Positions 1-64,000 of a stretch of 64,000 bases of DNA are shown here, in pieces. Position 1 is the stretch's first letter. Each line of letters begins with the position of its first letter. The notes beneath the pieces are model-generated. The model was not told the DNA's origin, made no database searches, and saw only the letters and a program-made list of their open reading frames with translations. A program made the translations under genes and the position numbers. Source of the DNA: Chrysomallon squamiferum (taxonomy: Eukaryota > Animalia > Mollusca). The stretch lies in contig CM022673.1 in the NCBI GenBank assembly GCA_012295275.1, positions 3,782,001 to 3,846,000 on the forward strand, in the 5' to 3' direction.

Positions 1-266
1 GCAAACACTTAAAGCTGAATGAACTCAAGGTAACACATGTTGACAAGTCGTTAATAAGAATCTTAACAGCTTTGAAAACTTAAAAAATATTTATTTGTTT
101 ATTAATTAATTAATCCATTCATTCATTCATTATTATTATTGTTATTGTTACTATTATTATTGTTGTTGTTGTTGTTGTTGTTGTTGTTATTATTATTATT
201 ATTTATATATTTTTTTTTTAGGCAGGTAGGAGGTATTCTTGTGTCTTAATGTAAGGTAGAGATTGG

Positions 267-269
<3 letters not shown>

Positions 270-311
<42 letters not shown>

Positions 312-352
312 TATGTGTGTGTGTGTATGTGTCTGTGTCTGTGTGTGTGTCT

Positions 353-399
<47 letters not shown>

Positions 400-489
400 A
401 TTATGTATAATTTACATATACACTTTGATATATTTACATGGATTAGGTGAATCTAAATATGTATTTATCAGTTGTGTATGTGTGTGTGT

Positions 490-578
<89 letters not shown>
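270..578. repeat. Two (TG)n microsatellites
   Basis: Directly visible. Confidence 0.95.
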
Positions 579-579
<1 letters not shown>

Positions 580-775
580 TTAAGAAGATGTATGTTAATG
601 TAGATGTGTGTTAGTATTTATATAAGCTGTTTGTTTCTGCTGTTGGCTGGTACATATGAGTCTTGTCCAGGAGTGAAAATTTATAGACAGATTTGTAAAT
701 AAATAATAAAAATTTATTTTCGAAACAATGAAACCCATGAATCTCACTCAAATCCAAGAGAATTTGATATACATA

Positions 776-808
<33 letters not shown>

Positions 809-1102
809 AGAATTAAACAAAGAAAATAAAGACAAAATAACCAATAAAAATGAAGACATAAATATTAAAAAAAAAAAATTAATACAAATATATAAAGTAC
901 ATGTATGAGTAAAAATTAAGAAAAATAAATATATATATTTTTTACAAAAGAGGTAAAAAAAAAAAAAAAATAAAAAAAATAAATAAATAAATATGTAAAT
1001 AAAATAAAACAAATCAAAAGAAAAGAAAACAAAACAGAACATATGACATAATATTAAAAGTGATCTGTTTTCAGAAATATTTCGACTTCCTATTTTACAT
1101 AC

Positions 1103-1306
1103 CCTCATCTGAGTCCACCAACCAGAATGGTTTACTCAGTTCTTCATCTTCTACGTATGTTTCGTCTGTGGCAGTTGCCTCCCCTGGTTTCAACTCGTAC
1201 GGAGTGTTGTCCTCTTTGTGAACTCTGTGTTTTGATTTACCAGCACAGCTTAGCAAGTCCATTTTGATTTTTAAAATTTTTCTTTTCCACTTACAGTAAC
1301 TTTCAC
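1103..1306 (-). CDS. Internal exon of an unidentified gene that continues off the left edge (ESYCKWKRKILKIK-MDLLSCAGKSKHRVHKEDNTPYELKPGEATATDETYVEDEELSKPFWLVDSDE-G)
   Basis: ttcag| acceptor, AGG|GTATGT donor, 204 nt open in phase 1/1, locally raised GC and protein-like composition. An internal ATG lies at 1262. The family is not recognised. Confidence 0.72.
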
Positions 1307-1980
1307 CTGAATGTAATTTTATATATAAACATATATCTACGCATATAATGGTGCTGGGTTTTTATATACAACAAAGTAAACATATCTCCTTGGTTACAAA
1401 AGATCATTTTGAAGCAAAAACAAAACAAGGTCATCTAGACGTTGATAATTCCGTCATATGTCAAGTAATAAATGATAAGCAAACAACAAGTTAACCATTC
1501 TGATAAATCTAAAGTACTGGTAGAAATGTAACAAGGTCAGCAAGCTTAGTGTTAGACACAACTAAAGATATATTTTTTTAAATATTAGTGTTGAAAATAG
1601 TAAAAGATTGAAAAGTTATAAACTAAAAGTTTCAGTGATAAAAAAGGCTTTAATCTGTTATTGTAAGGATTATCAGTATTTTCCAGATAACATTTTGTAA
1701 CAATGCCAACCTCTTACTCTATTATTATCATTTATTTGATTATTCTGTGTATTTACTGTTTTTAGTTTAAAAGTGGAATCACTCCACTGTTGTAATAACG
1801 AGGTATTATTTCAGTAAGTGGTGATAAATCTTTTGTGTGCACTTTCTCACAGAGAAGTATATAACACAGTTTTTGATAGTCTAGACACAGGTTTTTTTTT
1901 TTAAATATTCCAGAAATTAGAACTGGCAGATTTTGTTTACTATGTCAATAGTTTCATTTTGAATAATAAAATTATAATTA

Positions 1981-2021
<41 letters not shown>

Positions 2022-3621
2022 CAATAACAATAACAACAACAACAACAACAATAACAACAACATTAACAATAATAATAATAATAAAATAATAATAATAATA
2101 AAAATACATTTTTGAAAATATATTAAAATAAAAAAATAAAAAAATAAATGCAACTTAGAAAAGAAATAACTTAATGTATTTAAATAACCATTAAGCAAGC
2201 TTTTGATGCATTTGTTGTGGAGATACTATTTGGAATGGGAAATAGCCCAGTGGACATTCTGTGGAGAATAGATTGCACAACAACATAGCCTGTGATAGTT
2301 TTGAGAAACAGGCTGGAATATACAGCAATAACAAAACAGCTGTTACAGTGTTTATCAGACATAAAGATAATCAAGTTATAATTATACAAATTACTATTGG
2401 ACTAACACATTATGCCACAATTAACATTCCAGAAGATAATCAGGTTCTGCCATATCCATTAATATACTTTCAAAACAATACAATAACACATCATTAAGTA
2501 CACCTTGTCATTACCACGTACATCTTATCATAACTATGTATATTCTGTTATAACCATCCAGATCCTATCATAACAACATGTTCTATTGTAGCCATGAATT
2601 TCCTATTATAATTTTTGTATATCCTAGCATAGTATTTACAAATATAACTTGTAGTATTAAATAATAAATAATACTCTAAGTATAATATTATAAAAAATAA
2701 TACTCTAAGTATAATATTATAAACAAAACTTTTTGTGTAACTTTATAAGAAAGTATAATAGTATAAACTCATAAAGTTATATAACAATAAGCTTTCACAG
2801 TTATATATGTTACCTGTACTACTGGAACAACTGTTAATACAACACACAACACTTAAAGTGAATAAAGCAGAAGTTTCCCAATATTCAAGTTTTAACAACC
2901 TACGCTAGATAAAAATATCAGAGACAGATTACTATTGTGTCCTACCCATTTTAGATATACAGGTACCCTGCACAGCAAGTATCGTTAGTATGTTAAAATG
3001 TGTCTGTGTGTGCGCGTATGTATGTATTAATGTGTGTGACTATGTGTGTGTGAGTGGGGGGCTGTAGGTATACATACGTATATAAATATATAATTTATTA
3101 TTTTAACAAATAATATTAACTGTGGTGTCAAAACTATGGCTCTGGCATTGAAGTGATTTATTAAATCATTTAAAATTGTAGGCCATAGAAGGACTGTTTA
3201 AATCTGTTTAAGAAATTATACAGTCTAGACAGGGCTTGGATTGATGTATTGCTTAATAGTCACACAATGTATATGTAGATAAGACAGCTGACTATATTAC
3301 CTTACATTCAACTAAATGTTTACAAAAACCAGCAGTGTCAAGGTGTACAAGTTGCTGAAGATAACTGAGGCTGACAAGGGGTGGGTGTATACATGGGGTA
3401 CCTTTTTGCTATGTTTTCATCAAATGAGTGTATAAGCATGTACACTTTGGACAAAATTTCTTGTTTTGCAAGTCCAGTTGAAAAATAAGCTGAATGATAA
3501 ATAACAGAATCATTATTTAATTCCCATTCCAACCAAAGCTCCATATATTACTGTTAAAGTACAGGGGCAAGTTTGTTTTTTTTTCTGTTTTTTTAGCTGT
3601 TTATTGTAAACAGAATGATTT

Positions 3622-3692
<71 letters not shown>

Positions 3693-4489
3693 TTATTTTT
3701 ATTTTTAATTTTTAATTTTATTAAATATTAATTATCAGTGATTTGGAAACCCACCCAGTCTATTAAATTCCTTGGCCACTTTTATTACTCTGCACTGATA
3801 AAAATAAAAAAACCCAGGTGATATTAAACTGATCTTCATTGTTCTTAGACACTATTTATAAAAGAAACAAAAATCTGCTTAGGTTAGGGAAGGTACAGCA
3901 AATGACTTAGATAAAAAGCTGTTAAGAAACTTGTTTGTTTTGAAACACGATTCTACAGGTTTTTTTATCAGTTAAGATTATTAGTCAATGAACAGTTTCA
4001 GACATGCTAACCACTGATAAAATTTCTATAATATAAAATTTGATTATTACATTTTCAATTTCTGTAGCATTATATATAAAATTTTATGTACTTATATATT
4101 AAATTTATATGCTATTAAATTATATATTCATGTTCAACATTTATCATTTTCTTAACCCAGAAATCTTATGTTTATTTATTAAATAAAATCTAATTAAACT
4201 TTTAACCAGATATTCACTTCATTCCAAGTTTATCACAACTTTAATCTTTACTTAAAAACTATTTAAAATGTTGTAAATTTTTTTAAATCTGATAAAAAAA
4301 CAAACAAATTATTATTCTTTGTTAGAAGTAAAATTCTAAATGTTAATACTGTGCTAGAAATTAATAGATTTTAATTCTCAGAAAATCATTATAAGTTTTA
4401 AATTCATGGAAAATCAATAATAGATTTTTTAATTCTCAGAAAATTAGCATTGGCTCTTAAATTCTCAAAAAGATTTGATCATAATTTAT

Positions 4490-4850
4490 AACTTAACTAA
4501 ACCCTGATCATAAATCAGATCTAATGAAAAACTCAACCTAAACCATAACACTAAAATCAAACTCTATGTAAATTTTGCCTGAACCGTAATCTTAAATCAT
4601 ACTGTAATATAAAATTTAACTTAAACCCAAACCCAAACCCAAAAATCACACTTCATAAAAATATATTCTAAATCCTTACCCTAAATAGCACTCTAACTTA
4701 AAATTTAATCTAAACCCTAATCCTAAATCAAACCTAAAATAAAAATCATCCTGAACTCTAACATACAGTTTTATCTAAACCCTAATTCTAAATCAGACCT
4801 AACCTAAAATTAACCTAAGCTATAACCTCATTGTGACCTTAACTCTAAAA
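4490..4850. repeat. Degenerate minisatellite of about 41-42 bp built on CCCTAA-like hexamers
   Basis: Recurrent CTAAACCCTAATCCTAAATCA-like units. Confidence 0.6.
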
Positions 4851-5272
4851 AAGCAATAAATCTGATACTAAGTATAAAGATAGATGCTTGTATGTTTGAA
4901 AGTTTTTTATTTTTATTTTTATTTTTAAATTAACACAAGGGTATAGTGTTATTACTTCATAGAATATAGCAGTTAATACATTAATATAACAGATATGGTT
5001 ATATAACAGAATACAGTATATAGGTACAATAATAGAATATATCCAGATTATATAACAGTATACATTAGTATATTAATAGAACTACTAGATTATGCAATAG
5101 TAAATAATGCATTAAACATTAATAGGATAGTGACCAGTCTGGCACTGAATATAAAACTGAAAGCAAAATAAAAATGTTTATAAATCTTAATGACCTTGAA
5201 CTAAATCACTCTTATCTAAAACCATAAAACATGATAAAAGAATGTTATTGTTCCTAATGTCAAGTCCAAACA

Positions 5273-5314
<42 letters not shown>

Positions 5315-5717
5315 TTTTAAACAAGAAAAGCACATTTATTTATACATACATATATACAAACACAACATATAAGTATGCATATAATATATATGTATGTGCA
5401 TGTATGTATGCATGTTTGTATGCAGATACATATACATTTGTACAAGCATTCATACATACATATACACATACATGTTTTCATATACATGCATGAGTACACA
5501 CAATTATAAACCTGCGTATTTACGTACACAAAAGACACATGCATCTAAAAATAGAAATTACTACAGACCAAGCAGGAACAGCAATATTTACAAGCACTAT
5601 AACACAGCACAAACAATTAACAAGTACAATTAACAACATTCAAAAAAAAAAACTTATCACAAAGCTTATTATCATTATCAGAATGGTTTTCAAATCTGCT
5701 TTCTTTTTTTCTTTTAC

Positions 5718-5960
5718 CTTAATCAGAAGAACTCTTTCAACTGAAACCCAGAAATAACAGTTCTCGGTAACAAAAAAAGTAGAAGGTATCTCTCTATCTG
5801 CTAAAATACATTATATCTAGGCTATACGTGTGAACTCTGCCAAGTGAACAGTTTCCTATGTTCACGCCCCACTAAGTTACAAGGTCAGTGATAGACACAC
5901 ATATCTGTTACTTTGTGTACAACTTTTAGCCACTGGCGAGAAACGAAAGTGAAGATATAA
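5718..5960 (-). promoter_or_regulatory. Possible internal promoter and non-coding alternative first exon of the left gene
   Basis: Small CpG cluster inside a CpG-poor intron, a GGGGCGTG GC-box on the minus strand, an X-box-like GTTCTCGGTAAC (5760-5771) and an AAG|GTAAAA donor at 5718. Confidence 0.3.
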
Positions 5961-6128
5961 AAAGTCAGTGACCTTTGCTTCTGAAATATTTTGAAGTTAA
6001 TAGTGGAGAGAAAAAAAAAAAAAAAAAGCACCATAAGGAGACTGTTGTAAACAGATCTGTTGGATGGCAATTAAAAACAGGAAAATCAAGCTGGGAAAAA
6101 AGTTTTAAAGTAATATGAGTTATAAGAA

Positions 6129-6165
<37 letters not shown>

Positions 6166-7129
6166 TTCTCATGACATTAGTGTATTGTAGATATCCATTA
6201 CAGAGGGAAATTTATACAGTAATTTATATATGTATATATATATATTATTTAATCATTAGGTATTAGAAATAAAGAAACAAAAATAAATAGTAATTTTATT
6301 TTTTTAATTATTTGAACTGTAAAAAGAATGTGTCAACGACTGAGATCAAATAAATTTGTTGCATAATTTATTTAAATATAAAATACATGTTGCTCTGGGA
6401 AAAATATATATTTATATATAATGAGTCTATTACAGAGGCAATACATATTTATAATGTATATTTTTAACCACTAGTTATTACAAATTAATTTAAAATTGCA
6501 TACGTTATAAAATCTTTTTTATTGTTACTGGAAGAAGATTATATTTTTATATGTAAAATTTTGAATATCAAAATTAATTCAATGCATAATTTTTATAAAT
6601 ATATGCTTTAACCATCAAAAATTAATTTTTGAAAGAATATTAATATATTAAATATTCTTTAAGACAGAAAAATATGTATAATGTATACAAGTATTGCATA
6701 TTCTTAATAAAATTATAGCCTAATGTGAGTTACTCATTGAATATTGCTACATGGATGATGTAATTCTGTTATGATATTATTATATCTTTCTGTGAGAAAT
6801 TATACAGAGTAGACAAGTTTATTTTATACTAGTATTCTTTAAATACAAGTTCTCAGTAAATTTATATAATTTATACTGGTATGTACATATGTGTGTGTAT
6901 GTGTATGTGTATGTGTGTGTGTGTGTGTGTGTGTGGATGTGTGTGTATGTGTGTGTGTATGTGTGTGTGTGTGTGTTAAAGAGAGAGTATATATATGTAT
7001 GTGAGTGTCTGTGTTCATAATTGTGTTCTATTTAATATTATGAGTCTGTATTTTTACTTTATTCATTTGTATACAAAAGTGTATGCATGTGTCACAGACA
7101 AATGTGATAACCCAGATTTATCCAGTATG

Positions 7130-7612
7130 CACACACACTCACACCAAACTACCAATAGAACACACAAACTACCAACACAACACACAAACACACTATCAAT
7201 ACAACACACCAAATCAATACAACACACAAACACACCAAACTACCAACACAACACACAACCACACCAAACTACCAACACAACACACACTCACACCAAACTA
7301 CCAATAAAACACACAAACACACCAAACTACCAACACAACACACAAACACACCAAACTACCAACACAACACACACTCACACCAAACCAATAAAACACACAC
7401 ACACACAAAACTACCAAACAACACACACCAAACTCACAAAACTAAAACACCACACTCACACACACTACCCAAACTACCAACACAACACACACTCACACCA
7501 AACTACCAATACAACACACACTCACACCAAACTACCAACACAACACACACTCACACCAAACTACCAATAAAACACACACACAAACACACCAAACTACCAA
7601 TACAACACACAC
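7130..7612. repeat. Minisatellite, unit of about 27-29 bp (CACACCAAACTACCAACACAACACACACT)
   Basis: Roughly 15 or more directly visible variable copies. Explains the ORFs 6995-7570 and 7083-7307. Confidence 0.9.
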
Positions 7613-8125
7613 ACCGACACTGTCTCATATTATATCAACAGATTATAAGAAAAACAGAACAAAATTAAACAGATAAAAATAAAACAGAGTAAATGAGTAA
7701 TTTAGTGGTTTGCCAAGTAAAGGCAATGTGTTTATTCTATATGGAGGTAATTACAAATCATTATGTGTACCAGAACTTGGCAAAATAACAACTTACAACA
7801 CCTGTTGAAATAAAATTACTTATTTATACAACAAAAACTGAAAAACATTAATTTATTCATATATACACATCTTAATGCTAAGAAACAAAAAAAGAAAACA
7901 CCACGAAGAAAAGAAATATCATTACATTATATATATATATATATATTTTAATGTAAGGATAACAACAAAGATGTAAAATGAAAATTTTGAAATTATGCTA
8001 ATTAAAACTTTTTTTTTTTTAACATGAAACATAAAATATTATAAAATGTTTTCTTTTTCTTTTTTTCTTTTTGGATTTATTTAAAATCTTCGAGCTGTTG
8101 GCTTGTGAAGCAATCCTTACTAAAC

Positions 8126-8170
<45 letters not shown>

Positions 8171-8514
8171 CTGTTGACTCAGTCTTTTTACGTCATTTGT
8201 AAAAACACAATACTTTATAACATTTCACTACAGTTCACTGTAAGTGTGTACGATTGACATGTTTCAGTGTGTGAATCTGTATCATTGTATGTATTTTTGT
8301 ATAGGCATGGATGAATATATGTATTTATATTTGTCTGTGTTTATTTGTGTATATGTGTTAATGTCTGTATTTGTGAGAACAGAATATGCATATATTAATA
8401 TATATATAAATGTTCTAATGATTTATTATTTTCATTTTATTTCGCTTTTAATAGTTTGAACTAAAGTGATATATTATCAAAACTAGTTTTGCATATAGGT
8501 ATCCACCAGTTTTT

Positions 8515-8601
<87 letters not shown>

Positions 8602-9411
8602 ATATATATTATAGATATATATTTACTCAAATACTTCAGGTTTGTCTATGACAAGGTTCAGCAAAGTGGTCAGTATTGACCTCTTAGGACTGATGTGACT
8701 ATTCAAGGAGTGGACAAATATCAAAGAGGTCAAAAGAAGGTTAAAAAACACCAGACTCAATTATAAATATATTTTTATTTATATATTTATTTTTTAAAGT
8801 ATTAAAGTTTATTTTCCATCAAATAGAAAAATTGATTATTGATAATATTTAAATATTTATTTTACATGTTTGTAGATCAATGAGGTTGATGGTCTAATAG
8901 GTTTGTTGATTTCTGGTTTACATGGGTTGCATATTGATTACAGAATATCAATACAACACAAACAGATCAGTTTGCACTACAAATAAGGTGATATATATAT
9001 ATATATATATATATATAGTAATTTGGTTTATAATTACTGTTATATAATATGCTCTTTAGTTTAACTTCATATGTTCTTAAAATGCTAATTTCAGTGTTCT
9101 CCACCCTAAAACATGTTTATCTGGCCCAAAAAACCTATGTCAGAAAAAATAATAATAACAATGAGAGGAATATGTGATTCCATGGATAAATAATATGTAA
9201 ATTAAATATACCTCTTTTTAGTCAAAACATCAAATTTTACTTTAAAGATTTTTCTCAGGATGAAATCTAAACAACATTTACCCAAAACCTACTATTAATA
9301 TGGACTTAATAATGCAAATAATTTTAAAACATGTAATTACAGCTTTCATGTTAGCAACATCCATAACTCTTTATATAAATATACTATTCAAAGATCCTTT
9401 CTTATTCTCTC

Positions 9412-9463
<52 letters not shown>

Positions 9464-10137
9464 AATCTATTCAAGTAATAACTACCTTCATATTATACTA
9501 GTTATTTATTTTAAAATAAATTGTAGTATTCATTTTGTTTATAAATAAAAAAATAGATTTCATCCTTATTAAATTATTATTATTACTGACTCATAATATT
9601 TCTGATTCATAGTAAAAAAGTAATATAAAACAACTGTGAAAAAGATATTATGTACTTACATCAGCATATCATGCATATAATTTTATATATTTTTTTAATT
9701 AATTTTAAAATATTTTTACTGTCTGTTACCTAAAATTTATCAAATATATTCAAAATTGGAATATTAAATAGATTATTTTGACCTGTTTTTATTATTATTA
9801 CATATTGTTGTTACTGTTGTTTTTGCTTGTTTTTTTGTGTTTTAATTATGTATTTATCATATATTTTAAAATTATTAATATTATTTTATTATGTTTGTAG
9901 CAATAGGTATCAAGCAAAGATTTATTGTACAGAAATTAAATAAAACACAAAAATAAGTGCAGCTTTGATAACATGAATTTGATCTTTTATATGAAAATAA
10001 TATTCTGTTTTGATTATAACTATTTTTAAATTTAAATATATATATATTAATTTTAAATAAAAAAAACAATATTAAAGAAAAAGGATGTCATATCAGTAAT
10101 ATCTTTAAAGGAAACAATGCCATTTTACAATAATAAC

Positions 10138-10219
<82 letters not shown>

Positions 10220-10234
10220 CTATTTCAAACTTAC

Positions 10235-10481
10235 TGGAATTCGAAGGTTTAGCGGAAGTACTCTCCTCTGAACTCGATCGCCAGAAAAGGCTACTAATAC
10301 TTTTTGTGCTTATCATGTTTTTCTTCTTTACATTTGCAACATCCAAATTTCTATCGACCTTTCCCTGTGAGAGCGATTTAGTATGATCCAGTGGCGGATC
10401 AGCGATCTGTTTTAGAGGCGAGTCTTCGTTCAAAATCAGATACAAAGAATTTCGAAGAAACCAATGTAACTGCCTATACAT
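10235..10481 (-). CDS. Candidate first exon of the left gene (ATG at 10481 or 10316, ...SSLFWRSSSEESTSAKPSNS)
   Basis: CCA|GTAAGT donor in phase 1, in frame with exon 1103-1306. It lies at the CpG-rich/CpG-poor boundary. It could be partly 5'UTR. Confidence 0.55.
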
Positions 10482-12527
10482 GAACAGCGAAAACAAGACG
10501 CCATAGCAGGTACCCGTTTCAGAACTTCGTAAAAATTAACAGACAGAAAAATTAATCATATTAACTGAATGACACTTCTGAAATTAGTTTGACTTGAAAA
10601 CAGATCGTGTATGCCCTCTCATACCAACACATTTTTTTGTCGTCTTTTTCGTTTTTAGTCGTTTCACATTTTACTGTAATAACTTGCGAAGTGTAAAGCA
10701 TGTTTAGTACAACTGCTTTTAATGATGTCATATTTGATGTCATCAAAAAAATTCCAAAAAAAACAAAATGCTGTTATGATGTCAGAATATCAGAGTTCGA
10801 TCTTAAGTCTAGCCCGAAAGTGACGGGCAGGTCGAATCCCTGGGGTCAGAGAACGGCAAGATAATAATAATAACAACAATAACAATATTTTTAAATATAC
10901 GAGTCTCGTTTTCATCTTTTTTCATAAATTCCGACATTTTTATTGTTCGGAACAGTGCGGATTTCAGCTATTTTATGTACATAACTTATTATCAGTGTTT
11001 ATTTGTTTTTGTTTTTTATTTCCCCAAAGACTTCGTGATCCTCAGAAATCCAAAGCTCATGCTTATACGTGCGTAGCTCGTGTTGTCAATGCACATAATT
11101 CATGAATATTAAATAGAAAAGTCAACACTGTTATTAAAGTTTGGAAAAACATGGCCATTTTATTCAGTGATTTCGTTGTGGTTTATTTATTTATTTATTT
11201 ATTTATTTTTGTTGTTTGTTTTTGCTTTACATTTTGAAAAAGCGAAAAACCTCATGGATAAAAAAAAAAAAAAAAAAAAATAAAGTAAAATAAAATATAA
11301 TAAAAAATAAAGTTTTTAAAGAGGTAATACTGCAATGTATCTTATTCGATGCTTATTCTTGGCTTACGATCGGAATACTGACTGAATAAATATTTAACCT
11401 TACTGTTTTAAGATTTAAAATTTAAATACTCGAAATATTTAGTTGAAAATTTTGTAGGAAAATATTTAACAATCGGTTGATTCGCTCCAGCTACCGCTGT
11501 AAATATTTTATGAAAACCGCGGTGTTCTCTCAGTTTTATTTGCAAAATGACGACAAACATTAATGAAATCTAACTTAATTATAAAATTATCAGTTGAGCA
11601 AACATTCTACCAGGTTTCGCCGCAGTGAATTGTGCCTGTCGCTTATAAATTGATTTATTGAATAATTAACGTATCTAATTTTAAGGACGGCGATCGGAAC
11701 CATAGCAGCATTCTATATTTATCACGATGTTAACAATAACATCCCGTGCGTTGTCTTTTTTTTCTCCAGGATATTGTGATAGAAGGTCAAAAACAGAAGA
11801 AGAAGAAGAAAGAAAGAAAGAAATAATAACGATTAAATGAAGCAGACAGCTTCAGTGGATACATTTCTATAGAACACTGTCACGTGATCCCGTGGTCCTT
11901 TGATAATTTTGTTTACAATGAGATTTGTCTATGGCAGTCTTCTTCAATTTTTTCTTAAAATTCAAATACTTGGTCAGACCTATCATGTATATTTTTGTGA
12001 ATTCCAGCCGTGTTTTATACCCATGTGTTTTCAAGACGGCGATATTATAATCAAGATCGTACACTTCTCGGTCGTTTTTCATGAATTAATGATAGTAAGC
12101 TTGTAAGTTGTTGGACTTGTATTACATATTTTAATCATGTACTTTCACAGTTAACGAATATTCTAAACATCTTGACTAGTTACATAGAACTCACTGATTC
12201 ATAATGCAAAATGTACTAAAACGACTTTAACCATACACCAAAAATGTTCTACTAATAACTCGATAGATCCCATCGTTTTATTTCAGACACTTAAAATAAA
12301 TAAAATAATTAGAATAATTACACTGATAATATATAGAACAACAACAAAAAAAAAAAAAAAACCCAAGTATTTTAGAAAGTGCATATGCTAAAACGTGCTT
12401 TATGATATGCTATATAGTAGATGTATTTTGAATAATGAATCTCACATTGTTATTTCTCTAATTAATTATTTATTTACTGGTTGCTCAGAATTAATGTCAC
12501 ACCGTATTATTTATTTAGTCACGTCTG

Positions 12528-12680
12528 TGTTACGATGCACGTAAATGTATTGCGAGTTATGTATTCAGTTACGTTTGAGCTACGATGCACTTAAAATTAC
12601 TGTGGGTTATTTAACAAATTACTTTGGCGATACGTTTGTTTGTTAAAATGTATGTCATATGGAGTTATGTATTTAGTTAA
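12528..12680. repeat. Degenerate 50-bp tandem repeat
   Basis: TACGATGCAC.TAAA..TA.TG.G.GTTAT units, 2-3 copies. Confidence 0.55.
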
Positions 12681-15229
12681 TATTTTACGTTTATGTTACG
12701 TTACACTGCACCTGTTGCGGAACATTAATGTTAAATTACAGTGTACTGCTTGCTATATGTTGATACTTTTACTTAAAGTATAATCTTGATCGTATTACAT
12801 ACGCTCTTTGTTCCGGCATTATGATTAGACAATTAAAATACAAAATTATAAAGCTTACACGTTTTCTGATAGAAAATTAACGTTTTCCGCTGCAAGAAAT
12901 CCATGTATGGCACATATTCAAAATCACTGCAATTTTTTTATTTTTTATTTTAGTTAAATCTTGCGTTTACTAACGAAGCAGAATTTCTTTATATACTGCA
13001 CATACGGGTGTAGTTATTTGCACATGAATCATGTTACGTGATCCGAGTTCAAATAAACAATGTTTCCTTGTTACCACACAATTTCCTGTTGCCACTAACA
13101 CCTGCAGTGACAACAGAGAAGATTATCCACTTCCCCCACCCCCGAGAAACTGACTGAACGAAAACGAGGTTGATAAATAACGTAGGCCTAAACAACATAA
13201 ACTCCGGTCAGCTGTGATGTTACTGTTAACGCTACTAAGAGAAAGGTGCAAAAAGAATACACAGACTGAACCTCCAGGAGTTATTTTATTTCATTTTTAT
13301 TTGTTTTCTTGAAAGGTGCTTTGTGATTTATATTATACTAGAAGTCAATCCACAATATATATATTAGAATGGCGTAGGGCTAACATGATCTAATCCATAG
13401 AACTTAGTTTTTAAATTATTAAAATGTATATGTATGTATGTATGTATGTATATATGGAGATATGTTTGTATGTTCTGTATATATGTATGTATATAAATAA
13501 GTAATACTCACTATAAATGTTGTTCACGGTTATGGTTGAATGTAAGTGAGATGATTTACACTATTCACTCGTGTTGTCACTGTATTATCCAAATTCATTT
13601 CTTATTTAGACTACTGTGGTAATCAGATCTTCATTTGTCAGTCTAAACATGCATGAATATCTGCGTGATTGTACGTGCGTTGTACATACGTATATAAATG
13701 TGTGCTGAAAAGTGTGTGTGCGTGTTTGCGTCGCGAAGCTTCGATTCGATTTGAATTTTGTGTTCGGAATTTCATGAACTGAAAAAGAGACACACACTCT
13801 CTAAGCAACCCTTATTAATAAACAATAAACAAAGTGAAAGGAAACAACAGCAACAAGATAAAACTGGTATAAAATAACGTATTAACCCAGTAAAACTGGT
13901 TATCATACGTTTTCTTTAATTTGCTGTTCAGAACGCTCATTATTTATATGCTATCATTGTGTGACTATGTTAATCCACCTCTGTGGGTAACTGTAGCATC
14001 TTTCTAATGCCCCGCACAAACTGCTTGTCATGCACTTAATTACTCTCCAACGTAGTCGAGATTCGATGGGAAAATTAAGATTCGCAGGGTCCTAGTGTGT
14101 GTGTGTGCATAAATATGTATGCATGCTTGCATGCATGAACGAATGTATAAATGCATGTATGCACATATGAATAAATTCATGCATGAGTTATTACAAACAT
14201 AAAATATAACTTTAAAACATTATTAATCCCTTTATCAGGAAGTGCAGTGCAATATAATTATTTCAATATCACTCTGACGGTGTAAATTATCTGCATAAAA
14301 CTTCTTTTTTTTTTTCTTTTTTTTTTTTTTATCGCCTTTGTACTGCAATTCATCAATAAAATATTATAATATTTAGTATTTTATACTTAACATTTTTTTT
14401 TTTTTTTTTTTTTGTGAAAATAAAAAATGAACTGAGAAATGTTTTTATCTGTTCGTCCACCGAGACGAAGGAACAAATGTTTTTCTTTCTAGATCACGTT
14501 TCTCAGAAAACTCAGTGATAACAAACATTATTTTGCGGTGAAATTATTTCAGTCATGCATGGCGTCACTTGGCTCTTTCTTTTCATCGAATCTGTTCTGA
14601 CATTCAGTTCAGATATAAAGTGTCATGAGATATAAGATCTTTAAAAAAAAATGAAAAAATGAAAAATGAAAAAAAAAATGAATAGAAAAGAATAAAAAAA
14701 AAATCACGTAAAAGAATAATATACGATATGACATGACATATATATATGTTTAACCTTTGAATTTTTTTTTTTTTTTTAATTTAATTTTATTTGTTTTATT
14801 TTTTCTACAAAGACGCTGACACAGGTAAACGAGTCACACGTTTGACCTCTTCTTTATATAACCTGGACTTTTCTTTCACGTAATTTGGAGTGCTTCTTTT
14901 TTCCTTTTTTTTTAATCACAGAGATAAAATAAATACACGGCCTACGTTACAGCCAAAGGGTTTGACATATTAGTTTTTTTAAATTATGATTTTTGTTGTC
15001 AGTCTTCAAAGGTTTACAGTCTGAGATGTTTCAAACTGATAAAACTGTCAAATAAGACGTGTTATTACATCCCACGCATTTTTTCTTGCTTTTTATTTTT
15101 ATCTTATGACCACAGAGAGTTGTGAAACCGGTTTTGAACACTTCCTAAAAATATATCACTAAAACACAGCTTCTTGTATTGTACATTTTCTAAGTCAGCT
15201 AGTAACATTATTCGATAATAATCTACTAT

Positions 15230-15590
15230 TTTTCAAACTAGTCGACTACATTTATAACGTTATTATACCAGTATCAGTAATTCATTATTCTTCAAACTAG
15301 TTCATAAGAAATAGTTAATAACTTTATATCAATATCAGTAATCTATTATTGTTCAAACAGGTTGATACAATACAGTTAATAACTTTATGCAAGCATCAGT
15401 AACCTATTATTATTCAAACAGTTAATAACTTTATATCAATATCAGTAATATATTACTGTTCAAACTAGTTCATAAGATATAATTAATAACTTTATACAAG
15501 TTTCGGTAATCTGTTGCTGTTGAAACAAGTTTACAAGATATATTTAATAATATTATATAAACATGAATAATCTATTATAGCTCAGACAAC
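15230..15590. repeat. Degenerate tandem repeat of about 60 bp (TTCAAACTAGTTCATAAGA..AGTTAATAACTTTATATCAATATCAGTAATCTATTATTG)
   Basis: About 6 visible copies, one truncated. Confidence 0.8.
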
Positions 15591-15800
15591 TATTCAAGAC
15601 ACTGATAATGACCAATATATCACTGAAAAATTACAAAACTATCAAGGGATAGATTAAAACTACTTAAAAGGCATCTATAAAATATTTAATGACATATAAA
15701 CACGCACACATACACATCAGGAATTACAAGTATGCACAAATGGATCAACAACTTCAAAGTAATAAAATATCACTACTTTGTTGCCAATTCGTTTTTCATG

Positions 15801-15864
<64 letters not shown>

Positions 15865-16622
15865 TAATATAGAAAAAAAGATAAAGAAAAACCCCGAAAT
15901 AGAACAATTTAGAAGTAAAATTGTCCTACTGCTTCACCTTGAAGGAAACAAGAATGTAAACCTTTCATTACTCAGTAATTTACGAGTTTTCAGAGACAAG
16001 AAAAATCTGTTTGACCACTTCAAATACAATACGTATATAACAAAGGTAAAAGTTAGAGATGACACAACATAATAAATTTTATATATTGTACCATAACAGA
16101 GAATGAAGTAATATATATTGAATTAACTTTTGTATTGTGCTGTTTTAAGTAGAATTTTATAATTTTATTTGTTTGTTTGTTTTTGTTTTGATCTTTTTTT
16201 TTTTTTTTTTTTTTATTCGAACGTCAAATTAACAGCTATGAGAAATAAAAAAATAAACAATAGAAAAAAAAACAATGAAAAATAAATTTATGCACGTCTC
16301 TATTCAAAAACAACGAAGAAGAAGAAAAAAACCCAACAAAGAATCGCAGTTATTTATAATGTTGACGTAAAATTTTATTCATCTCCATTCATATGTTTTA
16401 ATGTCCAGTTTCATTATTACTTCTAAAAAGGACTTTGTACTATAACAAAAGCGAACATAGTGGTTTAATATTGAGCAAAATTTGTGTGAACAGCATAAAT
16501 CACGAACAACAAAGATCTGTTATTTTTCTCACTTGTGCGAGACTTTTGTTATCCAGTATCCAACACGTCACATCGTTGACTAATTTTTGTATCTGGCTGA
16601 GTGTCCACTGAACGAGAATTAT

Positions 16623-16716
<94 letters not shown>

Positions 16717-17245
16717 CACACACAGTGCCACAACCTTGACCTATTAATGACAATAAACGATACATACACAGATATAGATATATATATTTTTTACATTTAT
16801 ATTCTTATTCTGGTATATTAAACACATTTATTTCATTACAAATCAATCCAGTGGCGTTCTTCTTTTCTAATTATATGATTAAATAATTGTAAGTAACGTT
16901 AACTCGGCAAATTATGCTGTCAATGTACACTGTGAATTGAAAGCCTTGAAAAGCTATGTGAACAGACCCCGTATGTAAATTTACACAATAACAAACGCTG
17001 AGGTATGTCCCACGCAAATTATATTGAGCTTGTCAGTATTCTATAGCCGAATGTTGACCCATTTCTTTCAAAGAATACTTCTTATATCAAAGAGGACAGA
17101 AAAATACGTCTTTTCACTGATAACACAGAGGTGAAGTATTAAACGGAAATTAGTTCGTGTCGTTTTTTTTTTTTTATAGGTCAAATAGATTAATGGTGCT
17201 GACTCATAAATTAAAATTCCATTCGAAAAAGAAAAAGGAGAAAAA

Positions 17246-17276
<31 letters not shown>

Positions 17277-18142
17277 CAAACAAACAACAAAACAATAACA
17301 ATATCAACAACAATAATAATAATAATAATAATGATAAAACTAAAAACAACAACAACAATAATAATTCTACTACTAATAACAACAGCCACAATATTAATAA
17401 TAATAGAATATCAAAGTAATGATAATATCAATGATAATAGTAATAATATTTGTACCAATAGGAGTTTCGGTAGTCAAAATAGAAGTTATTTTGCTACTTG
17501 CAGTGGTAGTTGATGCAGCGGTAATGATTGTGATAACAATGGTAGAGATAATAGCAACATAAATTAAATCATTAATAATTACACAGTAGATAGGGCTTCG
17601 TTAATACCTTGTGGTTAAGTAAGTTAAGTACTGCATAAATAGTTATTTTATTAAATCCCTTACTAAAAATACAAAAACAAAAAATAAAAAACAAAAACTC
17701 TTGAAAAAAACTTTTTCGTGACATATATATTAGAAATTTTGATGACGCCCATAAAATTCGAAACACGATTGTGAATAATTTAACCCAGGGCATAACTAAT
17801 ACGTTCATTTCACGGATGATATATGGCTGTCGATGATACTCCTTCGTGATGTGTAACTAAAACTAGACTCGCTAGATTTATCCGTATGTATTTCTGTACC
17901 TAAATGTTAGACACACACAGACACACACATTCACATACATACACACAAATTAACATACACACGCGCGCGCGCACACACACACACACTTACACAAACACAA
18001 ACACACAAACACTAAGTAATTAGAGAAAATGCTGAAAAATCAGAAATAGCAGTACAGGTCAAGATGATAATGACAGAAAGAAGAGGGTAAAACGAAGAAA
18101 AAGAGAGACAGACAAAAATACACTCTGTATATATTTATAATG

Positions 18143-18273
<131 letters not shown>

Positions 18274-20326
18274 AGCAAAAAAAAAAAATTATTTATTTGT
18301 GACACATAAAATTAGTCATGAAACATATCTGCATGATGTAATTTACCAATGATGTGACATTTTTTTTCTCTACCTCTTTTCTATTTTAATATGCACGTTT
18401 TTCTTTTTTCTTTTTTTAATTTAATCTCTTGTTCACGTCTCAAAGCATTTATGTAAATCACAGCACATCAAGAAATAAAAGAAAAAACATCTGCTTTGAT
18501 AATTTATATATTAAACAAGAACAACAACGTCGTATTTTTCTCACTCGAATACGCTGACAAAACAACCGCGCGGTTCAAACGAATAACACTCCGAACTATT
18601 ACGATGTTTACCGACAGATTGCCGATTACCACGACTTTGTTTTAAACTATTTATCAGTGAGTTATGTAAGTAAACAATGGATTATTGCAAACGATTAATA
18701 TTTAATACATGTTAGCTGATCGGCATGGAATGTACAGGTATGTAGAAGAAGCACGCACACACGCACGCACGCACGCACTAATACGTCTCGCTATGCAATT
18801 GGCAGACATGTTATTAGCAAATTTCTGATGCAGAGGTATTGGATATCCGCAACAAACAAACAAACAAACAAATAAACAAACAAATGAATAAAAAGACAAA
18901 AAAGAAGAAAGGTTAAAAAACAAAACAAAAGAAAACAATCAACAATAAAATACGAAATGTCTAAGATATGTTAGCCTTTAACAACAATTACAGTCCTTTG
19001 TCAAACACGGAGACATAGGGATTATAGAGATATCTTTCATTAAATACTCACTCAGTAACTGTTACCGCTACATACTCAAAGAAACTGCTTCACCTTTACT
19101 CAGTAAGTGTTACAGCCATATTCAAATAACTATTACCTCTCTACTCAGTATAATAACATTTGAAGTATTTTGATTAATGTCTCGATACACTTATAGAAGC
19201 TATGACAGTTATAAAATATACAAATATGTAATCATGATCTCTTTAATGGTTTCGGGGCGTTCCTCTTGAGTTGTTACTTTGATATGTTTTAGCATTCTCA
19301 GTAATTAATATATATGGGATTTTAGGAGCATATATAACAACTTTTTAACATACATAAACAAACCTAGATAAATATAAAATAAAACCTACGACATATCAAG
19401 AACGAAATAAAGAAAAAAGAAAAAGAAACAAAGAAAGAAAGAAGAAAAGAAGAAAGAAAGATTGAATGAAAGAAAAACAAAACTAAATAAATAAATTTTA
19501 AAAAAAGAGGTGAAAAAAAAAAAAAGAAAAGAGAAAAGAAAACGATGCTGAAGACTTTTGGTTTCAGTTAACTGGTTCATTGTGGTTTGTTGTTTTTTTT
19601 TGCCTGCAACTGTTTACGTCGTTCAGCTGCGCAGAAAACAACTCATGGTGCAGTAGATCCTCGATTTAACAGACTGATAGAAACAACGGGTATCCTTAAC
19701 AGCAAGAGTCGATTAAATCGCTAATGTTTTAAGAATAACATTTTAATATTATAAGACTGTAATAACTGTAAATACTGTAATATTCAATATTTCATTTAAA
19801 TAATTATAATTAAATAACGATCATACGAACACACAAGATGTGCATTAGATGATGTATGATAATAATTATATTTAACATATTAAACGACTCATTTCGTCTA
19901 CAGTTTCGCGGAAATGCAAGTGTTCGCTATGAAGACTTGAAGAAAATAGTCCGCCGAATTACTGCTCCCCAAAAAAAGAAGTCCGTTGAACTGAGGTCTG
20001 TTAAATTGAGATTTTACTGTATGTTACAAAAATGGAAAACACATGTAGATTTAACCTCGTCAGCACATTGGATCGTTTACAAACTCAGTGGTGATATTCA
20101 TGAGACATTGTGAGTGTCTAGCTGTGTCAGTTATAAACTACAAAAACAAAACTTGAACTCACAGTGTGCTTGTCTTCGTGTCTCGCTGGTTGTCGTATAA
20201 GCCATGTTTGTGATTTGACACATGATGATGGTGGTAATGACGATGATGATTATGGTGATGATAATGATGATATCGAAGACAAAAATAGCAACAACCACAA
20301 ACACAACAACAACAATAATAATAATA

Positions 20327-20374
<48 letters not shown>

Positions 20375-21062
20375 TGATAGGAAGAAGAAGAAGAAGAACA
20401 TAAAAGAGGAGGATTAAAAACATTTCTGTATTTATTACTGTTCACGATCATTATGAACATTTTCTTTATTTTATTTTATTTCTAAACAAACAATAAAATA
20501 TATAAAATGCTAACAAAAGTAGTATGCCTTTAGTATTTATTCTCACTTTATATTATTATTTATTTGAATATTTTATTAATTTAACTGCGTTTATTATTAT
20601 TATTACTATTTTTTATTTATTTATTTATTTATTTATTTTACTAAAATAAAATAAAATACAGGTTTATAGAAATCTTAAAAGTTAGAAATAATTAATAAGA
20701 TAATTAATTAATGAATGAATTAATTATTTTAAATATTAATATATCAAAACAGAATTTTATAACAATTTTCGTATCCTTTTTTTTTTGTTTAAATTTTCAT
20801 ACTTCACATCTCAGTATATTTACAGAAACACTTTACAATAACTGATAATCACAGTTATTAGTTTATATTTTATTTTATTTTTTTCGACGAGAAAGGAAAA
20901 CTTTCAGCAGACGACACGTTTCACCAACCGTCCTAAGGGTCACGCCCTTTCTGTCAATACCTCCAAAGACGTCATCCATGACTTCACGTATCACCACCTC
21001 ACACGTCTGCCTCAGTACAAATAAATTCAACAACAATAATAAAAAAATTTCCTTACACTTAC

Positions 21063-21096
21063 ACTGCAGCGGTCTGCGTCCAGCAGCATCCGCCAT
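21063..21096 (-). CDS. Candidate distal first exon (MADAAGRRPLQ), 5'UTR to about 21220
   Basis: Good start context (AGG ATG GCG) and a GTAAGT donor in phase 1, in frame with exon 1103-1306. It sits in a CpG-rich island with GTCACGTG at 21235-21242. Confidence 0.5.
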
Positions 21097-22429
21097 CCTC
21101 GTCTTCGTTGTTGCTGTCGTCGCAGCCGTTTTAGTAAATCCGAGTGGTCGCAGTCACCGACGTGCAAACGCGAGAGTCCCCGAAAGATGTCTCGTAAAAG
21201 TCCACAAAACTAAACTGTAAATAGTACGCAGCGGGTCACGTGCTCCTGCCTGCCGACTCACCACGATACTTATGAATAGATGTGAAGAGACATTTTCTTT
21301 TCTTTTTTTTTCTTTTTTTTTTTTTTTTTGTTTGATAAATTCGTTTCCTTAAAAACGTTCTGTTTTTTTAATTTATTTATTTATTTATTTATTTATTATT
21401 ATTATTATTTTTTTTCCTCCCTAGCTTTTTTTTTTTATAAATGTGATTCATTATTTAGCCAAATATGGCCGTTATTATGTTACGAGCACGACAGCTAAAC
21501 GGAGGAAAGTTAAATAAACATTTGCATTATTATAATGTCGGGGAGTGGTCTGTGGGATTAAATGTACCGCGGCAAAATAAACAGAGAAATGTTGGCTTAA
21601 CGGTTTCGTTTACATCGTTGTCACTTCCTCTGTTTACGATGTTTGTTTCGTTTCGTATTTGTTGTAGAAAATACACACAGACACGCAATTACTACGTAGA
21701 AACTTCAGACAGACATACATAGATAGATAGATGGATGGATAGATAGATAGATAGATAGATAGACAGACAGAAATAATGAAGAAAATATATATACAAATAA
21801 ACAGATATGTAGACAAAGATAAATAAACAGACAGATAGATAGACAAATACAAATAGATTACAGAGAGAAAAATACAAAAGAGAGACAGACTGATATAGAG
21901 TTAGATATAGCTAGGTATAGAGATGGACTGATAGACAGACATATAAAAATGGAGATAGATGCCGAAGGAAAAACAGAAAGATGCCTGCATCTATTGTTTA
22001 GTATTGTCTTCTTATATTTCAAAAGCCTTGACATTCAGCAGCTCAATACAAACATTCGTTTCTTTATGCTTCTCTCTCACAAAAAACAGAAAACGAAAGA
22101 TCCACTAAACACACGCATCAAGTAAGACAAGGAGTATGTTTCTGTAAGCAATAAGAAGTCTTATGTCAAATGAAACAAATTTTTATGTCATGAAATATAA
22201 TTTCGTTTATAGATGTTGAAAAAGAAAGAAAGAAAGAAAGAAAAAAACAACAACACAAAACAAACAAGATTTTTGGTTCCATAAAAATATGGAAGAAAGT
22301 AAGAACAAAATACACGGTTTAAAATATAAACACTGTAATTAAATTAATGTCTGAAGGTTGGGATTATTGTTACCTTTCTAAATACAAATTTTGCTTCATT
22401 ATTTGTTTTGTTAACTTTTAATTATTCTT

Positions 22430-22460
<31 letters not shown>

Positions 22461-22936
22461 TTGTTATTTAGATTAAAATTTTAAAACCAGAGTTGAAATT
22501 ATTTACGAAATAAAAGTGTATGAAGAGACACAACAACACATTAATTTAATCCATTAGAATTATCTCCCTTCTGCTTACGCTTGCTGAAATGTTTAAAATC
22601 TTTTGACAATAATTATGATGTACACAAACAATATGGAATAAATTTGAATTAAAAAAAAAAAAATTATAATTTTTTTATTTTTTTAAATTGCCGATAAATT
22701 TGATTTAAGTGTTAAAAGCTGATATTACTTTTAATATAAAAACTATCAGGAGGGAAATATTTACACAGCAGAATTATCATAGATGTTATCGTTAATATGT
22801 CTATCATCAACGCTTTTTATTTACAGTGTAATCAAAATTCCTAAAGAAGCGAATTAAGAATCGCAGAACGAGATTAAGGAAAACTGCATCTTCTTCTTCT
22901 GTTTTATTCATTACATTTTAATAATGATAACGTTTT

Positions 22937-22958
22937 TAATAATAATAACAACAACAAC

Positions 22959-23052
<94 letters not shown>

Positions 23053-23423
23053 TAACAAAAACAACAATAACAACAACAGCAACAACAGCAACAGCAACAA
23101 CGATAATAATAATAACAACAACAACAACAGCAATAGCAATAATAATAATAATAACAACAACAACAACAATAATAATAATAGCAACAATAATAATAATAAC
23201 AACAACAATAATAAATTTAATAATAATGATAATAATAATAATAAAAATAATAATAAAAATAATAATAAAAATAACAAAAACAACAACAATAACAACAACA
23301 GCAACAGCAGCAACAGCAACAACAATAATAATAATAACAACAACAACAACAAAAGCAGCAGCAGCAACAACAACAACAATAGCAATAATAACAACAACAA
23401 TTACAACAATAATAATAATAAAA

Positions 23424-23465
<42 letters not shown>

Positions 23466-23480
23466 TAATAATAATAATAA
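22937..23480. repeat. Compound (AAT)/(AAC)/(AGC) microsatellite, about 540 bp
   Basis: Directly visible. Source of the poly-L, poly-I and poly-Y ORFs. Confidence 0.95.
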
Positions 23481-23900
23481 ACCCATCTTTATATACAGGC
23501 AACGTCCCCCAAACCGGAGCTCGGTGTGAATGCATCTAACAGCAGCGAGTAAACGAACGAGGACGTTGGTTCTAGTGGAGATTCACCACACAGTGCAGAT
23601 ATGACAAACATCTCTGAGATATTGCACACTGTGTGTTTGCTTCTCCTCCTAACCTGTCTGCAACCTGATAGACTCATTTCCACTTTGACGTGTGCACGAT
23701 GCTGAACTCGCCAACGTTGTTCTTAGCTTGTTAGTTTGTACACAGCCGTTTTCAGTAACCACCAGAGTGCGTGCGTGTGCGTTCGTTTCAGACAAACGCG
23801 ATTTGCTTTTTGTTGTATTTTATTATTATTATTTATTTATTTATTCATTTATTTTTTTTTTTTTTTTTTTTTTTCAAAGATTAATTTGAACTGGTCTGTT

Positions 23901-23958
23901 ATGGATTACGTATATTTGCTGGTTTTCTTATTGGCATGCGGCTTCCAGAACGTTCTAG
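23901..23958 (+). CDS. nAChR-like exon 1 (signal peptide MDYVYLLVFLLACGFQNVL-G)
   Basis: ATG, a hydrophobic 19-mer, then a strong donor TAG|GTAAGT in phase 1, which matches the next exon and the usual nAChR exon 1. Confidence 0.82.
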
Positions 23959-24519
23959 GTAAGTAAAATGCATGTTGCATCGCCTCTCTGTTGAGTTAAT
24001 GATATATCGTTCATTAGCGATATTATGGTTTGAACATATTTTGTCTTTTTTTTTTTTCAGATTGTTTTAAATTGTATCCATCATTATATTTGGAGAAATT
24101 ATATGTGTTGTGCTGTAGATGATTATTTCTGTAAGTACGTTAAAATAACAAAACAATGCTAACATTGTCTGCAGATTTGGTAAGTCATGAATATTTTTTC
24201 TGTAAAAGTCAGATGACTCTAGTGCACCACTGTTGGAATATATTCAGTGGAATTGTTCAGATACTAAAACTTATAAATAAATAAATAAATAAATAGAAGA
24301 GAGAAAAAAGAAAGAAAGAAAGAAAACGAAAATAAATCCGAAAATGTCATTAATATTTCGTTATTATCAGTTCATTTGACAGTTTAAGCTTAAGGATCTC
24401 GACAGCTGAATAAATGTGAAATAAATCTAAAAGGTAATTAGTATTAAAAAACGAAAACAAATAAATAAACATAATGGTTTGAAAACAATCAAACGATCGC
24501 AAATCCTTAAAAAATAACG

Positions 24520-24611
<92 letters not shown>

Positions 24612-26041
24612 ATCAAACAGAGGTACCAGCGACAACAAGGTGAATTTCTCAGAGAATGTGTTTTGTTCTCAGGTTTCTGCTCGTACGGAAATACGTTTGT
24701 GCTTTCCACACTGCATGCAGATTCTTCTTGTTAGAATGCCAGGAATACAAGACACAGCAAACTTTCACATATCTGTACTTTGGCAAGCAACAGTTCACAT
24801 CATTTGTTACATAACATTTTCTGTTACCATTACACAGATACACACATAAATATACAAATAATATACACTTCACGCGCACAGCGACACACAGTCACATGTA
24901 TGAATGTATGTATGTATGTATGTATGTATATGTATTTGAATTACCGCACGTATGCAATTTAGATTAGTTCTATCATAATAAAAAATTATTAATAGTAAAT
25001 AAAAACACACCAAAATGTAAATGAAAATAAATGAAATTAAATACGACAAAATAAATATATATTAATAATAATAATAGAAAAAATAAGTAAAAACCAATAT
25101 GAAATACAATTCTGAGACAACCCCGATGTTAGCTTGTCAGTTCTGGTTAAGTTTTATCGTATAACGTCATCATCAGTTGACATTAAAGTTCTGTACGTTC
25201 TCTCAAATAAAGATCAGCCTCTGAGACAGATTGAAATTGATTCCAAGGCACGTAGCTTCCAAAGTTATGTCCATCATTTCTCGAGCACTTTACTGTGGTT
25301 TCAATTCTGAATCAATACAACGATACAGACGAAAAGGAGACAAACTTCAGACAAGGAATATATGGGTTTTTTTTCGTGTTTTTTTTCTTCTGTTTTGTTT
25401 TTATCTCTCTTTATTGAAAATTGTTTCCAAGCCAAGACTGTAGCTGTAATATTCGGAATTAGTGACCTGTTTCTATGAAAAGAACTGTAAGTCAAACAAG
25501 ATGAATCAGTGAAGTACTGAATGGTTGGGTTTTTTAACAAAATTTCAAAGTATTTTATTATTAACAGTTATTATTAGCATTGATGTTTTTCTTCCATACT
25601 TTTCTTTTATAATCTTTATGAAACAAAAAACAGGTAGTCGCCATTATGTCCTCTGTTTTTTCTTCAGTATAAGGAATCTTATGTATGTGCGTGTGTTTTA
25701 ATACACATGACAGCATGTACCAGTAACTGAGAAATGACTGAACTGTTTGCTAAGGTCTGATCAATCGGAATCAAAAAGCTTTTATTGTCTTAAGTTTTAA
25801 GGTAGATGAAACGGACAGCTGTTAAACTTATTTGTGGAAATTAAGCGTTATTCATCTTTCGTAGAATCGTGTAATGTACGTTCTGAGAGAAAAATAAACA
25901 TGGCTATAATCCAGCGACTGAAAGAATTATACTCTGTTTTTATTTAGACAAAACTTGTTATGACAGTAAGCTTGCCTTATCTTAAAGATATTCTTTGAAC
26001 TGTGCAGCCCAGTTATTAAGACTATATCAAACATAGGAATC

Positions 26042-26073
<32 letters not shown>

Positions 26074-27077
26074 TTACTTATTTTTATTTTTCTGCATCTT
26101 GGACCAGTCGTGAAAATGGCAGGCACACAGACACGGTCATACACACACAGACAGACAGACACACACTCACACACACACACACACACACACACAGATAGAC
26201 ACAAACACACACAGACACATTCACACACAGATATAAACACACACATATTTAAAATACTGTTCATAAAATAATGGCAGGAACGGGAAATAACATAAAAGAA
26301 CGGAAAAGCAGATATGTAGATTTGAGTCCCGTCTCTTGTTCATAATCGTCTCTGTGCTAACAGACCGAAGTTAACGAGAGATAAATATGTATAGTTTTTA
26401 TACAGCGGTTTATTTGACTAATTATATTTATATAGCTTCTCCGTCGACTGATAAATAAACGTTAACTGATTTCGTCTCTCAGGGAGTCACGAATAACTGA
26501 TTTTGTATTTATCTACGCTGGAGTGTTGGTTCCCTCTGCGCTTATGTGCATATTTATATTTACATGTGAAGCTATGAGTTCATGCTCTGTCTGTCTGTGT
26601 GTGTATACATACATACGTGTATATATATATATATATACACACAGTGGGGTGCAAAAGTATGTATACAGTTATGAAAAAAGAAAACACTTACAGTACTCAT
26701 GGCATTTATTATTGAAACAAAAAAGCTAATATAAAAATGCATGCATTTTTACTAATTTAAATAAAATACGGTTAATGACACTCAAAATAAGAAAAACGAG
26801 TCCAACGAAATTCACTGATGTGATACTACTGTATACCTACTTTTGCACCCCACCCTATATATATATATATTTGTGTCTTTCTTCGTTTGTATATTTCATT
26901 ATCATAATAATAATAATAAAAATTATTATTATTATAATATTGTTATATATTATCATGTTAATCATCATTCTTCTTCTTTCTCTTCTTCTTGTTCATCTTA
27001 TTATTATTATAATTATAATTATTATAATTATTATTATTATTATTTTTGTTATTATTATTATTATTAATATGATTATA

Positions 27078-27115
<38 letters not shown>

Positions 27116-28646
27116 TGTTATTATAACCCAGGTTCCAGTGAGTTTCCCGAGGAGACACTTCAGAGGAAACTCTTCACGAATTACCTCAACACAGCGCGTC
27201 CTTTCACCAACGATTCCTTCAACACCGTGGTGAACTTTCACCTTGAACTCCTCAGGGTCGTAGATCTCGTAAGTAGTGACGTCACCGTAATATACACGAC
27301 CTGGCACACACTGAGGTATTTAGATACAGCTTATAACGTAGACAGCTACTGGTTGTGATTAACATGTTACTTTGTTTGATAACAGAAACTCAAACATATT
27401 AAATTAAAAGCAATTATTACACGTCAAGAAGTTTGTGATTATTTCCGATTTACTGAGAAAAAAATAAATATATACAATGCAGGTGAGCTAATATAAACGT
27501 GAACATAATCGAATTGTTTACACAGAAACATAAACTAATACATTTGATCAAGATATTTTCAACCTTTGAGGCATACATACATACACACATACATACACAC
27601 ATCCATCCATCCATACATCCATCCATCCACACATACATAAAAATACAAACAATACTTACATACATATATACATACATACAACATGCATGCATGCATACAT
27701 ACATACATACCTACCTACATACATACATACACACACATACATATACACATACATACATACATACATACAAACATACACACATACATACATACATACATAG
27801 ATACATACATACACACATATATATATACACATACATACATTCATACATAAACAAACAAACACACACACAGAAATACACATAAACGCAAAGTATAACATAC
27901 ACATATATCCATCATCGTGAATCTATTGCCTGTAGATACAAAAAGATTCAGTTACGTATTCTTACAGCACATTCGTGATGGAAGTTTGGAAGCTGAGTGG
28001 TACGTGAGTACTAATTGGGAGGACGAACGTCTTGCATGGAACCCCAGCGTGCACGGCGGACTGGATTACATCAGCATACCAACGTCTGCTATCTGGACGC
28101 CAAACATCATTCTCGTCAACAGGTATTGTGTGTTTTCAAAGTGTTGCTTAATCAGAGCGTAGTAAAGCGTTGATGTCTTCCAGATTTTCAAATAACTGCT
28201 CTGTGACGTAATATCTGTCTGCAGGATACTGTAAAAGAGAAATAAATGATTAAATATCATGAATGGATGAATGAATGAATAAATAAATAAAGAAATAAAT
28301 ACAAAGAAATAAATGTTAACCAAATAATGGAAATTTGACTAATCAGAATAAAAATTAACAATGGATATTGTATCATGTTGTAAAATAAGACAGCAACTTT
28401 GAAGCCGATAGTAATAATGATCGAATAAATATATGAAATAAAAGGTAAACAAACAAACAAACAAATAAATAAGTAGCTATGTTCTATCGAAAATTTAATA
28501 TTAATTACCAATTTTTTTTTTATAGCAATATAATAATCTAGCAACAAAAAGAACTGTATTAAATAGTAATACTCAACAAAAAACCACAAAAAAACGACGA
28601 AAAACAGAAAAAAACTTGTAAATTATTACTATGATTTTAATCGATA

Positions 28647-28702
<56 letters not shown>

Positions 28703-29166
28703 AACTCATGTCAGAATTTTCAAAAGAAAAAATATTTTGTTATTTAAAGTTTACCCTGTACCACTCAGCTTTTTTCAGTGTTTTATCAATAAAAAATTGA
28801 TTATACACGAAATATTATTTTATAACATATATTTAAAATCCGAAGCTGCTTTTCTTAAATTACAATTCTTTCTTTATTCTTTCTTTTTTTTCTAGTATTT
28901 AAAACATTATTTTAATAATAAATAATGACAAAACTATTTATTTATTATTATCTATTTATTTAATAGTTTATATTTTTATTTTATTTATTTCTAAATTTAT
29001 TATCATCATCATCATCATCATTATTATTATTAATTAATTAATTTATTTATTTTTATTTTTATTTTTAATTTTTATAAAAGCATAAGCCGATAAGGATCTT
29101 TCTAATTATGGTTCGTTACCCAATTTTAAAATATTAAAAAAAAAAAATAATAAAAATAAAATAAAA

Positions 29167-29238
<72 letters not shown>

Positions 29239-31735
29239 GTAGTAATAATAATAATATAAAAGAAAATTTACTCAGTAGTATGTATTTCTCTGTTTCTTTG
29301 TTATTTCAGTGTTGGTAATGAATATTCACACAGCTATGTCGAACTGGCCACAGTTTCGTACACCGGCAACGTCAGTTTCTCACGGACTGCAAAATTAAGG
29401 AGCACCTGCGACCTTGACCTCACGCATTTTCCTAAGGACACTCAGGAATGCCATCTGACCTTTGCCTCGACTTCGTACGACACTCGTGCCCTGACGATTT
29501 CAACGCAGTACGTAGAATACGCGAACACGTCGTTCGAAAACGATAGCGCACCTTGGTCCGTGATGACGGTAACGTTGGAAAGGGAAACAACTCTGATGGA
29601 CTGTTGTCACGAGTACGACTTAATTACGTACGCTGTCAAGATAAAACGTAACTGTTCTTACTGCAAGCATCTGTACGTGATGCCCGTGGCACTGCTGGGA
29701 TTGCTGGTTCCGTTTCAGTTCCTGCTGCCAATAAACTCCAGGGAAAGATCGTGTTTTGGTAAGCTTTAGCGTTACAGAAGGAGAATTTCTGAGATGCATT
29801 AACCTTTTTATGTGACAATGAGTGAAACGAAACGTCAAGAATAACCGACATGGTTAGGGATGAATAGAAAAACTGAGCAACATCAAACCTTGAATCTATT
29901 ATTCCTGCAACAAAACAACAATATCATCAACACCTACAGCTACTATTACTGCTACTACTTAAACTGATGCTAATGCTACTTCATTATTACTGCTAATTAT
30001 TACTCTATCATTATTACTACATTACTGATACAACTACTACTGCTATTACATCTACTACTACTACTTCTGTTACAACTACATGTACAATTCTATATTACTA
30101 TTACTATTACTACCTCTACCGCAGCTACTACTGCACTGCTACTGCTGCTGTTACCTCTTCTACTTCTTCTACTAAAAAATTAAATAAATAATAATACATT
30201 CTTACTACCACCATTACCACAACGTACAGTATTACTATTACAAATTATAATGATGAAGATACCACGAAAGAAAACGTTAGTTTATCATTCTGTCCATACT
30301 GCTATACACTAATATTCCATTAGACTTCCGCGAACATGTATGTTTTGTCTGAACTTATAAATAAATAAATAAATAATAATAACAACCGTGTAAGCGAATA
30401 CTACAGATATCTAAAGTTATAAATGCAAATATAATGCACGTTGTTTTTATAGATTTAATGATTTTTGACTCTGTTTTGCAGTTAGTCGATTTTAAGATGC
30501 GTAAGGTTCAGTATCAGAAAGAGCATCCGTAATGATATTTTTATTATTATTATTAAACAATAACCCCTTTAAGTTTCAAACTAGTGTACGTAAACACACA
30601 TTACGATATGATATGCTACGTCACTTTATTTTATATATATATATTCTTTTTAGTATATTTTTTTTATTTCATACTACTATGCTTTTCTCTGTTAAATCCC
30701 GTTATGCAATATTTATAATTATATCATACATTATATGTCATATCATAATATATTAGTATTATATATTATCGTATCATATCACATTGTAATCTACAATTTT
30801 TAGAAATATTATGGTAATAAGGTATAATATGTCATTTTTAAAGTTACTAACTGTAATATATTGTAAGTATTTTATGGTATGACATCACTTCTTTATCTAG
30901 GTTGTCTCTTACTCATTGGTTGTGTCTTGATGTCGTCAATGCTCCATGACGTCATACCCAATACTTCGTTCCCTGGCCCCAAACTGGGTAAGTAGTGAAA
31001 ATAATAAAAATAATAATAATAAGACATAAATAGTGATGATGATGATAATGATGATAATATATTGACGATAATATAATAATGATGATAATGATATTAATAA
31101 TGATAATGACAATGATAATGATAATGAAGAAAATAACAATAATAATTCAAAGAAAAAAAGGAGAAAAAGATCGTACCAAAGAGATGCTATACTGATCAGT
31201 TATTTTCATCTTGCTTTTTCATTTACTATCACCTTTCTGTCTAACATTCTGCCTGTATGTCTGTCCATATGTATTCGTGCTATTTTGTTATTCCAGGTAT
31301 CTATCATTCTCTCACGATAGTGTACATTGTTATTTCTTTGCTGATAACAATTTCTACTCTTCACTACTGTGACACTTGGAGGGGACGCACAAATGTCCCT
31401 AAAGTGGTGAAAAAGGTCAGTATTAGAGTTCGGTGTGGAAAATAGCCCATACGTATATTCTGTGCTAGTAGCTGGTTATTTAGTTCGTGACTCTAAACGT
31501 TTGCTAATGATAAAGTATGAGAATAGTATAACACAAGTCAGCAGAAATGAAGGAAGGCTGTCATTTGTCTTTCTGTATTTGGTGTGTGCAGCATCACAAC
31601 GAAAAGATAAATAATTGATGTAGATAGGAATTATATGATTAAATAAGCACAGATTTATCACTTTAACATGGTGTTATAAATATTAATAATAAAACATTAT
31701 GTGATAAGTTTGATTAACCATTGTTAAATAGTTCG

Positions 31736-31766
<31 letters not shown>

Positions 31767-31965
31767 GATTTATTTTTATTATTAGAAAAAAATTGTATTC
31801 ATTAAGGATATTTGATTATTATTAGTAACATTCATCTTATTTTTATAATTAATATTATTATTTAAATTTATTATAACAGTGGTTATCTTTGTTTTTGTTC
31901 TTATAGTCTTATTTTTTTAATTATTATTATGATGATGATGATCATCATCATCATCATTATTATTA

Positions 31966-32008
<43 letters not shown>

Positions 32009-32314
32009 CTCTAGATATTTATCGGCGTCATCGGAAGCTTGCTATGCGCAGACACGCCGAGGATACCACTGGCTCTAAATTCCGATGTGCCCATTACGGA
32101 AGTCACCGACGCCGATACGAAGAGTGCCGGACTTGAACACCAACTGGAGAGCGTTCTGTGCATGATGCACAGTATGATTATCAATATGAAAAGAAAGAGA
32201 ACTGAGAAAATATGCCTGCATGAATGGAGAATTATCTCCCTTGTGCTAGACCGGTTTTTCTTCGTTGTTTTCATGGTTGTTTACTTCATTACGACTCTAG
32301 AGTTTTTGGGATGA
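23901..32314 (+). CDS. Divergent nicotinic acetylcholine receptor alpha-like subunit (Cys-loop pentameric ligand-gated channel), complete 7-exon gene, 434 aa: join(23901-23958,27132-27268,27968-28122,29310-29758,30901-30987,31297-31415,32015-32314)
   Basis: All six introns are GT-AG with matching phases (1,0,2,1,1,0). Spliced length is 1305 nt with no internal stop. The product has a signal peptide, WxP loop A, a C-x13-C Cys-loop, vicinal CC, four TM helices and EWxxxxxVLDR before M4. Confidence 0.93.
26642..26855. mobile_element. Tc1/mariner-type MITE (about 214 bp) in nAChR-like intron 1
   Basis: Inverted ends (CA)GTGGGGTGCAAAAGTATGTATACAGT / ACTGTATACCTACTTTTGCACCCCAC (25/26 match), inserted in a TA-rich tract, with no coding capacity. 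Confidence 0.85.
27132..27268 (+). CDS. nAChR-like exon 2 (GSSEFPEETLQRKLFTNYLNTARPFTNDSFNTVVNFHLELLRVVDL)
   Basis: ccag| acceptor and CTC|GTAAGT donor. The ExxLxxxLFxxY...RP N-terminal helix is typical of nAChRs. Not shown in the ORF track. Confidence 0.92.
27570..27880. repeat. (CATA)n/(CATC)n compound microsatellite in nAChR-like intron 2
   Basis: Directly visible. Confidence 0.9.
27968..28122 (+). CDS. nAChR-like exon 3 (HIRDGSLEAEWYVSTNWEDERLAWNPSVHGGLDYISIPTSAIWTPNIILVN-S)
   Basis: ttacag| acceptor and CAG|GTATTG donor. Contains WxDxxLxWNP and IWxP motifs. Confidence 0.95.
29310..29758 (+). CDS. nAChR-like exon 4 (Cys-loop CDLDLTHFPKDTQEC, loop B FASTSY, loop C MDCCHEY, M1, M1-M2 linker LPINSRER)
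   Basis: tttcag| acceptor, TTG|GTAAGC donor and an open frame across 449 nt. Confidence 0.96.
30901..30987 (+). CDS. nAChR-like exon 5 (M2 and M2-M3 loop: GCLLLIGCVLMSSMLHDVIPNTSFPGPKL-G)
   Basis: tctag| acceptor and TGG|GTAAGT donor, 87 nt, phase 1/1. Contains the PxTS...P motif of the M2-M3 loop. Confidence 0.93.
31297..31415 (+). CDS. nAChR-like exon 6 (M3: GIYHSLTIVYIVISLLITISTLHYCDTWRGRTNVPKVVKK)
   Basis: ttccag| acceptor and AAG|GTCAGT donor. A hydrophobic helix is followed by VPKVVK (cf. MPKW/VPxWV). Confidence 0.92.
32015..32314 (+). CDS. nAChR-like exon 7 (short intracellular loop, MA helix, M4, stop)
   Basis: ctctag| acceptor. Ends ...HEWRIISLVLDRFFFVVFMVVYFITTLEFLG-TGA. Confidence 0.94.
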   Translation: MFIGVIGSLLCADTPRIPLALNSDVPITEVTDADTKSAGLEHQLESVLCMMHSMIINMKRKRTEKICLHEWRIISLVLDRFFFVVFMVVYFITTLEFLG

Positions 32315-32346
32315 AAAAACAAAAAAATCAAATAAAGAAGTGAACA

Positions 32347-32462
32347 AAAAAAAAAAACCTGCAGAGTTACCAGATGGGCAAGTAACTCGATTTGAGCCAT
32401 TCCCCAAAAGATCTGTTTTCTTCCTTATAAACATGCTTTCTATATAGAGGTAATAGAAAACA

Positions 32463-32499
<37 letters not shown>

Positions 32500-32610
32500 C
32501 AGAGTTACCAGATGGGCAAGTAACTCGATTTGAGCCATTCCCCAAAAGATCTGTTTTCTTCCTTATAAACATGCTTTCTATATAGAGATTATAGAAAACA
32601 ATATTAAAAC
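32347..32610. repeat. Near-identical tandem duplication (period 138 bp) just after the nAChR-like stop codon
   Basis: CCTGCAGAGTTACC... at 32358 and 32496, with the copies joined by a poly(A) run. Confidence 0.92.
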
Positions 32611-33494
32611 AAAATTATTATTATTATTTTTTAAATTATTCAGAAACAACTGTGTTATCTGCTGATTGATTATTGCAGTTAATTTTGGACGTGTCTGACT
32701 TATGTCACGTTATTTTTTACTCTGAGTCTCAACAAAAATTTCTTTTGTACGCACACCTGAAGTGTTGCCACTGTTCAACAAATAGTTTAATTTTTCGTAA
32801 TTATTAATTGTTTGGGTATTTATTTGCTTACGTTTGCTTACGAATTAATAAAGTTAACATCATTTATATTAACTGCTAGAAATATTCACGACATACAGTA
32901 TTTTATTAAAACAATGATAACATAAAATATAAAACAAAAATAATTTAACAAATTCGTCTAAAACTGCCCAACGTATAACCTTTAAATCAAACTAGTTTGA
33001 ATTCTGGAGTTATTTCCCTTCGGACGCATCGATCACCGTATTTCTATGTCGTTGTTTTTGAAAACCGTTAAATAGGTTTTTCAAAACAAAAATGCTGAGT
33101 GGATTAATTATTAAGGACGTGGGAAGTATCCCGTGGGTGAAGTCGAAGTTATTTTATGGCGAATTAATGAGCTTGTCGTAATTAATACATGCTGTTGTTT
33201 CCGAAACTGACCTGTGTTTTGAGACAAACACGTCGTATATCGAAGGGTATCACCTTCAGTCACTCCCGAGCTATTTTCAGTGAAGTTTATTAAACATTTA
33301 CGAAGCAATGACGTAGGTTTCTATGGCTGAAATATAACGCTTGACTGATCACAAGGATAAAAATGTTTACTGCTCAGTTGTTTGAAAAGCTTAGAACGTG
33401 GACACGAAACAACATGTATTATTGAATAAATCCAAGAATTAAAATGTTTTATGTTTGTTATTCTTCTTTTCATTTTGATATCAGTCTCTTTCTA

Positions 33495-33568
<74 letters not shown>

Positions 33569-33746
33569 TTATAAATATATACATATACATGTATCCCACT
33601 TTTATTTTCTCTTCTCTCTCATTTTTTTCTTTCCCTTTCGCTTTCTGTCGATATTTTCCTCTCACTAACCCTTTATCTCTCTATCTCTCTGTATTTTTCT
33701 TTATCTCCCTGTTTCATTCTCTCTTTCTATAAATTTGTCTCATTTG

Positions 33747-33827
<81 letters not shown>

Positions 33828-36077
33828 TTCTTTCTTTCTTTCTTTCTCTGTTCCTTAATTATAAAAACGATCAGAAACGAACTCTTTAACCTCTTTGTTG
33901 TTTTCTTTTAATTTTGTTTAAAGTCATGTCGAAACCAGCGGACGTAATGAACCAATGACAATTCATTTCACAGTGGTGTCAACAGAAGCACCAATCAAGA
34001 ATAATGTCATTCCTGCTGACTCTGGCAGCTGGGTCACTAACTGATGGCGACATTTTCGTAGCATGCAGTCGAGTGACGGTGCATGATTTTGACCGATTCA
34101 CAGTCGAACATTTAAGTGCTTTCCAAACAACAACGTGTAAGTTTAATTATTTAACTCAACGAAATTCAAATCCAAACTCGGAAACATTTTTTTTTTTTTT
34201 TTTATTTACTAAAGATAACAACAGAATATAATTAATATATAAACGTTAATTACGTACTGTGTATTATTTTTAGTAAATATAAAAAATACGTTGATGCGTA
34301 TGGATTGTACCTATGTAGGTAGTAACTGTTGCACTAAGCTAATTCGAGAGGTACATGTATGAAACAATCACTATATTTAATGTTATTAATACACTGGTAT
34401 AGAAACTAACGTGGACAGATGAACTTTGTATTCTGGATCGAAGACAGAGGACTTAAGCATTCGATTTGTTGATCGAATGTTTTATAAATGGCGAACAGTA
34501 ACACAAAATAATCAGGTGTAAATAATATCAGGAAAAAATTTTAAATTATATATATAAGTAAATAAATTAAAAAAAACAACAACAACAAAAAAACAATTAA
34601 CGAGAGCCAACTGGTACTTAAGACAGATTGATCCCAGAGACCTCGGTGCCTCAGACAATTCAGTCTGAGTTGTAATAGTGGGTGTGGTATGTTGTTAATT
34701 CTTCGTATTCTTCCACTGACAGAAATATTCACACACAATCCTGTCTTAGGAAGAACCACTGATTTTTATCAAAGAATTCTTTCCAAGATGTGAAATTGTC
34801 TTTTTTTTTTTTTTTCCTGTTTCAGCTGTACAAGTGAAATACCTCAGTTCACTCAGTTACTAAATTTACCTCGTTCTGGTGTGTTCTTGGTTCGAATTCA
34901 ATCAAATACTTCACACGCGGAACCTGTACGAGTGTCAGTGGCGAAAACCAAATCTGAGGATACATTGAGACTGACATTGGCTCTGGCAAATGTGATCACA
35001 GCTTGGACAAAAGACTCGAACTAAACGACCCCCGCTGAAAGAATCGGTTATGTTACCAACTGGATGAATAAACATAATGCAGACTCATTATAAAATTATC
35101 CACAAATTTGCCTAGCCGTGAAAATATTCCCGATAATTAATAGAATAAATATTTACTGCACAAGTTCAATAGACTATGTACATATATCAGATACAGATTT
35201 CGTTTAATTTTATCGGCATTGAGTACCTACATGTTTACCCAAGGCGATAACTTTACGTGACTCTAGAAATATGCTGTGACATGTGTAATGTATCGAGCGG
35301 GTTTAGTTCACAGATTAAGGCCGATAGGTCTTCGGATCAATTCTCATCAACCCGCATTTTGTTTTTTAGGACCAGGTTTTCCCATCTGTGATAAGATACA
35401 ATAAATTTTTTCTTCCTACGAGTGATATTAATATATATATATATATACACGCACGCACTCACACACACACACACACAGACAGATACATAGATGGATATAA
35501 ATACATATAATAGTGAATTAAGCAAATTAAAATCGACTGGGTAATACGTTTGCAAGGAGTGTGTAAAATAACAGTTAATATAAATTAGTAAATAAATAGC
35601 CAAGTTACTTGAGAGTGATATCAGCTGAATCAGAAGTATTAGATTTAATTTTAATCCGGTGGAAATGTCACATAATTTGTGTAATTTTGACGAAATGCCT
35701 TTCTTTTTGTCTTTCGTAAATATATATATATTATTAGTGTGGAATGTTGGTATCATTTGTTCAGTTTTACTTTTGATAGTTCATGACAATATCAGTTTAC
35801 AAATACCATGACTAACTTTTTTCTATGTAAGAGTTGTCATATTTTGGTGAAATGTTTATGCTGCCATGTTTTTAATCTTGCTCTTAACTGATCCCATGAT
35901 TTACTATGTTGAGTATTGATACTGTTCTTACAATTTTACCTGACCTTTTATAAATATATATATTTTTAAATTTCTTTGGTTTTCTTCTTTTTTTCTTTCT
36001 TTCTTTCGTTCTTTCTTTATTCCTTTCTTTATTTATTTACTTATTACTATTATTATTATTATTACTATTACTATTAC

Positions 36078-36114
<37 letters not shown>

Positions 36115-36440
36115 TATTATTATTATTTTTTTTGGATGAACCTGAAATCTGATTAGAGAAATGCGATTTTAATCTAAAACTGATGATCAAAATATTGCAC
36201 CATGTGTTATTTTATCGTATTTAACGTAATCATCGTATAAAACAACAATCAGAGGGCCACGAGAGACATGTGAATGTGTTTGTCTGAAAAATATATCAGT
36301 ATGTACATGTTGTTGCACTGAAAAATGAGTACTGCGCTTTGTCGAGTTAATGTCACTGGATTAATATTAAGAAGACATTTATATTAGATCACGTATTTGA
36401 AACATTTATAAATGTATTTGTGTGTGTGTGTATGTCTGTG

Positions 36441-36504
<64 letters not shown>

Positions 36505-37423
36505 AATTATAATAATAACAAATCTTCTAATATCGTATGTATATGTATCCTTGTGTGTGTGTGTGTATATAAATGAGCGTGTGTGTGTGTGTGTGTGTGC
36601 GTGTGTCTGAGTGTGTGTGAAATTTAGACTTCTACACTTGGAGCTATAATTCTCTGCTTACATGGTCTAAAGAGTTAATCACGTTAGATCTGAATTAACC
36701 TTTGGTACCTCAGAAACATTTTTAAACTGTAATATTTCCTTATAAATTTTTACAGTGATATACCGTTGTTAGTACACAACACATTCTTCCTCCTAATGCT
36801 GCAGCTTCATAGGTTCCCATCTGTCATCATCAGACCGAGAAGAAAAAGAAGAAATCGAAAGGATTTCTTTAAGGGAAACAGCAAAAACGTCAACGGCTAC
36901 ACTTTAATGTGTAAATATCACAGTTCAGCGAAAACATTTCCTAAAGAGTTTGATAGAAAAAGATACATCGTTGGCGGTAATGTCGACAACATCTCTCTCA
37001 ACGTTCTAGTGTTGGCGGTTCACATACGTTATTTTTAAATTGACAGAACCGTTCTTCGGCTTCCGTTGAAGGCAGTGAAAAGTTTTCTTAGAGCAAGAAG
37101 GGGAAGAAGAACAGAGAAAAGATATTCTTTAAGAATTTATTTAAGGAATATATATATATATATTTTTTTTTTTCCCAGTGAGTATCTGATAATTATGATT
37201 TTAAAGTCAGCAATGTTTGGAGAGATGTTTATCAAGCATTATTTCATCATATAGTGTCTTTAATAAATAAAAAATAAAATTACAAATAAACGCTATAACA
37301 GTAACAGACACAAACAGTAATTAAATAAATTAATAACTTAACAAGTGAAAATAAAAACATTTTAAAGCAAATTTTTAAATAAATAAATACACAAATAAAT
37401 AAGTAAATAAATAAATAAATACA

Positions 37424-37478
<55 letters not shown>

Positions 37479-37557
37479 ACAGTGATAACAATAACAAACA
37501 CTATAATATAAGCAACCATCTTGGCAGAAATGTTTCTATTTTTTCAAATTATTTAAA

Positions 37558-37593
<36 letters not shown>

Positions 37594-37621
37594 TAATTAA
37601 CAGATCGACGGTGATTAGAAA

Positions 37622-37652
<31 letters not shown>

Positions 37653-38661
37653 GTAGCAGAAGCAACAAGAACAACAAGATCAACATCAACGAGATCAACA
37701 TCAACAAGATCAACATCAACAACAACCACAACCACAACAAACACAACCGCAACAACAAAAACAACAACAACAACAACATTAATAATAATAATAAAACTCG
37801 TTGAAAGTTGGTAATTTTAAAACGAAAATCAAATCTCCCGCGTTTTTATAAATGAATTGTAGCGACGTCTACTGGGAACTGCACGTTTCACAACGACGAC
37901 GTCATTATAGCGAAGCCCTGGGCTGAGCGGCTGCAGCGGCAACTTTCAATTTCAGCGGAAAAGCAGCAGACGATTTATGAGGTCTTTGAATGTCTGCAGT
38001 GACTAATAATTATGAAATGTTTGTGTTTTCCCCGAGGATGGTTTTAACGAAGATTTATAAACCTCTGTATAACACATACGTGTATATAATTCACCCACAC
38101 TGCAATATTTTTATTCTAAATAATAAAATTATACCGGTCTGTGCTATAGGGAAGAGAAGACAGACAAAGAGTGAGAGGCTGAATTTTAATAGGAAGTTCT
38201 CTGCCATCGTGTCACAGGCTACTCTGATACTATTTTATTTGGCAGTTTTGTAGATGGCCTCCATGGAACATAAAATATCACTGAGCCTCATACTTGAATA
38301 GAATAGTGTGAAATTAGTAAAGTTTTAATTAATAGGAACATAATTTAATGTACGAGTGATATGTCTGTTTACGTCGTTTAATAATATTAATTTTCAAAAA
38401 GAAGAAAAAAAAGTTTTATGTAATGATTTACTAAATAATACATTTATATGGCAACTAAAATTTGATTTTGTATCTGTTATATACAGACAACGTGGCTACA
38501 ACTTTTCTTTTTATCAAAATATATTTTATATGCACCTTCCTGAAAAGTAAAAAGGAATTTATTTTTTAATAAAGCTATCGAATAGCACGGATTGCTGATG
38601 TTTACAGTATTTGATCTTGTGACCTACCATGTCTCAGGCTAGCTCTCTCATCACTGCTGTC

Positions 38662-38675
38662 GTTGTCATGGTAAC
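38662..38675. promoter_or_regulatory. RFX X-box motif GTTGTCATGGTAAC
   Basis: Exact match to the 14-bp consensus GTHNYY-AT-RRNAAC. Function untested. Confidence 0.45.
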
Positions 38676-39902
38676 AATTTTAACCCATTAGATGTTAGCT
38701 CTGAGCTTAAAGTAAAAATCCAGCTCAAAATGTTTGTTTAATTAATCTCTGCTAGGACTGACACTTAACAATTATTTCAAATAATTGAACTTTGAAGTAC
38801 TTAAATTCCTCCAGTGTTCACAAAGAATCTACAAGATTCGCTGAAAGCCTTCTTGTGTTCATTTACCTTTTTTTGTTGTTTCTTTTAGCTTTTCTCATCC
38901 CCGTTTTAAACTTTATTTTTTTTTTTAGTTCATCTTCTTCACTCTTTGTGAAATAAAAGAGAAAAAAAAAAGCTAGAATTATTTCATGTCTTTCACGAAC
39001 CCATCAAAGTCTTTTTCTTTTCAGCCGTAATAACATTTTTTTTCTCCCTCACCTCTTAAATTATTTCTTTTTATTAAAATGAAAGTCTTTATCTCAGTTT
39101 TAATCACAGATAACAGAAAATATACCCCAAGCCCCTGCACCATTCGCCCACTTCAAGTATTGCAGAGGTCGATACGCAGAGAGAACGAGAAAAAGCAGTG
39201 AAGACGTTTTGCCAATAGAAGAATTATCTCACTCTCGACAGTAGGCCGCGCTAGGCGCAAACAAACAACTCCGACCGTCAGTTATCGAAGACTCTCTGTC
39301 TTCTTAGGGTCCCTCAAGCTTTTCTCGAGTTATCTATTTCCATAAGAGATGGATTTACTGTGGAAGAAACGCGACAGTATTGGAATTCAATTATCAGGCA
39401 TTATGGGGTTATCATTGATACATCTCTAACTCCGCCGCCTTCAGAGGTCTCCGGAGAACGACAAGCGGGGAAACATTGATCGACGGAGTTAAAGGCCCCT
39501 TTTCTCTTTATTCTAAAGTAGTGGCTAAGCCGTGAATTTCAGGACTGGCAGTTATCTGGATCACGTCTTGCCGCCAGGCTCAACTCAGCCCAGCAAAATT
39601 CCAGTACAAATATCGCTGACTGATCTTTATTTTGATTATTGTTTGAGATTTTTTGTAGTTTCTTTTTCCTTTCTTATTTTTTTATTTTTATTTTTTTTTT
39701 GTGATAATGAAAATATTTGTCAAAGCAACATCTAATTAAATACTGTCTGTTTGAACAGAAAATGTTAACCTTCAGTCTGGGCTCAAAAATCACATAACAA
39801 AATGAGGCCAGACACTGAGATGCTGTATCAAATATCATCGTTTGTATTTCACTCTACAATTATAGTAATAATCTCATAAAAAAGGGTTTTTTTTTTTTTC
39901 AC

Positions 39903-40095
39903 ATATTATGTCACTGAAACCATTCATTTGACACCTAATACATATTAATATCATGACACAAAATATATTTGGAATTTAAAAAAAAAAAAAAAAAAGGGGT
40001 TTCTGATATTATGTCACTGAAACCATAAATTTTGACACCTAATACATATTAATATCATGACACAAAATGTATTCGGAATTTAAAAAAAAAAAAAA
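39903..40095. repeat. Tandem duplication, period of about 103 bp
   Basis: ATATTATGTCACTGAAACCAT...GGAATTTAAAAA occurs twice. Confidence 0.88.
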
Positions 40096-40594
40096 AACAA
40101 CAACAACAAAAAAAAAAGTTTTCTTTGTTTTTCTCTTGCTGGGAAGATCATCTAGGTTAAGAACTTGGCTTGTTTCAGTCTCATAAAACTAATTATTCAT
40201 AATTATGGTAAATTTAACATCACATGACCGTTAATCAAACCTCTGCAGTACATTCACACCCACCCTTGGGCTCCGAAAGCAAATATTTATGAAATTACTG
40301 CGCATGCTCGAATGCGGGACTGTTCGATCACTGTCCTGTTCAGAATAATGAATTTATGGTTTTGCTCCCTGCAGTTAGACAATTAATCAGACACGTGGAT
40401 GGACGGACGGAGCCCGCCTGTTGGGGATACAGAGAAGATGACAGAACAAAACATTTACTACGTTTAGTTCACTGATCCGTAACTTTACCAACTCCGTGTG
40501 ATTAACGACACACGGTTTTTGTAATTAGAATGCCCACGTTTTTTCATTATGATGGCAAAATAATGTGTCAGTTTACCACAAGTTTGCAAGGTAT

Positions 40595-40625
<31 letters not shown>

Positions 40626-43133
40626 TTTTATATATTATATATTCTGTGCTAAATGTTGACTGGCTAATTTAGATATTTTATGCATGATTTGTGGTTAGTA
40701 TTTCACGATATTAATTATCATTTTTGTTTGATGTCTGTTATATTACCGAATTAATTTCGTGTACACTTTACTGCGTTAATTTAATGATAGTGTGCCTGTA
40801 AAATTAATTATAGAGAATGTCTATTACTGCGTTCCACTGGAATAGTGAATGACACATTGATATGCTGAAGGTGAAACAGTCCACGTAATTCTTTAACATA
40901 AAATGACGTTACATATCACCACTTTAGTAGATAATTATGTTTTACAAATTTGTTAACAATAAAGTTTGACATTTATATATCAAGAACCATGGTGGTTCAT
41001 TATTAGTGACATCATATGCATGAAAATATGGGTATGGGTCTGTGTACAGACGCATCACTCACATACAAACGCATACACAAGCAAAAAAATAACAAAGAAG
41101 TGAGTGGTTTCCAAAAATTTTACTTCAAATTGTATTTAGGCTATTTATTCTCACTAAGACCTGTTCTGTTTAAAGATCCGTTAACATAACAAACTCTGTT
41201 ACATTTGATTTATTCAGTTAGTCGTCGACTATTTATAAGAAATCAGAACAAAATTATCGCTCAGCCCCTTCCGTTGTTTTTACATTGAATTTCCCAGAAA
41301 CTGAATTAGATATTGCTTAACTGTGGATATCATATACAAACTGACAGCGAAATATGCCGAGCGACGCTGCACTCGGCGAAGGAATGATGATGTGCAGCGA
41401 TTAACCGCGTCATGAAAACGTCGTTAACCCTGTCGTTAAGTCTCTCGTGACAACGTTGTTATTGCTTTGCCTTGATGTGAACAGTTCTGTTATTCTTCGA
41501 CCCGTGGAAGATGGAGACAATAACAAAACTGTTTTAACAATGAGCTGACATCAGCTGAAAGTTCAGCTGACATTCCAAAGGAATCAGCTTAAGAGATTTA
41601 AATCAATTCAAATATCAAAACCGTTATCATGGAAGCTGCATTTCATTTAATGACGTCACTGCTAATATCACTATTTCATAACAAAAAAAATTGAACCATT
41701 GTTATTATCATCATTGCTAAAACTGATAGTTTGATGCTTTGCAAAGGATGTCAAGTAGTATGTCGAACACTTAATGTTACCTATACATCATCTTTATGAT
41801 TTATCTTTTTGTCAATGCTACGACCACTACTGCTACTACTTCTACTTCTATTATTACTGTTACTACTGTTAATAGTATTACTGTCACTACTACTGCTGCA
41901 GCTACTACTACTACTGCTACTGCCTGCAACCACTACTATTACAAGTACTACTACTGCAGCTGCAAATTCTTGTGTCATTTCCATTACTGCTACTTAATTA
42001 AATACTGTTTACACAATCGTTGCTACTTATTGGGCCATCCAGCCTGAATGGAAAACGGCTTTCGGTTGTTTCATATTTAATTCTGTAATCCTAGATGATA
42101 ATAAATCTTTTAGCTGGAAACCGATTCGATATCAAATATTAATATCGAAATAAGACAACAGCTTAATAACGAAATACATTATTTAAGAAGATGATGAAAG
42201 GTTCATTTGTTTCAAACAATAAACAACAAATCTGTGAATGGTACGTCTAATGAAAAAGACGACATACAGTTGTTGTGACAGAAAGAATAATTTAAATATT
42301 TAAACGGAGACGGAACGAAAATTATTTCTGATGCTTTGATTGTTTGGAATTCATTTCGTCGCCCTTGCAGTTACGATGATCGAAAATGAATATTACGATT
42401 TGCGGCAAACACCATCACAGTGCAGTTTGCCATGAATTTAATAGCTTTTAAGTTGTGTATTGTAAACTATAAAATTTAATGGCTTCGAGTCATGATATTG
42501 TTTGCAACAAAATTTAATGGTTTTGAATCAAGATATTCCATACAACAGTTGTTATTGTTTTGAATCACAATGTTGTAAAAAAAAAAAAAAAATAAAAAAA
42601 AGTAGTAACTTTGTATAGCAGTTTATTAAGTTATCCACCAATTTCGGTGGAAGTCATTTTGTTGTTATCGAGACATCAAAGGGAAGATATATTTTTTAAA
42701 ATTTTGTATTTTTATTCGTTAATTGAATTTAGTTCTGGGCTTCTGGTTGAAGTGTTGACTGTAATTGGAAAGGGTATTGATTTTATAATTATCTTCTAAT
42801 ACTGTTTGTATAATATCATTACATGTTATGAAGCTTCAAAAACAATTCTCTGGATTTTCGTTTAATGTGAAAGTATTTGTTTTATTTCAAATAAGAATGT
42901 GGACGTGCGAGTGGATTTATATAGGTGAGTGCTGGTGTATGCTTTTTTTGTGTGGGTTTAGCATCACCAAAGCTCCATCGTATTTGAAACCTTTACTTTA
43001 CGTCAGACGTTTATATCACGTAATAAACATTGCTTCAAAACTGGTAGCTCAGAATAATTGAGATCCTCCAGAATTTGTGACATCTTAAATCATAATTCTA
43101 TACAATAATGATTTGTATAGTAACATCACAATA

Positions 43134-43174
<41 letters not shown>

Positions 43175-43385
43175 CAACAACAAAACGACAACAACAATAA
43201 CAAAAATAACAATAATAATAATAACAATAATAATAAAATTAAAACTCACATACTTCCTATAATTTAGTACTTTGCGGAGTTATATAAATTTAAAATATCT
43301 GCTAATTTACACCTGATTCAAATTGTAAGCTATATTATTTTTTTCATAGATCGTTTATTCCGAATAGTTCAATAAATTGTTGCAG

Positions 43386-43417
<32 letters not shown>

Positions 43418-43441
43418 TGTATGTATGTATGTATGTATATA

Positions 43442-44230
43442 CAGTGGTACCTCGACTTACGAGTGCCTCAACTTACGAATTTTTGCTTTGATTTGCGAGC
43501 CAAAATCCGAGTAACGAGCGAGTTTCAGGTACGCTGCCGCTAGTTGGCGCAACGAACAGCATAACATCCGGCCAGCATCCCGCATTTTACTCCATCACGT
43601 AGTTACCTCGCCGCAGAAGCATCTCTGTTGTGTTGTGCTCGCGTTTGTACAGTATTTTGTAAAAATAACAAAAAATTTCTGACCATGGATTCTAAGAAAG
43701 TGAGTGCAAGGGACAGTGCTGAGAAGAAGAAGCGGATGATGTCCATTGAATTAAAGCTTGAATTCACAGACAAACACGACCTAGGTGTGCATGTAGTCGA
43801 CTTGGCTAGGCAGCACGAGCATACTACTTCTACAATATGTATCATACTGTAGCTGAAGGAGTCGATAAAGGCTGTAACTCCAGCCACAGGCATTAAAATA
43901 ATTTGTCTGAACTCCAAGATGATTACACTTTACAAAACCAATTTATTTCTTTATATTATCTTTTATTTTGTTTTTTTTATACAATATTTGTCATTTATAA
44001 CTACATTTTTCTTAGTTAAAATCACGTTATAAAACAAAAAATAAAAATAAAAATAAAATAAAATAAAATAAAATAAAATAATAAAATAAATGGGGTGGTT
44101 TTCGGGGGCCTAGAACGGATTAATCGTATTTCAATTAATTTCAGTTTGGAAAATTGATTTGATATACGAGCAAGTTGAGATACGAAACCGGTCTCGGAAC
44201 GAATTAAACTCGTAATTCAAGGTACCACTG
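43442..44230 (+). mobile_element. Non-autonomous, internally deleted Tigger/pogo DNA transposon (789 bp)
   Basis: 23-bp TIRs CAGTGGTACCTCGACTTACGAGT / ACTCGTAATTCAAGGTACCACTG (2 mismatches) with TA on both flanks. A transposase N-terminal HTH remnant lies inside. Confidence 0.92.
43685..43905 (+). pseudogene. Transposase fragment, CENP-B/psq-type HTH (MDSKKVSARDSAEKKKRMMSIELKLEFTDKHDLGVHVVDLARQHEHTTSTICIIL*LKESIKAVTPATGIKII)
   Basis: Matches the Tigger pattern KKRxxxxIExKxE...GxxxxDLARxYxxxxSTIxTILK. It has an in-frame TAG at 43850-43852 and no DDE domain. Confidence 0.85.
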
Positions 44231-44718
44231 TATAAATATATATATAATGTATGTGCGTGTGTGTGTGTTCATGGATCTGTGAACTAAAATCTTTGTTTAA
44301 TATAAAGGTCTGGAGATGTGGATCAAATATTTTTCTTTGTACATACATACATACATACATACATACACACACACATACATGCATTGATACATACATTTAT
44401 ACATACATCCAATATTTTTTCTTTATTTGTTATTGCTTTTATTGTGTTTTTTTTGTTTTTTTTCAATTCTGATTAACTATAGCGACAATGACCTAATTTT
44501 TCCGTATGCAGTCAGAATACTAGATACAGCTGGATTTTCTCGATTTAAAAATTCTAAACACAGTCTAACCATTTCCATCCACTCTGTTAGATCGGAGATG
44601 GTAAAAGGCTGTCTGCTGCAGATAACAAGTAGTTCGTTTCTATCGTCAGCCATTTACATACAGATGAGTCTCAAAAGTATCTCCTGAACAATTTATTGAT
44701 TCAACTTTTTAAATATAT

Positions 44719-44755
<37 letters not shown>

Positions 44756-46411
44756 GGTCTTCACGTAAGCATTGGAATTTACCTAATCTACGTGGCTGGA
44801 GATTTTGGTTTAGAGCTTACAGAGATGGCTCGAAACACGATTATTTATTCAGCGTTTATTTTGTGCCGATCCCTTTCCAACCACTGTTATCACAACCGTG
44901 ATAGGCCTGAGATTTAACCACTGTTTACTTGACAATTAAAATGTGCGATTTGGTACTAGTCTAAAATAGTATTGCTCAGCGATAAATTCTTTTTTTCTCT
45001 CTCTTTCTTTTCTGTCTCCTAACTTTCTCCTTAGGTCGTCATTGCCTACAGCTCATTTGCTCCTAAAGCAAATTCCTCTTCCAGTTAGAGCATCGGGACA
45101 GTTTTAACAAATGTCTTCCTGTCTGTGGGAGGGTAATATAAAAGATATGTTGATACCAAATAAGTATTAATAAGTATTAAAAATTATATTTAAAAAAAAT
45201 ATAAATATGCATATATACATTAGGGTAAAATCTGATAATTGCTACTAATAAAATATATTACATTATATATTACATTTCCTGTTTGTTTATGTATTCCATA
45301 CCCGAATCCCGAGTGAATTTCGGACCTGACAGTAACCCTCTCTTTGCATATCACCGATTCTCAGCACTTCATTAACACAAGTAGTTTAGATTAATATTGA
45401 CATTTGCTATTGGTAAAACGACGAATTGATTTTCGTCAGTTCGCCCGTTCAAGCAGCGCACACACAGACAAAACATCTGCAAACACAGCGTACGCACATA
45501 ACTGGAAATTAATTTTCTAACATGTTTCTCTTGACAAATTAACCACCGAAGAAAAACAACAAATACGAGAAAGAAAAACAGACAAATACAACATATAATG
45601 ATAATAATAATAATAATAAAATAATAATAAAAATAATAAAATAATAATAATAATAATAAAAACACTGTTTGCTTAATTAGTGGGAGTTTATTCGTAGAAC
45701 TGATCAATGAACAGGGCGTGTTCTCGGCGCGTGCCGACACTTTCGGCAAACAATGAGTCTGTTAAGTTGAAAAGACTACACAGTGTAATTCTGATACAGC
45801 TCTAATTTCTGGCCATGTTGACACAAACGTTACTGTCCAAATAAAATGGGGGTTCCTATGAAGAAACAACACTATTAATTTGCTAGTGTTAAACATACAG
45901 TGAGAGTATACGTACATGATATAACATTTTTTGTTTTTTTATGACATGCGTTTTAGTAACCCATGAATCTCTGCAAACATAACAATGGCACACGCGCACG
46001 CTCGCACGTACATACTAACACATTTATTAACAGACACACTATTTCATTCACACAGACATGTGTATGAAACAGACGGATTAATATTACTCTCTTTGAATAT
46101 TATTCAACAATCTCAGTTTGAACAAGAAATGTATGTATGATACTTTTTTGTGCTGTGGTTTTAATTTTTCATCGTCATATTATTAAGTAATACCGATGAA
46201 ATAAATTCACATTAGGTGTGTGTGTGTGTGTGTGTGTGTGTATGCGTGTATGTATGTGTGTGTACATGTATATATATATATAAATAAGTATTAACTTTGT
46301 TATATCTATATAACAACGTTAAAACAGAACTTGATTTAACCGAATTTCTTTCTTTCATATTTAGCTGTAATGAAACAATAATAATAATAATACTTCAGAA
46401 CTATACTGATC

Positions 46412-46445
<34 letters not shown>

Positions 46446-47441
46446 CAAAAAATATTGTGAAATAAAAACACAGCCATCTTCCTGTGATTTAATTGTCTTT
46501 CGTCTCAGACAGCGCTCAGAAAGGGGTATTGCAAGACGCGAGAAGTTTAGACGCGGTTTCAGACGATCGGTCCAAATGAAATTACCCCATACAATTATCT
46601 GGAACATGTTATAGCATAAAGAAAGCATTTCGCTCGAACCTATACGTTAATTAGCGCCCAGTTGTCAAATTCAAGCACCTGATCCCGACTAAGGTGCATT
46701 AAAGTTTGGTCACATGACCGTACATACAACCCACGTTGGGTTTTTTTTTTTTTCGTATCTAGCCATCGCAAACATCGATCTTGTCTTGATGTATTTAGCA
46801 TGATAGGTTTAAGGATTTATTCTCAAGCAAGAAATGTGATTTGTCGTAGGGAGGCGAGCGAGATAATTTCATTTATTTGTGCCCCATCTAACTCGCTGAA
46901 GGAGTCGGGGAAAAGATTAAATTAGCATGTCGTCTTTTTGTCAAAATTAAATCCCAAAAGAATTTGTCTAAAAATCTTGAATTTATCACAAACACCGCGG
47001 CAGGGGTTTGGACAGCGAGTGTAAGATATTGGCTTTGGCTGTGAAGCGTCGAGCGACAAGAGATTGTCATTCATCTGAGACAACGCGCTGATAATGACAA
47101 AGTGAAACCGATATTGCTTTGACTGTCTTTCAGACTTGGTGCCTTTAAAAGCGAAATTGATACGCGTTTGTCTGCATCATGCGTTCATTTGGTAACGGGT
47201 TGCAGGACAAATCCGATAGAGGTATACAATTACACGGACCTTCTGGTTGTTTTTTCATCTTTTATTTCTTTTTCTCTCTCTTTTTTTTTTTTTTTTTTAT
47301 TTATTTATTTTATTTATTATGATTATTATTATTATTTATTTTATTTTTTATTTATTATGATTTTTATTATTATTTATTTTCTCTTTTTTTTTTTTTTTTT
47401 TGATGTTCTTTTTCTTTTTCCTCTTTTTTTTTTTTCTTAAA

Positions 47442-47480
<39 letters not shown>

Positions 47481-48292
47481 ATTTCAGAAAGGGGCGATAC
47501 TAGGTTTTCATTGTGGTTGATGTAATTATCAAAACGAATGAAATTTAAATATTTCTGAAATATGGTCAGAAAAAGATAAGTGAAGATGTGCGTTGACAGG
47601 CGCGCGCTTGTTTTTGGTTACACGTAATCGAAAGTTGTGATTTTCTCATTTCAAATTAGAACTAGGAGTAATACAATGCACGTATTACTGTCGATCAGAG
47701 ATGTCAAATAATTTTCATTATGAAGTAAATTAGCTAATAAGATACAAAGTTACAAGTATTTCATATGATTTTATCTAATTTCGATAAACAGTACAACTTA
47801 AAGAGGCTGTAACATAATTCGTATAGAATGAAAATGAAACAAAAAAGATATAAAACCAGTTTTCATATAACTAACAATAAAAAGTAACATAAATACAAAT
47901 ATGGTGTCGTCTGTTGTTTTCGTTTGGCCAGATCCTGTACATACATTTATTATTTTTAAAACACACACGCATACGCACGAACGCACGCACACAAACACAC
48001 ACACATTTATTTGTATATATAATTTACTTTGATACAGAATGATAGAAGTAATAACATTTGCACACAAATACTGGAACATTGTATACTTTGTTGTTTTATT
48101 GCACAAACAGCCGTCCAGACAAACGGAACAAACAGCGGCACTGACAAATGGACAAATGGAACAAACAGTCGCACCGACAAACGAACAGACAGATACACTG
48201 GTAAACATTGCATGGTTCACAGAACACTCTCATTCTTGCATCCAAGTTTAATTTTGATCATAAGACTCAGACAAATAATAATAATAACAATA

Positions 48293-48363
<71 letters not shown>

Positions 48364-49220
48364 GTAATAATAACAACGGCTACTATTGACTAATAAACTC
48401 TGGTAACATTTTAACAGCAAACACATTTATAACAGAACATCATTAAGTACGTGATGAGAATGTGACAGTGAACATTTCGTTAATAGTTGCCTTTTCAGGA
48501 TACATCTATTTCTCTTTAATCTCTCTCTCCTTCTCACTCTCCGATTCCTCTTAATTCTCTGTATATCACATACACTCGCAAAGACATATACACAGATATA
48601 CACATACACATATAAAACTGATGTCATCTCTTAACCGTTTAGATAATAAATAAATTAGTGTTTTTTTCACGTTTATTTTTTGTGATTTTATCAATGCAAC
48701 GATCAGGATACTTCCGTAGTTAATATTGAAATTTACTTTTGATGTCTGTTTATGCAGACATTTTAACATGTGAGCAAACAACAGCATTACTATTATTTTT
48801 TTTTTATCATTCTGCTTAAATTATGCGAAATTGCAATTTTAGAAACATTAACTCGAAGAAGCAAGTCTTTTCAAAATGTTATAACACATAATAATCACTT
48901 GAATAATAATTTGCTAGTTTTATAAAAACATCCTTCTTTATCCGCCATATTTTTATTAATTCTTGTTTATTTAAATTTCATATAACTGGGTGAGATATTA
49001 ATACATCTGACTTTCGATCTGTCTGTCTGTCTGTAAAAAAAATGGAAATAAGTTTGAACTGATTGAAAGATAATGTATTAGATTTGATTCTGCGATTAAA
49101 AATATGAACACTTTTATTCTGGACAAAAGCATCTTTCACTTTGTACTGACTGTTCTTAGAGAATAGAAGAAACATTTCATTATGTATCGTCACAAGAATT
49201 ATTATAAGTTGAAATATTTT

Positions 49221-49272
49221 CAAGGATTCGAACCCAAAACCTACCAGTCTAAGACCAAACATTCACCGGTTG
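49221..49272 (-). mobile_element. tRNA-derived SINE head fragment
   Basis: Pol III B-box GGGTTCGAATCC on the minus strand (49224-49235) with a degenerate A-box-like segment upstream. No complete cloverleaf. Confidence 0.35.
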
Positions 49273-49807
49273 TTTTTTTTTTGGAGCCAATATAAATGTT
49301 ATTTAGTTTATAATAATTATATATGACGTATGACACGTTTGAAACTACTTACTTATCATTAGATTGCTTTATTAAAGTAAGGAGATTTCTAATTTTCGGT
49401 TGTCAGAGAAATAGATACTGGAATGTGAAGGATGTTGATATAAAACGAGTTACACGAATAACAGATTCAATTAACAACAAATAAATAAAAAACACAATTC
49501 TGTTCACCCCACCATGTGGCACTCAGAGAAAAAAATGGATCATGGGATATTACACGAACGTTCGACATGAAGTGATGACAGTCTCTTGTCACAAATAACA
49601 ACCACAAAATAAATAAATAAATAAAATAAAATAAAATAAAACTATTTAAACTAAAATAAACTAAAATAATTAAAAATCCAAAACCAATGTACTGTAACGC
49701 TTTCTAAAAGCAATGTCTTGTAAGAGATCCACAACGTATTGTTGTCTATTAGGTTCATTCATTTATTTATTTATTTTTGTTCTAACAACTACGGGGTGTT
49801 TTTACCA

Positions 49808-49843
<36 letters not shown>

Positions 49844-49955
49844 TTTGTTTTGTTTTGTTTTGTTTTGTTTTGTTTAGTTTGCTTGTTTTGTTTGTACAGC
49901 TGTGTAACACACTGGCAGTATGGTACACAGTACGGTACACGTTAACGTCACAACT

Positions 49956-50318
49956 CTAAAAGTCCCTCTCGTTTTCGTCCGCCAGGTATTTGTCGGTGAG
50001 GTCCCGCTGAACCAGCTCCTTCTTCGTCTCGTACACGGGACTGTAGGCGGGGACGCCATTGCACGGCAGACCTCCGTTCTGCGTCATGGGGAAGCTGTCG
50101 TTGGTGAAAGCTTTGTCTTCGTTCTCCGCAGTCGATCCGTACGTGTGGACCTTCCAGTCGCCGTCCTGCGACAGCGTGTGCTCCGGCTTCCACGTCTCCT
50201 CCTTGACGTTGTCAGCCCACGGCTGCTTTTCGCCGGACGCGAAGATGGCGTAGAAAATGACTCCGAGGAAGTGAATAGTGCTGGAAATCAAAAATACGTA
50301 CTGCCATTCTTGAGCGGC
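49956..50318 (-). CDS. VGLUT: VGLUT last coding exon ([35 protein letters not shown]...TYGST...ENERDF*)
   Basis: EWQYVFLI and [10 protein letters not shown] motifs. cctag| acceptor, 363 nt ending in TAG. Confidence 0.95.
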
Positions 50319-50528
50319 CTAGGATTTTTATTTTTTTAAAAAAAGAAGAAAAAAAAAGAAAAGAAAAAAGAAATAAGTATTTATAAAACAAAGAAAAAGA
50401 AACAAACAATAAGAACAAAAATACAGAGACCGCCACATCAAAATACTGATAATACTGATATATTAATACTGATAATTTTGTTTTTTTTATTTATAGGTCA
50501 GTCAAGAAGAAAAAGAACACATCTGATT

Positions 50529-50627
<99 letters not shown>

Positions 50628-51997
50628 TATAAGAATCAATCAGAATATCGAAATAAATAAACAATCAATTTATCGATTCTTCAGTGAATTGATTAACTGA
50701 CCATTCAAACAATCAGCCATCTAATAATTGTATATATTTTTAAAAAATTGCAATAATTTATTTAACGAATAGGTTTGCACGTAAACGAACATACATATAA
50801 ATAATAATAATAATAATAATAATAATATTTTTCAATCAATATTTACAAATTTATGTAAGTACGTTCATAAATAGACACTTCGTTGTTTCGAATTACTTTC
50901 CAATTAGCTTCAGATCATTTCACCATAATTAATCATGTTAACATCATGTAAACAAACCTTCCGTATTCAATTATTTTACCCAAAGCCGATTATCCCGCTA
51001 AAAAAGACCTTTGACAAGCGAACGAAAAACATAATCTAGGGGTTTTTTTTACGACAAACATCAGCGTTGACAAAGGATTTTTTTTTTTTTGCTCTTTGAT
51101 TTATGTTATTAATGTAGCTTTGAAAACGGGAGTTCATATTATCGCTGAATGAGTGCATCAAAAATAAGTATTGATTGTCCACAAAGCACTACAACATGGG
51201 ATAATTTCCGAAAAGGCTTTGCTGAAATTACTCGCGAAAAGCAGCGGTCAGGGAGTTTTCACTTAATAACTGCTGCGACTTTATGAAATTTCAGTCTCTG
51301 TTATAAGGGAAATAAAAGTGACAGAGATTCGTTTTATTAGCAGCTATGTTCTCTGTTTATTATGCTTGTTATTAAGGATTATTTGTAAGCTGGTCCTTTC
51401 AGAAGGTTAATTTGGAGAGAGAAATACTTTAATAAATCATTTAAGTGATTTTTAGCTGTAAGAAAGGATTTAATTTTTTTATTTATATGTATGTTTTTAT
51501 TATTGTCATTTATTTATTTATTATATATTTATTTTTTAGCTGTAAGAAAGGATTTGTTTTATTTATATATATGTTTTTATTTTTGTTATTTATTTATTTA
51601 TTTATTTTTTTTTCGCTTTGAAGTATGTTAAAATTGACATAATGATAACAATAATTCGCAGTTATACAACAACAACAATAGTAATAATAGTAATAATAAT
51701 AATAATAATAACAGTGATAATAATAATAATAATAATAATAACAGTGATAATAATAATAATAATAATAACAACAATAACAACAATAACAATAACAATAATA
51801 ATAAAAATAATAATTCATTCATTCACTTATTGCTCGTGCTATCTCTTTTCCTTTACACCACCGGTCTAGCTTGTAGACAGCTAACTAGGAATATACGTAG
51901 ACGCATTCACGTATTTAACTTAGTAACTAATCATTTAACTCCTACACTATACGAGTGTCCACTAATATTGGTTTCACTGTATTCTAAAACCACTGAC

Positions 51998-52143
51998 CAT
52001 CTCTCTGCCCTGGTCCTGGTCCTTGGTGATCACCTGGACGACAATCGGACACAACATTCCGGACAGAGTGCCCACGCTGTTGGACAAACCCATCAGAATA
52101 CTGGCGTAACGTGGAGCAATGTCCAGATGATTGACGTTGAAGC
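51998..52143 (-). CDS. VGLUT: VGLUT penultimate exon ([49 protein letters not shown])
   Basis: [18 protein letters not shown] signature. tttccag| acceptor, ATG|GTCAGT donor, phase 1/0. Confidence 0.95.
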
Positions 52144-52152
52144 CTGGAAAGT

Positions 52153-52199
52153 TAATAGTAATAATAGTAATAATAATAATAGTAATAGTAGTAATAATA

Positions 52200-52263
<64 letters not shown>

Positions 52264-52304
52264 TAATAATAATACTAATACTAATAATAATAATGATAAT
52301 GATA

Positions 52305-52341
<37 letters not shown>

Positions 52342-52376
52342 TAATACTAATACTAATACTAATAATGATAATGATA

Positions 52377-52454
<78 letters not shown>

Positions 52455-52496
52455 GTAATAATAATAATAATGATGATGATGATGATGATGATGATG

Positions 52497-52527
<31 letters not shown>

Positions 52528-52600
52528 CCGTGATAATAATAACAACGACGACAACAACAACAACAATAGCAACAACAAATATAATAATAATAGTAATGAT
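52153..52600. repeat. (AAT)/(GAT)/(AAC) microsatellite abutting the VGLUT acceptor
   Basis: Directly visible. Source of the poly-N and poly-I ORFs. Confidence 0.95.
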
Positions 52601-53459
52601 ACTTATATTAAGAACAAAATTGGAAACAAGAGTACAATTTCCCCTTAATTTTCTATATATAATATTATATAAATATATATTTATGTGACTTGCTTTATAT
52701 CTAACATCCTTCACATTCCAGTATCTACTTCTCTGACAACCGAAAATAAAAAGCTTCTTATTTTAATAAAGCAATCTAATAATGAGTAAAATATATATAT
52801 ACATTATTTAACCCCTCTGAACGAATAACACACTTCTGTTCTTTCTTATAATTAAAAAAATAAAATAAAATAAAAATAAAAATCAGTGGGTACTTATCAA
52901 CATTTCTACAAAATGTCATGTTAACAGACCTTTTCAAATATTTAACATTAATATTAAAAAGTGACATTTAGGCTGAGAAAATACAAAATTAGTTTGCCTT
53001 GGCATTAACGTGAACCTTTGGCGCTATATTTGTAATACGACTCACAAGCACAAGGAAAACAATAGTAAAGTTTGCATTGTGATAAAAGTAGGGAACAAAC
53101 TAGTCAGTTATAACATATCAGCTTTTTCCTGCGAAGGTTAGAATGGCGATGGGAGTAACCAGTTATTGTTATTATTCTTTTAATCCTGCAATCATCAATA
53201 GTAAAAAGCTAAATGAAGCTGAACTGTTTATTTTCTCATCTTTCCGCCCACGTAATGCACGTATGTATGTGTTACGTTTTATTTCATTGTTTTGGGATTT
53301 TGTATATTTCTATTTATTTTATATTTGTTTTTGCTTTTTAATTAATTATATTTTTGTTGTGTTTTATTGTTGTTTCTATTTTATTTTGATTTTTCTCGGT
53401 GGATAATGGGAGTGGTAGTATTCCGTTATCAAACAAAACTCTCAGCCTTCATCTGTTCA

Positions 53460-53505
<46 letters not shown>

Positions 53506-54584
53506 GTAGTTTTCCAATTCATATTGTAATGTGAGATAATGAGTTAGTGAATACAATTTTAGAATAATGGCTGAAATTCGATCAAGTGGTGTAGGCGTTA
53601 ACTGTCGCGAAAAGATCAAGAGACACACTTTTAAATCTTGTTAAATTGATTTTCTTGTTTTTGTATGTGTCTAGGTATGAATGTATCGTTAAGTATATAT
53701 GTATGTATGTGTGCGTATGTATGTATATATGTATGTATGTATGTATGTATTTGTGAATGTATGTATGTGTCTGTATGTATGTGTGTCTGTCTGATTTGTG
53801 AACATATCATCATCATCATCATCATTTTTATTATTATTATTGTTGTTGTTATTGTTGTGTTATTATTATTGTTATTATTATTATTATACACGTAGGTATG
53901 TATTCACGTATGGTTTTATGAATATTCATCTTCACTTTATGTCTATATTATTATTATCATGAAACTAATTACCTGTATCTGAACAAATGACTCTGGATTA
54001 ACTTACAATGAACCCGTTCTAAGTATTAATATATTAGCTGAGTGAAAGAAAACAACAACAACATATTCAACCAGGACGACCACCTGACACACAAACACAA
54101 AACTATCTGAGATTCATTATTCTTTAATCCGACCTCGTCACTTCTCTCTCGTCTTAGTTCGTTTGTTTTCTTCCTGTTTGTATTCAAACAGTAATTAAAG
54201 CAAAGTAGCTGTTTGTAAACAAGGTACTGCACATGGACACTTCGAGTTTTCCAATTAACGAAATATATATTATTCACTTCTTCTTCTTGCTCAAAGTAAT
54301 AGCACTGACGGAAGAAATACTACGAAGTCCTATATCTTATTTAACAATGTCGTGTCGGCTGCCGATGTAGTTTGGTATGTTTAATATATGTGTGTTTGTG
54401 TGTCTGTTTGTGTCTATGTGTGTTCGTGCGTTATTTAATTGTAAATGAGTAAAGGGACAATTGATAACTGAACGATGAATTAAACAAGCAATAAAAAGAA
54501 ATAGATACAGTTGCAATCTAAATATCTTATTTTATCTTAAAATATTGATTTGGTTGACGTTGGTAAATTGCTACAGAAAATGTA

Positions 54585-54699
<115 letters not shown>

Positions 54700-56284
54700 A
54701 TAGATATACGAGTGGGTGAATGTGCCTGCATATAAGTGTTAGTTCGTTAATGTTTTTACATGTGTGTATCCCAGACAGATTACATGTATTAACAAAATCA
54801 TACAATATATATGGGGCACGCACACACACGCTTTTTGATTTCTGTTTAATATTTTCTTTCCCTGTTCCCTGTTTGTCAATTTTTCACGCACTCTCTGACA
54901 TCTGCCTGCACGGTCTATTATCGTTATTATTACTGCTTACAAGCTTTTTAAAAACGCTTCAACACTGGTTATGTTCCTTCTGCCAATCAACGATCAACTC
55001 AGTCAAAACTGAAGGACAATTAAAACGGCACTGCACGTCGATGAAAAGCATTATTAACTTTCCTTTCTCTTCTTTTCAGTTTTCAATTCAAAACATCATC
55101 CAAGCAGACAGTTTTATTTTATTAATTTTGATTTCGTATCTCGCTACCAGTTATTAAACTGTCATTCCATTACATGCACGAGAAGAGGAGATATTAAAAA
55201 GAAAGCTCCTGGAAAATAGTCGAACTAATATGTTGTTAACTACATATCCTGTGGTTATTGGGTTTTTTTTGCGATAAAAAAAAAAAAAAAAAAAATGTGA
55301 ACCTCTGTCCGAGGTGATATAACTGAAGTCATCAATAACTCTGCTGATCGGTACTAAACACACAGACAGATCGTTCACTGACACAAATGGATGTCACCTC
55401 GTGTTCCAGAGCTCGGTTTTATTACCCCCAAGTTAGTCTGTTAACATGTTAACATGTATCTAATTTCCCTCTCTGTCCAAACAGCCAAGATCGGTTCTCC
55501 ATAATGTGACAAATGGAACTGAATTGCCTGGCCATTATCCGCAATCTTGGCACATCAACTTTCTGCCTCGGTGATCGTCGGAAGCAAGCCAAATGGCAGA
55601 CAACAAAAGGTCCGAAATTGGAAAAAGCGCGCCAGTTTAATAACGTGCGGCAAGGGAGGTAACTGCGAACGCAGCATCAGTCGCGGCGGAAGCTGTATCT
55701 CTTCATCATGGTTGAAACCTCAAACGCTTTCAGCTGATGAGATTTTGCGCGGTTGAATTGAGAACGATTGCATGGCGACCAGAGATAAAATACGTTTTCA
55801 ATGGCCTGTTGGCTGAGCTCAAATTGACTGGGACTGCAAGCTTGAGCAGGCACAATTAAAACATTGCGACGCATAAACAAGGGATACAGTTTTTATCGTC
55901 TTATTTGGACAAACGAAGCCGTCGTCAAAACAAGACGAATTGAAACGAGATAAATGCAACTGTAAAGTCCGGTTTTATGGCTCACAAAGAAAGCGTTCAA
56001 TAATTAACTGAGTTTCAATGAGTAGAGAATAAATCTCGAAATTAATTAGTTTTTTGCCCTCTGTTTAATTACATGTTTCATGCATATTTTATTTTTGATC
56101 ACCTCGTTAGCTCTTCAGTGTGTCCTTAGACTGATTAAATAGCAACAATAGAGAATAAATTGGGAAATTAAAAAATGAAGAAGAAAAAAGAACAAATGAT
56201 TTAATTTAACTATTTTAAAATAATAATAATAATAATAATTAATATAATAATAATAATAATAATAATAAAATTAATAATAACATT

Positions 56285-56344
<60 letters not shown>

Positions 56345-56684
56345 AAGAATATGACGAAAAAGAAGGAAAGCAAATCATTGTAGTAGCTCTTGTTGAAGAA
56401 CATTTCTTAATTTACGCTAGTAAAAATATTTCTTTTTGTTCCATTGACATATCAAGTGTGAAATAAATCCTTACAGACATCGAATACAATACACTTAATA
56501 TCACCACACAGTTTTTTGGATACCTTCATCGTTGTATCTGGTTACAATAATTAGTTTCTGAATAAATAAATAAATAAATAAATAAAAAATTAGAGAAAAT
56601 AATGAATGTTAAAAACAACGAAATTAAATAATTTAATAAAATAAAAATAATAAAATAGAAGTTTTTTTGGTTTCTTTGACGTTT

Positions 56685-56697
56685 GTCACCAGGTAAC
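56685..56697. promoter_or_regulatory. RFX X-box motif GTCACCAGGTAAC in the VGLUT intron
   Basis: Matches GTNRCC-N-RGYAAC. Function untested. Confidence 0.35.
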
Positions 56698-57620
56698 CAA
56701 ATTCCGCTAATAAAAAAATTTGACTTCGATAGAGGAAAAACCGGTTTCACATTTTTAAAGACGTTTAATGCTTTTCCGAACGCTAAAGATTAAGCTTGGA
56801 AAAAAACGGTTGAATACGTTTTGATAAAAACATCATGTTTCCTAATCGCTGAAATATCGATAAAAACTATTTTAATATGCTGAAAATAAAAGAAAAAGAC
56901 AATGATTTTATCTTTGTCAAAGCTGAGGTTATCAAGTTAAAATCATGAAGAAATGAATATTACCGAAGTTACAAGTTAAATCCAAGCTTTCAGAGTGAAG
57001 TCAAAAGGATATTTTTGAAAATGAAAAACTGATGACTGACAAGATAAAATCGTAAACTAAGTATAACTAATAAACCTGAAGACTAAAAATTAACCGCTTT
57101 TATCAAGAATTTCAATATTAAAAAAAAAAAACATTAACCAAGAATAGCAAAGTTAAAAATGAACCCCAGATTTTTATTTAAAATAATTAAAACATCGTAA
57201 AAATTAAACTATCTAAGAAGTCAAAAATACTAAACTAGGAACACACGTTGATTACTTTTTAAAAAAAATATACAACTTTCATGTGTGAAGTGATGAACCT
57301 GCTGCTTTCAAATTCTCGACTTTTGTGTCGACATGAAGACACAATGCACGTACCTTACCAGATTCAGATCCACCACGACTGACATTTTTTAAGTTCAGTC
57401 CACGAAGTCTCGGTAATTCAGTTACACTTAAAAACATTATACTCCGGTCCATGAACTTTCCCTTCGCTAGCTTAGAGCAAGCACACTAAGTTATTATATG
57501 CTAATGTAATTAATTACTGACACGGCTAATGGCTTAAAAGCACGTACTTTGCGATGTTATCCCCGAACCTAAAACTAATATGAAAAATAATAAAGAAACT
57601 CTTTTAGCAAATACAAGTAG

Positions 57621-57652
<32 letters not shown>

Positions 57653-57932
57653 AGAGGATGGATAAGGAATATAAAAATTCGTCCTAATATTACTTGATAT
57701 ATTAATAAAGCGAAACCACATGACATGGGCGAAGTGAGTTATTATTTGTATGGAGAATTGATTGGCGCTTGGCAAATACCACGCAGAATTCTCTGTTAAC
57801 ATTTACATTTGTTTTGTGTTCGGAAAGCTGTTAGCCTCATTATTTTTCACTTTAGTGCAAGCAAGAATCAAGCGTTCAGTTTGATAATGACGGGGGGAAA
57901 AAGAAGTTAAAAAAAAAAAAAAAAAATTAACG

Positions 57933-57965
<33 letters not shown>

Positions 57966-58595
57966 AAGAAAAAATTAACGAATATATATATAAAAATAAT
58001 AATAAAAAAAAAAAAAATAAAAAAAAAATAATTAAAAAAAATCAATACGTGCGTAACCTTTTTATTAGACCCAGTCTATTGCCACTACAGAGTCCATTAT
58101 TTCGTTCCGCGGCCGGCGTTCCAACGAGCGCTCGCCCTAAGCGCGGGTCAACCTCGCTTGTGACTCTGAACGGAACGTTGTAACGTATTTAATTGTCGCC
58201 AGTCGAATCGAGTGTCAGAAAATGACAGGTCCGGTTTCTTTTTTTGTTTACTTCGTGTCGGGCTCATGTTCTAACTATTGACTCTCACTATTGATTTTAC
58301 CAGTGGGCAAACTCGGAATCTGTCGGCCTAGCTTGCTAACGGAACGAAGACTGTTTGGCCCAGAAGGCTTTGGCAACACCGATAGAAAATTATTGTATCG
58401 TTATATAGTTCCTGATGCGGCTGGTTTTTAACACGATACGTACGCGAGCACAGCCACAAACACGTACACACAAATACACAGTCCATATGTGTTATACACC
58501 CACACCCACACACACGCACGCACACACATATACACACATACATACATATACATGTATATATATAAAAATGAAAATTCGCGAATGAACAATATTAT

Positions 58596-58684
<89 letters not shown>

Positions 58685-59083
58685 CCCCGACATAATTGTG
58701 TACACCAGTTAAATTATAAAATGATGATCTTATATTTGAATTATCAACATGACTGTCCTCCTCCCATTATTCATCATGTCTTCCATACGACAACCACAAA
58801 CACAAATCAAACACAATTCTACATCTGCTATAAATTTCATTACAGCCAAATCAATGTTCCACCTCTTTACGTTCGCCAGTAAGTGTAACAGGTTGTCTTT
58901 AAGGCTCGAGTTCAAGGCGAACGTTCTAAAACGAGTGCCCAGTGCTGATTCAAACAGATTTTAGAAACGCTTGTGTTACTCACTGATCTTTTCCTAAGAT
59001 TTTCCAAACCAGTAACAAAAGTACTGTTAAAGCCTTACATGATGTGAAATATATGGAATCTGTTTAAAAAACGTTATTGAAGT

Positions 59084-59197
<114 letters not shown>

Positions 59198-59855
59198 ACC
59201 TATGTACATACTCACTTTCATCGTAGAAGCAGAGACATTTGACACTAACAATACATTTTAATAATTCAGCGAAAATAGATAAATAAGGAAAGGAAAAGAA
59301 GAAGTATAAATAATTTATATTCAAATCTTTTCCAGTTATTCTTTTTTTCTTTTTCTTTTTTTTTTCTTTGATTCTCATATCCTTCTAACTTTCCTTACTA
59401 CTTTCGCAGCATTTCACCCTTAAATTTCCTTTCAATTATTCTTCTTCTCTGTTTCTTTACAGCTTTTCCCTTCAGTTTTCGACCTTCATTATAGTTTCTT
59501 TCGCTTTCTTTTCTCAATTTCAAACCTGCCAGCAACGCATTTTCTCAGTGGTTCACGTGACATCTGTTTACAACGCGCGTTCCCATTGGATGTGATTGCG
59601 GTCCTGTGAGAAATGTTATTTCTGAACCTTAATCAAGGAGCTGCTAAAAAGAACACAAAGTGAACGCTGACACAAGACATCTCCGCCACAGATCAGCTGA
59701 ACCGTCTTTTGTCGTCTGGGCTGTCATCTGCAGGTTTCTGCAATCCTGGGTTAATTTAAGAAAGTCTTATTATTTAATCTTTTCTTTTTTTTCTTGCTTC
59801 TTCTTACGTCTTTGGACTCTGGGTACAAATTCATCGATTTGAACTGTATTTTTAC

Positions 59856-59944
59856 GCGGATGAATACGTGGTGGTCTGTATTGTGCCTTTAATTACTGGT
59901 GCGGATGAATATGTGTGGTCTGCATTGTGCCTTTAATTACTGGT
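59856..59944. repeat. Tandem duplication of about 45 bp
   Basis: GCGGATGAATA..GTGGTCTG.ATTGTGCCTTTAATTACTGGT occurs twice. Confidence 0.88.
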
Positions 59945-60931
59945 GTAGACTTAACAAGGAAAAAAAGAAGAAAAAAGAAGAACATCTGTTCACTGCACGA
60001 AATAAGTCAAACATTGTATGTTCCGTGTTCTTTTCAGCACTAATTAAAATAATTTTGCTTATTTATATAAAAGTTCTCTGCTAGGTTATTACGTTCGTGT
60101 CCAAGGGTAAAAATGTACTTTGTTAAGGAGAATAACTGTGTGTGTGTGTGTGAGTATGTGTGTGTGTGTGTGTGTGTATATGTATGTATACATATGTATA
60201 TATATATATATATATAGTACTAAATATATTAACTTAAATAGCAGCCTGCGAGTGATTACCTTAAATTTATAAGGATAAACTATAAAAATACCTTCACTGT
60301 TATGGGAAATTATTACAATTTTTTAATGGTTACAAATATTTCCGACAGCAGAAATAATTCTTCATTAATATATATATCTTAATCTAATTTAATGGTTACA
60401 AATATTTGCCAGAACGGAAATCACTTTTCGTTAATATACATGTAACACATCTCAATTGCCTGATTAATTTATCTTTGAAATAACTCACGTGATACGATTC
60501 TGCAAGACCAGATCCCGATTTAATCTGAATTAAATCCATTTAATTCTGTTTATTAGGGCTTATCCGAGTGCGATTTTTCTCAAAAGAACTTTATTAACAG
60601 ACGCTATAGAATCTTCTCTAAGTTCTGGCAAAGGCCTGGGGGGCAAAGAGGAAGAGTCTAAGAACCGCAAACATCATTAAGGCACCACGGAAGCAGGAAG
60701 AGATTAAAATTTGAGCCGATTTTATTTGTAACGTGTTTGTAATCTTTTTCTCTGTTTGTCGAGGAATTTTGAAAGATTATAGGGTTGAACACGGCACGGT
60801 TTTGGTTTGAATTGTCGTGTGAAATCGTCTTTTTTTTTTAAACTTGTGTATGTACACTCTGATATAAAACAGACAAAAAGAAAGATGTATAATCCGTAAT
60901 GTGAAGAAGGTTAATAATAACAGCAATAATA

Positions 60932-60976
<45 letters not shown>

Positions 60977-60979
60977 ATG

Positions 60980-61041
<62 letters not shown>

Positions 61042-61663
61042 CTGTATTCATAACTTTACTTGGGACTTTTTAAATTCATTTAAAACATTCAAAAATAATT
61101 TTTTCTTTGATGGATTTTGTAAGCTTTGGTTCACAAAAGCTTTATAAATATATTTGTTAAAATAAATGAATAAATAAATAAGACACAAATTTTAAAAAAC
61201 GTAAAAAAAAAAATATATGAAATTATATAACGACAGAAATGAATGGATTTTTTTTCTAGTTAAAAAACGAAAACGAAAAACGAAATCCGGATATTGCAAA
61301 AATGAAGACTATTAGTTTAAAAAAAATAAATTAATAATATGAAAATCAATATGTTAAATGAAAATGGAGATAGGTAATTTAACTTCCAGATATAAAAATA
61401 AGGTTTCAGCATGATGTTATCCGATTTTAATTTATTTCTGAAGATTCTTAAAACCCCCTCGCTGTAAGTTAATTATGTTCAGCAGTCAGTGGAAACGTGT
61501 TTTCAAAAGCATATTGTTGTTGCATATTTGAAGAGGATATTACAAAATACGTAGTACAAAAAGTAAAAACTTCATTATTATTGAAAAAAAGTTGTTCTCT
61601 AACTGGTGCTTCATAATATATAAAGTAAGAGAGGAAATGGAGAAAGAGAGGAAGAAGGACAGG

Positions 61664-61776
<113 letters not shown>

Positions 61777-62464
61777 TAAGACAGAAGAACGATACAGAGA
61801 AATAAAGTAATCCTAATCCTAAAGACTTTACTTGACAAAAAAATAATAATAATAATAATAATCAATCAATCAATCAATAAATAATAATAAAAAAATTAAA
61901 AATTAAATAAATAAAAATAAGTAAATAAATAAATAAGTAGATGGACATATAAATAATAATAACAAGAAGAAAAAGAAGGTGAACAACAACAACAACTACA
62001 ACAACAGCAACAACAGCAGTAATAATAACAATAATAATCCAATCACCACAGTCTATCTCGTGTGTACGTATTAAACTACGGTTGTTAATCCACATTTTAT
62101 AAACTACTCCAATCTGTCAACGTCTGCAGATATGACAGAAATACAGTTCTTTTCTGTTCTTCGTGTGAACTACAGACTTGAAATGTAGTGGAATGGATCG
62201 GAATTAATTCTATAACGGTAACATGTCTGGCGGAAGTATAGTGTCATTAAGAACCAGACAGAAGACACAGATGAATGCTATAAAAACGATTAGTTGTTTT
62301 TATCGTATTATTTAATATCTGAATGTAAAGTGACGCATCCGATACAGAAAAATGTATAGAGGAGTTTTTACACACGTATCCGTTATACTGGTTCAGAATA
62401 CATCTGTCATTCTCAAAAGAACGCGATCGAATCTCGTCAAGAGTACTGTCTAGAAACTTTTCAA

Positions 62465-62542
<78 letters not shown>

Positions 62543-62798
62543 AAATGTTGTGGTTTTGTTTTGTTTGTTTAGCCTTCAAATTCAGTATCGTTATCACAAA
62601 TGCTGAATTTCCACGATCTCCATCCTAGACATACATTGCATTAATAATTGTGATTATCATTACGGGCTTGTTTAGATAATATATGTTAACTGTGTATTGT
62701 TTTATTTAACTGTCTGATGTTTTACGTAGCTGTGTATGTCTTTTTTTTTTCTTTTTTTTTTGTAATGAAATTTTGCACTGGTGAAATTCGTGTCTTAC

Positions 62799-62909
62799 CT
62801 GATATGGCAAACCCACTGAATCCAACAGCCAGAGTGAGACAAACGATTGACGTGGCAGTGTCCCGGGTGAAGCCAACGCCCAGCAGGAACACGGCTTCCA
62901 TTCCAAACC
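62799..62909 (-). CDS. VGLUT: Vesicular glutamate transporter exon (GFGMEAVFLLGVGFTRDTATSIVCLTLAVGFSGFAIS-G); the gene continues beyond the right edge of the window
   Basis: GFGMEA and LAVGFSGFAISG are hallmark VGLUT1-3/EAT-4 motifs. tttcag| acceptor, CAG|GTAAGA donor, 111 nt, phase 1/1. Confidence 0.95.
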
Positions 62910-64000
62910 CTGAAACGAACCAGTTTGATAATGATGTTGATGATGAAACAATAATCCTACGATCATCGTGATGATAATACAAGTAATAATAAATAAGATG
63001 AAGAATGAAAATAATGGTGACGTTGGTCGTGGTGGTTTGAAGATGTTGTTGCAGTGATGATGGTACTGATAGTGATGATGGCGATGGCAATGAAGATGTG
63101 ATTATGATGATGATGACTTGGTTGTGATGATGATGATGAACAAGAATGAGGAAAGAATAGTGTAAGTGACGAAAAGGAAAAAACAACAGCAGTGATATTG
63201 TTTTAAATGATTTTTTTTGTTTCATTGGGTGTATTGTTAGTGGTGTTGGTACTGATGCTGAAGTTGTAATCATTATTGTCATCATCATCATAATCATCAA
63301 CATCATTATCATCTATCTGTTGGCTTGACCTTTACACACTGAAGCTCTGTTTACTAAATTTCACTTATTTCAGTATGTCCATAAAAAAAATAATAGTAAT
63401 GAAAATAACAACAATAACAAAATTTATAAACATTTTTTAAAAATGTGTTAAATTAATATTTTGAATTTTTGTTCTGTGTTAAAGGGATTTACGTATACTA
63501 TCTCTTACTAAAGATTGTGAAAATTTAAATTTGGTAATAATCTCTGGCCAGTTAAAAAGCTTTTAAACTTGAATCAATTGACACAGTTTCTTTTATGAAA
63601 TATTTCGTAAGACCCCTTAAATCATTAGGCAGTATTCTGAATTTTTCAATTTAATATTAGATTTGATTTTGAAATTATTGGTAATTTTAAAAATATTAAA
63701 AAAAAAAGAAGAAGAAAGAAAAGAAAAGAAAAGAAAAAAAGAGAAAAAGTAAAGCCCCCCCCCACAGAAGTTAAAAAAAGAAAAAGAATTTAACGAAATG
63801 AAAAGAGAATAAGAGAACGAATGAAAAAAGAAGCATGATGACTGAGGTGATTATGATGATGATGGTGATCATTATCATGATGAGGATTGCTGTTTTTGGT
63901 TGTGGTGTCGGTTGTCTTCTTTAAAAATAGAATGAACTAATAAGAACACAAAGTAATTAATGACTAAGAAATTAGTGATATTAATTAAATATCAGTTAAT

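Follow-up and report, generated by a model that had tools for sequence, protein, structure and literature searches.

Molluscan nicotinic-like subunits with degenerate binding sites have already been published, and the gene described here is a further case. In the oyster, Jiao et al. (2019, PMC6896357) reported that only 13 of 33 alpha subunits keep all the principal binding sites while 20 do not, and suggested that diverse ligands are involved; the degenerate subunits are not known to have been assigned a role there. A 2026 preprint on MolluscaGenes (PMC13174522) described clades with binding-site substitutions and sequences resembling the cephalopod chemotactile receptors (CRs) in gastropods, and proposed transitions to non-cholinergic receptors in gastropods. 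The CRs themselves, such as CRT1 and CRB1, are derived from nicotinic receptors and are insensitive to acetylcholine; they are encoded by intronless, tandem, multi-copy genes expressed in suckers, and their fast-changing pocket is reported to be under diversifying selection in the octopus (PMC11526382).

Two further systems are relevant. Alpo4 of Alvinella pompejana is a lophotrochozoan orphan with a cation-type pore, a homopentamer that is not gated by acetylcholine and retains an aromatic cage composed of F103, W159, Y199, Y205 and W65 (De Gieter et al. 2023, PMC10338036). In vertebrates, alpha5 and beta3 are described as unable to contribute to the orthosteric site, yet they line the channel (PMC7744819).

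Gene structure and reality of the locus

The window, that is, the whole stretch of 64,000 nucleotides of Chrysomallon squamiferum DNA that was analysed, is AT-rich, microsatellite-dense animal DNA. Seven exons on its + strand, between 23,901 and 32,314 (Table 1), splice into 1,305 nt that translate into 434 residues with no internal stop. The exon joins were drawn from the DNA and from homology, and all six introns are of the GT-AG type. The complete 434-residue coding sequence announced by the initial annotation was recovered in this way, and the coordinates given for it (27968..29640) lie inside the gene but take in exons 3 and 4 only. Hydropathy peaks near residues 4, 240, 267, 296 and 408 correspond to a signal peptide and four transmembrane helices, and M1-M3 align with those of the relatives. 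Exons 3 and 4 each score above the cut-off for PF02931, the Cys-loop has its 15 residues, and the closest solved structures are nicotinic subunits, which places the protein in the nicotinic branch. No second Cys-loop gene was found within the 64-kb window.

Run X1 supplied an independent DNA contig, which extends over 29,275-29,900 free of gaps and shows seven listed differences from the window, six of them in exon 4 (the piece table of X1 totals eight). The six exon-4 differences are all synonymous, where synonymous sites make up 23% (p ~1.5e-4, uncorrected for transition bias), and no listed difference falls on the substituted codons of loops B and C or on the vicinal cysteine pair. The locus is therefore not an assembly error, and the gene looks constrained. 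That the gene noted initially is functional is supported by the unbroken reading frame, these synonymous differences and two orthologue-like relatives. In three RNA contig sets, no record was found over 29,275-29,900, a result that counts neither way.

Table 1. Position of the features of the nAChR-like gene in the window. P0003 and P0004 are the two relatives that form a clade with it; "clade-private" refers to these three sequences, and residues in brackets after "site" follow alpha1 labels.
Feature	Position	Strand	Remarks
Exon 1	23901..23958	+	ATG, signal-peptide-like hydrophobic stretch; in-frame GT donor, hydropathy peak; join deduced
Exon 2	27132..27268	+	N-terminal helix and beta1; 67% identity with P0003
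Exon 3	27968..28122	+	Loops D and A; PF02931
Loop D Y77 (W55 site)	28001-28003	+	Codon TAC
Loop A V115 (Y93 site)	28115-28117	+	Codon GTC
Exon 4	29310..29758	+	Loops E, B, F, C, Cys-loop, pre-M1, M1, start of M2; PF02931, structure model
Cys-loop C150-C164, with clade-private K159 at the F137 site (29434-29436)	29407..29451	+	15/15 identical to P0003
Loop B T171 (W149 site), codon ACT	29470..29472	+	Q in P0003, R in P0004
Loop C: M213 (Y190 site, ATG), C215-C216, Y219 (Y198 site)	29596..29616	+	CC is FR in P0003, CG in P0004
Pre-M1 CxxC (C232, C235), clade-private	29653..29664	+	3/3 clade rows; both Cys together in 0/174 other domains
Start of M2: -1' Glu E262 (cation-type), clade-private 2' Cys C265	29743..29754	+	2' Cys in 0/167 other domains that have a residue at this position
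Exon 5	30901..30987	+	M2 (6' Leu, 9' Ile, 13' Leu), M2-M3 linker; prime numbering from our own alignment
Exon 6	31297..31415	+	M3, start of short intracellular loop
Exon 7	32015..32314	+	Intracellular loop, MA helix, M4, stop; weak PF02932 match below cut-off

Relatives and phylogenetic position

Close relatives of the gene were few. A word-based search with exon 4 against 5.8 billion clusters yielded, among 308 candidates, one match at 70% identity, the Gigantopelta aegis protein XP_041366732.1 (P0003), which was the sole relative and the single Gigantopelta match in the word-based searches. When 1.84 billion representatives were searched exhaustively, 1,964 matches reached E <= 0.001, and the best was P0004 (61%); the remaining matches among the 150 listed of these 1,964 all had 38% identity or less. 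The source of the DNA would, from these matches, likely be a gastropod. No relative was present among 150 pattern matches in the JGI metagenomes, the ESM Atlas returned generic PF02931 clusters only, and no paper on the three-member clade was found in the open-access literature; one of the 15 MolluscaGenes groups (PMC13174522) may include the clade without naming it.

P0003, which NCBI names nAChR non-alpha-3-like, is known as a database model only, mis-predicted over M2-M3 and devoid of the signal exon, and no study of it was found. It shares with our gene 66% identity over 241 tree columns, the same Cys-loop, the CxxC, the 2' Cys and the absence of a cage, but it has no vicinal CC and differs at 10 of 14 pocket positions. 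From these likenesses, it is the probable orthologue of the nAChR-like gene.

For the phylogeny, a FastTree of 88 rows was reduced to 43 picked rows and 297 columns for IQ-TREE, with P0003 trimmed at residue 248, beyond which its model is wrong, and P0004 at 139. In this tree, which contained no chemotactile receptor, the gene, P0003 and P0004 formed a clade with 100/100 support, and the stem leading to it measured 1.45 substitutions per site. The clade nests in a 19-row group (96/94), in which every member that has a name is molluscan, namely Aplysia NP_001267752.1, Haliotis, Patella, Lottia and six bivalves. This group contains divergent alpha9/alpha10-like subunits that resemble the clade in having mostly Y or F at the W55 site, a 4' Gly and often a hydrophobic 6' residue in M2, and a short intracellular loop; unlike the clade, most of them carry aromatic residues at the W149 and Y190 sites. 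A search with P0012 returned 14 matches, eight of them named and all eight bivalve, and gastropod members of its family were not recovered among these 14.

Alpo4 (PDB 8BX5) was the best solved match to the clade profile (148 bits vs 124 for alpha3), at about 33% identity and with an aligned loop C that has no CC. CRT1 was missing from the top 60 of the 336 PDB matches that this profile produced, and with exon 3 it scored 27.6 bits vs 34.6 for beta1; CR chains were absent among the structure and profile matches listed, a result with which kinship is still compatible. The structure model of P0003, wrong over M2-M3, matched nicotinic and 5-HT3 chains (E ~1e-27), and the highest Z value of the exon-4 model was 6.3 (rmsd 4.3, 138 aligned), with no separation between nicotinic, GABA-A and 5-HT3 rows, so that these predicted models establish no more than a Cys-loop fold.

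Loss of the acetylcholine cage

Pocket positions are given here under alpha1 site labels. The numbering of W149, E45, F137 and R209 is also used in PMC5832824. Codon reading and HMMER alignments agree with the three substitutions first noticed in this DNA, Y93 to V115, W149 to T171 and Y190 to M213. In the alignment to alpha3 and alpha4 chains, T171 falls on the loop B Trp and M213 two residues before the CC, and a gap between the CC and the last Tyr makes loop C one residue shorter, again as first reported; the registers of loops A and D run without gaps against human beta1. Therefore, three of the five cage aromatics are replaced by non-aromatic residues, and Y219 (Y198 site) is the sole survivor of the aromatics that alpha subunits display on the principal face (Y93, W149, Y190, Y198). 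This pattern argues for the acetylcholine-insensitive principal face that had been proposed.

The remaining parts of the initial description were modified. The Cys-loop and the vicinal pair C215-C216 are there, but the pair is a weak basis for calling the subunit alpha-type, because it is missing in both closest relatives and NCBI calls the Gigantopelta protein non-alpha-like. The residue at the complementary W55 site is indeed Tyr (His in P0003); however, it is no change of this gene's own, since Y is common to 13 of 19 near relatives and F occurs in three more, and it was dropped from the cage loss as a feature of the wider molluscan group.

How uncommon such a loss may be can be gauged from 174 other domains, which hold W at the W149 site in 155 cases, F or Y in 12 and a non-aromatic residue in seven, the latter including one of the 117 CC-bearing domains; this set, composed of the exhaustive-search matches minus 20 cluster-sibling rows and short matches, is biased to conserved proteins and does not give a molluscan frequency. 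The cage loss of the nAChR-like gene is unusually complete.

Within the clade, the same sites are occupied by different residues (in the order nAChR-like gene, P0003, P0004): T, Q and R at the W149 site, M, Q and Q at the Y190 site, and CC, FR and CG at the vicinal pair. In the nAChR-like gene and P0003, the residues are Y/H at the W55 site and V/S at the Y93 site, P0004 being without loops A and D. Cage loss is thus a trait of the clade, whereas the replacement residues and the CC are not. This variability was compared with the background over 14 pocket positions, a list based on AChBP contacts. Against P0003, 4/14 pocket positions are identical vs 124/191 over the remainder of the extracellular domain (Fisher p=0.0095; permutation on the identical data, p=0.008). 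The corresponding values were 4/10 vs 51/91 (p=0.51) against P0004 and 6/10 vs 63/91 (p=0.72) between P0003 and P0004, so a single within-clade pair out of three shows a significant contrast. In none of the 14 control pairs did pocket identity fall significantly below background; in two, canonical-type pairs of similar divergence that kept 14/14 pocket positions, it was significantly higher.

By contrast, identity to P0003 extends to the whole Cys-loop (15/15), to 27 of 31 residues of pre-M1/M1 and to 46 of the C-terminal 63. The Y198 residue, the loop B Ser/Tyr and a loop E Arg-Thr that stands where Pro-Pro is usual are invariant in all three members, which suggests that part of the interface is constrained.

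Clade-private cysteines and the pore

A feature absent from the initial annotation is a CxxC that lies just after the pre-M1 Arg. Its cysteines C232 and C235, together with C265 and K159, occur in 3/3 clade rows and in 1/174, 0/174, 0/167 and 0/174 other domains, respectively. These four are among 12 clade-private invariant columns in exon 4, and shared descent alone may account for them. In M2, the alignment shows that the -1' Glu is kept, which predicts cation selectivity, and that 6' is Leu and 9' Ile; the 6' Leu is bulky and would make a five-fold plug in a homomer. As for K159, substitutions at F137 have mild effects in muscle receptors, with gating changed 4-fold or less (PMC2151658, PMC5832824). 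For this reason, the idea that K159 breaks gating was dropped, and the residue is no proof of lost gating or of a dead channel.

Functional interpretation

The best reading of these data, to which we would give about an even chance, is that the gene encodes a non-binding accessory subunit, an alternative already raised in the initial annotation. We infer each of its functional steps. A subunit without the acetylcholine cage would co-assemble with cage-bearing nicotinic subunits into a heteromer, where it would form part of the pore lining and adjust gating or ion flow in the manner of vertebrate alpha5 and beta3. Selection would act on folding, assembly and the pore and be relaxed on the pocket; the ancestor would have been a CC-bearing alpha subunit, of which the present CC would be a remnant. 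The -1' Glu suggests that the pentamer would be cation-selective, and the clade-private cysteines at pre-M1 and 2' may, speculatively, be what the subunit contributes to it. Like alpha5 and beta3, which are nicotinic, stand outside the orthosteric site and line the pore, the protein is predicted to be accessory, a likeness of proposed role rather than of shown orthology. Vertebrate alpha5 retains the vicinal cysteines, and it also retains W149, unlike the nAChR-like gene. In favour of an accessory role are the variable pocket beside a kept Cys-loop, pre-M1/M1 and M4, the Y and L that human beta1, a structural subunit, likewise carries at the W55 and Y93 sites, the one copy in the window with one Gigantopelta match, and the plug that a 6' Leu would form. 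Against it are the single significant pair out of three, obtained with a pocket list based on AChBP contacts, the low number of control pairs (only two of 14) with a significantly more conserved pocket, the residues of the interface that are invariant in the clade, and the fact that diversifying selection, as in octopus CRs (PMC11526382), likewise leaves a pocket variable.

The initial annotation had preferred a receptor for a new ligand. Such a receptor, a gastropod parallel to the CRs with a pocket tuned in each species to its own cues, is unlikely in our judgement, though it has several points on its side: complete cage loss is rarer than partial loss (the one CC-bearing domain in 117, in a conserved-biased sample), pocket identity falls under background in the pair with P0003, CR pockets are reported to be under diversifying selection (PMC11526382), the best solved match is the orphan Alpo4, and transitions of this kind have been proposed in gastropods (PMC13174522). 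However, the replacements are chemically mixed (T/Q/R; M/Q/Q) and make no common hydrophobic pocket. A single new ligand is not favoured because the replacements differ among the three relatives, whereas a fixed new site should persist, and the same reasoning makes a helper that binds no ligand more probable than a receptor dedicated to one new ligand; with three sequences to judge from, diversifying selection may nevertheless have acted. Moreover, CRT1 lies outside the best 60 of the 336 PDB matches, and the intronless, tandem CR genes (PMC11526382) contrast with six introns and one copy, with no tandem array, in the 64-kb window. The cephalopod framing, with its sucker and statocyst, is therefore a misfit for a gene whose nearest named relative belongs to a vent gastropod.

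Other readings are less probable. Sensing could have passed from the orthosteric site to the cysteines, with the pre-M1 CxxC and the 2' pore Cys responding to redox state, sulfide or metal ions and modulating or gating the channel. The near absence of the four invariant residues from other domains, the modelled position of the CxxC where the M1 helix begins and the habitat of Gigantopelta aegis, which lives at hydrothermal vents, are consistent with it. We nevertheless regard it as improbable, since common ancestry along a stem of 1.45 substitutions gives three sequences many private residues anyway (the 12 columns of exon 4) and the CxxC may be a plain structural disulfide; Alpo4, itself devoid of these cysteines, is reported as unresponsive to H2O2 or DTT (PMC10338036). 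A direct role in acetylcholine binding, in which the loop D Tyr would offer a complementary face to the principal face of a canonical alpha subunit, agrees with an aromatic Y77 and with the largely intact cages that accompany Y there in bivalve and Aplysia relatives; it is very unlikely given the His of the Gigantopelta orthologue and the Arg-Thr that replaces Pro-Pro in loop E of all three members. A decaying duplicate without present function would explain the long branch, the Ile at the E45 site (I67, in exon 3; Glu in P0003) and the RefSeq model of the Gigantopelta relative broken across M2-M3. We find it scarcely credible for a gene with no stop or frameshift in 434 codons, with only synonymous differences in exon 4 of X1 and with retention in three lineages at 61-70% identity.

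Significance

The small and apparently single-copy clade offers a clean case for the question of accessory versus sensory function, because its three members already reveal which residues can vary and which are held constant. If the gene were an accessory subunit, it would represent a convergence with alpha5, of modest importance. If a sensory function were true, above all one based on cysteines, sensory Cys-loop channels would have arisen a second time in molluscs. In the cysteine-based version, which we consider improbable, gastropods with a vent snail among them would, without any link to the cephalopod case, have given up the acetylcholine pocket of a nicotinic subunit and obtained an environmental sensor, in which a private CxxC at the gating interface and a cysteine in the pore would place the channel under the control of sulfide, redox state or metals.

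Features of the window and the Gigantopelta model

The model of the probable Gigantopelta aegis orthologue (P0003, XP_041366732.1) lacked the signal exon at its N-terminus and gave no alignment across M2-M3 (residues ~249-324); it is probably mis-predicted in both regions. At the E45 gating site (alpha1 numbering), Ile was found in the window gene, in contrast to Glu in P0003, and an Asp two residues beyond this Ile might compensate for it.

Just past the stop codon, a direct duplication was noticed by eye; it either belongs to the genuine 3′ UTR or reflects a slip in the assembly. The window also carried a multi-exon gene resembling vesicular glutamate transporters, whose last-exon ORF matched VGLUT2 (E=4.6e-14), with further exons visible in ORF translations.

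Positions of the features within the window
Feature	Position	Strand	Description
E45 gating site	27,971-27,973		Ile codon
Direct duplication	~32,350-32,612		~125 bases, near-identical copies
Vesicular glutamate transporter-like gene	~49,956-63,312	-	multi-exon

Cage change in the wider group

A bivalve family of 14 rows (P0012 and P0174-P0186) was found inside the wider group of divergent molluscan nicotinic subunits. In this family, the W149 site was occupied by F or Y in 10 rows, while three others, of which two are named (Pinctada and Crassostrea), still kept W but had lost the vicinal cysteines of loop C (CC) and presented Ile at the Y93 site. The family thus shows a stepwise change of the acetylcholine-binding cage. 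Since two further members of the wider group, P0103 (Lottia) and P0024, have lost both the W149 aromatic and the CC and are placed on a branch separate from the window gene's clade, cage loss may have been recurrent within the wider group.
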